Of a stretch of 64,000 bases of DNA, positions 1 to 64,000 are shown one piece after another. How positions within the stretch are numbered: the stretch's first letter is position 1; each line of letters starts with the position of its first letter. The translations under genes and the position numbers were made by a program. Source of the stretch: Clostridia bacterium (GTDB taxonomy: Bacteria; Bacillota; Clostridia; UMGS1883; UMGS1540); contig JAZSIR010000006.1 in NCBI GenBank assembly GCA_045533905.1, positions 1 through 64,000 of the forward strand, written 5' to 3'. Below the pieces are notes generated by a model. It was not told the origin of the DNA. It did not search any database and saw only the letters and a program-made list of their open reading frames with translations.

Positions 1-45
1 ACTTTTTTCAAAATTCTCGACGCCGCCAATCGCGACAGCTTTAAT

Positions 46-74
46 AGTTTACCACGCGCAAAAGAAAATGTCAA
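46..74 (-). promoter_or_regulatory. sigmaA promoter pointing out of the window (possibly an rRNA/tRNA promoter)
   Basis: Minus strand TTGACA-17nt-TAAACT with an extended -10 TG and upstream A/T tracts; the target lies outside the window. Confidence 0.55.
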
Positions 75-176
75 GCATTTTTCAAAAAAAATTCAAAACT
101 TTTTTCAAGGCGCGTTTTTATGCTGTTTTTCGCTGCTTTTCGTCATAAAAAATTCCCCGCTTTTTGCCCCGCGGCG

Positions 177-205
177 GCATATGCTGGGACAACCGTTCAT
201 ATAGT
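177..205 (+). promoter_or_regulatory. sigmaE-type sporulation promoter of the spoIIIA operon
   Basis: gcATA-16nt-CATATAGT matches the sigmaE consensus ATA-N16-CATAcanT; sits upstream of the AGGAGG RBS of spoIIIAB. Confidence 0.7.
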
Positions 206-233
206 ATACCACAAAGAAAAAGGAGGGTCCGCT

Positions 234-713
234 TTGCGGCTTTTCATCGCTTGCCTTCTCATCCTCGCCGCAGGCGCGCTTTCGGCAAGCCGCCGCGCGC
301 GGCTTCGCATTCGCATTTCGTTTCTTTCTTCACTTTCGGATGCCTTCGCGCTTTTGGAAAGCGACATCCGTGCCCTCTCCTCGCCTCTGCCCCTCGCCTT
401 TGAACGGGCAGGCACGCTCTCGCCCCTTTTCCGGGAGGCGGCGCCGCTTCTTTTTGCGGCCGATGCCGAGGAGGCTGTGCGCCGTGCCGCCGCCACTTTG
501 GGGGTGCACGGAGAAGAAGCGGACATTCTGGAAAGCTTTGCGCGCGGCCTTCTTTCCGAAGATGCCGAAGGGCAGCTTGCCAATGTGCACCGCGCGGCCG
601 TGCGCACGACTTCTCTTTCGGACGCCCTTTCAAAAGAAGAGGCGCGGATGGGGAAGCTGTACGGTGCCGGCGGCCTTCTGGCCGGTCTCGCGGCTGTGGT
701 TTTACTTTTATAA
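234..713 (+). CDS. spoIIIAB: stage III sporulation protein AB
   Basis: TTG start after AGGAGG; N- and C-terminal TM segments, LESDI...PLP motif, KLYGAGGLLAGL C-terminus; precedes spoIIIAC. Confidence 0.8.
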   Translation: MRLFIACLLILAAGALSASRRARLRIRISFLSSLSDAFALLESDIRALSSPLPLAFERAGTLSPLFREAAPLLFAADAEEAVRRAAATLGVHGEEADILESFARGLLSEDAEGQLANVHRAAVRTTSLSDALSKEEARMGKLYGAGGLLAGLAAVVLLL

Positions 714-722
714 GGAGAGACT

Positions 723-917
723 ATGGATATCGACTTAATTTTCAAAATTGCCGCCATCGGCATTATCGTCTCCGTTTTGCACCAGCTTCTCGTCCGGAGT
801 GGGCGCGAGGAACAGGCCATGATGACGACGCTTGCGGGGCTTGTGGTGGTTCTTATGATTGTCGTTCGCGAAATCGGGGCCCTTTTTGATATGATAAAAA
901 GCATTTTTGATCTGTAA
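723..917 (+). CDS. spoIIIAC: stage III sporulation protein AC
   Basis: MDIDLIFKIAAIGIIVSVLHQLLVRSGREEQAMMTTLAG is the typical SpoIIIAC sequence. Confidence 0.95.
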   Translation: MDIDLIFKIAAIGIIVSVLHQLLVRSGREEQAMMTTLAGLVVVLMIVVREIGALFDMIKSIFDL

Positions 918-929
918 GGAGGACGCCCC

Positions 930-1316
930 TTGGAAATTCTCCGCCTTTCCGCCATCGCCGTGACAACGGCTCTTTTATCGGTTTTCCTAAAACAAAACAA
1001 GAGCCCCTTTGCGCTTCTCGTAAGCATGGCAGGCGGCGCGGTGCTTCTTCTCTACTCGCTTCCGTACCTGCGCGATTTTTTTGGCTACGGCACCGCTTTT
1101 GCCGATGCCGCGGGGCTGGACCGTGCCTCGCTTTCCGCGCTCCTTCGCGTTGTGTGCATCACGCTTATCACCGAGTGCGCCGCGGCTATGTGCCGCGATG
1201 CGGGCGAGAGCGCCCTTTCCAAAAAACTTGAAATTGCGGGAAAGCTTATGATTCTCGGCCTTTCGATGCCGGTGATCTCCTCCCTTTTTGAAGCCGTAGT
1301 TTCTGTAATTCCCTGA
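930..1316 (+). CDS. spoIIIAD: stage III sporulation protein AD
   Basis: CRDAGESALSKKLEIAGK motif; operon position. Confidence 0.92.
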   Translation: MEILRLSAIAVTTALLSVFLKQNKSPFALLVSMAGGAVLLLYSLPYLRDFFGYGTAFADAAGLDRASLSALLRVVCITLITECAAAMCRDAGESALSKKLEIAGKLMILGLSMPVISSLFEAVVSVIP

Positions 1317-1324
1317 GGTGGTCT

Positions 1325-2425
1325 ATGCGAAAACTTCTCGTGCTCCTTTTCGTTTTTCTTCCCGTCACCGCCGCCGCCTCGCCCATTTATGAGGCGGCCG
1401 ACGGCATAAGCGGCGAGGGCATCTCCCATATCGAAGAAATCCTTGCGGACTTTGATTTCCGCGAGGCGGTTGACGCCTATACCAAGGGGGAGGACACCTC
1501 GCTTTGGCAACGGCTGTGGGACGGCCTCTGCCGCTTTGCCACGGGTGCTGTCCGCTCTTCCCTTCCGGTGCCGCTTTCGGCCGCCGCCATCGCCATTTTC
1601 GCGAGCCTTTTAGGGCGCGTGGGCGAAGGGCAGAGTGCGGGCGAGGTCGGTTTTTTCCTCGCCTATGCCGCTGCCATCGGGCTCTCCGCTTCTGCCTTTG
1701 GGGATGTGGCCGCGCTTTCCGAAGGGGCCGCGCAGGATATGGGCACCTTCACCGCCGCGGCGCTTCCGGCTCTCTCGGCGCTTTCCGCTTCCTCCGGCGG
1801 CGCGGGGGCGCTGATGCATCCGGCGCTTCTTGCGGCTTCGGCTGCGGGGTCCCTTCTTGTGACACGCGTTGGGATTCCGGCCGTTTCCGTCTCCCTCGCT
1901 CTTTCGGCCATCGGGCGGCTTTCGCCGCACTCGCCGCTTCCTGCACTTTCTTCCCTTCTCCGCCGTACGGCGCTCTGGGTGGTCTGCGGCAGCCTTACGC
2001 TTTTTTCTGCCATTTTAAGCGTGACGGGCTATGCCGCGGGCACACTCAGCACCGCCGCCACGCGCGGGCTTCGATATGCCGCAGGGAGCCTGGTGCCTGT
2101 GCTTGGCTCCTTTCTGGCAGATTCTGCGGAGGCCGTTTCGTTCTCGGCGCTTCTTTTGAAAGGCGCGGCGGGGGCGGCGGGCACGGTGCTTCTTTTCCTT
2201 CTTATGCTGTACCCCGTCATCCGCGCGGCTGCGGGTGCGCTTCTCTTCCGCCTTTCTTCCGCTCTGGCAAAAGGCGCGGCCGACCCGCGCATTGCCGCCG
2301 CGCTTTCTGACATTGCCGATGCCCTCTCCACCCTTTCCGGGATGACGGCGGCGGCCGGCGTTTTTGCCATTCTCTCGCTCGGGATGCTGACGCGAACCGG
2401 GAGTATGGGGGTGATTCTTCGTTGA
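1325..2425 (+). CDS. spoIIIAE: stage III sporulation protein AE
   Basis: Polytopic membrane protein with VPVLGSFLADSAEAV motif; operon position. Confidence 0.88.
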   Translation: MRKLLVLLFVFLPVTAAASPIYEAADGISGEGISHIEEILADFDFREAVDAYTKGEDTSLWQRLWDGLCRFATGAVRSSLPVPLSAAAIAIFASLLGRVGEGQSAGEVGFFLAYAAAIGLSASAFGDVAALSEGAAQDMGTFTAAALPALSALSASSGGAGALMHPALLAASAAGSLLVTRVGIPAVSVSLALSAIGRLSPHSPLPALSSLLRRTALWVVCGSLTLFSAILSVTGYAAGTLSTAATRGLRYAAGSLVPVLGSFLADSAEAVSFSALLLKGAAGAAGTVLLFLLMLYPVIRAAAGALLFRLSSALAKGAADPRIAAALSDIADALSTLSGMTAAAGVFAILSLGMLTRTGSMGVILR

Positions 2426-2841
2426 GAGCCTGGCTGCTTCGTATTCTCTCCCTTTCGCTTTTTACCTCGCTTTGCGAAATTTTTCTGCCGGAAGGCACGG
2501 TGCGGAAATTCGCCGCGCCGCTTCTTTCGCTTACCGTGTCGGCCGCGATTTTTCTTCCGATTATTTCTTTTCTTTCTTCCCCACCCGCACTTTCTTTTCC
2601 CCTGCCCGGAGAGGAATCGGCGGCCGTATCCACGCTTTCCTCTTCCGTAGCCGCGGAATACGAAAGCAGAATTGCCGCCGCCATTTCAGCGCGTGGCGGC
2701 AAGGTTTTGGAAATCGAAACGGGCGAGGATTTTTCAATCCGCCGCATCGTTTTGGAGGAAGAAGGCAGTCTTTCGGCGATGCACTATATTTTTACGGAAC
2801 TGGAGGTGGCGCGCGAGGATGTGGAAATCCGAAAAAATTGA
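2422..2841 (+). CDS. spoIIIAF: stage III sporulation protein AF
   Basis: EIFLPEGTVRKF motif between two N-terminal TM helices; overlaps the spoIIIAE stop. Confidence 0.8.
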   Translation: MRAWLLRILSLSLFTSLCEIFLPEGTVRKFAAPLLSLTVSAAIFLPIISFLSSPPALSFPLPGEESAAVSTLSSSVAAEYESRIAAAISARGGKVLEIETGEDFSIRRIVLEEEGSLSAMHYIFTELEVAREDVEIRKN

Positions 2842-3292
2842 TGCTTTTTTATCCAAAAAGAAGAATATCCGGCTTTTATACATCATAGTAAGTATTTGTA
2901 TACTTATACTGGCATTCGGGAACACCGCCCCCATAAAGGATATGCCCGAGGCTGATGGGACGGCGCTTTCGGAGCCGCTTTCGGAAGCACTTCCGCGCGT
3001 CCTCTCCAAAATCCGCGGAGCAGGACGCGTGCACGTGGCCATCTCCTACGAAAGCGGTGCGGAATCCGTCCACGCCCGAAATGAAGACGGAGACGGAAGC
3101 GAGCTTGCCACGCTCGGCTCCGGCAGCGGCGAGCGTGCCGTTTTGGAAAAGGAAATCTGCCCGAAGGTGCGCGGGGTGATTGTGGTGGCCGAGGGCGGCG
3201 GGAATTCGGGCGTGCGGCGTGACCTTCTCGAAGCCACCGTGGCACTGACCGGTGCGCCCGCGCACAGAATTGCGGTGTTCCCCGCAAAATGA
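2819..3292 (+). CDS. spoIIIAG: stage III sporulation protein AG
   Basis: LSKIRGAGRVHV and PKVRGVIVVAEGG motifs; start placed at MWKSEK. Confidence 0.88.
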   Translation: MWKSEKIDAFLSKKKNIRLLYIIVSICILILAFGNTAPIKDMPEADGTALSEPLSEALPRVLSKIRGAGRVHVAISYESGAESVHARNEDGDGSELATLGSGSGERAVLEKEICPKVRGVIVVAEGGGNSGVRRDLLEATVALTGAPAHRIAVFPAK

Positions 3293-3306
3293 AAGGAAGG
3301 GATTTT

Positions 3307-3804
3307 ATGATAGTGGTAAAACGGAAACAGGTTCTTATTGTGGGCCTCGCGGCGCTTGTAGCCGTAGCGGGCTATCTCAATGCAAACTTCGGCGAAAGCG
3401 CGCCGACGTCTTCGGAAACGCTTGGAGAGGTTAAGCTCGTCGGAAACGAGGACGCGGCAGACTTCTTCAGCGAGGCGCGGCTGGAAAGAGAAATCGGCCG
3501 TGCAGAAAGCGTGGCTTCGCTCGGAGCGATTGCGCAAAACGCTGACACAGGCGAGGCGGCACGCGCGGCGGCGGAAGCGGAAATGGTGGAAATTGCCCGC
3601 CTTTCCGAAACGGAAAAGACAATTGAAACGATGCTTTTAGCCCAAGGCTTTTCTGACGCCGTCATTTACATTTCGGGCGATTCGGTTACGGCCATTGTGA
3701 AAAGTGAGGCGCTCTCGGAAGCCGCCGTTGCTAAAATTACGGATATCATCACAACCCAGACGGGGATTCCGGCGGCGAATATTAAGATTATTGAAGCCGC
3801 ATAA
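3307..3804 (+). CDS. spoIIIAH: stage III sporulation protein AH
   Basis: VAGYLN after TM, DFFSEARLERE, GFSDAVI motifs. Confidence 0.9.
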   Translation: MIVVKRKQVLIVGLAALVAVAGYLNANFGESAPTSSETLGEVKLVGNEDAADFFSEARLEREIGRAESVASLGAIAQNADTGEAARAAAEAEMVEIARLSETEKTIETMLLAQGFSDAVIYISGDSVTAIVKSEALSEAAVAKITDIITTQTGIPAANIKIIEAA

Positions 3805-3832
3805 CAAAAATAACCTCTTTGCAGGCAATAGC

Positions 3833-4025
3833 AGAATGTTAAAACGCCACGCGCCGTCGTACTCCTGTACTACAAGCGGTGGCGTTTTGACGTACCAAAA
3901 GGCTCAAAAACAAAGAAAGTCGAAGTAAATGCGATTTTTCACTCTTCCGGAAAATTCTTCTGTTTTGGGCTCGCCGTCTTTTGTTTTTTAATGGCCTTTT
4001 GCGTTCCGGGCTTTTTTACATTCCC
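3833..4025 (-). repeat. dispersed hairpin element family R1
   Basis: Begins GGGAATGTAAAAAAG just after the stop of ORF 4032; contains the AAAACGCCAC...GTGGCGTTTT stem; related copies at 15031, 20510, 29220, 59618. Confidence 0.7.
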
Positions 4026-4031
4026 TTTTCT

Positions 4032-5048
4032 TTACGCTCTTTGGGCGCGTATCTTCTCATCTGTCTGCATTTTAAGGAATTCTTTTTTGCGCTCCCATTC
4101 TGTCTCAGCCGCCTCGGCTTTGAGGCGCTCCTCTTCAATCGCGGCCATAAGCTTTTCCATAAACTGCACCTGGTCCTTTGTAACCGTACCCTCGGGAACG
4201 CCGAGGACCGCAGCGGCGTTTTTATCCACAACGCCCATCGCCATAACCTTGTCCAGTTCATTCCGGAAAGCGGCATCTGCGCGGTCATCTGCCGCGCTTT
4301 GTGCATCCTGCCCGAGCTGTTTCTGCTGCAGGGCCAGTCCCTCGCCGGTCTGGTATTCTGAAAATGCATTTTTGGCAAGGCTTCCCAAAAGCGAAACCGT
4401 ATCCATCTTCGCGGCGCGGTCGGCCTCAAAGCGCTCGCGCGCAAGTGCCTCATACTGCGGCACAAGCGCCTGCGCGGCTCTCTGGCGCATAATCTCGGCT
4501 GTGGAGCCGCCCAAAAGCCCGCGGGAATTCGCGGACTGCGCGGCCGCGAGCATCGCCTCTTCCTGCGCCGCGTGAAGCGCCGTATCCTTTTTCGGGTCAT
4601 ACGAAAAGCGCATCTGTGTAAGTTCCGACAAGACAGAGTCGGTTTTCTTTTCGTAGGGATTTTCGTATTTCTTCGGTACAAAGCTTTCTGCAAACGATTT
4701 TTCCATCCAGTAATCGTCGCCCACCTTTATAAGGCGGCTGTCATTTTTATTCAGAAGCTGGCCGTTCACAATCGGGGCATCGGCCTCCTTGTCGTAGCCG
4801 ACCGTGGCACCTTTTGCCGCGAGCGTATTCCGAAGCGGCGTGTAGCCGCGCGGGCCGCCGGCACCGCTTTTGGCAAGTGCCGTGCGGATGGTGTCGCCGC
4901 TTGCGCGGAAGCCGCCGTCCGTTTTCCCGAAGGCGGCCGTATCGAGCGCGTGCACATTCCCTTTTCCGTCAATGACGGAAAGAGTATTGCCGTCGGAAAC
5001 CGTTTCATACCCTCTTTCGGAAAGCCAGTTTTCTACAGTATACTCCAT
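4032..5048 (-). CDS. putative internal virion/ejection (pilot)-like protein
   Basis: YENPY...FSYDPKKD...AAAQSANSRGLLGGS Ala/Gln-rich helical region of the kind seen in Firmicutes podophage internal proteins; last gene after the nozzle; start MEYTVEN. Confidence 0.5.
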   Translation of the reverse strand: MEYTVENWLSERGYETVSDGNTLSVIDGKGNVHALDTAAFGKTDGGFRASGDTIRTALAKSGAGGPRGYTPLRNTLAAKGATVGYDKEADAPIVNGQLLNKNDSRLIKVGDDYWMEKSFAESFVPKKYENPYEKKTDSVLSELTQMRFSYDPKKDTALHAAQEEAMLAAAQSANSRGLLGGSTAEIMRQRAAQALVPQYEALARERFEADRAAKMDTVSLLGSLAKNAFSEYQTGEGLALQQKQLGQDAQSAADDRADAAFRNELDKVMAMGVVDKNAAAVLGVPEGTVTKDQVQFMEKLMAAIEEERLKAEAAETEWERKKEFLKMQTDEKIRAQRA

Positions 5049-5087
5049 CGTTTCTCCTTTCCGCCGCCCATTTGGGCGGCACATCTA

Positions 5088-6470
5088 TTAGGCATAGCTT
5101 CGTTTTCTTGCGCGGAGGTCAAACTCCACGCTCTCCACGCGCACATACCCTTCACCCGAAAGGCGCACGCGCATCTGCGGCGCATCCTGCATCTGCGGTG
5201 GAATGTCAATGGCCACAACGCCGCTTTTCTCCACCGTACCCACCGTGCGCCAGCCCTCACCGCCGCTCCACGGACTTACGGCCACCGAAAAGTACGCGCC
5301 TTCCGAAACCTCTGCCCGCACATAGATGCGGTGCCAGTTCTGAAAGAGCGTTTCGCCGAAGCGGTACGGCGCGGAAACGCGCATCCAGCGCACCTTCTCG
5401 TCTCCCTCGCCAAAGGTGTAGACGGTGCCGTCGGAGGCGGCGGCATACGTTTTTCCCGAAAGGGCGGCAAATCCCACAAGCGGCACGGCATCCTCTACAT
5501 ACCACTCGCCCACGCGCGTATCATAGGCGAGGATGCGGGTTGTGTCGTCCTTCTGGGGCAGGGCGAGGTAATAGCGCACGCCGTCGGTGCCGGCGGCAAC
5601 CTCTTCCATTCTTTCCATATCCATTTCCTCTATATATTTCTGAATGGGTAGGCTTACGGTTTTCGGCAGTGCGCCGCCTGTATAGCGGTACAAGCCGCCG
5701 CGCCCCAGAAAGTATAAGGCGCCGCCGATTTCCACGATGCTTGCGCACGCGGTGCAGCCGATATCGCGGCTTAAACAGAGGAGCGAGAAGTTTATGGGGT
5801 CGGTGCCATACAGCTCAAACATCGCATTTTCCTTAAAATAAAGGATATGCCCGCCATAGGCGAAAAGCCCCGTGCCCGCGGCCTCCTTCGTCGTTTCGCA
5901 CATTTCCGCGCCGGCGTTTTCCGGGGCGGACCAGTCATCCACATTCTGAAGCGCCGAGTACCTGAGGAACTTATCCTTGTCGGACGCCGCGAAAAGATGC
6001 CACGCGTGCACCGCTAAAAACTTCGCATTTTCAGGTTTGCCGCGGGTGCCGACCTGCGTAATCTTCTCCCCATCGTACTTTTTTGCGCCGCTTCCGTCGG
6101 CAAAGATGGCGTAGTCCATAAAATCTGCCGCATAGATGCGCCCCGCCTCCGTGTCGGAAACGGCGCCGCAGTTTTTCCAGGCGCCCGCTTCCAGTATATA
6201 TAAATTTTTCGAAACCACAGCCGCGAGCGTGGTGCCGAAAACGGTTCCGAAATACCGCACCGTGCCCGAAGGCAGGGGCGGCACGGCCGTAGCACTGCGC
6301 GAAGGACGTGGCGCAAGCTGCGGCCAGACGCCGGAATGGAGATTTTCCATCTCCGCCGCCATCCCGTCCGGGATTTCTGCCGGCGGAAGGCCCGTGTGCA
6401 CACCGCCACCGATTTTCGTTTCGATGTGCCGCACCTTTCCTCCCATCTCATTCCACATTCCTTTTTTCAT
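5088..6470 (-). CDS. putative tail nozzle / DNA-stabilisation protein (P22 gp10 / T7 gp12-like beta-propeller)
   Basis: 460 aa beta-rich; motifs GCTACASIVEIGGALYFLG, DGVRYYLALP, ILAYDTRVGEW; follows the adaptor. Confidence 0.65.
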   Translation of the reverse strand: MKKGMWNEMGGKVRHIETKIGGGVHTGLPPAEIPDGMAAEMENLHSGVWPQLAPRPSRSATAVPPLPSGTVRYFGTVFGTTLAAVVSKNLYILEAGAWKNCGAVSDTEAGRIYAADFMDYAIFADGSGAKKYDGEKITQVGTRGKPENAKFLAVHAWHLFAASDKDKFLRYSALQNVDDWSAPENAGAEMCETTKEAAGTGLFAYGGHILYFKENAMFELYGTDPINFSLLCLSRDIGCTACASIVEIGGALYFLGRGGLYRYTGGALPKTVSLPIQKYIEEMDMERMEEVAAGTDGVRYYLALPQKDDTTRILAYDTRVGEWYVEDAVPLVGFAALSGKTYAAASDGTVYTFGEGDEKVRWMRVSAPYRFGETLFQNWHRIYVRAEVSEGAYFSVAVSPWSGGEGWRTVGTVEKSGVVAIDIPPQMQDAPQMRVRLSGEGYVRVESVEFDLRARKRSYA

Positions 6471-6480
6471 CTGCCGTCAC

Positions 6481-7098
6481 CTACCTTCCGCATCGCTTCT
6501 TGCCGATGATTTTGGTGGTCGGATATTTTCCGTCCTTTTCATAGCGTTCCTGCCGTGCGCGGGCAAGAAGAAGATTGTAGTTTAACTTGTAGTTATTGGC
6601 AAGCGCCACATCCTCGCGCGCCTCGGCCACCGTGCACAAAAGCGCGCACTTGATAAGCTCGATATAATCTTCGTCAAGCCGTATCTCCTGCGCGGCGAAA
6701 TCCACGCCTTCGCGCTCGGCCTCCTCGGGCGAAAGAAGCCGCGCGGGGCGAAGGAAATACCAGACGGTGATTTCCGCATCGTGCGGGGGCGGCGGGCAGA
6801 GGCCGATAAAGCCCTCCATCGCGCGGTACCACATCCCCCGCCTTGCGGCGTCGCCGATTCTTCCGGCTTCGCGCTTTTTTCCGTTTACCAAAACGGCGGA
6901 GATAAGGTCAGGACGGATATCCCCCGGCAGCGGCAGGAGCTTTTCGCCGCCGCGGGCGGAGAAGGTATACCCCTCGCGCAGGGCGAGCACCTTATAAAGC
7001 TCTCGTACGGCCGTGTCGAGCCAGACCAAAAGCTCCGCATCCGTGAATGCATTCGGCATTCTTGTGCGCACATCCTTCAGAATTTCGCCTACGGTCAT
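6481..7098 (-). CDS. putative head-tail adaptor protein
   Basis: MTVGEILKDVR...FTDAELLVWLD N-terminus and helical C-terminus typical of gp4/gp11-like adaptors; ATGA overlap with the amidase. Confidence 0.65.
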   Translation of the reverse strand: MTVGEILKDVRTRMPNAFTDAELLVWLDTAVRELYKVLALREGYTFSARGGEKLLPLPGDIRPDLISAVLVNGKKREAGRIGDAARRGMWYRAMEGFIGLCPPPPHDAEITVWYFLRPARLLSPEEAEREGVDFAAQEIRLDEDYIELIKCALLCTVAEAREDVALANNYKLNYNLLLARARQERYEKDGKYPTTKIIGKKRCGR

Positions 7099-7712
7099 AC
7101 GCCTCGCCCCCTTACATAGCGGAGGCATTTGCGGGCGAGCCAGTAGGCATTTTCATCGTCCTCCAGCTTCTGCATCCAAAGCGTTGCATCCGTCAGGATT
7201 CCGCGCTCGTAAAGCTCCCAGACGATATCGTTCACACTTGTGAGTTCTTCCACTTCTGCCACTCTCCTTTTCAGTTCCTTCCAGAGCGCCCAGTCGTTTT
7301 CCGCAAGGACCGCGGGGCACAGTTTTCGCGAGGCATCATAGTGACGCACCACATTTTCGATGCCTGTTTCCGCTTTGAGCTTTTTGATAAGGTCCACGGT
7401 GTAATCGAGCGTTCGTTCGAGGTTTCCGTCTTCGTTTATGCAGATTTCGATGCCGATGGAATTGGCGTTCGTGATGCCGTAACGCCCCTTGCCGTCGCCG
7501 CAGTGCCACGTGTAGTAGCGCTCGTAATCATTGATCTGCATAGCGCCGCCGTCATCGACCACAAAGTCGGCACTCTGGCCGACATTTCCCGCGTTCCAGT
7601 ACGAAAAATGGGCAGCAGCATTTGCGCCTTTTTTCGGATTCCCCGTACTGTGCACGACGATGTACCGCGGCTTTTCTGTTCGTTTTGTGATATTGTGCTG
7701 TAACTGTTTCAT
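7095..7712 (-). CDS. N-acetylmuramoyl-L-alanine amidase (Amidase_2 endolysin)
   Basis: YIVVHST, WHCGDG, NANSIGIEIC, VVRHYDASRKLCP Zn-amidase motifs. Confidence 0.92.
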   Translation of the reverse strand: MKQLQHNITKRTEKPRYIVVHSTGNPKKGANAAAHFSYWNAGNVGQSADFVVDDGGAMQINDYERYYTWHCGDGKGRYGITNANSIGIEICINEDGNLERTLDYTVDLIKKLKAETGIENVVRHYDASRKLCPAVLAENDWALWKELKRRVAEVEELTSVNDIVWELYERGILTDATLWMQKLEDDENAYWLARKCLRYVRGRGV

Positions 7713-7725
7713 TTTCTCTCCTTAT

Positions 7726-7781
7726 AAAAAACGGGTGCGGCCGCGGCGGCGGGCGTTTCCGCCGCGGTGCTCCCCATTTTT
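7726..7781 (-). terminator. intrinsic terminator-like hairpin between holin and amidase
   Basis: CCGCGGCGG/CCGCCGCGG stem with extended flanks followed by T6 on the minus strand. Confidence 0.6.
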
Positions 7782-7961
7782 TCAGAACCCTTCCTTGTCC
7801 GTGGGGTTGTTAAGTACCCCGAACCCTACCAAAACCGCTAAAAGCAGCTCGGTAAAGGTGTCAAACTGCGGGATTTCAAAGCCGCACCACGCCTTCATCA
7901 CAAAGGCGAAAAGGGCGGCACAGGAAACCCATAGGACCGGGCTTCGCCATCTCTCAGACAT
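7782..7961 (-). CDS. phage holin
   Basis: 59 aa, RWRSPVLW...VGFGVLNNPT, two TM helices, upstream of the endolysin. Confidence 0.8.
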   Translation of the reverse strand: MSERWRSPVLWVSCAALFAFVMKAWCGFEIPQFDTFTELLLAVLVGFGVLNNPTDKEGF

Positions 7962-8178
7962 AATGCATCCCCTCCTTGATTTCGTCAATGCGGTGGTGCG
8001 CACTCTTTACGCTCTCCTCCACAGAGACCATACGGAGCACAAGGCTGTTATACTTCTCCACCTTGCGCTCGAGCTGCAAAAGGCGATAATTCGTAAGGCG
8101 GTTTGCGGCCAGTATGCCGCCAAGCGTGCCTACGAGTGTGCCGAGAAAGGAAAGCGCGGCCACGATATATTCGTACAT
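7954..8178 (-). CDS. holin-associated small membrane protein
   Basis: N-terminal TM then LTNYRLLQLERKVEKYN...KSAHHRID coiled coil, a pattern common in clostridial lysis cassettes. Confidence 0.7.
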   Translation of the reverse strand: MYEYIVAALSFLGTLVGTLGGILAANRLTNYRLLQLERKVEKYNSLVLRMVSVEESVKSAHHRIDEIKEGMHYV

Positions 8179-8192
8179 TTCTTTCCCTCCTT

Positions 8193-9809
8193 CTACAAAA
8201 CGGTGTATACACGGTTCACCCGGTATACGTGCCGTTTTATTGTGCCATCTGCGGAAAGACGGAAGGTGCTGACTGCCCCGTCTGCAGCGGATACGGCTAC
8301 CTGCGGCATCTCGGAAACCACGGTCGCAATGCTGCCGGTTCCCTCTTTATAGACCTCGCCACTATCGCCGGTGCCGCAGCGAAGGCAAGTGCCGCTGCCG
8401 TCCGTTTTGCGGGTTAACAGGTGCACACGGCCGTCTTTATCTGCCGCAAGCCCCAAAAAACGCTCTGTCTGTCCGCCGCCGGCGAAAAGAACTCTTTTAT
8501 ATACGCCGCTTTCCGTGCGGTAGCGGTACACCTGCGCGAACTCGTGGAACACATACATATCCTCGCCTTCCACCGCAATGCCCTGCGCCACGTGCCCTTC
8601 GCTCTTTGTCGTGGGAAGAGGGCGATACCTCCCTGTGATTTCACCTTCGGGCGAAAGGCGAAGGACCGCGTGTGCCGCCTCGCTGCTTTCCACGGGCGCA
8701 ATGTAGATGTTGCCGCCTTCGTCGGTGGCGGCCACGGGGAAGCGTCTGTCATACACCGTGCCCGCATAGCTTGCCGCGTAACTTGTAAGGGGCTCGGAAT
8801 CGATGGAAAAACTCCAGTCGATCGGCGGGTCCATATACCCCGTGTCCTTATAGGCATCCACGTACATTCTGTCGTGCGAAGCGGAAAAATACACCGCCGT
8901 AAAAATGGAGCGGCCGCCTTCGTCGGTGCCGGGCGTTTCTGCCCAGCGCTTATAGAAAATGTGGCGAAGGTCAATCCCGTCGCTCTTTGTAAGCGCTACC
9001 TGCCGGTACAGACTCGGGCTTCCGCTGCCGCCGAGCGTCGTCTCCCAGATCTCGAGCTTGCCGCCTTCAACGCGCCCGAAATACGCCTTACCGCCTGCTA
9101 TCGTGTGGCAGGTGGTGTTCTCGGGTGCGACCACAGTCTGAAAGCCTGCGCTTTCCGCTATTTTATACGCGAGCGTATAACGACCTGCTCGGTTTTCATA
9201 CGCGCACGCCGTCACATAGCCCGCCATATCGCCGCCGGCGCTTATAAACGCCGCGGCATCGGAAGCGATCGTCTCCTCACCGCCGTCGCGGTATTCTTTT
9301 CCCGCCTCCATAAGGCGAAGCGGCTCGGTTTTAAGAAGCATTGCACCGGTATCCACCGTGAGAGCCCCTTCTTCCGTCAGCTGAATCATCCCGAGCTTGT
9401 TTTTTTCCGCATCGGTGAAGCTGTTCTCTGAAAGGCCCATGCCTTCCTCTTTATCCACCTTCCCCGAAATTTTCGCGCGCACCGCCTCGGAAAGGTGTGC
9501 CTCGCCGACGGCGGCGGGGGTAATCGCCTCGCTACAAACGGCTTTTTTCGCAATTTTCTCTGCCGTGACAGATGCAGGCGCAAGCTTTTCCGCCGTCACG
9601 CTCCCCGCAGGGTGGTCGAGTACCGCCGCATGTTTGTGGGAACGGAAGTCAGCGTCCTTCGCCTGCAAATCATTCGTAACGCGGGAGAGACCTACGTCTT
9701 CCTTCGTTACGGCGTGCGGATTTTGCGTGTCCGCCATATGGTCCTGCATAGAAGGCATATTTTCAAGAAACTGCCGAACGCCTTCATTTAGTAATTCTGA
9801 AACACGCAT
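8193..9809 (-). CDS. tail/head fibre-like protein with C-terminal beta-rich domain
   Basis: NPHAVTKEDVGL, SVTAEKLA/SVTAEKIA repeats and KVDKEEGMGLSENSFTDAEKNKL fibre motifs. Confidence 0.7.
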   Translation of the reverse strand: MRVSELLNEGVRQFLENMPSMQDHMADTQNPHAVTKEDVGLSRVTNDLQAKDADFRSHKHAAVLDHPAGSVTAEKLAPASVTAEKIAKKAVCSEAITPAAVGEAHLSEAVRAKISGKVDKEEGMGLSENSFTDAEKNKLGMIQLTEEGALTVDTGAMLLKTEPLRLMEAGKEYRDGGEETIASDAAAFISAGGDMAGYVTACAYENRAGRYTLAYKIAESAGFQTVVAPENTTCHTIAGGKAYFGRVEGGKLEIWETTLGGSGSPSLYRQVALTKSDGIDLRHIFYKRWAETPGTDEGGRSIFTAVYFSASHDRMYVDAYKDTGYMDPPIDWSFSIDSEPLTSYAASYAGTVYDRRFPVAATDEGGNIYIAPVESSEAAHAVLRLSPEGEITGRYRPLPTTKSEGHVAQGIAVEGEDMYVFHEFAQVYRYRTESGVYKRVLFAGGGQTERFLGLAADKDGRVHLLTRKTDGSGTCLRCGTGDSGEVYKEGTGSIATVVSEMPQVAVSAADGAVSTFRLSADGTIKRHVYRVNRVYTVL

Positions 9810-9830
9810 GCGTCACTTCCTCCCTGTCTC

Positions 9831-10748
9831 TTAGTCGCGGCCTCTGGAGCCGACAAGGCCGCGCCAGTCTACAAAGCCGGTGGCAAAACGGCAATAGCCG
9901 TAGAAACGGTAATCCATTTTGTTTTCCATCTTTTCGTTGTCGAAAATCGGCTTTTCGCGCCAGAGGAACATAAGGTTGTCCATCGAGCTATCCTGCACAA
10001 ACCACGGTTTGAACGCTTCAAAATCCCCGCCGGTGTCTGCAAGATAATCCCAGACCACAAGGTCAAGGTGTGGCAGGGTGTTCTTGTCGTTATTGGCGGT
10101 GCCTGCCTGTAAGGTAGAGCCGAGGAGTGCGCGGGCGGTAAATTCCCAGTCAGGGTGCACTACAAGGCGGTCTGCATGGGCGGCAATGAGTACGCCTGCT
10201 TCATCCTTCTGCATACGCATCTTGGTAAGCGCTTCCTTAAGCGTTGCATCGGAAAGGCTGCCTTCGACCTCATTGTCACAAGATCCACCCTTCGCAAGAG
10301 TGTGGTTGCTAGAAAAAATGGCCGGGTAATCCATGCTTGTGCCAAGGCCTCTGAAAATAACCTGGGCCGCTTCTCTCTCTTCCGTGGCAGCGAGGCTTCG
10401 GCCGAGCTTTGTGGCACTGCCGCCACGGCCTGCGCCGCGCATTACGTTGTAAAGGTCGTCCTGCACAAGCTCCCAGGTCACTTCGTAGGCCTTGTCAAAA
10501 CGCTTTGCCGCGAGTGTTTTGGTATCTACCTGTACCATTTCATCGGTGCGGAATTCATTTCCTTCCAAGTTTTCTTCCCAAAGGCCGAAGCCGCCGAGAT
10601 GCGGGAAGGATTCTTCCTTTGCCTGCATGGTGTCTACCTTAAAAATCTTGGTATACTGCTTTTCCTTCGAATTATAGTTATCGAAGAACACCTTGCGGTG
10701 AATCGGGGTTAAAAGAGACGCAAAGTTATCTCTGTTCATTGTTGCCAT
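9831..10748 (-). CDS. major capsid protein (HK97-fold, Mu gpT-like)
   Basis: 305 aa; EVTWELVQDDLY, IFSSNH, DRLVVHP, RFATGFVDWRG motifs; follows the scaffold. Confidence 0.85.
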   Translation of the reverse strand: MATMNRDNFASLLTPIHRKVFFDNYNSKEKQYTKIFKVDTMQAKEESFPHLGGFGLWEENLEGNEFRTDEMVQVDTKTLAAKRFDKAYEVTWELVQDDLYNVMRGAGRGGSATKLGRSLAATEEREAAQVIFRGLGTSMDYPAIFSSNHTLAKGGSCDNEVEGSLSDATLKEALTKMRMQKDEAGVLIAAHADRLVVHPDWEFTARALLGSTLQAGTANNDKNTLPHLDLVVWDYLADTGGDFEAFKPWFVQDSSMDNLMFLWREKPIFDNEKMENKMDYRFYGYCRFATGFVDWRGLVGSRGRD

Positions 10749-10773
10749 ATTGTTTCTTCCTTTCTTTTATAGG

Positions 10774-11496
10774 TTACTGCGCGTATTTGAAGCGCGCATA
10801 TTCTGTGGGCGTAAGGCCTGCTCTTTTAGCTGCCCACTTTTCCGCCTCGGAAAGGCGCACCGAGCCGCTTTCTTCTCTCGCATCGCCGCCGGAAAGTGCA
10901 GGAATACGGCGTGCCTTCTTCTCCGAAAGCAGCACTTCCTCCGCCATTTGTTCTTTCATACGGCGGGCGCGTTCTTCCGCGAATAGGGCATTGTATGCTT
11001 CCTTTGCGGAAAGGCCTGTACGAAGGACGAGCATTTCAATCGCATCGCGATACGTGTCCACATCCTCGTAAAGCGGGTCCTTTCGCATTTCGGCATACGC
11101 CGCTTCACGCGCGGCGGTTCTTTCGGCTGCGCGGAGGGCGCGCACTTTTTCCTGCTGCGCTAAAAAGAGCGCGGCCGCCTCGCCGGAAAGACCGTGCACG
11201 CGCACAAGCTTTTCTTCCTCTGCGCGGTCAATCATTTCGGAAAGCGCAGCGAGGCTTTCTGCCCCCATATCGTCCATCAGCCGCTCGATAATCTTTCGCA
11301 TTTCGTCTTTTTCGGCATCGGGCGCGGGCGCCTTTTCCTTTTCTTTTTCCTCTTCTTTTGCGGCTTCTTCGGCCCCGGGCTCCTCAATCAGAAGAAGCAA
11401 TTCTTCCGCGGCCGCATTTCGTGCCAGCTGCGAAGCCGGCGAGAGGCCTACGCGGTTTTCTGTCTTTCCCGCGGACTTCTTTTTTGTTTTTGCCAT
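10774..11496 (-). CDS. capsid scaffolding protein
   Basis: Charged helical protein ending LSEAEKWAAKRAGLTPTEYARFK (helix-turn-helix capsid-binding tail), directly upstream of the capsid gene. Confidence 0.7.
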   Translation of the reverse strand: MAKTKKKSAGKTENRVGLSPASQLARNAAAEELLLLIEEPGAEEAAKEEEKEKEKAPAPDAEKDEMRKIIERLMDDMGAESLAALSEMIDRAEEEKLVRVHGLSGEAAALFLAQQEKVRALRAAERTAAREAAYAEMRKDPLYEDVDTYRDAIEMLVLRTGLSAKEAYNALFAEERARRMKEQMAEEVLLSEKKARRIPALSGGDAREESGSVRLSEAEKWAAKRAGLTPTEYARFKYAQ

Positions 11497-11522
11497 ACTA
11501 CGAGCTCCTTTCTAAAAACTCT

Positions 11523-11756
11523 TTACCTGTAAAGCTGTTTTTCCGCATATTCTCCCACCGTCACCGGCATCGGGCCGCGATGGCCGCAATACGGGCAATG
11601 GCCGATTTTATTCTCGGCCCAGCCGCGGTCACGAAGGGCCGCACGTTCGCAGCGGGTACAAACGGGGTTGTCCTTCAGTTTTTCAATGTCGATGCTCTGC
11701 AGATACGCGTGGCGGCGCATTCGCCTTGCCACGTGCTGCGGTAAATAAATCTGCAT
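11523..11756 (-). CDS. small zinc-ribbon protein
   Basis: CTRC...CPYCGH, own RBS, between portal and scaffold. Confidence 0.65.
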   Translation of the reverse strand: MQIYLPQHVARRMRRHAYLQSIDIEKLKDNPVCTRCERAALRDRGWAENKIGHCPYCGHRGPMPVTVGEYAEKQLYR

Positions 11757-11779
11757 ATCCCTCTCTCCTTTTTTCTTGC

Positions 11780-13405
11780 CTATCTTTTTACATTGTCATC
11801 CTTTGTAAGGCCTTCGGCTATGGCGCTTTCGACCTCGGTCCCCGCCGCGACGGGTGCCGCAGCAGGCGAAGTGCCGAGGGGAATTCCGAGATAGTCGCCT
11901 AAAAAGCTTCGTACTTCCTCAGCCGAAACCAGGCCCTTCGCGTACAAATCACTCATCATCTGATACGCCGCGGCGCGGTTTGCCGGCAGGCCTGCGCCCA
12001 CCGTTACCACAAGGTCAAACGCGGCCGATTTTGTACCGCCTTCTTTTTTCGGAATCGCAGAAAGCTCGCGGCCGGAGAAGAAAATGAATTCGTCACCACC
12101 GCCGGATACGCGGATGGCGATTTTCTCCGTCCAGTACGCTCTGACCATTTCGAGGCAATAGGCAAATACCTCAGAAAGTGTTTCCTGCAAAAGAAGCTTT
12201 TTGTGCTGGATGGACATCTGCCCACCCTGCTGCAACACCGTAGCCTCTGCCGCCGTGGTCACGCCGGCCTGCTTTGCACCTATCATCTGGTCGGAAAAAC
12301 GTGTGATGCGCTGACTCTCGTAGCGAAGTGCCGTGTCCCTTCTCTGTAAAATGTAAGAAGGAAGAGGCGGCGCTTCGAGGTTTCGGACGGCCGCAACACT
12401 CGTGGTGGGAATGTTAAGGCCTGCTTCGTTCGTCATCGCATCCAAATCGATACCGCTTCCCGTTTCGATAAGACGCTGGGGGTTGCCCGTGAGGCGGGCG
12501 TTGATCCGGATCTGGTCGTCCAGGTCGTTGATGAGGTCCTGCACAGGTATCAGAAGCTCTACATCGCCCTTGCCCCAGATGGACCCTTCGCGATAATAAA
12601 GGGGTGTGAAAAAATACGGATACCTTCCGCCCGGATAGAAATTCTCCTCGCCGCGCTCGAAGCTGTCGGATAAAATCAGGCCGCACCCTGTCATTTCCAC
12701 AAGACGGAGCTTTCCTTTCTCCTTCGTCCAAACGAGCATATGGAGATACGTGTCATCCCCGCCCTCGTCGCCTTCGAACTGCGGTCGGTACCCCGGCATA
12801 ATGGCATCTGCCACCGCATCGCCGTACATCTCGCGTGCCCAGTGCACAGTTTTGGTGAGCGTTTCGATAATGAAAGCCGCCTCTTCAATGCGGTAGACGT
12901 CCGTAATCCCGGGATCTACGAAAATCTGCCGCGGATTGCAGGCTTCAATGATGGGAAGCCCCGCCCCATCCAAGGCGTTCGGATCAAACGAAACGCGGAA
13001 GATGCCCGTGCCGTACTTTTCGCGGCGCCGCTCGTGCAAGTCGAGCTTTCGCACAAGGCGGTTTTTATCCTTGATGAACTCGAGCACCTTCTGCACATTC
13101 CGCGCAAAGGGCGCATCGTCGGGCGTGACGGGCATCGGCATAATTCCGATGCTCTGCTCAAGGAGAAGGGAAACCTGCCCCTCGATGTTGGCGTGCACGA
13201 TATTCGTCGAGCTTCCCGGGTCATTCTCCGTTTCCGGAAGGTTGACGTCCCCCTCCCAGTACGCTTCGTATAAAGCGAAGCGCTCGGGAAGCCCGCGCCG
13301 TTCCTTGTCCTGCCACGCGTCCATATAGTACTGCCTGTACTTCGCCGCCGTTTTCTGCGCTTCGTCGCGCATAAGCGCATTCCTCAGTTTCTTTTTGCTT
13401 TGCAT
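11780..13405 (-). CDS. phage portal protein (P22-like)
   Basis: 541 aa from ATG after GGAGGTG; TNIVHANIEGQV, KYGTGIFRV, IFVDP, WGKGDVELLIPVQDLIN, GVTTAAE motifs. Confidence 0.85.
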   Translation of the reverse strand: MQSKKKLRNALMRDEAQKTAAKYRQYYMDAWQDKERRGLPERFALYEAYWEGDVNLPETENDPGSSTNIVHANIEGQVSLLLEQSIGIMPMPVTPDDAPFARNVQKVLEFIKDKNRLVRKLDLHERRREKYGTGIFRVSFDPNALDGAGLPIIEACNPRQIFVDPGITDVYRIEEAAFIIETLTKTVHWAREMYGDAVADAIMPGYRPQFEGDEGGDDTYLHMLVWTKEKGKLRLVEMTGCGLILSDSFERGEENFYPGGRYPYFFTPLYYREGSIWGKGDVELLIPVQDLINDLDDQIRINARLTGNPQRLIETGSGIDLDAMTNEAGLNIPTTSVAAVRNLEAPPLPSYILQRRDTALRYESQRITRFSDQMIGAKQAGVTTAAEATVLQQGGQMSIQHKKLLLQETLSEVFAYCLEMVRAYWTEKIAIRVSGGGDEFIFFSGRELSAIPKKEGGTKSAAFDLVVTVGAGLPANRAAAYQMMSDLYAKGLVSAEEVRSFLGDYLGIPLGTSPAAAPVAAGTEVESAIAEGLTKDDNVKR

Positions 13406-13734
13406 TGTATCACCTCCTTCCCGCTTTCGCACGGTAAGTATACCGCAAGAAGAAGGCAAACACCACGGCATCTTTTTCGCACCGCACTGGGAGAAAAAAA
13501 GGCAACAAAAAAAGGCGCAATTTATGCAAGGTTATAATTGCCTACGCCAAGATATGTATTTTGATACGCTTCGGCTATGCTGCGCCTTTCTGCAGCTTCC
13601 GCCTATGGGGAGAAATACAACAAAAAAGGCTCCCTTATGTAAAGGGAGCTATCAACCGAAGCGAACCTCGGGGATATTTTAAAATTCTTATGTTAGATTT
13701 CTTTTCTCTCGGTGCACATGCACCCGAGATGCAC

Positions 13735-14079
13735 ATGGAGTAAAGGCGGGAAGCGCACAAACTACCCTTCCGCACTTTCCAAAACGGGCGCTTTTCGAAG
13801 CGTGCCGCCGATTCGAAGGAAGACGGCGCTCGTCGAGCGGCGGCTTGCCTGAGATAGTCGAGGAAGACTTTTCGAAGAAAAGGCTTGCCGAGCGGAAAGG
13901 CGGTAAAAGGCGGATGCCCTAAATGGGGCCCCCGAAAAGCCTTGGCTTTTTGGGGAAGAGGAGAAGCAAGGAAGCAAAGCGGAATATTTCGCCGATAAGG
14001 CGAAAATGGAGTGAGCGTACTTTGCTTCGACGAGAGCGCGCCCTGCGGGGGTCGTAGGGGTGCCGCATAGCACCCCTAC
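13735..14079 (+). repeat. dispersed structured element family R3 (with nested R2)
   Basis: Near-identical core GCGGCTTGCCTGAGATAGTCGAGGAAGACTTTTCGAAGAAAAGGCTTGCCGAGCGG also at 20888-21097 and 37777-38009; ends in the GTAGGGGTG..CACCCCTAC hairpin. Confidence 0.85.
13925..14032. repeat. ~108 bp element family R2
   Basis: GGGGCCCCCGAAAAGC..GCTTTTTGGGG...CGACG; copies at 29391, 39434 and 59512 (inverted). Confidence 0.85.
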
Positions 14080-14405
14080 AAAAAGAAACCTTTAACAAAA
14101 AACTTCCGTCTTTATATAGTCTGCACCGCTTTGCAAAAAGGCACAGCGATATAAATTTCTTCAAAATATATATCCCAACGGGTGCGATATGTCCGTTCAA
14201 CACGAGAAGGAAAACAGCAAAAGGCGAAAGCGGGCGCTTTTGCTATCGCGGAAAAAGATGCAAGAAGCGTAAAACTGCCGAAGGCAATACCACTCGGCAA
14301 AAGCCGAACCCCACTTGCCGGAAGGGCGAATATAGCTGCGAAGAATACCCCTCTGAAAAAGGAAAAGCCGCGAAAGGAAATCCCTTTCGCGGCGTACTCT
14401 TTTTC

Positions 14406-14873
14406 TTATTTCAGTTTCTTCGCCTGGATGCCGTAGTAGATGTATACGGCCACAAGGTAGATTGCCAGCACGATGTAAATGAGGGTAAAGCGCGAAGCCG
14501 TGGAGGCATCGGGCGCGATGTGCAGAAACGGAATCTTCGAAAGAATCGTTCTGAAAAGGCGGGTGACAGTACCGGCCAGAATCTCACGCATAAAGATGGC
14601 GATTGCGGCGCAGTAGGGCAGGAATTTCAGGAAGAACTTGTCCTTCTTCCAGAAGTAGAGCCCCAAGAATGCGGCCACGCCTGCTACTGCGAGCCAGCCG
14701 AGCACGGAAATGAATGTGCCTACCTGTGCGGCATAAATCGAAACGAACCAGTTATACAAAAAGAGCAAAAGCATTGCAGAAATGAGCGCCACGGATGTGT
14801 GGAACACAATCTTATTTTCAATCTGCGCGCGCATTTCCTTTGCGAGCTGTTTCTTCGGATTTTTCTGTTTCAT
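14406..14873 (-). CDS. hypothetical membrane protein (about 4 TM)
   Basis: AGGAGG RBS, TTGACT-17-TATAAT promoter (14905-14933), terminator hairpin at ~14365-14393. Confidence 0.8.
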   Translation of the reverse strand: MKQKNPKKQLAKEMRAQIENKIVFHTSVALISAMLLLFLYNWFVSIYAAQVGTFISVLGWLAVAGVAAFLGLYFWKKDKFFLKFLPYCAAIAIFMREILAGTVTRLFRTILSKIPFLHIAPDASTASRFTLIYIVLAIYLVAVYIYYGIQAKKLK

Positions 14874-15030
14874 GAGAGACCTCCTAAAAGTTTGTACATA
14901 TAGTATTATACAATTTTTAGGAGATAAAGTCAATCTTTTTACAAAAAATTCAAAAAGAACTTTAAGGTGCAACGTTCTTGGGGGATAGAAAAAGGATTGC
15001 CGGCGCTTTCCCCGCGGAAATAGGAACAAA

Positions 15031-15133
15031 GGATGAAGGACAGCAAAACGCCGCCCGCAGCTGTACTCTTTGTACTGCAAGTGGCGGCGTTTTGCTGTAG
15101 CAATTTTGCGGCCTTCGCCTTTTTTACATTTCC
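15031..15133 (-). repeat. short R1 element
   Basis: GGAAATGTAAAAAAGGCG start and AAAACGCCGCC...GGCGGCGTTTT stem. Confidence 0.6.
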
Positions 15134-15191
15134 GGGCATAACAAAAGTGGCCTCCCAATGGGAGACCACTTTTAATTTTAAGAAGTAACGA

Positions 15192-17957
15192 TTAGGCTTC
15201 GATGTCTGCCGGTCTGTCCGGAGTTACAGTCTTGTAAACAACTACGTCTACAATCTTGCCGTCGTATACACGAACGTATGCCCAGTGAGCTTCCTTCTCG
15301 TAGTTTGTAGCAACCTTGATCTTAGCAGCGCTGAGTACGTTTACGCTCGGGTTTGCACGTGTTACGTTTACTTCGTATACGTTCACGCCTTCGCCAAGAC
15401 GGAATACTGCGTTTGTATCGTCAGCATCTGCAAGCGGAGTCGGGTTGAGGTCGAAGTCTTCAGCAAGGGATACACGGCCGTTTTCGAGCTTGTAAACGAA
15501 ACCGAATGCTTCCTTAACGAGACCGTCTGCTTCATAGTAAGCAGCGTCTTCGCCAGCGATGATTGCTCTTGCATCAGCAACAGCGGAAACAACTTCGATC
15601 TTGTCGATTGCGCCTTCAACGTCGAGGCTGAAGATGATAACGTCGCCTGCTACAACTGCTTCAGCACCGGTGATTTCGATTTCAGTATCCGGAACTGTTA
15701 CGCCGTATACTTCTTCGCCATTCTGGTAGCCGTAGATCTTGTAGATGGTTTCGCCTTCTTCATCCTGTGTTTCAGCGATTCTGTCAACAACGAGGAGCTT
15801 GGTGCCTGCAACGATGTCAGCCTGTGCGTTCATAGCAACCATGATTGCCGGAACGTCATACTGATCTCTGTCGTAAGCGTTTACAGTGTATTCGTTGGTG
15901 TCTACGAAGAGGGAACCAGCCTTAACAACTGTGATGTCCTTCTTGGTAGCAACGGTTTCTGCAACGTTGAATACCTTTGTTTCAGCATTCATGTAGATGT
16001 TGCTGATTCTGAAGTCATCTTCGTCGAATGCTCTTTCAGAAGCGGTATCGTCCTTGGAGAGGTAGATTTCGTTATCTACGCCTGCATCGCCGATGTAAAG
16101 CTTGTTGATGAGGCCATCGCTGTTCTTGGTGAACTGGAAGATGAGAGCGCCGGAAGCCGGGTTGTTTGCAGCAAATTCAGCTGTAAGGAAACCGGTGAAT
16201 GCGCCAGATTCGATGTTTGCATCAGCTCTGTCGAACTTAGCATACTTCTTAACGCCTGCATTGTAAACTGTTGTGTTGTCAGCGAGGTTGGTGGATTCCC
16301 AAACGCCATCTTCTGTGAGGTAGGTGAGTTCGAGCTTATCCTTTGTGCCAACCTTGTAGAGAGCGGCTTCGAGGAGGTATGCATATGTGCCGGAAGCAGC
16401 ATTTGCAATCTTGTATGCGATTTCGCCTTCTACGTTGATGAAGAACTTGCCTTCGTCAGTCGGGAGAACGGTTACGCCGGCAGCCGGTTCGTAAGCGTTT
16501 TCACCGATTACATATTCGTTGTCGATAACTTCCTTAACATAACCTTCAACAACTACATCGGAGATGTAAACAACTACGATGTTGCCATTGTTGTAGAATG
16601 TGAGGGTGTTGTCAACTGCGATGTCTTCGAAAGCAGCAGCAGCGCCGTCTGCCTTGTAGAACTTCGTGATAACATCTTCGTCTTCAACGTCGATGTCGAT
16701 CGGGCCAGCATAGCCTTCGAGGCGCTTGCCTTCTGCGTCAACCTTCTTAACAACTGCATCGCCGGTAGCTTCCTTAAGGAGTGCTACGTCGAACTGGTCG
16801 TCGTTGTCAGTACCGTTGTCGATAAGGGTGAGAACGCCGTTGGATGTTGCATAGCCACCGCCGAGGAAAGCTGCAACTTCGCCGCGGTCATAACCATTGT
16901 TGAAGAATTCGAGAGTGATGTCGAGTTCGATTTCGATTTCCTTGTCGTCTTCGTAGTATACGAGAACGCCATCTGTATAGTCTTCGATCTGGTCAGCAGC
17001 GATTTCGATGATTTCGTTTCTGCCGGATCTCTTTGCGATAGCAAGGAGTTCGAGTTCGTTTGTTTCTTCGTTTTCAGCAACGTAAGCTGCTACTGCACAG
17101 CCAACGAGAGCTGCTGCATTGGTCTTGCCTTCTGCAACGCCTGCTGCGATGTCTGCAGCGAGGTCTGCATCAAAATTGTCACCGGAAGCATAACCGTTGA
17201 TCTTGGTTACGTCGATTGCAATCTTGTCATCTTCTGTGTCGATGGTAGCTGCTGTGAGGTAGGAACCTTCAACAATACCTTCAACCTTGTTTACCTTGAG
17301 GTAATCTTTGAGAAGAGTCTTGTCTTTGATAACTTTGTACTCTTCATCGCCAGTTGTGTAGTTTTCCTGTTCCATAACGTCTACTTCGAGAGCGTTGAAA
17401 ACGAGGCGTGCTACTGCAGAACGGGGAGCATCTTCACCAGCTTTTACGGAAACACCCTTTGTGATGTTTTCCTGTGCTGCGATGATCATGTAACCAGAGG
17501 GGTAACCACCCTTCTTTTCAGCTTCCGGTGTGCGGCCGAGAGCTGCAACGATCATCTTAATAACCTGCTCGTACTTAACTGCATCTTCGGGACCGAAGTT
17601 GCCATCGCCGTAGCCATTGATGATGCCGCTCTGCTGAGCGAGGTTTACATAACCTGCTGCCCAGTGATCTGCGGGAACGTCAGCAAAGATTGTGCCGCCG
17701 GCTGCACTTGCAGCTTCACCAAGAGCGCGGATGCGAGCAATGATTGCTGCAGTTTCTGCTCTTGTGATACCCTTTTCCGGGTTGAAGTTGCCCTGGTCAT
17801 CACCGATCATGATGCCGAGAGCGTTCAGGGTTTCTACTGCTTCTGCGTAGGATGCGTTATCGTCTACGTCCGGATAAAGGGCGCCTGCGCTAACAGCTAC
17901 GCTGAGCAGCATCGTAAACATTGTTACGAGTGCCAGAACTTTTTTGAGATTTTTCAT
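15192..17957 (-). CDS. S-layer protein with N-terminal SLH domains
   Basis: Signal peptide, SLH repeats (YPDV, ITRAE, FADVPADHWA, INGYGDGNFGP), acidic body, codon usage of a highly expressed gene; terminator at 15144-15172. Confidence 0.9.
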   Translation of the reverse strand: MKNLKKVLALVTMFTMLLSVAVSAGALYPDVDDNASYAEAVETLNALGIMIGDDQGNFNPEKGITRAETAAIIARIRALGEAASAAGGTIFADVPADHWAAGYVNLAQQSGIINGYGDGNFGPEDAVKYEQVIKMIVAALGRTPEAEKKGGYPSGYMIIAAQENITKGVSVKAGEDAPRSAVARLVFNALEVDVMEQENYTTGDEEYKVIKDKTLLKDYLKVNKVEGIVEGSYLTAATIDTEDDKIAIDVTKINGYASGDNFDADLAADIAAGVAEGKTNAAALVGCAVAAYVAENEETNELELLAIAKRSGRNEIIEIAADQIEDYTDGVLVYYEDDKEIEIELDITLEFFNNGYDRGEVAAFLGGGYATSNGVLTLIDNGTDNDDQFDVALLKEATGDAVVKKVDAEGKRLEGYAGPIDIDVEDEDVITKFYKADGAAAAFEDIAVDNTLTFYNNGNIVVVYISDVVVEGYVKEVIDNEYVIGENAYEPAAGVTVLPTDEGKFFINVEGEIAYKIANAASGTYAYLLEAALYKVGTKDKLELTYLTEDGVWESTNLADNTTVYNAGVKKYAKFDRADANIESGAFTGFLTAEFAANNPASGALIFQFTKNSDGLINKLYIGDAGVDNEIYLSKDDTASERAFDEDDFRISNIYMNAETKVFNVAETVATKKDITVVKAGSLFVDTNEYTVNAYDRDQYDVPAIMVAMNAQADIVAGTKLLVVDRIAETQDEEGETIYKIYGYQNGEEVYGVTVPDTEIEITGAEAVVAGDVIIFSLDVEGAIDKIEVVSAVADARAIIAGEDAAYYEADGLVKEAFGFVYKLENGRVSLAEDFDLNPTPLADADDTNAVFRLGEGVNVYEVNVTRANPSVNVLSAAKIKVATNYEKEAHWAYVRVYDGKIVDVVVYKTVTPDRPADIEA

Positions 17958-18076
17958 GTCTCAAAGCCTCCTTAAAAAATTTTTTATTCGAAAGAGATAC
18001 GTTTTTCGGCACGCGCCGCATCTCTTTCAACTGCGACTGTGCATGGAAAATACGGAGTATTTCCCTTACAGGATTG

Positions 18077-18218
18077 ATTATAGCACCCACGTTTTCATCC
18101 GTCAAGCGTTTTTTTCACTTGTAACATAAATGTAAACTTGTGACTAAATCCTTGTCACAATAGGCACTATTTTGCCAATCCTACCGCTTAGTATACGGCA
18201 TTTTGGCATCTTTGTCAA
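18077..18218 (-). promoter_or_regulatory. tandem sigmaA promoters of the S-layer gene with intervening operator-like motifs
   Basis: TTGACG-17-TATAAT (18105-18077) and TTGACA-17-TATACT (18218-18190); TGTAAC-N5-TGTAAA at 18120-18136; TTGTGAC-N9-GTCACAA at 18138-18160. Confidence 0.7.
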
Positions 18219-18389
18219 GGTTTTTGTCGAATTTTTATATCCTTTCCGGATGCACTTTCGGATATATTCCGGAGTTTCTTCCTTATTATAATACGCGCGC
18301 GCGAAGGAAATGGCGCGATATATGCCTTGACTTTTATGCTTCCCTTTGCTATAATATAGGAAAATTATACTATTTGGGAGGAATCACAG

Positions 18390-19238
18390 ATGAAAACACC
18401 CCTTTCTATTGATTTGAACGGTAAAGTTGCAGTTGTTACAGGCGCTGCAGGCGTTCTTTGCAGTATGTTTGCCGAAGCACTCGCCGCAAACGGCGCCGCC
18501 GTTGCCCTTTTGGACCTCAACGGTGAACGTGCAAAGGAAGTTGCCGCAAAAATCTGTGCCGAAGGCGGCCGCGCTATCGGTATTGAAACAAACGTACTTC
18601 AGAAGGAAAGCATTGAAGCTGCACGCGAAGAAGTTCTCAAAACCTTCGGCCCGTGCGATATTCTCTTAAACGGCGCCGGCGGCAACAATCCGCGCGGCAC
18701 TACCGATAAGGAATACCTCTTCCCCGAAGATGTAGAGAATGAAGAAATCAAAACCTTCTTTAACCTCGACCCGAAGGGCGTGGAATTCGTATTCAACTTA
18801 AACTTCCTCGGCACCCTTCTCCCCACGCAGGTTTTCGCAAAGGACATGATTTCGAGAAATGCCATCATCGTAAACGTTTCCTCGATGAACGCGTTCTGCC
18901 CGCTGACGAAAATTCCGGCATATTCCGGCGCGAAAGCCGCGATTTCGAACTTCACGCAGTGGCTCGCCGTACACTTCTCGAAGGTTGGTATCCGTGTAAA
19001 CGCGATTGCACCCGGTTTCTTCGTAACAAACCAGAACCGCGCACTTCTTTTAAATCCCGACGGTACATACACCGCCCGCTCCCAGAAGATTCTTTCTCAG
19101 ACGCCCATGGACCGTTTCGGCGAAGCAGAAGAGCTTCTCGGCACGCTACTTTGGCTGTGCGATAACGGCGCTTCCGGCTTTGTAAACGGTGTTGTAGTTC
19201 CGGTTGACGGCGGCTTTGCAGCCTACTCCGGCGTATAA
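18390..19238 (+). CDS. SDR oxidoreductase, D-mannonate oxidoreductase (UxuB)-like
   Basis: TGAAGVLC, NGAGGN, YSGAK, NAIAPG, VDGGF motifs; TTGACT-17-TATAAT promoter at 18327-18355. Confidence 0.85.
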   Translation: MKTPLSIDLNGKVAVVTGAAGVLCSMFAEALAANGAAVALLDLNGERAKEVAAKICAEGGRAIGIETNVLQKESIEAAREEVLKTFGPCDILLNGAGGNNPRGTTDKEYLFPEDVENEEIKTFFNLDPKGVEFVFNLNFLGTLLPTQVFAKDMISRNAIIVNVSSMNAFCPLTKIPAYSGAKAAISNFTQWLAVHFSKVGIRVNAIAPGFFVTNQNRALLLNPDGTYTARSQKILSQTPMDRFGEAEELLGTLLWLCDNGASGFVNGVVVPVDGGFAAYSGV

Positions 19239-19252
19239 TAAGGAGGAAACAG

Positions 19253-20503
19253 ATGATTTACGAGAGCGCAAAAGGTCTTTCCGAGGCGGAGCTTCGCGCC
19301 GCCCTCGCCGCTTCCATCGAAGGCAAGGACCTTAAAAAAGTGCTGATTATTCCGCCGGATTACACGCGTATGTACAGCGGCGCCGGCGATATCACACGCA
19401 TTTACTACGATCTTTTGAAAGATACGTGCGAAATTGATATTCTCCCCGCGCTCGGCACCCACGTGCCGATGACAAAGGAAGAATGCACCGCCTTTTTTGG
19501 CCCCGATGTGCCGTTTGACCGTATTTTAGTCCATAACTGGAAGACCGACGTTGTAAAAATCGGCGAAGTGCCGGCGGAATTTGTTTCCGAGGTTTCGGAA
19601 GGGCTTGTAAATTCGAAGATTGATGTTGAGGTAAACCGCCTCATTATGGATCCTTCCTATGATCTTATCATTTCCGCAGGGCAGGTTGTGCCCCACGAGG
19701 TTGTGGGTATGGCCAACTACTCGAAGAATATCTTCGTAGGCTGTGGCGGCAACAGTATGATTAACAGCTCGCATATGCTCGGCGCCTTCTATGGTATGGA
19801 GCGCATTATGGGCAAGGACTTCTCGCCCGTTCGCCGCGTGTTTGACTATGCACAGGAAAACTTCCTCAAAGATGTACCGCTTCTCTTTGTGCTGACCGTT
19901 ACCACAAACGTCGGTGACGATGTTTCCATCCACGGTCTTTACATCGGCTCGGAAAGAAGCTACTTTGAAAAGGCAGTTGCCAAAAGCCAGAATACGAACT
20001 TCACGTTCGTGGACGAGCCTCTTCGTAAGGTTGTTGTATATCTCGACCCGCGCGAATTCAAGAGCACATGGCTCGGGAACAAGTCCGTGTACCGCACACG
20101 TATGGCAATTGCCGACGGCGGCGAGCTTATCGTTCTCGCGCCGGGCGTGCATATGTTTGGTGAGGATGCGGAAAATGACCGTCTTATCCGCAAATACGGC
20201 TATGTTGGCCGCGAAAACGTTCTGAAGCTCGTAGACGAGAATCAGGATTTGCAGGAAAACCTCTCGGTTGCGGCGCACCTTATCCACGGCTCTTCCGACG
20301 GGCGCTTCTCCATCACCTACTGCACAGAGAAGCTTTCCGAAGAAGAAGTTCGCGGCGCGGCATTTTCGTATATGCCGTATAAAGAAGCGGCCGCCCTCTA
20401 CGATCCTGCCGTTTTGAAGGACGGGTTCAACACCCTCCCCTCGGGCGAAGAGATTTACTATATCTCGAATCCCGCACTGGGTCTTTGGGACGTAAGAAAA
20501 TAA
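19253..20503 (+). CDS. lactate racemase (LarA)-domain protein, probable mannonate/gluconate 2-epimerase
   Basis: PPDYTR, ALGTH, VVPHEVVGMANYSK motifs; operon with the UxuB-like SDR. Confidence 0.75.
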   Translation: MIYESAKGLSEAELRAALAASIEGKDLKKVLIIPPDYTRMYSGAGDITRIYYDLLKDTCEIDILPALGTHVPMTKEECTAFFGPDVPFDRILVHNWKTDVVKIGEVPAEFVSEVSEGLVNSKIDVEVNRLIMDPSYDLIISAGQVVPHEVVGMANYSKNIFVGCGGNSMINSSHMLGAFYGMERIMGKDFSPVRRVFDYAQENFLKDVPLLFVLTVTTNVGDDVSIHGLYIGSERSYFEKAVAKSQNTNFTFVDEPLRKVVVYLDPREFKSTWLGNKSVYRTRMAIADGGELIVLAPGVHMFGEDAENDRLIRKYGYVGRENVLKLVDENQDLQENLSVAAHLIHGSSDGRFSITYCTEKLSEEEVRGAAFSYMPYKEAAALYDPAVLKDGFNTLPSGEEIYYISNPALGLWDVRK

Positions 20504-20509
20504 AAAAAA

Positions 20510-20874
20510 GGGATGTAAAAAAGGCGCAGAGCGCAAAAAGGCAACGAAAACATTTAACTGGGGTCTATGCGCTTATAAAAAGTAAGTACAGGCAAGTAGG
20601 GACTCTCCAAATAGGAGAGTCCCTTTGATTGTATGCCTTTTTGCTAGAACAAAACTTTGCCGCTCGGCGTACGCATGTACGCCTTCGGGTTTCCCCGTGA
20701 CAAGCCACGGGCAAAGTTTTGCCCTTCTGCATCCTTTTTTCCTATCCCTCGTCGAATAGGCGCAGAGCGCAAAAAGCAAGGGAAATATTTGGCTTGGTTT
20801 ATGCGCTTATAAAAAGTAAGTACAGGCAAGTAGGGACTCTCCAAATAGGAGAGTCCCTTTGTTTTTGTGCCTTT
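20510..20874 (+). repeat. R1 element followed by a tandem partial duplicate
   Basis: 20522-20645 is repeated at 20758-20874, including GTAGGGACTCTCCAAATAGGAGAGTCCC. Confidence 0.85.
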
Positions 20875-20887
20875 AATACAAGATTGA

Positions 20888-21097
20888 AAGCGCACAAGCT
20901 AAAGTTCCGTACATACCCTGACGGGCGCTTTACGGAGCGGCCGCCGACTCGAAGGAAGACGCATGCGGCTTGCCTGAGATAGTCGAGGAAGACTTTTCGA
21001 AGAAAAGGCTTGCCGAGCGGAAAGGCGGTAAAAGGCAAACGCCTTTTAGCGGAGCGCGCCCTGTGGGGGTGGTAGGGGTGCCACACAGCACCCCTAC
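20888..21097 (+). repeat. R3 element
   Basis: Aligns by eye with 13750-14079 and 37795-38009. Confidence 0.85.
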
Positions 21098-21167
21098 AAA
21101 GACAAATCTTTGGAAAAACCACGGCTTTCTGGAGGAATATCAGGTAGGCACGAAGCACAAAAAATGC

Positions 21168-21196
21168 TTGACAAATTTTGGGGCGTATGATATACT
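21168..21196 (+). promoter_or_regulatory. sigmaA promoter of tRNA-Ala
   Basis: TTGACA-17-TATACT with extended -10 TG. Confidence 0.85.
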
Positions 21197-21214
21197 TAAC
21201 TTCATCATAAATAC

Positions 21215-21290
21215 GGGCTTGTAGCTCAGCTGGGAGAGCGCTGCGTTCGCAACGCAGAGGTCGAGGGTTCGATCCCCTTCAGGTCCACCA
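21215..21290 (+). tRNA. tRNA-Ala(CGC)
   Basis: Cloverleaf, anticodon arm CTGCG-TT-CGC-AA-CGCAG, G3:U70 pair, GTTCGA T-loop, encoded CCA. Confidence 0.97.
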
Positions 21291-21708
21291 CGTCGCAGCA
21301 AACTGCGCTGCAATCAAAATGGCCGCTCAGAAGAGCGGCCATTTCTCATATGCTCCGTTGCCGCTCCTTTTTCGTAAAAGGTCACGTTCAAGTCGGCTAT
21401 TCGCTTGCAAGCGCGCTCATGACGCCTTTGTTTCACTACCAACCTTTTACGAGTTCGGTTCGTTTAACGAAGAAGGGAAATACTCCGTGAGGGGGCACGA
21501 GCCGTAAAGAAAACGATTGAGAATCGTTTTTAGGCGAGTGGGGCGCGTCGGGTACCGAAATGCGCAGCATTTGGGTCGACAAGAAGTTTGGATGTTTTTT
21601 GTTATGAAGCTTTTGGGGATCGAACCCCTCTTTTTTCCCTATTATAATTGACTGGGCGAGGGGGTTATGGTATACTGGAGGCGAAAGCCTACAGAAAGGA
21701 CGTTTTTT

Positions 21709-22911
21709 ATGAAACAAATTCCTGAAATTTGCAGTGAAATTTACGAAAGAATTGCATCGCATCACATTCGCCCGCTTGCAGGGAAAAAGCTCTTTGTCAT
21801 TTCCTCGATGTACAACGGCCTTTGGCTTGAGCATGTGTACGATGCCGTTTTATTTGCGACAATGGACAAGGCCTATCTGCCGCTTGCAAAAGACACCATC
21901 GAAGTTTTCATCGAGCACCAAAAGGACGGGCAGTACCCCTTCCGCATTGCGGAAAATGATGGCGTCCTATCCGTCGAATACAGCCAAATTCAGGAATGTG
22001 TTTCCTTCCTTTCGCTGTCCTTAAAAGTTTCGGCAATGCTTTCCGACCCTGCCTTTGACGAGAAGGTTTACGAAAGCGGCAAAAAGTGGATTTCGTGGCT
22101 CGAAACCTACCGGATGACGCGGAAAACAGGCCTTCTTGAAATGTTCGTCGGCTTTGACACGGGGCATGACTTCAGCGGCCGCCTTGAAGGGCTTTCCTTC
22201 ATTAAAAAGTATTTTCTCCCCTCGGGCGAAGCGGCGCCTGCCTCGCTTCTGCCGCCGAATGACGCGGTAGCGCCCATCCTCGCAGTCGATATGAGCTGTA
22301 ATTTCTTTGGGAACCTCATAGCGCTTTCGCGTTTTGCCGAAAAACTCGGAAAAACGGACGAAGCTGCCGCGTTTCGCGAAAAAGCGGCCGAAACAAAGCG
22401 CGCGCTTTTCCGCCATTGCTTCTCAAAAGAGGATGCCTTCTTCTACGATGTGGATAAAAACGACAATATGCGAAAATATCTGTCCTCGACCATTTTCCAC
22501 CTCTTCCTCGAAGGCGTTTTAGACCCCGAAGAGGATAAAGCGCTTATCGACGAAATTTACACGCGCCACATTAAAAACCCCGAAGAATTCTGGACGCCGT
22601 ACCCCTTCCCCTCGATGGCGATTTCGGACCCGAGCGTAAAAAACCGCATCGAGTCAAACTGCTGGGGGTACTATACCCAGGGTCTCATCGCCCTTCGCTC
22701 AACGCTTTGGATGGACAAATACGGCTATAGCGCCGAGTATGACTATATCTGCGAAAAATGGCTCGAGGCTTGGTCTCGTAGCTTTGGCACCTTCAACCTC
22801 GGGCAGGAGCTTGACCCCATCACGGGCGACCCCACGCCCTCGTCCGAGTGGTACTCAAGCACGATGCTTATGTTCCTCTACGCCGCAAAAAGGCTTGGGG
22901 AAATCAAATAA
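21709..22911 (+). CDS. (alpha/alpha)6 glycoside hydrolase, GH63/MGH1-like
   Basis: DTGHD, AVDMSC, FFYDVD, EEFWTPYPFPSMA motifs; TTGACT-17-TATACT promoter at 21648. Confidence 0.7.
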   Translation: MKQIPEICSEIYERIASHHIRPLAGKKLFVISSMYNGLWLEHVYDAVLFATMDKAYLPLAKDTIEVFIEHQKDGQYPFRIAENDGVLSVEYSQIQECVSFLSLSLKVSAMLSDPAFDEKVYESGKKWISWLETYRMTRKTGLLEMFVGFDTGHDFSGRLEGLSFIKKYFLPSGEAAPASLLPPNDAVAPILAVDMSCNFFGNLIALSRFAEKLGKTDEAAAFREKAAETKRALFRHCFSKEDAFFYDVDKNDNMRKYLSSTIFHLFLEGVLDPEEDKALIDEIYTRHIKNPEEFWTPYPFPSMAISDPSVKNRIESNCWGYYTQGLIALRSTLWMDKYGYSAEYDYICEKWLEAWSRSFGTFNLGQELDPITGDPTPSSEWYSSTMLMFLYAAKRLGEIK

Positions 22912-22923
22912 AGGAGAAAAAGA

Positions 22924-24093
22924 ATGCTTGATTTTACATACTACGCGCCGACGAAAGTGTTTTTCGGGCGCGATACCTACAAAAAGATTGGCGAAATTAT
23001 AAAAGGCTACGGCTTTTCGAAAATTATGCTCCAGTACGGCAAAGGAAGCATTAAAAAAACAGGGCTTTATGACGCGGTGATGGCTTCTCTTTCGGAAAGC
23101 GGCATCGAAGTCGTCGAAATGGGGGGCGTATCGCCGAACCCCACGCTCGCCTTTGTGCACGAGGCCATTCGCGTGGCAAGAGCAGAAAAAGTGGAAATGA
23201 TTTTAGCCGTCGGCGGCGGCAGTGTTTTGGACTCTTCCAAAAGCACCGCCACGGGCACCCTCTATGACGGGGACGTGTGGGACTTTCACACGAAAAAGAC
23301 TGCGCCGCGCGCAGCTCTCCCTGTCGGCTGCATTTTAACGCTTGCGGCGGCAGGGAGCGAGATGAGCGCCTCTTCCGTTCTTACGAATGAAGAAATATGT
23401 GAAAAGCGCGGCTGTACGAGCGAATATAACCGCCCGCTTTTTGCCATTTGCGACCCCACGCTTACCTTCACGGTAGATAAATACCAAACGGCGTGCGGTA
23501 TTGTGGACAGTATGGCGCACACGATGGAGCGGTATTTTACGCCCGTACCTGCGACCGAGCTTACCGACCGCGTAGCCGAAGGCATTTTAAAATCCATCAT
23601 TTCGGCAGGGCGCGTACTTATGGAAAACCCCGAAGATTACGATGCACGTGCCACGGCGATGTGGGGGTCGAGCCTTTCGCATAATGACCTTACAGGCTGC
23701 GGCCGCCAGCACGCTTTATGTGTACACCAGCTTGAGCACGCGCTTTCCGGCGCGCACACCGAAATTGCCCACGGCGCAGGGCTTGCAGTACTATTCCCCG
23801 CGTGGGCGCGCTATATCTATAAGGAAAATATACCGCGCTTTGCGCAGTTTGCAAGAAGGGTTTGGGACGTGGAAAATACGGACGATGAAGCCGCCGCACG
23901 CGAAGGCATCGAAAAACTCGCGGCGTTCTTTGCCTCCCTCGATATGCCGACCACGCTTTCCGATTTCGGCATCGAAAAGGCCGAGCTTCCCGCACTTTCC
24001 GACCTTTGCACCTACGGCAAAACGCGCACAATTCCTTCATATCACGCGCTTGACGCTGTCGATATTGCGAAAATTTTTGAAATCTGTTTATAA
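22924..24093 (+). CDS. iron-containing alcohol dehydrogenase (butanol dehydrogenase-like)
   Basis: AVGGGSVLD, AAAGSE, HQLEHALS, HGAGLA motifs. Confidence 0.92.
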   Translation: MLDFTYYAPTKVFFGRDTYKKIGEIIKGYGFSKIMLQYGKGSIKKTGLYDAVMASLSESGIEVVEMGGVSPNPTLAFVHEAIRVARAEKVEMILAVGGGSVLDSSKSTATGTLYDGDVWDFHTKKTAPRAALPVGCILTLAAAGSEMSASSVLTNEEICEKRGCTSEYNRPLFAICDPTLTFTVDKYQTACGIVDSMAHTMERYFTPVPATELTDRVAEGILKSIISAGRVLMENPEDYDARATAMWGSSLSHNDLTGCGRQHALCVHQLEHALSGAHTEIAHGAGLAVLFPAWARYIYKENIPRFAQFARRVWDVENTDDEAAAREGIEKLAAFFASLDMPTTLSDFGIEKAELPALSDLCTYGKTRTIPSYHALDAVDIAKIFEICL

Positions 24094-24222
24094 AAAAAGG
24101 GACCTTTGCTTGACAAAGGTTCCTTTTTTTGGTATAGTGTATACTGCGGGAAATTGAGGTTCCCTCGAATTGAATACGAAAGGGGCAATTTGCGAAATGC
24201 ACTTTGCCGGGAAGGAGACAAG

Positions 24223-25986
24223 ATGGACATTTTTATGATTTTAAGCCTTATTGGCGGTCTCGCATTATTCCTGTATGGTATGGATCTTATGGGCGACAGC
24301 CTCAAAAAGCTTGCCGGCGGCAAGATGGAATCCGTACTGGCGCGCCTTACTTCCACACGCCTTAAAGGCTTTCTTTTAGGTCTTGTGGTTACGGCCGTAA
24401 TCCAGTCCTCCTCCGCAACGACGGTTATGCTCGTTGGCTTTGTAAACTCGGGTCTTATGCGCCTTGGGCAAACGATTAGCATTATCATGGGCGCAAACAT
24501 CGGCACCACCGTCACGGCCTGGCTTTTAAGTACCGCCGAAATTGACGGCACGGCCATCTTTCTAAAGCTTTTAAAGCCGGAATCCTTCACGCCCGTTCTC
24601 GCGCTCATCGGTTTACTTATGACGATGATTGGCAAAACCGATAAAAAACGAAACACAGGGAATATGCTTCTCGGCTTTGCGATTTTGATGTTCGGTATGG
24701 ATATGATGAGCGGCGCGGTGGAAGCCCTTCGCGATAACCCCACCTTCACAAATCTTCTCACTATGTTCAAAAATCCCATTATGGGCATTTTGGTCGGCAC
24801 GATTTTTACCGCCATCATCCAGTCCTCCTCGGCTTCCATCGGTGTTTTGCAGGCGCTTGCGCTCTCCTGCGCGATCCCCTATTCTTCCGCTATTCCCGTA
24901 ATTCTCGGTATGAACATCGGCACCACGATTACGCCGATTATTTCTTCGATCAGCGGCAACACAGAATCGAAGCGCGTGGCGTTTTCGTGCCTGTACATTA
25001 AAATGATTGGCGTTGTCGTTGTCATTGCCGCCTTTTATCTGCTCCACCATTTCGTACCGTTCGCCTTTATGGCAGATGACGTGTATGCCTCGGCTTTCAG
25101 CATCGCCGTGGTGCATACGCTCTTCAATATTTTTTCCACCGTCATTCTCCTGCCGTTTTGCACCGCCTTTGAAAAGCTTGCCGTTCTCACAGTCCGCGGC
25201 AAAAAGGAAGAGACGGAAACCGATGCTTTTGCCATGCTGGACGACCGCTTCCTTCAGATGCCTGCCTTCGCTGTAGGAAAGTGTAAGGACCTTGTGGGCG
25301 AGATGGCGCGCATCTCGAAAGACGCATTTGACAAGGCCATCGGCCTTCTCTCGTCGTATGACGAAGCCGTATTTTCCGAAGTGGCCGCCCTTGAGAAAAA
25401 GGTGGACCTTTACGAGGATAAGACAAGCGGCTATCTTGTAAAAATTGCGGGAAGCAATATGTCCTCGAGCGACAGTAAGATGGTTTCTGAGCTTCTCCAC
25501 TGCGTCGGCGATATCGAAAGAATTTCTGACCACGCCTTGAATATTGCAGAAGCGGCAAACGAAATTTACACGAAAGAAATCCGTTTTTCCGAAAAGGCGA
25601 GAGCGGACCTCGAAGTTATCTCCGCCGCCGTTTCCGAAATTTTAGACCTTGCCATCGCATCGCTCGTGTATGAAAACATCACGCTTGCAAAAAATGTAGA
25701 ACCGCTCGAGCAGGTTATCGATAACTTAAAGCGCCAAATCAAAAACGGGCATATTTCGCGCCTTCGCACAGGCGATTGCACCATGGAGCTCGGCTTTATT
25801 CTTTCGGACCTTGTAACAAACCTCGAAAGAATTTCCGACCATTGCTCGAACATCGCCGTTTGCTTTATTGAGCTTTCAAACGATTCGTTTGAAACGCACG
25901 AATATTTAAGCCGCGTAAAATCGGGCGAGGAACCGGGCTTTGCCGAAATGCTCGAGGACTACGCGAAAAAATACGCACTTTCCTAA
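24223..25986 (+). CDS. Na+/Pi cotransporter family protein with PhoU domains
   Basis: Two QSSS/GxNIGTT repeats; DIERISDH and LERISDH motifs. Confidence 0.92.
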   Translation: MDIFMILSLIGGLALFLYGMDLMGDSLKKLAGGKMESVLARLTSTRLKGFLLGLVVTAVIQSSSATTVMLVGFVNSGLMRLGQTISIIMGANIGTTVTAWLLSTAEIDGTAIFLKLLKPESFTPVLALIGLLMTMIGKTDKKRNTGNMLLGFAILMFGMDMMSGAVEALRDNPTFTNLLTMFKNPIMGILVGTIFTAIIQSSSASIGVLQALALSCAIPYSSAIPVILGMNIGTTITPIISSISGNTESKRVAFSCLYIKMIGVVVVIAAFYLLHHFVPFAFMADDVYASAFSIAVVHTLFNIFSTVILLPFCTAFEKLAVLTVRGKKEETETDAFAMLDDRFLQMPAFAVGKCKDLVGEMARISKDAFDKAIGLLSSYDEAVFSEVAALEKKVDLYEDKTSGYLVKIAGSNMSSSDSKMVSELLHCVGDIERISDHALNIAEAANEIYTKEIRFSEKARADLEVISAAVSEILDLAIASLVYENITLAKNVEPLEQVIDNLKRQIKNGHISRLRTGDCTMELGFILSDLVTNLERISDHCSNIAVCFIELSNDSFETHEYLSRVKSGEEPGFAEMLEDYAKKYALS

Positions 25987-26084
25987 AGCTGTTTCCGGCA
26001 GAATTCGAATTTTTTTCGAATTCTGCCTTTTCCTTTACAAATAAAGGCTTCCGTGCTATAATGTCCTGTAAGGAGTGATACAAA

Positions 26085-27320
26085 ATGCAAGCAAAAAGCC
26101 TAAGAGGGGACCGCGAAAGCATTCTTCTTTTCTCGGTTGTATTTATCATGTACGTGCTTGTGTACATGACAAAAAACTGTTTTTCCGCCGCCATGGCCAC
26201 CATTGTAAATGAGGGAATTATGACAAAGTCGCAAACGGGGCTCATTTCCGCCGTTTTCTATCTCATTTATGCGCCGTTTCAGATTATCGGCGGTATCGCG
26301 GCCGATAAAATTTCGCCCGCGCGCCTTATCACCTTCGGTATTTTGGGTGCCGCCATCATAAACCTTCTCGTCTATTTTGCAAACAGCTACGTGGCGCTTC
26401 TCGTCCTTTGGGCGATTAACGCCGTGGTACAGTTTGGCATCTGGCCCGCTATCTTTAAAATCGTGGCAGGGCAGCTGGCAAAGCCATTTCGCAAAAAATG
26501 TATTTTCTACATAAGCCTTGCTTCTGTTACAGGTCTTCTCATAAGCTATATTTCCGCCGCCATCATCACAAATTGGAAAACGCATTTTCTTTTCTCCTCC
26601 ATCGTGCTCTTTTTTGCGGGTGCCCTCTTTTATGGCGGCTACCGCGCCGTAGAGCCGAAAATGCTCCCCGAAGAGAAAGAAGAATCCGCCTCCGCCGCCC
26701 CCGTAAAAAAGGGAAAGTGGCGTGCCATGCTTCTCTCGGGCCTTCCGCTTCTCCTTCTTTCCTACTGCATCCTCGGTGTTATGCAGCTTGGGATTAAAGC
26801 GCTTTTCCCCGTTATGATGATGGAATCGTACGAAGGGTTTCCGCCCGCACTCGCGAATCTTTCGAACACCATTCTCATTCTGGCTGCCCCCATCGGTGTC
26901 TTTTTAGGACGGCACCCCGTTTTCGCGAAGCGCTCGCCCGTCTTTATCATTTGCGCCGTATTTTCCGCTTCGCTCCTGTTCCTTTTCCCGTCTCTTTTTG
27001 TGGGCACGATTTCGCCCGCACTTCTTATTTTTGCTTTTTCTCTTTTTATGATGCTCGTCCAGCTTCTCACCGTATTTTTCCTGCAGCTTCCGCCGTTTTT
27101 CGCCCCGTATGGCTGCATGGCCACCGTTTCGGGCATTTTAAACTGCATGGCGGCGCTCGGCATTGTGATTTCGAATTACGGCTTTGCCCGCATTTCAGAG
27201 CTTTACGGTTGGGGTGCCACCACCCTCGGCTGGCTTCTTGCGGCGGCTCTCGGCGCAGCCCTTGCGCTCCTCGCGCTCCCATTTTGGCGAAGATTTACAA
27301 AAGAAACAAGGGAAAAATAA
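26085..27320 (+). CDS. MFS transporter
   Basis: About 12 TM segments; GGIAADKISPAR loop motif. Confidence 0.85.
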   Translation: MQAKSLRGDRESILLFSVVFIMYVLVYMTKNCFSAAMATIVNEGIMTKSQTGLISAVFYLIYAPFQIIGGIAADKISPARLITFGILGAAIINLLVYFANSYVALLVLWAINAVVQFGIWPAIFKIVAGQLAKPFRKKCIFYISLASVTGLLISYISAAIITNWKTHFLFSSIVLFFAGALFYGGYRAVEPKMLPEEKEESASAAPVKKGKWRAMLLSGLPLLLLSYCILGVMQLGIKALFPVMMMESYEGFPPALANLSNTILILAAPIGVFLGRHPVFAKRSPVFIICAVFSASLLFLFPSLFVGTISPALLIFAFSLFMMLVQLLTVFFLQLPPFFAPYGCMATVSGILNCMAALGIVISNYGFARISELYGWGATTLGWLLAAALGAALALLALPFWRRFTKETREK

Positions 27321-27399
27321 AAAATATAGCGAAAATAGTTGAAAAACACTACTATATATGGTATACTATAAATAAGTATAAGGAAAGGACGAGCTTTAT

Positions 27400-29214
27400 A
27401 TGAAAAGAAAACTGATTTCCATCCTTCTGGCAACCCTTTTAACACTGCCTATGGCACTTTCCGCCGTGGCCGCCACCTTCCCGGATGTTACCGAGGATTC
27501 CTTCTCCTGGGCCCTTGACGCTGTGGAGGAAATGGTGGAGGACGGCATCATCAAAGGCTATACCGACGGTACCTTCAAACCCGAAAAAACCGTTTCGAAG
27601 GTAGAGTCTTTAGTCCTCAGTGCCCGCATTTTAGGTTACACGAATGAGACGTTTGCTCCCTATACCGCATTCGCAAAAGAATTTTATGCGGATATTCTGG
27701 AAAAATATGAAACACCCTACCGGGGCGAGGTGGCATTCCTTCTTTACAAGGATGTCATTTCCGAGAAGGAGCTTTCCTTCTACATCGGCGGCGATAATGC
27801 CTCCGCCGGCATGAAGCGCTACGAGGTAGCAAAGCTTCTGACCCGCACCATGGGCGGCGAATCGAAGATTGACCTTGACGCTTCCACAAGCGAGTATGCT
27901 GACTCTTCCTCCATCCCCTCCGATGCAAAGCCGTACGTCCGCTTCGTGACGGACGAAGGGATTATGAACGGCGTGGGTGACGGCAAGTTCGGCCCGATGG
28001 AGGATGTAAACCGTGCGCAGATTGCCACGCTCCTCTACCGCATCCGCAAGAGCCTTTCTGAAACCTATGTGTACGGCACCGCCCGCGAGATTGACTCGGA
28101 GCTTGGCACCGTTTCCATCCTTCTGGCAGACGGCAAGGAAGAAATTATCACCCTTTCCGATAACGCCATCGTAAAGCAGGACGGTTACAGCGAGCCGCTT
28201 TCCCGCATCGCACCGGGCGCTGAAGTTCTCGCCACAATCCGCGGCGAATTCGCTTCCTCGCTTGACGCGATCTCCCACGAGCCCGACGAAGTTTTCGAGG
28301 GTGCCATCGCCTCGCTCAGCACAACCGGCGAAAAGAAGGAAATCGTAGTCCAGGCGATTGACGATGCCGATATCCAGAAGAATTTCGTTATCTCCGCCGA
28401 CGTGACCGTTTTATATGAAGGCCGCACCGCTTCGCTTTCTGATTTGAAGCGCGCCCAGGCCGTTACGGTGCATGTACGCGACGGCGAAGCTATCGTAATT
28501 GATGCACGCGAAAGCGAAAAGACCATAAAGGGTACGATTGAAAGCATTTCTCTCGAGCCGGTTCTTTCCTTCTCCATCCGCCTTACCAACGGCACGGTGG
28601 AAACCCACCCCGTTTCGGAAAAGGTAACGGCAAAGCGAAACAACACCGCAGTGGAAGCCAGCAAGATTTTAGTGGGCGACAAGGTTACCATCACGCTCCG
28701 CTATGACCTTATCGCAAACATCGTAGCCACAAGCTCGAAGTTCACCGCGCAGGGCACGATTGAAGAAATCACAATTGCAAAGCTTCCGTCTCTCAAGGTC
28801 CGCATCAACAATGCCATCACCACCTTCAGCCTCTCGCGCGACTGTGTGTACACGATTGACGGCAAGGACGGCGATATCTATGACCTCCGCCTCGGTGCCA
28901 ACATCACCGCAAGCGTAGACAGCGAGACGATTGTATCACTCACAAGCACCGCACCGGCAGAATCCTCCGCGATTACCGGTACGATTGAGAATATCAACGC
29001 TTCCTACGGTTTCTTCACGCTCGCCACAATGGACGGCGACCAGACAAAGACCATGCAGATCTTCACAAAGCGCTCGAACCTCAAGATTATCAACAGCGCT
29101 GACGGCGTAAGCAAGACCCCGCGTGACCTTAAAGCCGGTATGAATGTTTCCGTAACAGGTCTTATTACAAACGGAGCCTTCGAAGCAACTACTATAGTAA
29201 TATTCCCGAACTAA
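27400..29214 (+). CDS. SLH-domain cell-surface protein
   Basis: Signal peptide; FPDV, IKGYTDGTFKP, MNGVGDGKFGP, VNRAQ SLH motifs; repeated OB-like units. Confidence 0.88.
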   Translation: MKRKLISILLATLLTLPMALSAVAATFPDVTEDSFSWALDAVEEMVEDGIIKGYTDGTFKPEKTVSKVESLVLSARILGYTNETFAPYTAFAKEFYADILEKYETPYRGEVAFLLYKDVISEKELSFYIGGDNASAGMKRYEVAKLLTRTMGGESKIDLDASTSEYADSSSIPSDAKPYVRFVTDEGIMNGVGDGKFGPMEDVNRAQIATLLYRIRKSLSETYVYGTAREIDSELGTVSILLADGKEEIITLSDNAIVKQDGYSEPLSRIAPGAEVLATIRGEFASSLDAISHEPDEVFEGAIASLSTTGEKKEIVVQAIDDADIQKNFVISADVTVLYEGRTASLSDLKRAQAVTVHVRDGEAIVIDARESEKTIKGTIESISLEPVLSFSIRLTNGTVETHPVSEKVTAKRNNTAVEASKILVGDKVTITLRYDLIANIVATSSKFTAQGTIEEITIAKLPSLKVRINNAITTFSLSRDCVYTIDGKDGDIYDLRLGANITASVDSETIVSLTSTAPAESSAITGTIENINASYGFFTLATMDGDQTKTMQIFTKRSNLKIINSADGVSKTPRDLKAGMNVSVTGLITNGAFEATTIVIFPN

Positions 29215-29219
29215 AGAAA

Positions 29220-29543
29220 GGGATGTAAAAAAGGCGCACAGCGCAAAAAGGCAAGGGATTTAAAATTGTCTGGTTTGTGCGCCGACAAAAGAAAGCACAA
29301 ACGAGTAGGGACTCTCCAATTTGGAGAGTCCCTTTGTTTTATGCCTTTTTGCTACACGAAAACTTTGCCACTCGGCGGCGGGTGGAGAAAGGGGCCCCCG
29401 AAAAGCCTTGGCTTTTTGGGGAAGAGGAGAGGCAAGGAAGCAGAGCGGAGTGTTTTGCCGCCAAGGCAAAAACGGAGTGGGCGGACGCGGCTTCGACGAG
29501 TGCGCCCTGTGGGGGTGGTAGGGGTGTCACATAACACCCCTAC
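29220..29543 (+). repeat. mosaic of R1 (29220-29390), R2 (29391-29498) and R3 terminal hairpin (29500-29543)
   Basis: Each segment matches copies elsewhere in the window. Confidence 0.85.
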
Positions 29544-29662
29544 AAAAAGATAAGATTTCTAAAATACTGCACTTTACAAAAAAGAGAACGTGAAAACAAA
29601 ATGCACGCGCACACAAAAGGGACACTCTTTTGGAGTGTCCCTGTTTAATGCCCTGTTTGCGA

Positions 29663-30238
29663 CTATTCCGTCAGTTCGTCGAGCGATTTTCCGTACCCTT
29701 CGATGAATTTCTCAAAGAAAAGCTCCACCTCGGGCAGTTCCATCTTTAAAAGGGCGGCGCGGGTGCCTTCCTTGGCTCTTGCAAACTCGCGGTTGCCGCT
29801 TTTCTCCTCCTCTATACATTTTATGTACGCCGAAAGCTTGTCAGCCGCTTTTACAAGGCGGAGAAGCTCGTCGCGCTCAGGAGAGATAAGTCCTTCATAG
29901 TAGGGGCGCATCTCGGAAGGAAGGAGCGACAAAAGCTTCGCCTCCGTTTCCGCTTCGAGTAGTTTATACGCCTCGGAAAGGGTGGAGTTTTTGTATTTTA
30001 CGGGCGTTGGCATATCGCCCGTGATAATCTCGGGTGCATCGTGGTACAGGGCGAGAAGGGCCGCCTTTTCCGCGTCATACTTTTTGCCGAGGTAGGCATT
30101 GCCGATTACGGCAAGCCCGTGCGCGAGCATCGCCACTTCAAGCGTGTGCTCGCTTACGGATTCTGCGCGCGTGTTGCGCATCAGCGCCCAGCGGTCAATA
30201 TACTTCATACGGGATACGAGTGCAAAAAAGTTAGACAT
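29663..30238 (-). CDS. yfbR: 5'-deoxynucleotidase (HD domain)
   Basis: RMKYIDRWALMRN, ESVSEH, YHDAPEIITGDMPTPVKY. Confidence 0.9.
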   Translation of the reverse strand: MSNFFALVSRMKYIDRWALMRNTRAESVSEHTLEVAMLAHGLAVIGNAYLGKKYDAEKAALLALYHDAPEIITGDMPTPVKYKNSTLSEAYKLLEAETEAKLLSLLPSEMRPYYEGLISPERDELLRLVKAADKLSAYIKCIEEEKSGNREFARAKEGTRAALLKMELPEVELFFEKFIEGYGKSLDELTE

Positions 30239-31148
30239 TTCCCTTTTCTCCTTCCTCCAAAAGCGCATCGGGGAGCGTAAACTCCCGCCCGGCAATGCCA
30301 GAAAGTGCCGCCGCCTCGTCCGCAAAATCAAAGCGGACCTTGTAGGCGCAAAGCGCCTGCCCGCTGCCGCCTTTTCCATACTTCGGGTCGCCCACGAGGG
30401 GACAGCCGATAGAGGCAAGATGCACCCGTATCTGGTGTGACCTTCCTGAAAAAAGCTCAGCTTCGACGATGCTTTCCGCGCCAAGAACGCGAAGCGTTTT
30501 ATATCTCGTTTTCGCCGCTTTTCCACCTTCGCCGATGCGGCTGATGTTCGTTTTTTCATCTTTTATAAGGGCGCCCTCAATAACCCCTTCCCGCTTTTTC
30601 GGCACACCCGAAACGCGGCATAAATAGAGCTTTCTGACCTTGCCCTCGCGGATTTTTTGGTTCATCTCCCGCGCGCCCGAAAGCGTTTTTGCGCCGATGA
30701 CGATACCGCGCGTGTTAAAATCGAGGCGGTTGCAAAGCGCGGGCGTAAAGCTCGTTTCTTTGTCGGGCACAAATTCGCCCTTTTCGTACAGGTACCAAAT
30801 AAACCGGTCTCGAAGTGTGTCGGCCGTGTGCGCTTTGTCGGGCTGGGTAGCAAGAAGTGCCGGCTTATACAGAAGCGCTATGTGCGCATCCTCGTAAAGG
30901 ACCGTCACCTTCCCTGCGCGCGGCGGCGCATCCTTTTTCTGCGGCAGGAAGCTATCCTCCCCGAAATACTTGATTTCATCGCCCGCCGAAAGCCTGGTTT
31001 CGGGCTTCGGCTTTTTCCCGTTTACCTTGATTTTCCCCGTCCGCATATATTTATAGAGAAGACTTTTGGGAAGCGTGGGGAGGGCTTTGGCAAAAAACGC
31101 GTCTACACGGCGACCGTCCTCGTTTTTGCCTGCAACAAAAACTCTCAC
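30231..31148 (-). CDS. RluA-family pseudouridine synthase with S4 domain
   Basis: KP motif, NRLDFNTRG, GRSHQIRVH, GDPKYG; GTG start overlapping the upstream stop. Confidence 0.9.
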   Translation of the reverse strand: MRVFVAGKNEDGRRVDAFFAKALPTLPKSLLYKYMRTGKIKVNGKKPKPETRLSAGDEIKYFGEDSFLPQKKDAPPRAGKVTVLYEDAHIALLYKPALLATQPDKAHTADTLRDRFIWYLYEKGEFVPDKETSFTPALCNRLDFNTRGIVIGAKTLSGAREMNQKIREGKVRKLYLCRVSGVPKKREGVIEGALIKDEKTNISRIGEGGKAAKTRYKTLRVLGAESIVEAELFSGRSHQIRVHLASIGCPLVGDPKYGKGGSGQALCAYKVRFDFADEAAALSGIAGREFTLPDALLEEGEKGNV

Positions 31149-31942
31149 GCCGGCGGCAGATCCCCGACACCCGGAAGAATATAGCTCGGCCGGTAGGCAC
31201 ATTCCATAAGCTCGCGCTCACCCGTCACGCCGCTTAAAACCAGCACCGTGTCAATCTCCGTCTGCACGCCCGAGAGAATGTCCGTATCCATTCTGTCGCC
31301 GATAATCGCCGTATCGGCGCGGCATGTGCCGAGCTTTTTCATAGCATGACGCATAATGATGGGGTTCGGTTTCCCGATAAAATAGGCACTTCTGCCTGTG
31401 GCAAGCTCAATCGGCGCCACAAGCGAGCGGCAGGCAGGCGCAATGCCGGCCTCGACGGGGCCCGTAAGGTCCGTATTTGTGCCGATGAGGCGTGCGCCGC
31501 CGAGAACGAGGCGGATGGCCTTTTCAATTTTCTCATAGCTGTAAGAGCGGCTTTCGCCCACGACTACGTAATCGGGATTATAATCGTTCATATAAATGCC
31601 GGCGTCATACAGTGCGCCCGTAAGGCCGGGTTCGCCGATAACGTAGGCACTGCCGCCGGGGCACTGGCCGGCTAAAAACGAGGCCGTAGCGAGGGCACTC
31701 GTATAAAAATGCTCCTCCCCGATGGAAAGCCCGAGGCGCGAAAGCTTTTCGGAAAGCTCGCGGGGCGAGCGCTCACTGCTGTTGGTTAAAAAGAGGAACT
31801 CCTTCTCTTCCTTCGCAATCCAGGAGAGAAACTTCTCCACGCCGGGAAGAAGCTTGGTGCCGTGGTAGATAACACCATCCATATCGCATATAAAGCCTTT
31901 TTTTGCGCGGAGCTTTTCGATGTCCTTCGAAATTTCAATCAT
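31145..31942 (-). CDS. HAD-IIA hydrolase (NagD-like)
   Basis: DMDGV, LTNSS, GKPN, GDRMDTDI motifs. Confidence 0.92.
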   Translation of the reverse strand: MIEISKDIEKLRAKKGFICDMDGVIYHGTKLLPGVEKFLSWIAKEEKEFLFLTNSSERSPRELSEKLSRLGLSIGEEHFYTSALATASFLAGQCPGGSAYVIGEPGLTGALYDAGIYMNDYNPDYVVVGESRSYSYEKIEKAIRLVLGGARLIGTNTDLTGPVEAGIAPACRSLVAPIELATGRSAYFIGKPNPIIMRHAMKKLGTCRADTAIIGDRMDTDILSGVQTEIDTVLVLSGVTGERELMECAYRPSYILPGVGDLPPA

Positions 31943-31956
31943 ATTTTTTCTCCTTT

Positions 31957-32961
31957 TTACAGAAAAAGTGTTTTTTCTCCGTCCGTTACATATACGGGCC
32001 CGTCGGTGTGGCCAAGTTGCAGCCGCACGCCGTATTTTTCTGCAAGATATATAAAGTTTTCCCGTTTTTGCCCGAGTACACACGAAATCCTTTGTTTCGG
32101 GCAGAAAACTGTAATTTCTTTACCGCCGAGTTCGCCCATCGCGCTCTCGAGCTTTGCGCGCCAGCGTCTTGCACGCACCATTTCGCCGATTGCGGGGTGA
32201 TACGCCCCTGCCGCGATTTTTGCCTCGAGCGTTTCCGTCTGCATAAGCCCGATGCGGATGACGTCTACGCCCCCGTCCTCCAAAACAGAGAGGGCGGCCG
32301 CGGCACGCTCCACCGTGTCAGAAAGTGTGGGCGGCGTATACGCGCCGCTTTTTGCGGCTTCGTATAAAGCGGTATCATAAAACACAACCGTCGGATAAAT
32401 CCGCGCGCACGCGGCGCCAAGTCGCACAAATTCCTCTGCGGTGTAGATTTCTTTTTCTTTTGTGGAAGAGGGAAGCCCCGTCATCATCTGAAGCCCGAGC
32501 GAAAGCCCGCCTTCCAGAATACACGCGGCCGCGCGGCGTGTATCCTCCGCAGTATGCCCGCGGCGCGTTTCCGCCAGCACCTCGTCATCCATCGACTGGG
32601 CGCCGAGCTCCACCGTTTTTACCCCAAGTTCCCGCAAAAACCGAACGGTTTCGCCATCTATTAGGTCAGGCCTTGTGGAAATGCGGATGCTTTCCACCGT
32701 GCCCGCCGAAAGAAACGGCTGCACGGCTTCGAGGTAGGCTGTCTGCTCCTTTTTGGGAATCCCCGTGAAGCTACCGCCGAAAAAGGCGACCTCCGCATCC
32801 CTTCCGTTTGCCGTTGCCAGGCTTTCCCGTATGGAAAAAGCGACGCTTTCGGGTGAAGGCGCCGCCTCTTTGTTCGTTACAGACCGTTGACTGCAGAAGG
32901 CGCAAGCATGTGTGCACCCGAGGTGCGGAATGAATATGGGGATATTCATATGCTTTTTCAT
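31957..32961 (-). CDS. radical SAM protein (Elp3-like)
   Basis: CTHACAFC, FFGGSFT, STRPD; conserved position after rnc. Confidence 0.88.
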   Translation of the reverse strand: MKKHMNIPIFIPHLGCTHACAFCSQRSVTNKEAAPSPESVAFSIRESLATANGRDAEVAFFGGSFTGIPKKEQTAYLEAVQPFLSAGTVESIRISTRPDLIDGETVRFLRELGVKTVELGAQSMDDEVLAETRRGHTAEDTRRAAACILEGGLSLGLQMMTGLPSSTKEKEIYTAEEFVRLGAACARIYPTVVFYDTALYEAAKSGAYTPPTLSDTVERAAAALSVLEDGGVDVIRIGLMQTETLEAKIAAGAYHPAIGEMVRARRWRAKLESAMGELGGKEITVFCPKQRISCVLGQKRENFIYLAEKYGVRLQLGHTDGPVYVTDGEKTLFL

Positions 32962-33629
32962 TTCTTCCCCCCGAGCGCTTCCCGCGCCGCATTTTGTTCC
33001 GCTTCCTTTTTCGTTCTGCCGCTTCCCGTACCGAGACATTCCTCGCCACGGAAGACGGAAACGGTAAATTCCTTATGATGGTCGGGCCCCGATTCGCCCG
33101 TTACGCGGTACGAAATCGGCTCGCTCCCTTTACTTTGCCATTTTTCCTGCAGCGCCGTCTTATAATCGCGCGCGGCACCGCCACGGATGGCTTCCTCAAT
33201 CGTTTCGGCAAGAAACGAAAGCACAAATGCACGGGCACATTCCCGCCCGCCGTCCAGATACAAAGCGGCGATAATCGCCTCCATCGCATCCGCAAGCAGT
33301 GAGGAACGCGTAGAGCCGCCCGATGCGGCTTCCCCGCGGCCGAGCCGCAGGTATTCGCCGATGCCGAGGGCCGCCGCGTGTGCCGAAAGCGCCTTTTCCG
33401 AAACGGAAGCTGCGCGCACCCGCGTCATTTCCCCTTCGCTGATTTTGGGCGTGCGCGCGAAAAGATAATCGCTCACAATATTCCCCAGAACGGAATCGCC
33501 CAAAAACTCAAGCCGCTCGTTCGATGCGACGTGGTTTTCGTTTGCAAAGGAGCTGTGGGTAAGCGCCTCCGAAAGGAGCGCGGCATCACGGAACGTATGC
33601 CCTAAAATTTCGGAAAGGCTTTTATGCAT
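32958..33629 (-). CDS. rnc: ribonuclease III
   Basis: [12 protein letters not shown] signature plus dsRBD. Confidence 0.97.
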
Positions 33630-33849
33630 TGGCTTTGATGTAGGCTACCACATCGCCGACGGTTCGGATATTTTCCGCTTCCTCGTCAGAAATGGAGAGG
33701 GAAAATTCATCTTCAAAGGACATAATAAGTTCTACAATATCGAGAGAGTCTGCACCGAGGGTGTCGATAAAAGCATCGCTTTCCGAGATGCTTTCTGCAT
33801 CAATGCCAAGCTGATCTGCAATAATTTCTGCTACTTTTTCAAATACCAT
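33622..33849 (-). CDS. acpP: acyl carrier protein
   Basis: [11 protein letters not shown] motif. Confidence 0.95.
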
Positions 33850-34015
33850 TTTCGTATTCCTTTCTTTGTTCCATATTTTGCCACACGTAGTAGTCAATAC
33901 CATTATAGAGGATTGCTTTGAAAATTGCAAGGGTTTTTGTTGTATTTTTCCCAAATTTACTGTATAATAAAAATAGGAAAAATTTCCGCATCTGTTTACT
34001 TTGGGAGAAACGAAA

Positions 34016-36520
34016 ATGAAACTTTTGATTTTGGACGGAAACAGCATCATAAACCGCGCCTTTTACGCCCTCGGAAACCTCACCGCGGCGGACGGGCTCC
34101 ACACCGGCGGTATTTACGGCTTTTTGGTCACCTTTCTCAAAACGATGAAGGAGGAAGCGCCCGATGCGGTGGCCGTGGCCTTTGACCTGCCGGCGCCCAC
34201 CTTCCGCCATAAAATGTATGCAGAATATAAAGCCACGCGGCACAAAATGCCCTCCGAGCTCGCCGAGCAGCTGCCCGTTCTGAAGGAAGTGCTCCGTGCG
34301 ATGCAGGTGCCGATTTTGGAGCTTTCCGGCTATGAGGCCGATGATATTATCGGCACGGTGGCACGCCTTTGCGAAGAAAATGACACCGATTGCCGTATTC
34401 TTTCGGGAGATAGGGACGATTTACAGCTTATCACCGATAAAACGCACGTTCTTCTCACCACCTCCCGCGCCGGCAAAACGGAAACGGTTTTATATGATAC
34501 GGCCGCCGTTTTCGAAAAATACGGCGTTTCGCCTCGAGCGCTCATCGAAGTGAAAGGGCTTATGGGGGATAGTTCCGACAATATCCCGGGTGTTCGCGGC
34601 ATCGGCGAGAAAACGGCGCTCTCTCTCATTCAGAAATATGAAACGATTGAAGGCGTGTATGCGCATCTCGATGAAATCCGCGGCGCGCAGAATACAAAGC
34701 TTTCCGAAGGGCGCGATATGGCCTTTTTAAGCCGCGAGCTCGGCACGATTTGCCGCGAGGTGCCGCTAGAAACATCGATTTCGGATCTTTCGGTTAAGCC
34801 CTACCTTGAAAAAGAACTCGCCGCGCTTTTCCGCCGTCTCGGCTTTCGCGCACTTCTTTCTGAACTGGATCTTCCCGAAGAAGAGGAAGCACCCACGTTT
34901 TCTGCCGACTGTGCGGCGTATGACGGGTCGCTCAAAACCGCTTCCCGCATCTTCTTCGTATATGCAGAAAACACCTACTATATGACGGCAGGCGAGGCGG
35001 TCTTTTCCCTTTCGGAAGAGGAGGCGCTGCCGCTTCTTACAAACGAAAACATCGAAAAAGTAGGGCACGGCATAAAAGAGACGGCCGTGCGGCTTCTGAA
35101 AAACGGGCACACACTCTGCGCCGCGTATGGCGACACGGCGCTTGCGGCGTATATTCTGGAGCCTTCCGCGGCGAGCTATCCGCTCTCTGCGCTTTGCCGC
35201 GCGTATCTTGGAAAAACGCCCGAAACGCCTGTGGCTTCTGCCGCACTTTTGCCCGCACTTTTCTCGGCACTCCTTGCAAAAATGGAAGAAAGAGAGCAGA
35301 CAAAACTTTTCTTTGACCTTGAAATGCCCACCGCGCTCGCGCTCTCTAAAATGGAGCACGTCGGCGTTTTGGCGGACGGGGAGATGCTTTTAGAGCTTTC
35401 CGAGTCGCTTTCCGAAAGCATTTCGGGGCTTGAAACCGCAATTTATGCCGCGGCAGGGGAGGTTTTCAATATGCAGTCCCCCCGCCAGCTCGGCACGATT
35501 TTATTTGAAAAACTCGGCCTTCCGCCTTCCAAAAAGACGAAAACAGGGTACGCGACAGACGCCGCAACACTCGAAAAACTGCGCGCCAAGCACCCGATTA
35601 TTGAAGATATTTTAGAATACCGCCAGCTTGCAAAGCTGAAATCCACGTACGCCGAAGGGCTGCGCCCGATGATTTCCGCCGAAACGGGGCGGATTCACTC
35701 CACGTTCCACCAGACGGTAACGGCCACGGGGCGCCTTTCCTCGTCCGACCCGAACCTTCAGAATATTCCGACGCGCACGGCCCTCGGCCGCGAAGTGCGG
35801 CGCGTATTTACGGCAAAAGAAGGCTTTACGCTTGTGGATGCCGACTATTCGCAGATTGAACTGCGCGTCCTTGCGCATATGGCAGGGGATACGCGGATGC
35901 AGGAAGCGTTTTTATCGGGCGCCGATATTCACACAGACACCGCTTCCGAAATTTTCGGCGTGCCCGATTTTATGGTCACCCCCGAAATGCGCTCCCGCGC
36001 GAAAACGATAAACTTTGGCATTATTTACGGGATGGGGGACTTCTCTCTCGCGACCGACCTTAAAACCTCGCGAAAAGAAGCGAAGGCGTATATCGACCGG
36101 TATTTTGAAACCTTCTCGGGCGTGCACAGCTTTATGGAGGAAACGAAGGCGTTTGCCCGCGAAAACGGCTATGTAAAAACAATTCTCGGGAGAAGGCGGT
36201 ATATTCCGGAGCTCGCCTCGTCAAACTTTAACATCCGCGCCTTTGGCGAGCGCGTGGCGATGAACGCGCCGATTCAGGGGAGCGCCGCCGACATCTTAAA
36301 GGCGGCGATGCTTCGCGTAGGCGCGGCGCTGGAAAGAGAAATTCCCGAGGCCAATCTTATTTTGCAGGTGCATGACGAGCTTATCGCCGAAGTCCCAGCA
36401 GAAAAAGCAGAACTTGCCGCAGAAATTATGAAGCGCGAAATGGAAGGCGCGTTTTCGCTTTCCGTTCCGCTTCTCGTAGAAGTCGGCATCGGCAAAAACT
36501 GGTGTGACGCCAAGGCGTAA
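34016..36520 (+). CDS. polA: DNA polymerase I
   Basis: 5'-3' exonuclease ([19 protein letters not shown]) and [14 protein letters not shown] motifs. Confidence 0.97.
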
Positions 36521-36536
36521 AAAAGGGGAGAGAAAG

Positions 36537-37109
36537 ATGCGAATCTGGCTTACAGGCGGCAGCGGCAGCGGCAAAAGCGAAGTGGCGGCGCTGTTTCGAG
36601 CGCGCGGCTACAAAGTCGTGGATGCAGATGCCATCGCCCGCACGGCTTCTCGGCAGGGGAGCCGTGCTTTAGAGGAAATAATCGCGACTTTTGGGGAAGA
36701 ATTTCTTCTTCCCTCGGGCGAGCTTGACCGCCGCGCCCTCGCGAATGTCGTTTTTGCAGATGATAAAAAGCTTTCCGTTTTAAACGGCATTATGCATAAA
36801 TTCATTATCGAGGAAATGTGCCGCGAGGCAGAAGGAGAGAAAAACGTCGTTATGGACGCGCCGCTACCGAATACTTTCGGCGTTGCGGTGGATAAAACGC
36901 TTGTGGTCACGGCGCCCGAAAAAGTGCGCACGGCGCGCATCGTCGCGCGCGACGGCATCACCGAAGAAGAAGCGCGCCGCCGCATCGAAGCGCAAAGTAC
37001 AAACGCGGAATACATAAAAAATGCGGACGCCGTTTTACAAAACGATGGCGACCGCGCGCAGCTCTGCAAGACTGCCGAAAAGTATATAAAGGAATGGTAC
37101 ACGGCGTGA
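36537..37109 (+). CDS. coaE: dephospho-CoA kinase
   Basis: LTGGSGSGKS, DAD, LDRRAL; follows polA. Confidence 0.93.
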   Translation: MRIWLTGGSGSGKSEVAALFRARGYKVVDADAIARTASRQGSRALEEIIATFGEEFLLPSGELDRRALANVVFADDKKLSVLNGIMHKFIIEEMCREAEGEKNVVMDAPLPNTFGVAVDKTLVVTAPEKVRTARIVARDGITEEEARRRIEAQSTNAEYIKNADAVLQNDGDRAQLCKTAEKYIKEWYTA

Positions 37110-37657
37110 GAAAACGAAAACGCGGCTGTCTTTTCAGGCCGCTTCTATGGATTTTTATATTGTTTTTCCTTTTTTACGGGGCAAAATGGGGGATGCACCG
37201 CCTGTTCCCGACGCCGTACGGGGAAGAAATTTCGGCGGCGGCAGAGAAAAATGACCTTCCGCCCGCGCTTTTATACGGGCTTATAAAAGCGGAAAGCGCG
37301 TTTGACCCTATGGCCGAAAGTGCCAAAGGCGCAAAGGGCCTTATGCAGCTTATGGACAAAACGGCCGAGGAATGCGCCGAAAAAAGCGGCGCGCCGCTTA
37401 CCGACATTTTCTCGCCCGAAGAAAACATTTCGCTCGGCGCCTATTATCTCGCCTCGCTTCTTACGATGTACGACGGAAACGTGCCATGCGCCCTTGCCGC
37501 CTATAACGCCGGAAGAGGCCGCGTGGACGCGTGGCTCGAAAACCCCGAATATTCGGAAGACGGCAAAACACTTCTGAAAATTCCGTTTCCCGAAACGGAT
37601 CGGTACGTAAAAAAGGTACTTCTCTATACGAAAATATATGAGAAAAAAGGAATTTAG
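37094..37657 (+). CDS. lytic transglycosylase (SLT domain)
   Basis: AES, GAKGLMQL, AAYNAG, PFPETDRYV; the true start may be GTG 37106. Confidence 0.9.
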   Translation: MVHGVRKRKRGCLFRPLLWIFILFFLFYGAKWGMHRLFPTPYGEEISAAAEKNDLPPALLYGLIKAESAFDPMAESAKGAKGLMQLMDKTAEECAEKSGAPLTDIFSPEENISLGAYYLASLLTMYDGNVPCALAAYNAGRGRVDAWLENPEYSEDGKTLLKIPFPETDRYVKKVLLYTKIYEKKGI

Positions 37658-37776
37658 AAAACATATAAAAGGGGACACTCACGCTTGGAGTGTCCCTTTG
37701 TTATATCCCTTATATGCGACCGAATTTCACTCGCTACGAATTGCCTTGCGGCTCATGAATTGCACCTTTCGGTGCA

Positions 37777-38009
37777 TATGGAGTAAGAGCGGGAAGCGCA
37801 CAAACCACCTTTCCGCACACACCCTGACGGGCGCTTTTCGAAGCGGCCGCCGGCTCGAGGGAAGACGGCGCGGCGCGGCGGCTTGCCCGAGATAGACGAG
37901 GAAGACTTTTCGAAGAAAAGGCTTGCCGAGCGGGAAGGCGGTAAAAGCCTTTGGCTTTTAGCGGAGCGCGCCCTGTGGGGGTTGTAGGGGTGTCACATAA
38001 CACCCCTAC
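37777..38009 (+). repeat. R3 element
   Basis: Aligns with 13735-14079 and 20888-21097. Confidence 0.85.
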
Positions 38010-38043
38010 AAAAAAGAAATTTTTAACAAAAACGTACGCCTTT

Positions 38044-38745
38044 CTATAGTTTGCACCCGCTTGCTCTCTTCTCCTCTTTCACACCCTTTACATACACCGT
38101 GCCGCCCTCTACCGTAAAAGAAATATCATATGCGGCAAAATGCATTTTGTATATGCGCGCGGCATCGTCCTGATACGAGGGGCGCGGGTCCTCGGAAAGC
38201 GCAGAAAGAAGCGTTTCGCGCTTTTCGTCGGGGATTTTCGAAAGAAGCGAAGGCGGAAATTCCACCGCGAGATGATGGTCCTTTTCTCCGTCCGCATAGC
38301 CGCCTCTGGCCTCGGGAACGCTATCGGCAAACGGCAAATACGGCTTTATGTCAAAAATCGGCGTTTTGTCGAGCATATCTACGCCCGAAACGTGCAGTAC
38401 CGTGCCGTCTTTTTCCGTTTCTTCCACGGAAAGAAGCTTTACCACGGAAAGCCCGATGGGGTTTGGGCGGTAGGGCGCGCGGCTTGCAAAAACGCCTACG
38501 CGCGTATTGCCGCCAAGGCGCGGCGGCCGCACGGTGGGCGCCCATTTTTCCGTATGCGCCTCGGAAAAATCGAAAAGGAGCCACAGATGCGAAAACCCTT
38601 CTATGCCGCGAAGCGCATCCGGATTTCGGTACGGCTTTTCAAAAACGATGCGCCCGCGCGCCGCCGGCACACGTCCGCTTTGCCGCGGAATCCCGAATTT
38701 TTCTTTAAAATCTGTTTCGATATGCGCGATGGGGGTGATTTCCAT
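38044..38745 (-). CDS. tsaA: tRNA t6A37 N6-methyltransferase TrmO
   Basis: KFGIPRQ, VRPPRLGGN, RPNPIG, DIKPY motifs. Confidence 0.92.
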   Translation of the reverse strand: MEITPIAHIETDFKEKFGIPRQSGRVPAARGRIVFEKPYRNPDALRGIEGFSHLWLLFDFSEAHTEKWAPTVRPPRLGGNTRVGVFASRAPYRPNPIGLSVVKLLSVEETEKDGTVLHVSGVDMLDKTPIFDIKPYLPFADSVPEARGGYADGEKDHHLAVEFPPSLLSKIPDEKRETLLSALSEDPRPSYQDDAARIYKMHFAAYDISFTVEGGTVYVKGVKEEKRASGCKL

Positions 38746-38758
38746 AGGAAGTCTCCTT

Positions 38759-39115
38759 TTAGTTTTGGTTTTTCTTTGCGGTGTTAATGGAGGAAATAAG
38801 CACTCGCTTTATCAAAAGGCAGTCCTCAACTAAAGACTTACCCTCTTCCATTGTCACCAGTCCGGCTTTCATAAGCAATCGCAACCAATATTCAGTTTCA
38901 GCTGTTTCTTTCAGTGCAATATGTAATTTCGATATAAAATCCGCTTTACTTTGTCCATAATTTGCTTCGTTTATGTTCGCGCCGATACTTGTCCCACTTC
39001 TGACAATCTGTTTCGAAATAATCGTTTCCTTTTTCGTTTTTACAAGATATCTTTGTAATTTCAATATTCTTGCCGCGAAATCGATGGATTTTTCAATTAA
39101 TATGTTCTCTTTCAT
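38759..39115 (-). CDS. four-helix-bundle protein (TIGR02436 / 23S-IVS family)
   Basis: QIVRSGTSIGANINEA, SKADFISKLHIALKE, ETEYWL; AT-rich relative to neighbours. Confidence 0.92.
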   Translation of the reverse strand: MKENILIEKSIDFAARILKLQRYLVKTKKETIISKQIVRSGTSIGANINEANYGQSKADFISKLHIALKETAETEYWLRLLMKAGLVTMEEGKSLVEDCLLIKRVLISSINTAKKNQN

Positions 39116-39159
39116 CTTCATCACCAAAAATAGTATATCATTTTTTGTAAAGAAGTTCA

Positions 39160-39263
39160 ATTATTAATTATTCATTAGCCATGCGACTTCATCATTCATT
39201 ATTCATTAAAAAATCCTGTCGCGTTAAATGAATAATGAATAGTGAATAATGAAAAATGAATAA
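39160..39263. repeat. inverted arrays of TGAATAA-type heptamer repeats
   Basis: TTCATTATTCATT on the left and AATGAATAATGAATAGTGAATAATGAAAAATGAATAAT on the right. Confidence 0.8.
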
Positions 39264-39303
39264 TACAAAACAAAAATCCTATCTTTCGACAGGATTTTTG
39301 TTT

Positions 39304-39380
39304 TGGTGGGCCCTCAGGGACTCGAACCCGGGACCATTCGGTTATGAGCCGAATGCTCTAACCAACTGAGCTAAGGGCCC
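39304..39380 (-). tRNA. tRNA with CAT anticodon, probably tRNA-Ile2
   Basis: GGGCCCTTAGCTCAGTTGGTTAGAGC...CT-CAT-AA...CCA; body resembles Firmicutes Ile2 rather than fMet. Confidence 0.9.
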
Positions 39381-39433
39381 TTATAGGGAGCAAACCGTTT
39401 TCTATCCGCCCGTTCTCCTTCGCACCTTCCCTC

Positions 39434-39541
39434 GGGGTCCCCGAAAAGCCGACGGCTTTTTGGGGAGAAGGAGGAGTAAGGAAGTGGATGGATGTTTCCA
39501 CCGTATGGTGGAAACGGAATCAAACGTACTTTACTCCGACG
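39434..39541 (-). repeat. R2 element abutting the 3' CCA of tRNA-Glu
   Basis: CGTCG begins at the base after CCA on the minus strand; same layout as 13925 and 29391. Confidence 0.8.
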
Positions 39542-39616
39542 TGGTGACCCCTACGAGAATCGAACTCGTGTTACCGCCGTGAAAGGGCGATGTCTTAACC
39601 GCTTGACCAAGGGGCC
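39542..39616 (-). tRNA. tRNA-Glu(TTC)
   Basis: GGCCCCTTGGTCAAGCGGTTAAGAC...CT-TTC-AC...CCA; TTGCAA-17-TATACT promoter at 39676-39648. Confidence 0.96.
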
Positions 39617-39684
39617 ACGAAGTGCCCGAAAGGCACTTGCAGGGTACAGTATACCATATATTTTCTGAAATTGCAACCCTTTTT

Positions 39685-40776
39685 TTATCGGCCGCTGTAT
39701 TTTTCGATACGCGCAAGAATCCTTTCGGCGGCATCGCCGGAAAGCGGCGTCGGCTTATAATCGTTTCTGTCGGTGCGGGATGAAATGCGGCAGGGAATGA
39801 TATTGCTTTTCCACGCGCCCGTCATTTTCCCGTCCAATGTTTCACGTGAAAGCTGATAAATAAAGCAGTCTTTATCACTCGGGTTATGATTGCCGCCAAA
39901 GCAGAAATTGCCGAGGCTATACACAATCTCGCGCCCTTTGTATTCCTCAATCCCTTGTATTACGTGCGGATGGTGCCCGATTACGCCGTCGGCACCCATA
40001 TCAATCGCATACCGACCGATGGCTTTTTGCACATCGTAGGGGTAATGCTCGCCCTCAAGCCCCCAATGAAAGCTCATAAATACCGCGTCGGCACCGCCCG
40101 CGCGGAGCGTGTCGATCGCCTTTTTTATATTCGCGCGCACCTCGCCGTCATCATACCAGATGGAGAACGCGGCGTAGCCTATGTAGGTTTCGTCTGCCTT
40201 CTTTTCGCGCCCCTCGCGCACCTCCTCTGTTTTTTCGGGAGAGACGGCAAAAAGAGCATATTTACTGCCCGCGGCGTACGCGATTTCCGCTTCTCGCATG
40301 GCCGCCGCCGTATCACGGTACCCTTCCTCAAGAAAATCATACGTATGATTATTCGCAAGGGAAACGACCTCAATATCGCCTGCCTTTAAAATCTCCGTAT
40401 AGTGCGCGGGGCCTTTGAAGGTGTAGGCTTTCTCGGCGCGCACGTCACTTTCCGTGAGCGTGCCTTCAAAATTTACGAAGGAAATCGTGTCCTTTTCAAA
40501 AATCGGGCGCACATTTTCAAAAAAGTACGCGTGATTTTCCCCTTCAATCGCAAATCTTTCGTGAAAGCTGCCCGCATACGAAAAGCGCGGGTCGCTTCCG
40601 AGTGTGCAGTCGCCACCGAAGGAAAGCGTTATCGTATCTCGTACGGGGGGCGGCGGCGTCTCGACCACGGCTACCGGTGCCGCCTTCCTCTTCGCGGCGA
40701 GAATGCCGCCGAAAATACCTAAAGCGAGCGCTACCGCAGCTGCGGTAGCGCACAAAATCAGCTTTTTATTTCTCAT
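39685..40776 (-). CDS. CapA-family metallophosphoesterase
   Basis: GGDCTLG, NFEG, LANNH, HWG, GHHPH, YSLGNF motifs; N-terminal TM. Confidence 0.9.
39838..39853. promoter_or_regulatory. degenerate parS site
   Basis: TGTTTCACGTGAAAGC, 14/16 match to parS, inside the capA-family gene. Confidence 0.55.
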
Positions 40777-42041
40777 TTCTCAATGACATCGGTGCCCATG
40801 TAGGGAATAAGCGCCTCCGGCACGCGAACGCTGCCATCGCCGTTTTGGAAGTTCTCCAAAATCGCGGCAACCGTTCTGCCAACGGCCACGCCCGAGCCGT
40901 TCAAAGTATGCACGAGCTGTGCTTTGCCGTTTCCGTCGCGGAAGCGGATGGAAGCGCGGCGGGATTGGAAGTCCTCAAAGTTACTGCAGGAGGAAATTTC
41001 CACGTATCTGCCGTAGCTCGGCATCCAAACTTCAATGTCATATTTCATAGCGGCCGTAAAGCCAAGGTCGCCAACGCAAATCTTTACAACGCGGTACGGA
41101 AGACCAAGCCCCTTAAGAACGCTTTCGGCGTCACGTGTCAGCTTTTCGAGCTCTTCATAGGAATCCTCGGGGCGGGTAAACTTTACAAGCTCTACCTTAT
41201 TGAACTGGTGCTGGCGGATAAGGCCGCGCGTGTCGCGCCCGGCGCTGCCGGCTTCGGCACGGAAGCAGGCAGAGTAGGCGGCGTGCTTTATCGGCAGGTC
41301 TGCGCCGTCTAAAATCTGTTCGCGGTAGAGGTTTGTAACCGGTACTTCCGCCGTCGGAATAAGGAAATACTCGGTGCCGCTTACTTTGAAGGCATCTTCT
41401 TCAAACTTCGGCAGCTGGCCTGTGCCGACCATACTGTTTCTGTGCACCATATAGGGCGGGAGAATTTCGGTGTAGCCGTTTTCTCTTGTGTGCTTATCGA
41501 GGAAATAGCTGATAACGGCGCGCTCGAGGCGTGCGCCGAGGCCGCGGTATACGGTAAAGCGCGTACCTGTGATTTTACCGGCCGAAGCAAAATCCAAAAT
41601 CCCAAGGTTTTCGCCAAGGTCCCAGTGTGCTTTCGGCTCAAAGGGGAACTCGGTCGGTTCGCCGAACTTGCGAATTTCCACGTTATCTTCGTCCGTATCG
41701 CCGTCCGGCACGGTCGGGTTCGGGATGTTCGGGATGGAGAGCATTCTCTTCTGCAGCTCTTCCTCCACCTCTCGCGTTTCGGCGTCAAGGCTCTTTACCT
41801 TTTCGGAAATTTCACGCATTTCGGCAAAGATAGCCGTTGTGTCCTCTCCGTTTTTCTTCATCTTCGGAATTTCCTTCGAAACCTCGTTCTGGCGGGCTTT
41901 CATCTGCTCGGCTTCAAAAAGAAGCTCGCGGCGCTTTTCGTCAAGGGCGAGTACCGCGTCGATATCCACGTCTTCCTTACGGCGTGCAAGTGCCGCCTTG
42001 ATTTCTTCGGTTTCTGTACGTAATCTTTTAATATCCAGCAT
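40773..42041 (-). CDS. serS: seryl-tRNA synthetase
   Basis: [32 protein letters not shown]. Confidence 0.97.
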
Positions 42042-42055
42042 TTTTGTCCCTCTCC

Positions 42056-42484
42056 TTAGTCTAAGTTTCTCGTAATTTTGGATTTTACATGGATGTAACG
42101 GCTATGAATACGCGGCTTTAAGATCGTGGGGTCTACCTTGTCGAGAACGCGCTTTGCGTCTCTCCAGTCCCCGCTTTCACAAAAGCCGTCCGCTTCATAA
42201 ATCGCTTCTACCGCATCGGCGTAGGCTTCCTCGCCGAGTCTGTATTTATCAAGCTCCTCGGAAAGCTGGCGGTTCTTTTCCTCGAGGCCTGCAATCGTTA
42301 CCGCATTTTTCGTTTTCGCTTCGTTCAGCGCGGCGTTCTCCGTCTGGAGCGTCTGCACGCGGCTTTCATAATTTTTGTTTGCCTGCCTGTAATCCGTCAT
42401 CGCAAAACTGAGTAGCACAAGCACAAGTGCTACGGTAAACAGGATGATGGTGTAGATCCAGAAAGACTTCGTTTTCGTGTTCAT
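42056..42484 (-). CDS. hypothetical membrane-anchored coiled-coil protein
   Basis: N-terminal TM then coiled coil; between parB and serS. Confidence 0.75.
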
Positions 42485-42603
42485 TTTTGTCCACCCTTTC
42501 AAGAAAAGCGCCAAATTTATCTTCTGCGCAATTTTCTTCCTTTTTAATATACATTTACCAAATTTTCAACTTCCGCCCCACAGAGGCGCATTTTGAAAGT
42601 CGG

Positions 42604-43446
42604 TTAAATTCCAAATTTTTCCATAAGTCGTTCAAATTCACCTTCGCCCGCGTAGGAAATCTCAATTTTACCCTTTGTGGCATTGCCGCTGATGCGAACG
42701 CGCATCCCGAGTTTCGTTGAGAAGCGTTCTTCCATATCGCGGATTTCGGCGGTGTATTTTACGGGTGCGCGCTTTTCGGGGCGACCGAGGCTTACGAGGC
42801 GTTCAAGCTCTCTTACCGAAAGCCCTTCGGCGATAACTTTTTCGGCGAGAGCGAGCTGCTCGGCATCGGGGGCGGCGAGAAGGGTTCTGGCGTGCCCTGC
42901 GGAAAGCTTGCCGTCCCGCACCAGCGCGCGTACCGGCTCTTTCAGCGCCAGAAGGCGGAGGGCATTGGCCACGGCGCTTCGGCTCTTGCCGATTTTCTGG
43001 CTGATTTCCTCCTGCGTCATCCCATATAAATTCATAAGGTTTCGAAACCCGTCGGCTTCTTCCATCGGATTTAAGTTTTCACGCTGCAGGTTTTCGATGA
43101 GGGCAATTTCGCTTGCCGTTTTCTCGTCATATTCCCGCACGATGGCCGGAATTTCACGAAGCTCTGCCATACGGGCGGCACGCCAGCGGCGCTCGCCTGC
43201 AATAATCGTATAAAAGCCTTTTTCGTTTTTGGCAACCACAATCGGCTGAATGATGCCGTGCTCCCGAACGGAAGCGGCGAGTTCCGAAAGGGCTTCGGGA
43301 TCAAACGTTTTACGCGGCTGTGCAAGGTTCGGCTCTACTTCCGTAATCCGGAGAGAAACGACTGCATCGCCTTCTATCTCCGCACGCTGTACGGGGTCCG
43401 AAATAAAAAGTGCATCGAGCCCTTTTCCAAGTCCTCCTATTGCCAT
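42604..43446 (-). CDS. parB: chromosome partitioning protein ParB/Spo0J
   Basis: GLGKGLDAL, QPRKTF, IAGERRWRAA, ENLQRENLN. Confidence 0.95.
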   Translation of the reverse strand: MAIGGLGKGLDALFISDPVQRAEIEGDAVVSLRITEVEPNLAQPRKTFDPEALSELAASVREHGIIQPIVVAKNEKGFYTIIAGERRWRAARMAELREIPAIVREYDEKTASEIALIENLQRENLNPMEEADGFRNLMNLYGMTQEEISQKIGKSRSAVANALRLLALKEPVRALVRDGKLSAGHARTLLAAPDAEQLALAEKVIAEGLSVRELERLVSLGRPEKRAPVKYTAEIRDMEERFSTKLGMRVRISGNATKGKIEISYAGEGEFERLMEKFGI

Positions 43447-43462
43447 GCGTTCCCTTCCTTTC

Positions 43463-44233
43463 TTATGCATTTTCTTCCCTCTCCAGTATTTCAAGTGCTA
43501 AATCCCTATAGCTTTCCGCGCCGCGGCTTGACGGGTCATACACAATCACCGGCTGCCCGAAGCCAGGGGCCTCGGAAAGGCGCACGTTGCGCGGAATAAT
43601 CGTGCGGTACACCTTTTCGGGGAAAAACTTCTTTACTTCATCCACAACCTGAATGGCGAGATTCGTGCGCGAGGAGAACATCGTCATCAGAACCCCTTCA
43701 ATCGTAATATCGGGATTCAGAATTTTCTTTACGCGCTTAATCGTCGCCGTCAGCTGGCTGAGGCCTTCGAGGGCATAATACTCGCACTGAATCGGCATTA
43801 AAACCGAGCCGCACGCGGCCAGAGCGTTGAGTGTGATAAGACCGAGAGACGGCGGACAGTCGAGAAAAATATACTCGTAGTCCTCTTTGACAGGCTCGAG
43901 CGCCTCGCGCAGGCGATACTCACGCGCCATCACGCTTACAAGCTCAATTTCCGCGCCGGAAAGCGCAATGCTGGACGGGCAGACCGAAAGATTCGGAAAT
44001 GCCGTCTTTACAACAATATCTTCCATTGCGGCGGAGCGGACGAGAATATCATAAATGGAATTTTCAATCGTGCGGTTATCAATCCCGAGGCCGCTTGTGG
44101 CATTCCCCTGCGGGTCCATATCCACAAGGAGCACGCGCTTGCCCGTTTCTGCAAGGCAGGCTGCGAGATTCACGGCCGTAGTTGTCTTGCCGACGCCGCC
44201 CTTCTGATTTGCAATCGCAATAATTTTTGCCAT
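43463..44233 (-). CDS. parA: ParA/Soj ATPase
   Basis: [32 protein letters not shown]. Confidence 0.96.
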
Positions 44234-44280
44234 GGGAAATTCCTTCCTTTTCAGTTTGTGTTTCCATTATAGCACAGAAA

Positions 44281-44335
44281 TGTTTCACGTGAAACAAAAA
44301 ATGCAAAAAAAATAAAAAATGTTTCACGTGAAACA
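44281..44335. promoter_or_regulatory. two perfect parS sites
   Basis: TGTTTCACGTGAAACA at 44281-44296 and 44320-44335. Confidence 0.95.
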
Positions 44336-44489
44336 ATTTGCCGCTTTCCGGTGCCCATTTTTTGCCCTTGTTTTTCGCCTCTTTTTCCGGTAGAATTTTC
44401 TTAAAAATTCCTCGCATTTTTTTCTTTTTTTTCTTGCAAAAAAAGGTTTTTTTTGGTATACTATAAAAGGATAGGTACGGTGGCTCTTT

Positions 44490-44600
44490 TTCCCGCTTTT
44501 CCACACGGTTTCCCGTGTTTTTTCACTTTTCCGCCGAGTTATCCACATAAAACAAGCTATTTTTGCCCGTTTTTATTAAGTTTTCCACATCCTCTGTCAG
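44490..44600. other. oriC part 1: DnaA boxes upstream of dnaA
   Basis: TTATCCACA at 44539; TTTTCCACA at 44497 and 44581. Confidence 0.8.
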
Positions 44601-44660
44601 TAGTTTTCCTACTTTTCCGCGGGCATTTTACCATTATTTTTTGAAAGGATTTTACATAGT

Positions 44661-45974
44661 ATGAACGGCGAACTTTTGAATATCTGGAATCACGTTTTAC
44701 CGCTTATTGAGGAAGAGGTTACACCCGTGGGGTACAAGACCTGGATTTTATCCATTTCCCCCCAATCTTTCGAAAACGGTTTTCTGCACGTTTCGGTTCC
44801 GAACGATGTAAATAAGAATATGGTGGACCACCGCTACAAGGAGCTTATTCAGAACGCTTTCTATGAAATCTGCGGTAACCGCTGCACGCTTGTGGTGCAT
44901 ATCGGCACCGAAGAAGCCAAGGAAGAAAAGAAGGAAGCGGGCGCGGTGCGAAATCTCGGTATGCCGCTAAATCCAAAATATACGTTTGACAGCTTCGTTG
45001 TAGGTGGCTCGAACCGCTTTGCGCACGCGGCATCCCTTGCCGTTGCGGAAACACCTGCCAGAACCTATAATCCGCTCTTTTTATACGGCGGCGTAGGGCT
45101 TGGCAAAACGCATCTTCTCCACGCCATCGGCAATTTCATTATTGAAAATAACCACGATATGAAGGTTATGTACATCTCCTCCGAAACCTTCACAAACGAG
45201 CTTATCAATTCCATTAAGGATTCTAAAAATGATGAGTTCCGCGAAAAATACCGTTCTGTGGATGTTTTGATGGTGGATGACATACAATTCATCGCCGGTA
45301 AAAAGGTTACGGAAGAAGAGTTTTTTCATACGTTTAACACACTCTACGATGCGAATAAGCAGATTATTATCACGAGTGACCGTCCGCCAAAAGAAATTAA
45401 AACGCTTGAGGAACGGCTTCGCTCCCGCTTTGAATGGGGTATAATTGGCGACCTTTATGCACCGGACTATGAAACGCGCTTTGCAATTTTAAGAAAAAAA
45501 GCACAGCTTGAAAATATTGCCATCGGCGATGAAATCCTCGAAGTGATTGCCGATAAAATCACCTCGAACATCCGCGAGCTGGAAGGCGTTTTCAACCGCG
45601 TAATTGCCTACCGCGGCCTTATCAACAGCGAAATCACGATTGATGTGGCGCTCGATGCGATGAAGAGCTATCAGGCAACCGGAAAACCGCGTGCCACGGC
45701 AGACGAAATCGTCGATGCCTGCAGCGCTTTCTACCACGTGAAAAAAGAAGATATTATGAGCTCGAAAAAGCCAAACAATATCGCACGCGCACGGCAGGTT
45801 GCGATGTATTTGATGCGCGAAATTCTCGGTATGCCGAACCTCAAAATCGCCAAGTATTTTGATAAGCATCATACCACGATTTCCCACGGAATTGAAGTAG
45901 TGGAAAAAATGCTTCTTGAGGATCCTTCCTTCCAGATGGAAATCTCCACACTGAAGAAGGATATCACGGAGTAG
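44661..45974 (+). CDS. dnaA: replication initiator DnaA
   Basis: YNPLFLYGGVGLGKTHL, DDIQF, RLRSRF, NIRELEG. Confidence 0.98.
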   Translation: MNGELLNIWNHVLPLIEEEVTPVGYKTWILSISPQSFENGFLHVSVPNDVNKNMVDHRYKELIQNAFYEICGNRCTLVVHIGTEEAKEEKKEAGAVRNLGMPLNPKYTFDSFVVGGSNRFAHAASLAVAETPARTYNPLFLYGGVGLGKTHLLHAIGNFIIENNHDMKVMYISSETFTNELINSIKDSKNDEFREKYRSVDVLMVDDIQFIAGKKVTEEEFFHTFNTLYDANKQIIITSDRPPKEIKTLEERLRSRFEWGIIGDLYAPDYETRFAILRKKAQLENIAIGDEILEVIADKITSNIRELEGVFNRVIAYRGLINSEITIDVALDAMKSYQATGKPRATADEIVDACSAFYHVKKEDIMSSKKPNNIARARQVAMYLMREILGMPNLKIAKYFDKHHTTISHGIEVVEKMLLEDPSFQMEISTLKKDITE

Positions 45975-46075
45975 TTTTCCACACGATTACTTTCCGTATT
46001 TTAGGGAAAATTTTCCCTTTTCCGCACTTTGCACATACTCTACTATAAATACTATTTTATTTTATATATCTATCG
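45975..46075. other. oriC part 2: DnaA boxes and AT-rich unwinding element
   Basis: TTTTCCACA at 45975, degenerate boxes, then TACTCTACTATAAATACTATTTTATTTTATATAT (DnaA-trio-like, AT-rich). Confidence 0.7.
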
Positions 46076-46107
46076 CATTTTCGCGAAAACGAAGGAGGCT
46101 ACACAAG

Positions 46108-47223
46108 ATGATTTTTTCCTGCGAAAAACAAACACTTTCGGAAGCCGTTTCCGTTGTTATGAAAGCGGCAGGCACAAATCCCGCACTTCCTATATTGGAA
46201 GGTATTTTGATGAGCACGGATGCAGACAGCCTTGTGCTTGTTGCCAACAATCTCGAAATGGGTGTGGAATGCCGTATTCCCGCAAGTATTAAAGAAGACG
46301 GTGCAATCGTTACGGGTGATGTACGCGTTTTCTCGGAAGTCATCCGAAAGCTCCCTTCGGGCGAAGCTGACATCACGGTGCAGGATTCGTTTTCGATGAC
46401 CGTACAGAACGGCAAATCCGTCTATAACATTTTAGGAATGAACCCCGAAGAATTTCCGGATCTTCCCGAGGTACTGGAAGACTCGGGCATCACGCTTCCG
46501 GCCGAGGTTTTGAAAAAGATGATCCGCCAGACCGTTTTCGCCGCGGCACAGAAAAATGAAAGACCGCAGCTGACGGGCGTATATTTTGAAATTGAGCCGA
46601 CGGTTTTCCACATGGTCGCGCTTGACGGCTTCCGTATGGCAATTCATAATGAACCGCTTACGGAAAATCCCGATGAGGAACCGTACAGCTTCATCGTGCC
46701 GGCCAGAACGCTGCTCGAGCTTTCGAGAATCCTGCCGGATGACGACACACCGGTGCTTATCACCGCAAGCACGAAGCACGTTCTGTTTACTTTTAAGAAC
46801 ATTCGTCTCGTTTCGAGACTTTTGTCGGGCGAATATTTCCAGTATAAACAGATTATTCCCACCGATTTCAAAATTAAAACGATGCTGCCGCTGCGCGATA
46901 TTTTAACGTGTGTAGAACGTGCGGACCCGATTGTTTCGACGGATGTATACAAAAACCCCGTTATAATGACGCTTTCGGGCGATACGCTTTCGATTGACTG
47001 CGTTACGGCCGTAGGGAAGGCGCACGATGTAATTGAAATTCCCGACTGCGGCAGTGAAATCCGCATCGGCTTTAACCAGAGATACCTGCACGATGCACTC
47101 TCCGCCTGCGATACGGAGGCAATCGTGATGGAATTTAACGGAAGCCGTAACCCCTGCATCATAAAGCCGGCAGAAGGCGATGCATTCCTCTTTATGGTGC
47201 TGCCCGTCCGAATCAGCGAATAG
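46108..47223 (+). CDS. dnaN: DNA polymerase III beta clamp
   Basis: PILEG, ALDGFRMA, SRLLSGEY, IGFN, MVLPVR. Confidence 0.96.
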   Translation: MIFSCEKQTLSEAVSVVMKAAGTNPALPILEGILMSTDADSLVLVANNLEMGVECRIPASIKEDGAIVTGDVRVFSEVIRKLPSGEADITVQDSFSMTVQNGKSVYNILGMNPEEFPDLPEVLEDSGITLPAEVLKKMIRQTVFAAAQKNERPQLTGVYFEIEPTVFHMVALDGFRMAIHNEPLTENPDEEPYSFIVPARTLLELSRILPDDDTPVLITASTKHVLFTFKNIRLVSRLLSGEYFQYKQIIPTDFKIKTMLPLRDILTCVERADPIVSTDVYKNPVIMTLSGDTLSIDCVTAVGKAHDVIEIPDCGSEIRIGFNQRYLHDALSACDTEAIVMEFNGSRNPCIIKPAEGDAFLFMVLPVRISE

Positions 47224-47234
47224 GGGGATGTAAA

Positions 47235-47447
47235 ATGCAGGAAGAAGCCATCGTCCTTCGCGGCGAATATATAAAACTCGATCAGGCACTTAAATTTACC
47301 CTCGGCGTCGGTGGCGGCGAAGCAAAGGATATCATTTTGTCGGGCGCTGTCACGGTGAACGGCGAAGTGGAGACGCGGCGCGGCAAAAAGCTTCGCGGCG
47401 GCGACACGGTTTTATTTGAGGACGTTAAAATCACCATTTTGGAATAG
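47235..47447 (+). CDS. yaaA: S4-domain RNA-binding protein
   Basis: YIKLDQALK, GGEAK, VNGEVETRRGKKL. Confidence 0.9.
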   Translation: MQEEAIVLRGEYIKLDQALKFTLGVGGGEAKDIILSGAVTVNGEVETRRGKKLRGGDTVLFEDVKITILE

Positions 47448-47456
47448 GAAAAAAGG

Positions 47457-48548
47457 ATGTTTGTAAGAAGGCTGACTCTTCGGGACTTTCGAAATTATAA
47501 AGACGCCGATGTGCATTTTTCGCCGGGGCATACTTTAATTTACGGCGAGAATGCGCACGGAAAAACAAACCTTTTGGAAGCGCTCTGGCTTTTCACGGCC
47601 GCAAAGAGCTTCCGCACCGGGCAAGATAGCGAAATGATTCGCTTTTCGGCCGAGGAAGCACGCGTGCGCGCAGAATTTACCGCGTTTTCGCGTGAGCAGT
47701 CGGCAGAAATCACAATTTCACAGGGGAAGCGCAAGCTCGTTAAGATGGGCGGCGCGCCGCTTTCGAAAACGAGTGAGATTTTAGGGCAGTTTCCCGCGGT
47801 GATTTTCAGCCCCGATGAACTGCATATCATTACCGGCTCGCCCGAGGTGCGAAGGCGGTTTATGGATAGCGCCATTTCCGCGGCAAAGCCGCTTTATTAT
47901 AGCGCACTGCATACGTATATAAGAGCTTGGAAGCAGAAAAATGCGCTTCTTAAAATCAATCCGAAAAAGGAAGAGCTCGCGGTCTGGAATGAAAAGCTTG
48001 CAGAGTGCGGCGCGCGCGTAATGCTGGAAAGAGACCGGTTTTTCCGCGCCCTTGCGCCGTTTGCGGCCGAAATGCACCGGATGGTGGCGGGCAAAAACGA
48101 GGTTCTTTCCGTTTCCTATGCACCGAGTGTGCCGATGAAGGAAAATGTGGAAGAGCAAAAAGAATTTTTATATGCACAGCTCATGAAGAAAGCTGACGCG
48201 GAACTCTCGCAGGGCCTATCGCTCCTTGGCCCGCACCGGGATGAAATCCGCTTTTTGATTGACGGAAAAGACGCCCGTGCCTTTGCTTCCCAAGGGCAAA
48301 TGCGCACGGCGGCTGTTTCCGTAAAGATTGCCCAGGGGCGCCTTCTCGAAGAAGAGACGGGTGAAGCGCCCGCCGTCTTTTTAGACGATATTTTAGGAGA
48401 GCTTGACGGCAGAAGGCGAACACTTCTCCTTGAAAGTCTTTTGAAAAATCAGGTGATTCTCACCTGCACGGAAAAGGAAGCCGTGAAGGTGGAAGGCGAT
48501 GTAAACTACATCGAGGTGAAGGAGGGGACGGCGTGTATATCCACATAG
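47457..48548 (+). CDS. recF: DNA replication/repair protein RecF
   Basis: FRNY, GENAHGKTN, GPHRD, SQGQ, LDDILGELD. Confidence 0.95.
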   Translation: MFVRRLTLRDFRNYKDADVHFSPGHTLIYGENAHGKTNLLEALWLFTAAKSFRTGQDSEMIRFSAEEARVRAEFTAFSREQSAEITISQGKRKLVKMGGAPLSKTSEILGQFPAVIFSPDELHIITGSPEVRRRFMDSAISAAKPLYYSALHTYIRAWKQKNALLKINPKKEELAVWNEKLAECGARVMLERDRFFRALAPFAAEMHRMVAGKNEVLSVSYAPSVPMKENVEEQKEFLYAQLMKKADAELSQGLSLLGPHRDEIRFLIDGKDARAFASQGQMRTAAVSVKIAQGRLLEEETGEAPAVFLDDILGELDGRRRTLLLESLLKNQVILTCTEKEAVKVEGDVNYIEVKEGTACIST

Positions 48549-48796
48549 GCGGCGACTATGCCCTCCCGGTTTCCGAGATTGTGGGCATTATGGATATCGA
48601 AAATACAAGTACATCTGCGGTAACGCGCGAATTTTTGCGAAAAAAGGAACAGGAAGGGAAGGTCATAAACACCGCGCCCGACCTTCCGAAATCCTTTGTG
48701 GTTACAAAAACGAATGTGTATATCACCCCTGTCACGGCGGCCACACTTGAAAAACGGTGCCGGCTGTGGGCAAAAAAGGCAGGAAGAAAGGAATAA
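48533..48796 (+). CDS. DUF370 / RemB-like protein
   Basis: MYIHIG, PKSFVVT, TLEKR; conserved recF-gyrB position. Confidence 0.85.
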
Positions 48797-48800
48797 AGGT

Positions 48801-50705
48801 ATGCAGGAACAGATTGAAAAATATGACGGTAGTCAAATTCAGGTTCTGGAAGGACTGGAAGCAGTACGAAAACGCCCCGGTATGTACATCGGCTCCACTT
48901 CGTCGATGGGTCTTCACCATCTCGTGTATGAGATTGTGGATAACTCGATTGACGAAGCACTTGCGGGCTTTTGTACCCATATCGAAATTGCGATTGAGGC
49001 GGATAATTCCATCACCGTAACCGATAACGGCCGCGGTATTCCCGTAAGTATTCAGCCGCAGACGGGGCTTCCGGCTGTTGAGGTTGTATTTACGGTTCTC
49101 CACGCCGGCGGTAAGTTCGGCGGCGGCGGATACAAGGTTTCGGGCGGTCTTCACGGCGTTGGTGCTTCGGTTGTAAACGCCCTTTCCGAAAGCCTTGAGG
49201 TAAACGTATATACCGACGGGGAGGAATACCACCAGAGCTATGCAAGAGGCAATGTAACCTGCCCGCTTACAAAACTCGGCAAAACGGACAAGCGCGGCAC
49301 CCGCGTTCACTTTAAGCCCGACCCCGAGATTTTTGAAGACCTTATTTATGACTACGAAGTTCTCCTCCGGCGTATGCGCGAGCAGGCCTTCCTAAACGGC
49401 GGCGTGAAAATCACGCTCGAAGATAAGCGCGAAGAGGGAAGACGCGATGTTCTTCTTTATGAAGGCGGTATTCGTCAGTTCGTAGAACACCTCAACAAAA
49501 ACAAAACGCCGCTGCACGAAAGCGTTATCTACATCGAAGCCGATGAAGACGTGAGAAGCGCGCAGATTGCACTTCAGTATACAGATAGCTACGCCGAAAC
49601 GGTAATAAGCTTTGCAAACGATATTAAAACCACCGAAGGCGGTATGCATGAGACAGGCTTTAGGGCAGGTCTTACGAAGGTTTTAAATGACTATGCAAGA
49701 AAAATTAAAGTGCTGAAAGACAGCGATGCAAACCTTTCCGGCGAAGACGTTCGCGAAGGCGTTACGGCCATCATCAGCGTAAAACTCCAGGAAGCGCAGT
49801 TTGAAGGGCAGACGAAAACGAAGCTCGGCAACAGCGAAATGCGAACGCTTGTAGAACGCCTTATTAACGAAAAGCTTGCCACGTTCCTCGAAGAAAATCC
49901 CACCGTGGGCCGCGTAATTATCGAAAAAGCACTCGCTTCCTCTCGTGCACGCGAAGCCGCACGCCGCGCGCGCGATAACGAAAGAAAGAAATCCGGTCTT
50001 GAAAGCCTTTCCCTTCCGGGAAAACTTGCCGACTGCTCGTCCCGCGATAACACGTTTACCGAAGTGTACATCGTTGAGGGTGATAGTGCCGGCGGCTCCG
50101 CAAAGCAAGGGCGTGACCGAAAGTTTCAGGCCATTTTGCCGCTTTGGGGCAAGATGCTGAACGTTGAAAAAAGCCGCATTGATAAAGTAATCGGCAACGA
50201 TAAGCTCACCCCCGTCATCACCGCCATCGGTGCAGGCATTGGGGAGGACTTTAATATCGAAAAGGTGCGCTACGGCAAGATTATTATTATGGCCGATGCT
50301 GACGTTGACGGCTCGCACATCCGTACGCTTCTTTTAACCTTCTTCTTCCGCTTTATGCGCCCGCTTATCGATAACGGCCGCATCTATCTCGCCCAGCCGC
50401 CGCTTTATAAAGTGTTTAAGGGCAAGAAAGAAAAATATGCGTATAACGAAGAAGAACTCGCACTCGCACTGCAGGAAATCGGTTCCGACGCTACCGTGCA
50501 GCGCTATAAGGGTCTTGGTGAAATGAACGCCGAGCAGCTTTGGGAAACGACGATGAACCCCGAAACAAGAACGCTTGTACAGGTGACGCTCGAAGACGCT
50601 GTGGCTGCAGACGAAATTTTCACCATTTTGATGGGCGACAAGGTAGAGCCGCGCCGCGATTATATTATCGAACACGCCAGAAGCGTTCGCAATCTCGATA
50701 TTTAA
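48801..50705 (+). CDS. gyrB: DNA gyrase subunit B
   Basis: [33 protein letters not shown]. Confidence 0.97.
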
Positions 50706-50719
50706 GGAGGGAATAAAAA

Positions 50720-53170
50720 ATGTTTAATACAGAAAATGAAAAAATTATTCCCGTCGAGATAAGCCGGGAGATGAAAACCGCGTATATTGACTACGCGATG
50801 AGTGTTATTATCGGCCGCGCACTTCCCGATGTGCGCGACGGTTTAAAACCCGTACACCGCCGCATTCTCTACACGATGAATGAAGACGGCACCACCGCGG
50901 ATAAGCCGTACCGTAAGTGCGCCACCACCGTCGGTGACGTTCTTGATCGTTACCATCCGCACGGTGACGCTTCCGTATACGATGCGCTCGTTCGTCTTGC
51001 GCAGGACTTCTCGCTTCGCTATATGCTTATTGACGGGCAGGGTAACTTCGGTTCCGTTGACGGTGACCCCCCTGCTGCCTACCGTTACACAGAATCGAGA
51101 ATGTCGCGCCTTGCACACGAGATGGTGGCCGATATCGAAAAGGACACGGTAGACTTTACGCCGAACTTCGATGAACGCCTCAAAGAACCCGTGGTGCTTC
51201 CGTCGCGCTTCCCGAACCTTCTTGTAAACGGTTCTTCGGGTATCGCCGTTGGTATGGCCACAAATATTCCGCCGCATAACCTCGGCGAAGTGGTAGATGC
51301 CATAAACGCTATGCTCGATGACCCCGAAATTTCCATTGAGGAAATTATGGAATACATTAAGGGGCCCGACTTCCCGACGGCAGGTTTAATTCTCGGCAGA
51401 AGCGGCATCCGCAGTATGTACACAAACGGCCGCGGCCACATCATTATGCGCGCGCGTGCCGAAATCGAAGAAAAGAACGGCAGAGAAAGAATTGTGGTTA
51501 CGGAAATTCCGTATCAGGTCAATAAAGCACGCCTTATCCAGAAAATTGCAGAGCTTGTAAAGGATAAGCGCATTGAAGGCATCTCTGACATTCGCGACGA
51601 GAGTGACAGAGAGGGTATGAGCATCGTAATCGAGCTTCGCCGCGAGGCAAACGCGAACGTAGTCTTAAATCAGCTTTACAAAAATACACAGATGCAGGAA
51701 ACCTTCGGCGCCATTATGCTCGCGATTGTAGACGGGCAGCCGCAAATTCTGAACATTAAAGAAATGCTCTGGCATTACATCACGTTCCAGGAAGAGGTTA
51801 TCCGCCGCCGCACCGCTTTTGATAAGAAAAAGGCGGAAGCGCGCGCACATATTTTGGAAGGTCTCAGAATCGCGCTTGACCATATCGACGAAATTATTCG
51901 CCTTATTCGCGAAAGCTATAACGATGCAAAGCCGCGCCTTATGGAAGCGTTTGGTCTTTCCGATGTGCAGGCACAGGCCATTCTCGATATGCGCCTTGCA
52001 AGATTGCAGGGTCTCGAACGCGAGAAGATTGAAGCCGAATACAAGGAACTTATGGAAAAAATCGCGTACTACACCGAGGTTCTTGCCAATGAATCTATGG
52101 TGCGCGATATCATTAAAGAAGAGCTCGGCGTAATCCGTGATAAGTACGGCGACGAGCGCCGCACCGAAATTACCGCGATGGTCGGCGATATTGACGACGA
52201 GGATATGATTGACGAAGAGGAATGTGTATTTACGCTTACCCACTTTGGCTACATTAAGCGTATCCCCGCCTCCACCTACAGAAGCCAGCGCCGTGGCGGC
52301 CGCGGTATCTCGGGTCTCTCCACCCGCGAGGAGGACTTTGTAGAAACGCTCTTCACCGCATCCACACATGCAAACATTCTGTTCTTTACAAACCGCGGCA
52401 GAATGTATCATATTAAGGGGTATCAAATTCCCGAGGCAGGAAGACAAGCGAAGGGTACAGCCATTGTAAACCTTCTCCCGCTTGCGCCCGAGGAAAAGAT
52501 TACCACGATGCTCGGCGTCCGCCACTTTGAAGAAGACAGCGCCCTTATTATGGCCACCCGTATGGGCACCATTAAAAAGACGATGCTTTCCGAATTCAAT
52601 ACGGCACGCCGCGGCGGGTTAAATGCCATCGGCTTAAACGAAGGCGATGAGCTTATCTCCGTCCACCTCGTCCGTCCTGAGGATAACGTCCTCGTCGGCA
52701 CACACGACGGTATGGCCATCCGCTTTATGGAAAGCGATGTTCGCCCGATGGGCAGAACGGCGCACGGCGTACGCGCGATTAAGCTTCGCGCGGGCGACTA
52801 TGTCATCGGTATGACGTGTGCGCGCGCCGAGGCTGAGCTACTCGTTGTAACCGAAGGCGGCTACGGCAAGCGTACTACGCTTGATGCCTACAAAATCCAG
52901 TCGCGCGGCGGTATCGGTATCCGTACGTATAAGATTACGCCGCAGACAGGCAGCGTCGTTGGCATCAGCACCGTCACGGACAGTGAGGATATTATGATGA
53001 TTACAAGCGAAGGCATCATTATCCGGCAGGCCGCTTCCGGCATTTCGAGCATCGGCCGAAATACACAGGGCGTTCGTCTCATCCGTATGGAGGAAGACGT
53101 CCGCGTCGTATCCATCGCCCTCACCGAACACGAGGACGAAGAGGAAGAAGCCGCAGAAACAGAAGAATAA
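50720..53170 (+). CDS. gyrA: DNA gyrase subunit A
   Basis: YHPHGD, AAYRYTE, GyrA-box QRRGGRG; terminator at 53175-53204. Confidence 0.97.
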
Positions 53171-53346
53171 AAACAAAAACCCCCGAAAAATTTCGGGGGT
53201 TTTTCCTTGCTTCTTTTCCGCGGATGTGGTATACTGGAAAATGGAGGGTTGTTCCCCGAGATGGCATATCCGAAAACGAAGAAGAATACGATAGGTTGAC
53301 AAGAAAAGAAATCCGTGGAATCCGGAGATAGAGGAAAGGCAAAATT

Positions 53347-54441
53347 ATGGGAAAACGAGTGCTTTGCATCCTTTTGGCGGTGCTTTGTATCCTGCCCGCG
53401 GGATGCTCAAAAAACGAAAACGGCGGAAAAGTAAAATATAAAATCGGCGTGGTTACGGGAAGCGAAAACCGCGGCGAGGCCTTTTATGCGGCCGCGCGCC
53501 TTGCCGAAAACCCCGCATTTTTGGTGCGCACGTATTCTGACGAGATGAAAAGCGAGGAAACGGTTTCCATCTGCACGGAGCTTGCAGAGGATCCGGCCGT
53601 TCGCGCCATTGTCTTCGTCCGCGCCATTGCCGGCATTGACGAGGCCATCCGGAAAGTAAAGGAAACGCGGTCCGATATTTTGTTTATCGCAGGGGCCCTT
53701 ACCGAGGATGCCGGCTTTGTGGCACAGACGGCTGACCTTGTTTTAGCGGAAGATATGGTTGCGATGGGGCGCGAAATCGTAAACGAAGCGTACCGTATGG
53801 GCGCAAAGAAATTTATTCATTACACGTTTGCGCGGCATCTGATGCGCGAGCCCGTTCTGCGCCGCCGCGAAACTATGGTGGCAAGATGCGAAGAGCTCGG
53901 CATAAGCTTTATGGATATCACAACGCCTGACCCCCTAAATGCCGAAGGGGGCGCAGAGGAAGCGAAAAGCTTTATTTTGGAGGATGTGCCCGAGCAGGTC
54001 GGCAACTACGGCGCGAACACCGCATTTTATGCTACCGACTGCACGATAGCGCCTGAACTTATCCGCGCCGTTATGGAAAGCGGCGCGCTCTATCCGCAGC
54101 CGTGCTGTCCCTCACCGTTCCATGGGTTTACCGAGGCGCTTGGTGTAGATGCAGGCGGCTATGATGAGCCGAATCGCGTTTTGCGCGAGGTGGCGGCAGG
54201 CATCACGCCCTACGGCAACACCGGCCATATGGCCACCTGGCCCGTATCGGCTGAAATTCTTATGGTGGAAGTGGGTATCGAATATGCCCGTGCCTATTGC
54301 GAGGGCAAGGTGAAAAAGGAGATTGACCGCGAAACGCTCGACGCGATTTTTGATGAAAAATCGGGCGGCCGCGCCACACTTTCCGAAATGGCCCACGCGA
54401 AAAACTGCTTCCTGTTCCTCTGCGAGCCGTATATGCTGTAA
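53347..54441 (+). CDS. DUF3798-family lipoprotein (solute-binding-like)
   Basis: Lipobox LPAGC; GAKKFIHYTFARH, TTPDP, PQPCCPSP motifs. Confidence 0.75.
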   Translation: MGKRVLCILLAVLCILPAGCSKNENGGKVKYKIGVVTGSENRGEAFYAAARLAENPAFLVRTYSDEMKSEETVSICTELAEDPAVRAIVFVRAIAGIDEAIRKVKETRSDILFIAGALTEDAGFVAQTADLVLAEDMVAMGREIVNEAYRMGAKKFIHYTFARHLMREPVLRRRETMVARCEELGISFMDITTPDPLNAEGGAEEAKSFILEDVPEQVGNYGANTAFYATDCTIAPELIRAVMESGALYPQPCCPSPFHGFTEALGVDAGGYDEPNRVLREVAAGITPYGNTGHMATWPVSAEILMVEVGIEYARAYCEGKVKKEIDRETLDAIFDEKSGGRATLSEMAHAKNCFLFLCEPYML

Positions 54442-54444
54442 CGA

Positions 54445-54548
54445 TGAAATAAAGGAATAATGAAGTCGCTACGCTGATGAATATTGAATAATGAAAAATT
54501 AATGAAGAAAATCGCATTTGCGATTTTCAACCACAATTATTCATTTTG
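54445..54548 (+). repeat. solo heptamer-repeat element related to 39160-39207
   Basis: GAATAATGAAGTCGC..GCTGATGAATATTGAATAAT aligns with the reverse complement of 39160-39200. Confidence 0.65.
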
Positions 54549-54600
54549 CAGGTGGCATCTAGATTGTACAGTCTTTATATGCGGCTGTAAGGAGAACGCC

Positions 54601-55398
54601 ATGATTATAAAAAAAGAAAAAAACGGCGTGCCGTTTTATGCGCCGTTTTCAAAAGTTTCGTTTTGCGCCGCCGCGATTACCACGCGCGAAGGCGGCGTAT
54701 CAAAAGGGCACCTCGCCTCTTTAAATCTCGGCACAAGATGCGGCGACAGCGAGGAGAACGTGCGCGAGAATTTACGGCGCGTAGCCGAGGCGGTGGGGTT
54801 TGATCCCGAAAAAACCGTTCTCACAAACCAGAAGCACACGAAAAATGTGCGCCGCGTATATAAAGAGGACGCGGGCGTCGGCATTTTGTCGCCCCGGTTT
54901 CCCGAGGGCGTGGATGCGATTATTACAGACGAAATGGATTTGCCGCTACTTGCCTATTTTGCCGACTGTGTGCCCGTTTTATTTTGCGACAGAGAGACAC
55001 ACGCCGTAGGCGTTTGCCATAGCGGCTGGCGCGGCACCGTGCAGAAGATTGCGGGTGCGGTTGTGCGCGAAATGCAAAAGGAATTCGGTACAAAGCCCGA
55101 AAATCTCTATGCCGTAATCGGCCCGCATATCGGAAAATGCTGCTTTGAGGTTGACGAACCCGTGCATCTTGCATTTTTGGCCGCGTTTCCAAAAGAGGGC
55201 GGCTTTTCCGCGCAGCGCGGGGAGAAATATCATATTGACCTTACGGGTGCCATAGTAAAAACGCTCGAGGACGCGGGCGTTTCCCATATAGAAGCGATGG
55301 AAAACTGCACCGTGTGCGAAAGCGAAACCTTCTTTTCGCACCGGAAAACCGGCGGGCGGCGCGGATGCTTTGGCGCCGTCATCGTCAGGAAGGAATAG
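54601..55398 (+). CDS. pgeF: peptidoglycan editing factor PgeF (YfiH/YlmD)
   Basis: TREGGVS, SLNLG, ADCVP, HSGWRG, GPHI, FSHR. Confidence 0.92.
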   Translation: MIIKKEKNGVPFYAPFSKVSFCAAAITTREGGVSKGHLASLNLGTRCGDSEENVRENLRRVAEAVGFDPEKTVLTNQKHTKNVRRVYKEDAGVGILSPRFPEGVDAIITDEMDLPLLAYFADCVPVLFCDRETHAVGVCHSGWRGTVQKIAGAVVREMQKEFGTKPENLYAVIGPHIGKCCFEVDEPVHLAFLAAFPKEGGFSAQRGEKYHIDLTGAIVKTLEDAGVSHIEAMENCTVCESETFFSHRKTGGRRGCFGAVIVRKE

Positions 55399-55403
55399 GT
55401 GCT

Positions 55404-56936
55404 ATGCGAAAAATTCTTTGTATACTGCTGGTGCTTACGCTCTGCGGTTGCCGCGGGCCCGCCGCACCGGAGGACGGAGTGGCCGCGCCGACAGGTGACT
55501 TCACGCTCGCCATGCGCACACCCGAAAGCCTTGACCCCCTTCGCGCTACGGAGGAGACGGCGGCACTCGTTTTTGACCTTGTATATGACAGCCTCGTGTA
55601 TGTAGACCGCGAAATGCGCCCTGTTCCCTACCTTGCGGAAAGCTGCACGCTTTCCGAAGACGGGCGCACGATTTCGTTTGTTCTGCATGACGGTATCCTC
55701 TGGCACGACGGTGCGGCCTTCACCTCGCAGGATGTGGTGCACACCATCGAGCGCATCCGCGCGCTCGGCGAGGAATCGATGTACTATAACCGCATCGCCC
55801 ATATCGAGGGCGTGGAAATCACCGATATATTGCATTTTTCCATAAAGCTTGCAAAGCCGCACGTGATGGTCCTAAATCTCCTCGATTTTCCCATTGTGCC
55901 ATGCCACCGCACGGATCTGGACACGAATATGGTCGGCACAGGGCAGTATAAGCTTGAAAATTACACCACGAACAAGCAGCTGACGCTTCTGAAAAACGAA
56001 GGGTGGACGCTTTCCGACCCGCCTGCCACCGAGCGCATCTATGTAAAAATGGTGCAGAGCACGTCCGATGCGGCAAGCCTTGTTAAAATCGGGGAAGTGA
56101 CGGCCGTGGCGGCGAATATGCACACGGTCGGCGGCCTCGGCATCGGGGAAAATATGCGCATCACGCAGTATCCCACACTTCAGTATGAATTTGTCGGCTT
56201 CAATCTCGAGGATGCGCACCTTAAAAGAAGCGGCGTAAGAGAAGCCATCACCTATGCCATCGACCGCGCCAAAATCATAGAGGACGTATTCCTCGGCTAC
56301 GGCAGCGCCGTCGCGGTGCCCGTGCCGCCCTCGTCCTATCTGTACATCGGAGAGGCCGATAAAAAGGTGCGAAACCTCGAAGCGGCCCGCGCCGCCCTTT
56401 TTGCGGAAGGGTATGTGATAGAAGAGGGCGTGGCCAAAAAAATCCGCGAGGATGAAACAGAGGAACAGCTTTCGCTTTCACTTTTGATAAATGAAGAGAA
56501 TGAAGAACGAAAAAAGTACGCCGAAAAAATCCGGAAGGACCTTTCGGAAATCGGCATTTCGGTCACCGTTACGGCGCTTCCGTTCTCAGAATATACGGCG
56601 CGGCTCGCGTCGGGCGAATTTGATATGTACGCCGGCGGCTGCCGCTTCTCGGCAGATCTTGATTTTTCCTTCCTTTTCGGGGCGGGGAAACTCCAGCAGG
56701 ACGGTTACGATTCTCCCGAGATGGCCGAGGCGCTTTCGGCAATCGCCCCGCAGAAAACGGATGAAACGATTCGTGCGGCGTACGGGAAGGTGCAGGAGGT
56801 GCTCCTTCGTGACCTGCCGATGGCGGGCATCTGCTTTTTAGACGGTGCACTCGTGCACACCGATGCGCTCTGCGGCGTAGAAAATCCCGCAGGCTCAAAG
56901 CTTTACAGAAATATCGGCAAATGGTATCTTGCATAA
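55404..56936 (+). CDS. ABC transporter substrate-binding lipoprotein, family 5
   Basis: Lipobox LCGC; LDPL, LAES, WHDG, GTGQYK, VREAITYAIDR. Confidence 0.88.
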   Translation: MRKILCILLVLTLCGCRGPAAPEDGVAAPTGDFTLAMRTPESLDPLRATEETAALVFDLVYDSLVYVDREMRPVPYLAESCTLSEDGRTISFVLHDGILWHDGAAFTSQDVVHTIERIRALGEESMYYNRIAHIEGVEITDILHFSIKLAKPHVMVLNLLDFPIVPCHRTDLDTNMVGTGQYKLENYTTNKQLTLLKNEGWTLSDPPATERIYVKMVQSTSDAASLVKIGEVTAVAANMHTVGGLGIGENMRITQYPTLQYEFVGFNLEDAHLKRSGVREAITYAIDRAKIIEDVFLGYGSAVAVPVPPSSYLYIGEADKKVRNLEAARAALFAEGYVIEEGVAKKIREDETEEQLSLSLLINEENEERKKYAEKIRKDLSEIGISVTVTALPFSEYTARLASGEFDMYAGGCRFSADLDFSFLFGAGKLQQDGYDSPEMAEALSAIAPQKTDETIRAAYGKVQEVLLRDLPMAGICFLDGALVHTDALCGVENPAGSKLYRNIGKWYLA

Positions 56937-56952
56937 GAAAGGAACGCGGAAA

Positions 56953-58185
56953 ATGAAAAACGTATTTGTACCGGCAGACATTCTTCTGCCGAAAACGAAG
57001 GACTGGGAGAAATGGAGTGTGGTCGCGTGTGACCAGTACACCTCCGAGCCCGAATACTGGGAAGAGGTGGAAAAGATTGTAGGCGATGCGCCCTCCACCT
57101 TGCGCCTTACGCTTCCCGAAATTTATCTCGAAGGGGAAGATGCTCCCGAAAGAATCGAAAAAATCGGCGAAGCGATGAAAAAATACGCGCCCGATATGGA
57201 GCTTTTCCCAAGCAGCTTTATCTATGTGGAAAGAACGATTGGGGACGGCAAGTGCCGCCGCGGCATTGTGGGCGCGGTGGACCTTGCATGTTATAACTAC
57301 GAAAAGGGCGCAAAATCGCCCATCCGTGCAACGGAAGGCACCGTAATTGAAAGAATTCCGCCGCGCCTTCGCGTAAGAGAGGGCGCCACGATGGAGCTGC
57401 CGCACGTGATGATCCTCATTGACGACCGCGAAAAGACGGTGATTGAGCCTCTTTCAGAGAAAAAGGGCGAAGCCGTATATGACTTTGAGCTTATGATGGG
57501 TGGCGGGCATATAAAAGGCTACCGCGTTCCGGATGCGGAGGCCGAAAGAATCCAAAAAGCAATCGCCGCACTCGGCGAAGACTTCTGCAGAAGAACGGGC
57601 GAGGAAAACCCCTTCGTTCTTGCGATGGGGGACGGAAACCACTCCCTCGCCACCGCAAAGGCATACTATGAAAATCTCAAGAAAACGCTTTCTCCCGCGG
57701 AAGCGGCCGCGCATCCGGCAAGATACGCGCTTTGCGAAATTGTAAATCTGTATGACGATTCGCTCGTGTTCGAGCCGATTCACCGCGTGGTATTCGGCGT
57801 AGAGCCCGAAAAGCTTCTCGCAGATTTTGCGGCTTTCTGCAAGGAAAACGAAAGTGACAATGCACCCCAAGAGATTCCCTACTACTACGCGGGCGGCGAA
57901 GGCGTTTTGAAAATTGAAAAGCCGGTGTCTCCCCTTGCGGTCGGCACGCTGCAGCGTTTTCTCGATGAAAAGGGCATCAAAACCGACTATATCCACGGCG
58001 ACGAGGTTACAAAGCGCCTCGGGCGCGAGGCAGGAAATATGGGCTTCCTTCTGCCGCCGATGGAAAAAACGGCACTTTTTGATACGATAGAGGCCGACGG
58101 CGTTCTGCCGCGCAAAACCTTCTCCATGGGCGAAGCGAATGAAAAACGCTTCTATCTGGAAGCACGTAAAATTGTAAAGGACTAA
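56953..58185 (+). CDS. DUF1015-family protein
   Basis: WSVVACDQYTS, IRATEGT, GDGNHSLATAK, LPRKTFSMG. Confidence 0.8.
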   Translation: MKNVFVPADILLPKTKDWEKWSVVACDQYTSEPEYWEEVEKIVGDAPSTLRLTLPEIYLEGEDAPERIEKIGEAMKKYAPDMELFPSSFIYVERTIGDGKCRRGIVGAVDLACYNYEKGAKSPIRATEGTVIERIPPRLRVREGATMELPHVMILIDDREKTVIEPLSEKKGEAVYDFELMMGGGHIKGYRVPDAEAERIQKAIAALGEDFCRRTGEENPFVLAMGDGNHSLATAKAYYENLKKTLSPAEAAAHPARYALCEIVNLYDDSLVFEPIHRVVFGVEPEKLLADFAAFCKENESDNAPQEIPYYYAGGEGVLKIEKPVSPLAVGTLQRFLDEKGIKTDYIHGDEVTKRLGREAGNMGFLLPPMEKTALFDTIEADGVLPRKTFSMGEANEKRFYLEARKIVKD

Positions 58186-58190
58186 TTTAT

Positions 58191-59084
58191 ATGTCATTTG
58201 CATCAGAAACGAAAAATGAATTACTGGAAGCGGAAATCCGCGATGCCTGCTGCATCCGTGCGGAGCTTCTCGGGCTTATGTGCTTTGCCGGGGCCGTCGT
58301 GCCGCCGGGACGCGTGCGCATTTCCACCGAAAGCGCCGCCGTGGCACAGCGTGCCTATTCGCTTATAAAGGCGTTTTTGGATATTTCGGGCGATATTGTC
58401 ACAAAGCCGGTGCGCGGCAAAACCACCCACGCGATTGAGGTGCGCGCAGAAGCGGATGCGATGCGGCTTTTGTCAGCGCTCGGGCTTCTTTCGAAAAACG
58501 GCATCGTATTCCGCGGAAGCGGGATAGACGAGGCCTGCTGCCGCCGTGCCTTTTTACGCGGCGCCTTTTTGGGGGGCGGCACGGTCACAAATCCGGAGAA
58601 GGAATACCATATGGAAATTTCCTCGCCAAGAGGCGACCTTGCCGAAGATGTGGTCCGCGCTTTTGAGAGCTTCGGCCTTCGTGCGCGCACGTTTTCGCGA
58701 AAAGGAAATACCGTGGTATACTTCAAAAACAGCGAAGAAATCGGCGATGCCTTAAATATTATCGGCGCGTCGATGGCGTATATGGAATTTACGTCTGTCC
58801 GCATCCTAAAGGAGCGGCGAAACAGCGTAAACCGCCGCGTCAACTGCGATTCGGCAAACCTCGATAAAACGGTGGATGCCGGCAGAGCGCAGATTGCGGC
58901 CATCCGAAAACTGGAAGCGGCGGGGCGGCTTTCCACGCTTCCCGAGTCTCTTTGCGAAGCGGCCACGGTGCGCCTTTCGAATCCCGAGGCCACGCTTTCG
59001 GAAATGGCGGCGCTTCTGAAAATCAGCAAATCGGGTGTCGCACACCGCATGCGAAAGCTTACGGAAATGGCGGAAACACTTTAG
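58191..59084 (+). CDS. whiA: DNA-binding protein WhiA
   Basis: MSFASETKNEL, FLRGAFLGGG, RNSVNRRVNCDSANLDK, SKSGVAHR. Confidence 0.95.
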   Translation: MSFASETKNELLEAEIRDACCIRAELLGLMCFAGAVVPPGRVRISTESAAVAQRAYSLIKAFLDISGDIVTKPVRGKTTHAIEVRAEADAMRLLSALGLLSKNGIVFRGSGIDEACCRRAFLRGAFLGGGTVTNPEKEYHMEISSPRGDLAEDVVRAFESFGLRARTFSRKGNTVVYFKNSEEIGDALNIIGASMAYMEFTSVRILKERRNSVNRRVNCDSANLDKTVDAGRAQIAAIRKLEAAGRLSTLPESLCEAATVRLSNPEATLSEMAALLKISKSGVAHRMRKLTEMAETL

Positions 59085-59152
59085 GGAATACTTGTCTTTT
59101 CTCCGGCATAAGAATGTAAGGAATTGTATCTTGCACACAGGGGGAAAAGACG

Positions 59153-59302
59153 ATGAAATTTCTGCTGCGCACACTGGGGGCCCTTTTGCTTCTTGCGGCC
59201 GTGTGGTACATCCATAAGGCCGTGCCCGAAGCGGATTCGGTAATCCGAAGCTGTCTTACCGAATCGGTCAATACCGAAAAAATAATAGAAATGATAAAAT
59301 AA
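59153..59302 (+). CDS. small (49 aa) membrane/secreted protein missing from the ORF track
   Basis: MKFLLRTLGALLLLAAVWYIHK...; GGGGG RBS, sigmaE-like ATA-16-CATAAGAAT at 59088-59115, terminator at 59298-59326. Confidence 0.6.
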   Translation: MKFLLRTLGALLLLAAVWYIHKAVPEADSVIRSCLTESVNTEKIIEMIK

Positions 59303-59511
59303 AGGACTGCACGGCAGTCCTTTATTGATGGTACGGCAGAGAACGATTTCGTAAAAAGCAAGAAAAGACGGGGATTCTCGATGAATCTCCGTCATTAAAA
59401 TTTATAGTTCTTTGCGGGTGGAAAATGAATAATCAAAGTGTTTGTATTCTTGCGGTAGAGCAAGTTTTTCGATAGTCCCTTTTGGGGGATAGGAAAAAAA
59501 GAAGCAGAACT

Positions 59512-59806
59512 CGTCACCGCAAAGTTCGCTCACTACGCTTCCGCCTCATCGGCGAAATACTTCGCTCTGCTTCCTTGCGTCTCCTCCTCCCCAAAAGCGA
59601 GGCTTTTCGGGGACCCCTTTTTCCACCCGACGTCGTACGCAGGGTACTACGAGCGGTGGCGTTTTGGCGTAGCAAAAAGATTTACAAAACAGAGAAAAAT
59701 CGAAAGAAGTGAGATTTTTAACCGAAAAAGAAGTTTTTTGCTTTTTGCACTTCCTGTAGTTTGCGTTTTCATTATCTTTTTGCGTTCTGGACTTTTTTAC
59801 ATTCCC
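59512..59806 (-). repeat. mosaic of R1 (59618-59806) and R2 (59512-59617)
   Basis: Reverse complement shows the same R1-R2 junction as 29220-29498. Confidence 0.8.
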
Positions 59807-59807
59807 A

Positions 59808-62195
59808 TTATTCTTTTTCCTCTATAATGGCTTTGACTTTCTCTTCATACAAATCCGCAAGCTCCGCAGCATATTCCTCACGGGCGGCGTGTGTTACAAG
59901 GCGGCAAGCCGCACGCTCTTCGTCCGGCACAATAAAAACTGTGCCGTGCGGAAGGGAAAAACGGAGACCGCCCGCCTCGCCCGGCTCGGAAAGCGGCAGA
60001 AGCGCCCGCATAATCCGGCCCTTATCGCCTTCGGCGCAGGGCACCGCCCTTTGTACGGCAAAAAAGGCGGGGAGACTATCCAAAAGAGAAGAAAGAGGAA
60101 CGCCCTCTTCGCCGAGAAGGGCAAGGAGCCGCACCGTGCCGCCCACCGTATCAAAGGAAAGAAGATATTGCGCCCTACCCGCCTCGCCGCCCGATAAAAG
60201 CGCGCGCATCCGTACGGCGGGGGCATCCTCGGTGTACACGGCGCGCGTGCCCCACTTTTCGGCCATTTCCGAAAGGTACGAGGGGGCAGAAGCGGGAAGA
60301 TACAAAGGCTCGCCCCGATAGCGACGGAGAAGAAGCCGTGCAAAAAGCGCATCGCAAAGGCAGGCGGGCACTTCGCGGCCGCGCTCATCTACCAAAAGAA
60401 AAGACCCGTCTTCCGAACACGCGGCGCCAAAGGTAAACTTCTCCCGCGCGACGCGCCGGCGGAAGGCGCGGCGTGCTTCCTCATCCTTCGCATCTCCTTC
60501 TGCAAAGAAAACGGAAAAGCCGCCTTCCTTTGCCGCCGCCGAAAGAAGGCGGCGTGCTTCGGCATCCGCGCCGAAAAGAAGAACGCGGGCCCCTTTTGGC
60601 ACGCTGCTTTTCAAAATATGGCGAAGGTATGCCTTTTCGGCATCAAAGCCCGCGCGCGGCGGCTGTATATCTCGTGCTGCGGCAAAGGTAAAATCCTCGC
60701 GCAGGAAAAGGGAGTGGAGCTTTGCCGCTTCCGCCGTGGAAAGCGGAAGGCCGTCCTTCCCCCAGAAGGAAAGCGTACCCACCTCGCCCGAAGCGGCCAT
60801 ATGCACCGCGCCGCCTTTTGCGGCGATGCGAAGCGCTTCAGCTGGGGCGGTGCCAAAGTCCACGGTTTCGCTCCCGGTGGAAAGAACCCCTGCCATAAGG
60901 GCGGCAGAAAGCATCCCCGCGGCGGGGGAACCGTCAGAAGCGATGGCAACAGTTCCCGGAAAAAGCGAAGCGAAGGCCGCGCCGAAGCGGGCGACGGAAA
61001 ACGGCGTAAGCGCCTTACCGATAGGGCCCGAAAAGGTGCGGGCGGAAAACGTGTCCGGCGTAAGGGCGTGCCCCCAGACGAGGTTTTCGGAAAGCACTTC
61101 CCCCTCGCCGACGGCTTTGCCCGGCCAGATGCGAACGCCCGGGCGCACCACGGCACCTTTGCCGATGCGGCAGTCTGCCCCGATGGCCGACTGCTCATAC
61201 ACACACGCGCCTTCGCCTATAACGCTGTGCGCGCACACAATGCTGCCGCGGATTTGCGCATTTGCCTCCACGAAAACGCCGTTTGCAAGAATACTTCTTT
61301 TTACGGAGGCACCGGGGGAGACGGTGCAGCCGTCCCCTAAAACGGTGTAGGCCTCCACCTCGGCACCGCTTTCCACGCGTGTACCTTTGCCGAGAAAGAC
61401 CGGCGGCGTCACGTGTGCGCCGGCGGCTATTTCTGCGCCCTCATCGGTGTAGATGCCCGGCGCGATTGCGGGGGCGGGGATGGAAATGCGCGTTTTGCCC
61501 GCTAAAATATCATACTGTGCGTGGCGAAGTGCGTCGATATCGCCGATATCGCACCAAAATCCCTCACCCGCATAGCCGAAGAGAGGGCGGCCTTCTTCCA
61601 GAAGACGGGGAAAAACGTCCCGCGCAAAGTCCGATGGGAAGCGGTCTGCAAGAGAGAGAACAGAAGGCTTTAAGAGATAGATGCCTGTATTTACCATATC
61701 GCTTGTAACCCGCCCCCACGAAGGCTTTTCGAGAAAGCGGGTGATGTGCCCTTCGTCATCCGTGACCACAACGCCGTAGGAAAGCGGAAGCGCGCGGCGG
61801 CACAGAAGAAGGCTTGCCTCCGCCTCTTTTTCGCGGTGGAAGGCGAGAAAGGCGGAAAGGTCCATATCCGTGATGGCGTCGCCGCATAGAACGAGGAAGT
61901 CCCCGTCAATAAAATCGCCCGTGTTTTTCACGCTTCCTGCCGTGCCGAGCGGCGTATCCTCCATAAAATACGTAAGACGGACGCCAAAATCGCTGCCATC
62001 GCCAAAATAGGCGCGGATGGCCTCGGGCATATAGCCGAGCGTAATGCCGATATCCAAAATCCCGTGCTTTTTGAGAAGCCGGATGGCGTACTCGAGGACG
62101 GGGCGGCCGAGAATGGGCGCCATCGGCTTCGGGAGGGATGCGGTAACCGGGCGAAGGCGCGTGCCCTCGCCGCCTGCAAGGATGATTGCTTTCAT
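59808..62195 (-). CDS. NDP-sugar pyrophosphorylase (mannose-1-P guanylyltransferase-like) fused to a degenerate phosphomannomutase domain
   Basis: LAGGEGTRLRP, PKP, GTAG, EKP, WCDIG, hexapeptide repeats, then a PMM-like C-terminal half. Confidence 0.85.
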   Translation of the reverse strand: MKAIILAGGEGTRLRPVTASLPKPMAPILGRPVLEYAIRLLKKHGILDIGITLGYMPEAIRAYFGDGSDFGVRLTYFMEDTPLGTAGSVKNTGDFIDGDFLVLCGDAITDMDLSAFLAFHREKEAEASLLLCRRALPLSYGVVVTDDEGHITRFLEKPSWGRVTSDMVNTGIYLLKPSVLSLADRFPSDFARDVFPRLLEEGRPLFGYAGEGFWCDIGDIDALRHAQYDILAGKTRISIPAPAIAPGIYTDEGAEIAAGAHVTPPVFLGKGTRVESGAEVEAYTVLGDGCTVSPGASVKRSILANGVFVEANAQIRGSIVCAHSVIGEGACVYEQSAIGADCRIGKGAVVRPGVRIWPGKAVGEGEVLSENLVWGHALTPDTFSARTFSGPIGKALTPFSVARFGAAFASLFPGTVAIASDGSPAAGMLSAALMAGVLSTGSETVDFGTAPAEALRIAAKGGAVHMAASGEVGTLSFWGKDGLPLSTAEAAKLHSLFLREDFTFAAARDIQPPRAGFDAEKAYLRHILKSSVPKGARVLLFGADAEARRLLSAAAKEGGFSVFFAEGDAKDEEARRAFRRRVAREKFTFGAACSEDGSFLLVDERGREVPACLCDALFARLLLRRYRGEPLYLPASAPSYLSEMAEKWGTRAVYTEDAPAVRMRALLSGGEAGRAQYLLSFDTVGGTVRLLALLGEEGVPLSSLLDSLPAFFAVQRAVPCAEGDKGRIMRALLPLSEPGEAGGLRFSLPHGTVFIVPDEERAACRLVTHAAREEYAAELADLYEEKVKAIIEEKE

Positions 62196-62207
62196 ACGTG
62201 TTTCTCC

Positions 62208-62588
62208 TTAAAAAATATTGTAGAGGGAAAGCGCCTCGCGCTTTGGAATGTGGGCGATGAGGCTTTTCAGAATCTCCAGCGCGGCGAGAAGCTCGGGGCC
62301 TTCGGCGGAAGTCGCATACCCTCTTGCTTCGGCCGCTTCGAGCATAATGTCATCGAGAAGCGAGTGGTCGATAAAAAGCGCAAGGCGCGGGGAAACAGCG
62401 TCCCAGGACGCGGCAAAATGCTCCATTTTCGAATTCACCGCGGAAAAATCCCCCGCGCGGGTAGAGGTAATGAGCGCATCAATTTCCGAAAGAAGCGCTT
62501 CGCTTTCGCGCGAAAGGTAGGCAGAATAGGCGAAAAGACTTATAAGGATGGCGAGCAGTAATAAAAGAGAAACGAAAACCGTGCGCAT
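62208..62588 (-). CDS. DUF4363-family protein
   Basis: N-terminal TM, LFIDHSLLDDI, C-terminal LSLYNIF; follows DUF421. Confidence 0.75.
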   Translation of the reverse strand: MRTVFVSLLLLLAILISLFAYSAYLSRESEALLSEIDALITSTRAGDFSAVNSKMEHFAASWDAVSPRLALFIDHSLLDDIMLEAAEARGYATSAEGPELLAALEILKSLIAHIPKREALSLYNIF

Positions 62589-62589
62589 A

Positions 62590-63216
62590 TTATTCTCCTT
62601 CCTGTTGCTTTTTTTGGACAGAGAGGCCGCCGTCCTTCTGATAGGTGGCTAAGAATACATCCGAAGGGCGCGTTTCCCCGAGCATTTTCGAAAGCGCCGC
62701 GCGCGAAATGCCGCATTTTTTTAGGTTTTCGTCGATGATGCGCCCGTCGCTTATCAGCGTGTAGGGAATACGCGCATTTTTCGGGAAGGCGCTGATACTG
62801 CCGTCCGTTTCGAGGATGGCAATTTCCACTTCATCCACACTGCCGATGTCCTTTTTCCGAAGCTCGTCCTCAATATCGTCAATATTCACGCGCAGGCGCC
62901 GCATTTCGTTTTCATCTAAAACGCCGCCGCGGATTAAAATGGCGGGGCGGCCGAGTAAAAAGGCGCGCGCCCGCTTACTTTTTAAGGCAAGGAAAGAGAG
63001 AAGGACCTCTAAAATCACAAGCGCCGCAATCGGCACAAGGCCGGAAAGAAGGGGAATCCCCGTTTCCTGCATCGGCACGGCGGCAAGGTCGGAAAGCATC
63101 AGCGTCACCACAAGCTCAAACGGCTGCAGCTCTCCGATCTGCCGCTTGCCCATAATGCGCATGGCGAGGATTACAGCAAAATATAAGATGATAGTCCTTG
63201 CAAAGGAAATAATCAT
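62590..63216 (-). CDS. DUF421 / YetF-family membrane protein
   Basis: RIMGKRQIGELQPFE, AILETDGSIS motifs. Confidence 0.9.
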   Translation of the reverse strand: MIISFARTIILYFAVILAMRIMGKRQIGELQPFELVVTLMLSDLAAVPMQETGIPLLSGLVPIAALVILEVLLSFLALKSKRARAFLLGRPAILIRGGVLDENEMRRLRVNIDDIEDELRKKDIGSVDEVEIAILETDGSISAFPKNARIPYTLISDGRIIDENLKKCGISRAALSKMLGETRPSDVFLATYQKDGGLSVQKKQQEGE

Positions 63217-63302
63217 ATGATCGCCTCCCTCCGGAAGAAATTTCCGTAAATTCTTGCTTTTCGCGCCCTTTTTGGTGTATACTGAAAAAAGAAAGTTTCT
63301 CC

Positions 63303-63331
63303 TAGTATGCACAAAAAGCGGCAGGCTATGC
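63303..63331 (-). promoter_or_regulatory. sigmaG-type forespore promoter
   Basis: Minus strand GCATA-17nt-CATACTA upstream of the DUF421 gene. Confidence 0.65.
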
Positions 63332-63361
63332 CACTGATTTTTCGGGAAGGGAGGCGGAAAA

Positions 63362-64000
63362 ATGCTGCAGCCGAATGACGGCGTGGAAAAAATTGCGGGC
63401 GTAGGCCCGAAGAAAAAAGAACAGCTTGCAGAAATCGGCATTCACACGGTGCGCGATGTGCTTTTGCATGCACCGCTTCGGTATGAGGACCGCCGCAAGA
63501 GACGGTGCATATCCGAAATTTTGGATGGCGACACGGTTTCGTGCCTTGTGGCCGCCACGGGCAGAACGGTGGTGCGGCGCGAAGGCGGCCGCGCGCTCTA
63601 TCTGCAGACGTTTACCGACGGCACGGGCGACCTTACCGCCATCTGGCAAAATTCGCCGCATATTGCAAAAACGTTCCGCCACGGCGCGCGGTATGTGCTT
63701 TACGGCCGTGCCTTTGTGCGCGGGCGCGCCAAAAGAATGTTTTCGCCCCTTTTTGCGCCCGAGAGCGAGGCAGGCGAAAAAATCGGCGGCATTGTGCCGA
63801 TTTATCCGCTCGGCGCGTCCCTTTCGCAGAATTTTATGCGGAAAACAGTTGCCGCGGCACTTTCTGCAGTCGGGGCGATGCCCGATATTCTCCCGCCCGA
63901 GGTTTTGAAAACGGCGAGAATGCCCGCCCTTTCCGAGGCACTTTGTGCCCTTCACACGCCCGCGACTTTGGCGGAGGCGGAGACGGCACAAAACCGCCTG
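63362..64000 (+). CDS. recG: ATP-dependent DNA helicase RecG, N-terminal part (runs off the window)
   Basis: MLQPNDGVEKIAGVGPKK...LLHAPLRYEDR, DGTG, IVPIYP, ALCALHTP. Confidence 0.88.
   Translation, partial: MLQPNDGVEKIAGVGPKKKEQLAEIGIHTVRDVLLHAPLRYEDRRKRRCISEILDGDTVSCLVAATGRTVVRREGGRALYLQTFTDGTGDLTAIWQNSPHIAKTFRHGARYVLYGRAFVRGRAKRMFSPLFAPESEAGEKIGGIVPIYPLGASLSQNFMRKTVAAALSAVGAMPDILPPEVLKTARMPALSEALCALHTPATLAEAETAQNRL

Follow-up and report, generated by a model that had tools for sequence, protein, structure and literature searches.

The 64,000-nt window analysed here (the whole stretch of DNA under study, at its full length) carries a compact run of phage-derived genes, and the question raised by this locus is whether they are an intact or decaying prophage or a particle-forming system kept by the host. 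The preferred answer, to which a probability of about 0.6 is assigned, is that a phage head, tail, and lysis operon has been inherited by the host family and scattered over four loci, that it likely yields particles resembling those of gene transfer agents (GTAs) and containing host DNA, and that the same predicted activator likely switches on the dnaA operon.

Table 1. Features of the particle system and of the dnaA region; positions are those of the window unless a contig of the same genome (G000) is named.
Feature	Position	Strand	Basis or remark
Likely ejection protein, 338 aa	4032..5048	-	Long C-terminal helices (model pLDDT 85); presumed role
Tail nozzle (P22 gp10-like), 460 aa	5088..6470	-	Predicted structure; 26% to FpGTA-operon nozzle
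Head-tail adaptor, 205 aa	6481..7098	-	SU10_adaptor PF24175 1.2e-13
Amidase endolysin, 205 aa	7095..7712	-	Amidase_2 PF01510 2e-18
Hairpin between holin and amidase	7726..7782	.	Long hairpin in some relatives only
Holin, 59 aa	7782..7961	-	phrog_297 3e-4
Holin-like small membrane protein, 74 aa	7954..8178	-	phrog_1863 2e-15; one hydrophobic stretch
Tail fibre / receptor-binding protein, 538 aa	8193..9809	-	N-terminal PHROG fibre matches 3e-6
Major capsid protein, 305 aa	9831..10748	-	Phage_capsid_4 PF25209 4e-18; Mu-like gpT 4e-10
Likely scaffold, 240 aa	10774..11496	-	Place between portal and capsid in relatives
Cys4 zinc-ribbon-like protein, 77 aa	11523..11756	-	Sequence; 49-96% identity in relatives
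Portal, 541 aa	11780..13405	-	SU10_portal PF23899 1.5e-12; phrog_156 2e-25
Late (Ltr-type) promoter of cluster, TGC-N8-TGC-N25-TAnnnT	13437..13481	-	Motif, phage contigs
Two 16-bp palindromes between parA and dnaA	44281..44335	.	Taken to be parS-like by their consensus
Three-box copy of late promoter, directed into dnaA	44339..44396	+	Motif searches
Ordinary sigma-A-type dnaA promoter	44434..44462	+	
dnaA, first gene of dnaA-dnaN-recF-gyrB-gyrA	44661..45974	+	Predicted third activator target
Terminase operon: 59-aa TerS-like gene, TerL, 206-aa tail gene	G000:C4:2437-4573		
Lone Ltr-type phage late activator	C2:27780-28343		Behind sigma-A promoter and conserved palindrome
cI-like repressor	C4:44125-44745		Retains Ala-Gly site and Ser/Lys residues

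Content and composition of the cluster

Eleven intact podophage head, tail, and lysis ORFs, all on the minus strand, run from 13405 to 4032. An ORF check agreed with an earlier note on this DNA, which had described uninterrupted, co-oriented genes with good ribosome-binding sites: intergenic gaps range from -8 to 69 nt and the sites are purine-rich. The host-like composition claimed there was also borne out, as the codon use of eight cluster genes lay at percentiles 16-90, whereas 16 of 17 genes from two comparison prophages of the same genome lay at percentiles 1-26; GC content is 56.4% in the cluster and 52.7% in the window. Consistent with the same note, family searches of the 11 ORFs detected neither an integrase nor a replication gene, a set of 137 selected proteins, mostly products of flank genes, contained no member of an integrase family, and the 20 largest direct-repeat families listed included no att-like pair at the two cluster ends. 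An intact or decaying prophage was rejected on the grounds that integrase, att sites, early region, and edge pseudogenes were all missing from these searches. Phage-derived head, packaging, and tail genes are thus present and intact, as in a GTA, and genes for independent replication or integration are absent from the ORFs and proteins covered. Among relatives, a RepA_N gene occurs in the cluster flank of G020 and an IS200 transposase gene in that of G003.

The gene roles proposed earlier were upheld for portal, capsid, amidase, adaptor, fibre, holins, and nozzle; those of scaffold and ejection protein remain presumptive, and neither the scaffold nor the Zn-finger protein had a family match at E<0.01. 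The latter is highly conserved (dN/dS 0.013-0.058 in the five closest pairs), and the tail fibre gene is the fastest-evolving, with 28-73% identity over near-full length in the genus of this genome (g1) and a second genus (g3). Sequence searches of the nozzle against the PDB gave nothing significant; its predicted structure (pLDDT 90.8) matched podophage nozzles such as P22 gp10 (8eap, E 2.5e-16, TM 0.71). The last ORF matched uncharacterised podovirus proteins (BFVD, E 3e-4) and the last protein of the Faecalibacterium prausnitzii GTA (FpGTA) operon (HMM, E 1.5e-7), and its model had no significant PDB match, so the ejection role is a presumption.

Dispersed loci and their predicted late promoters

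No terminase gene is present among the 11 ORFs, a lack that the earlier note had left unmentioned, and the minimal cassette envisaged there is not self-contained, since terminase, activator, and repressor sit at three other loci. The terminase of this genome is located on a contig other than that of the cluster. TerL was found in 20 of 21 same-family genomes, and in the sole negative genome the housekeeping neighbour is absent as well, so that a gap in the assembly is suspected; the gene adjoins a nifU-like gene in 11 g1 and g3 genomes and lies inside the cluster in six contiguous loci from four other genera. Its Walker A and B motifs and first nuclease Asp are intact, and the position of the last nuclease ligand is occupied by Glu instead of Asp in all 12 aligned family TerLs. 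A Terminase_6C family search of the genome studied here gave nothing above the cut-off. Immediately 5' of TerL, a conserved 59-aa ORF is found in 11 genomes; it had no significant family match, the atlas lead (Terminase_2) reaching just 0.87, and from its position and this weak lead it may be a TerS. Five other genera carry a 114-128-aa gp3-type TerS at the cluster head.

The activator was located through a Sigma70_r4_2 family search (PF08281, 2e-7; phrog_36, 4e-11) and has the C-terminal sigma70-r4-like HTH that the Ltr class requires; searches of the genome for ArpU (TIGR01637) and DUF1492 gave nothing above the cut-off. It is present in 12 of 41 genomes, all from g1 and g3 and exactly those bearing the late promoter motif, and an operator palindrome lies upstream of it in all 12. 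Where phage contigs carry relatives of the activator, the motif is the best plus-strand match and lies 3' of the activator gene (8 of 8). Direct repeats of the Ltr kind accordingly occur upstream of terS and, in phages, after the activator gene. With a cI-like repressor, found in 11 of the 12 genomes, the operator likely completes the switch, the proposed pairing being based on co-occurrence and on a half-site carried by seven of the 11 repressor promoters. LexA was not detected above the cut-off, and intergenic DNA held no perfect LexA-type box. Another repressor candidate, the HTH-S24 gene at C2:20860, was discarded since it had no match to the Ala-Gly site motifs searched.

All 23 promoters of the cluster or of the terminase operon carried the motif under a pattern that allowed spacings of 24-26 and gave one extra point for 25, for which reason cleaner tests are offered by a fixed-spacing pattern and by the phage contigs, where the spacing is 25 or 26. 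The strict, fixed-spacing pattern, composed after the dnaA match was known, had exactly three matches in this genome, at the portal, terS, and dnaA promoters, and 1-8 matches per genome in other genera, which were taken as chance. With this genome and its sister left out of the training set, a matrix placed the same three sites at the top of the genome (portal 33.0, dnaA 28.4, terS 27.2), and sites above 22 in three shuffles numbered 0, 0, and 1. Two weaker matrices, built from portal or terS sites only, ranked dnaA third (with terS outside the top 12) and second (with portal sixth), respectively. Upstream of dnaA, the motif is present in all nine g1 genomes, where the boxes are invariant and the spacers vary, and in none of 22 other genomes (score <=5.5); other genera have a GTCA-repeat promoter of their own. 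Since the nine genomes form one clade, the dnaA copy counts as one event, and since cluster and activator occur without it in three g3 genomes, the dnaA link is dispensable for the system. DnaA boxes at 44497, 44539, and 44581 follow the sigma-A-type promoter. What is new here is that cluster, terminase operon, and, in this genus, dnaA are all preceded by a single predicted promoter type.

These loci are read as a particle regulon that the host has kept in dispersed form; packaging of host DNA and recruitment of dnaA are both likely. A RecA-type signal would lead to repressor cleavage, upon which the activator would be made and would fire the three late promoters. Heads would be filled by the terminase with its putative short small subunit, which would be too short for a DNA-reading domain, so that packaging would be unselective, and lysis would follow through holin and amidase. 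Added transcription of dnaA-dnaN would most likely bring more initiation rounds and hence a supply of DNA, such amplification taking the role that a phage origin plays for the Bartonella GTA. A more specific proposal, that a GTA captured the replication initiator, with the late activator driving dnaA-dnaN from a dedicated oriC promoter and producers over-initiating and loading origin-proximal DNA (the cluster's own region), is tentative and is put at somewhat below even odds.

Distribution, inheritance, and alternative readings

A portal was present in all 21 same-family genomes, which represent 10 genera including that of the window. A capsid scan of 185,579 species genomes yielded 24 loci, 23 of them at 61-73% identity, the range of the family's own copies, and one, titled Acetivibrio, at 51%; the best cultured matches were 26% (portal) and 36% (capsid). 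Cluster dN/dS was 0.013-0.25 in the five closest pairs, a range that cannot tell tamed genes from live phage, since two prophage-like copies gave 0.055-0.31. The capsid of this genome is unusually far from that of its sister (73%; dN is 0.20, compared with ~0.03 for the remaining four close pairs). The cluster tree recovered 8 of 10 host splits among 12 g1 and g3 genomes, with the split (G003,G008,G005,G007) contradicted and one more unresolved. Its deeper branches conflict with the host tree and the two prophage-like copies nest inside the family clade, so a single domestication for the whole family does not follow. As judged from these sequences, vertical inheritance under purifying selection holds for g1 and g3 but not at deeper branches. 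The host-maintained system suggested in the earlier note is favoured by occurrence throughout the family, low dN/dS, a tree that mostly follows that of the host in these two genera, and the lack of a close phage among the matches. The cluster lacks the 2.3-2.5-kaa protein encoded by the prophage-like copies, a loss that could hamper DNA delivery; FpGTA I is likewise without this protein. Four DNA runs gave only short pieces at low depth.

The nested copies and deep-branch conflicts, together with three broken or doubtful genes among relatives (the G008 portal in two frames and a stop in the G016 TerL match and in the G020 nozzle match), are what would be expected of a defective prophage remnant, or of a series of recent related prophages, without host function. 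This reading is nevertheless very improbable, given occurrence in all 21 relatives, which are separated by synonymous distances of ~1 or higher, a common promoter and operator still kept over four loci, host-like codon use, and the conserved promoter copy at dnaA. Scarcely any weight is given to the idea that the cluster serves sporulation and acts together with spoIIIA in the mother cell. Cluster and spoIIIA lie on opposite strands, the genomes other than those named below have different neighbours, and the conserved element upstream of the cluster is a phage late promoter, the activator promoter being of sigma-A type. The tail-to-tail position relative to spoIIIAH, reported earlier together with a distance of ~31-40 kb from oriC, was confirmed (31-41 kb to dnaA, and 31-61 kb in all four genomes having both on one contig) and recurs in G002; spoIIIA is also close to the cluster in G006, at a distance of 9 kb, and in G008, there at the other end, and a SPOCS/LysM coat gene lies 5' of the portal in 3 of 3 g3 genomes. 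As a meaningful link, however, this neighbourhood did not stand, being conserved in no more than part of one genus, and membership in a sporulation regulon was rejected for want of a conserved spo link or a sporulation-sigma promoter (sigma E/F/G/K judged by eye).

Two further readings accept the particle system but assign it another effect. In one, considered unlikely, the promoter upstream of dnaA blocks initiation: the origin would stall, through transcription across the upstream DnaA boxes or through a surplus of DnaA, while the chromosome is cut and packaged. The promoter copy does lie between the two parS-like sites and the three DnaA boxes, which its transcript would cross, and the B. 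subtilis origin is described as bipartite, with a box cluster on either side of dnaA (PMC5295017); yet the transcript would also run in sense into dnaA-dnaN-recF, one g2 genome keeps beside the activator an ORF resembling (by eye) the N-terminus of a phage replication initiator, and the Bartonella GTA is described as coupled to amplification (PMC2697382). In the other, which is slightly less credible, PBSX-like particles may hold host DNA but serve as weapons or decoys that kill or distract and transfer no genes. No contractile tail, tube, or toxin gene was found among the 11 ORFs, purifying selection retains portal and TerL, and a weapon would have no obvious use for the dnaA link; the fast-evolving fibre, lysis genes, damage-type switch, and loss of the giant ejected protein do suit this reading, and a weapon or decoy role is left open for FpGTA by its authors (PMC12946183). 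The preferred reading remains a GTA-like regulon with a dnaA branch.

Comparison with known systems

On this reading, cells of this genus, which belongs to a family of uncultured gut Clostridia, likely make GTA-like particles and likely alter chromosome copying while doing so. The dnaA promoter bears on whether GTA producers amplify the DNA they package, and by what means, and a phage late promoter fixed before host dnaA throughout a genus would tie a domesticated virus to the cell cycle in a way that is new; no report of such a promoter was found in searches of open-licence papers. The motif-to-activator method also finds dispersed GTA loci overlooked by prophage finders.

A short-tailed, GTA-like architecture in Clostridia had been put forward earlier; its podovirus-like character was upheld, and a system of that kind from Clostridia, FpGTA, has already been published (PMC12946183). 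As described there, FpGTA is likewise podovirus-like, from gut Clostridia, and split over more than one operon, with a short TerS and neither replication genes nor a giant ejected protein (PMC12946183). Its operon was identified by strain and gene order, and five proteins are homologous: TerL (36%), portal (23%), nozzle (26%), the short tail gene (39% over 41 aa), and the last gene (by HMM). Capsid, adaptor, and scaffold have no detectable similarity, and no ortholog of the N4-gp56-type capsid of FpGTA was found here. Gene order differs (TerS-TerL-portal-Prp/scaffold-capsid in FpGTA), fibre and lysis genes are split off there and the terminase here, and the TerLs fall in different clades (FastTree); a separate domestication is therefore indicated. 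FpGTA particles hold ~9 kb of DNA, and the main sections on FpGTA describe no regulator or dnaA link (PMC12946183). PBSX of Bacillus subtilis is also Gram-positive, phage-derived, and reported to package host DNA (PMC12946183), but it acts as a tailocin and the cluster here has no contractile tail genes.

Ltr late activators of Gram-positive phages are described as comprising RinA, ArpU, LtrA/sigma70-r4, and LtrB/DUF1492, and the present activator shares with them small size, the C-terminal sigma70-r4-like HTH, direct repeats before terS, and, by prediction, repressor control (PMC3753634). Unlike in those phages, activator, repressor, and targets here occupy separate chromosomal loci, and one predicted target is host dnaA. 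RcGTA is a siphovirus-like system. Its small terminase, gp1, appears to lack the N-terminal DNA-binding domain, which has been proposed as the cause of random packaging (PMC6854486), and the putative TerS here, assigned by position and a weak lead, may be similar in this respect. The Bartonella GTA would be the closest parallel for coupling to extra (run-off) replication, if the amplification reading is right, with the difference that a putatively phage-derived origin is used there (PMC2697382) and a host initiator gene with a phage promoter would be used here.

Genes, inheritance and distribution of the particle cluster

All eleven ORFs proposed in the earlier note are real and open, and the host-like composition claimed for them was borne out and extends to codon use, as opposed to two prophages of the same genome (G000), which are unlike the host. 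The claim of an intact particle cassette stood for the head, tail and lysis ORFs; a terminase is absent from the cluster. Portal, capsid, amidase and adaptor matched Pfam above curated cut-offs, the N-terminus of the fibre and the second holin matched PHROGs, and the predicted fold of the nozzle is of the podophage nozzle type, with P22 gp10 among the matches. The last ORF, a putative ejection protein as another ORF is a putative scaffold, has long helices and small beta domains in its predicted structure; it gave no match in the PDB, and uncharacterised podovirus proteins resemble it. In the G000 lineage the capsid may have changed rapidly or been replaced (Table).

The portal was found in 21/21 same-family genomes (G000 is 1.57 Mb, 95.5% complete), so conserved presence was confirmed, and weakly (~22%) in 6/19 from two other families. 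Scanning 185,579 species genomes for the capsid gave 24 loci, most of which bear titles of uncultured Clostridia, with several of ruminant-gut origin and one titled Acetivibrio (51%); IMG/VR returned 6 loci, of which 4 hold the same kind of cluster. The closest cultured phage is Bacillus phage PK1 (portal 26%, capsid 36%). The reported spoIIIA neighbourhood is correct for G000, where spoIIIAH adjoins the cluster, but is not general: the two are adjacent elsewhere only in G002 and lie ~9 kb apart in G006, in G008 spoIIIAH is at the other cluster end, and the remaining genomes have other neighbours. Proximity to oriC could be followed in the four genomes with cluster and dnaA on one contig (31-61 kb apart).

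For the 12 genomes of the window's genus (g1, nine genomes) and a second genus (g3, three genomes), a quick IQ-TREE comparison of cluster and host trees, with SH-aLRT support only, recovered eight of the ten host splits; of the other two, one was unresolved and one contradicted. Deeper branches disagreed, and prophage-like copies nest within the cluster tree. The dN/dS values, for which dS was often near saturation, were 0.013-0.25 in the five closest pairs (gyrA, gyrB and rpoB, 0.028-0.059), and a prophage-like pair gave similar values. Domestication in g1 and g3 is therefore well supported, and a single event for the whole family less so. Possible gene breaks were seen in relatives (G008 portal, G016 TerL, G020 nozzle).

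Locations of features (C, contigs of G000; window, the stretch under study)
Feature	Location	Description
Activator	C2:27780-28343	187 aa, C-terminal sigma70-r4 HTH
Cys4 ORF	C2:28355-28564 (approximate)	69 aa, before activator in g1 and g3 loci
cI-like repressor	C4:44125-44745	in 11 of the 12 activator genomes
Second TerL	C4:3067-4392	flanked by 59-aa and 206-aa ORFs, beside housekeeping genes
Capsid	window 9831-10748	73% to sister's (portal 89%); loop changed
Uncalled stretch	window 13500-14400	~0.9 kb between portal promoter and conserved 156-aa membrane gene, which borders cluster in 9/9 g1 genomes, either orientation
parA-parB/dnaA region	window 43463-44661	parA-parB diverges directly from dnaA across two parS-like sites; an rpmH-rnpA ORF was not seen there
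Second gyrA-like gene	C18:53201-55255	32%, ParC-like; counterparts in most relatives
Podophage-like prophage part (L102)	C3:99700-119622	contig end; 3247-aa MuF_C protein
Prophage	C20:197-17061	truncated at contig start; genes resembling integrase, cI and capsid (by eye)
Replication-initiator-like ORF	L167:3501-3974 (relative G009)	like phage initiator N-terminus (by eye), between repressor and activator; similar ORF in G013 (L414)

Relocated terminase and shared late promoter

G000 holds two large terminase (TerL) genes, the first inside a prophage-like region on C3. An orthologue of the second occurs in 20/21 relatives, the one exception also lacking the housekeeping neighbour. TerL is split off from the cluster in 11 genomes of g1 and g3 and lies within it, after the capsid gene, in six contiguous loci of genera g2, g5, g6 and g10, so that the C4 gene can be assigned to the cluster's system. 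The C4 TerL has intact Walker A and Walker B motifs and retains the first nuclease Asp; the last nuclease ligand position is Glu in 12/12 aligned family members. Second copies in two relatives (G013:C32 and G020:C74), in which the ejection-like gene is followed by one for a polyvalent protein of 2.3-2.5 kaa, look like a phage form of the cluster.

The motif TGC-N8-TGC-N25-TAnnnT, often with a third box, precedes 12/12 portal genes and 11/11 terS-like genes (the 59-aa ORF) of g1 and g3. A matrix trained on 19 promoters, with G000 and its sister left out, ranked highest in G000 the portal site (33.0), one lying 309 nt upstream of dnaA (28.4) and the terS site (27.2), followed by a site within a gene (22.5); a strict form of the motif occurs at exactly these three sites in G000 and at the same three in G003. 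The dnaA copy is present in 9/9 g1 genomes, 299-324 nt upstream and directed into dnaA, 3' of two parS-like sites and 5' of an ordinary sigma-A promoter, with invariant box and -10 columns and variable spacers. The 22 non-g1 dnaA regions among 31 examined, all three of g3 included, scored at most 5.5. A different repeat, of GTCA boxes ~10 nt apart, precedes terS at five loci (L066, L067, L068, L070, L075) and belongs to genera with DUF1492 activators.

Proposed regulatory switch and mechanism

The predicted Ltr-type activator is present in 12/41 genomes, exactly those of g1 and g3, and matches phrog_36, as does the DUF1492 activator that neighbours the cluster of one g10 genome. Of nine IMG/VR loci with relatives of the activator, one is a host-type locus that lacks the motif. 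Each of the remaining eight (26-40% identity) has its best + strand matrix match (scores 11.2-32.6) downstream of the activator gene, in five of them no more than ~55 nt away; in seven the match precedes genes recognised by eye as terminase genes. By this independent test the motif is tied to the activator's family, in agreement with the Ltr model (PMC3753634).

The activator operon begins with a sigma-A promoter, an 18-bp palindrome and the small Cys4 ORF, possibly an anti-repressor or co-factor. The palindrome is kept in 12/12 genomes, is single-copy in G000 and has a half-site in 7/11 repressor promoters; we infer that the cI-like repressor acts on it as the activator's operator. A search of G000 for LexA returned none above cut-off. 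Genera g2, g6, g8, g9 and g10 have an ImmR-like repressor beside a DUF1492-like activator, mostly with an ImmA-like protease, and g5 has an HTH repressor together with such an activator.

Most likely, a damage-type signal would take away the repressor, the activator would then fire the three promoters, the terminase with a cut-down small subunit would fill heads with host DNA, and cell lysis would follow. Most simply, the promoter upstream of dnaA would raise DnaA and DnaN and so provide more DNA to package, comparable to the run-off replication that supplies extra DNA in the Bartonella GTA (PMC2697382); it could instead block initiation through read-through.

Comparison with known systems

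A literature search of open-licence papers found no report of a phage late promoter before a host dnaA, and this placement appears to be new. FpGTA, the podovirus-like GTA of Faecalibacterium prausnitzii (PMC12946183), was represented by the ten-gene operon of strain ATCC 27768, taken from strain and gene order to be FpGTA I. Common to both systems are TerL (36%), portal (23%) and nozzle (26%), together with the last gene and a portion of the 206-aa gene, whereas capsid, adaptor and scaffold show no detectable likeness and the F. prausnitzii TerL falls in another clade. A second, FpGTA-like cluster occurs in 6/6 genomes of genus g12 of a sister family (L077-L084; G023, G024, G026, G037, G039, G040), with TerL 64%, portal 48% and capsid 47% to the Faecalibacterium operon and an adjoining divergent cI-like repressor. 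Identity to the cluster's lysis proteins is 59% for the L102 amidase and 73% for the L102 holin, which suggests an exchange of lysis genes.

The 59-aa ORF, assigned by position only as a cut-down TerS, would parallel those of RcGTA (PMC6854486) and FpGTA. The system is a candidate GTA, built like FpGTA but separately domesticated, and a candidate further example of this recently described podovirus-like type.
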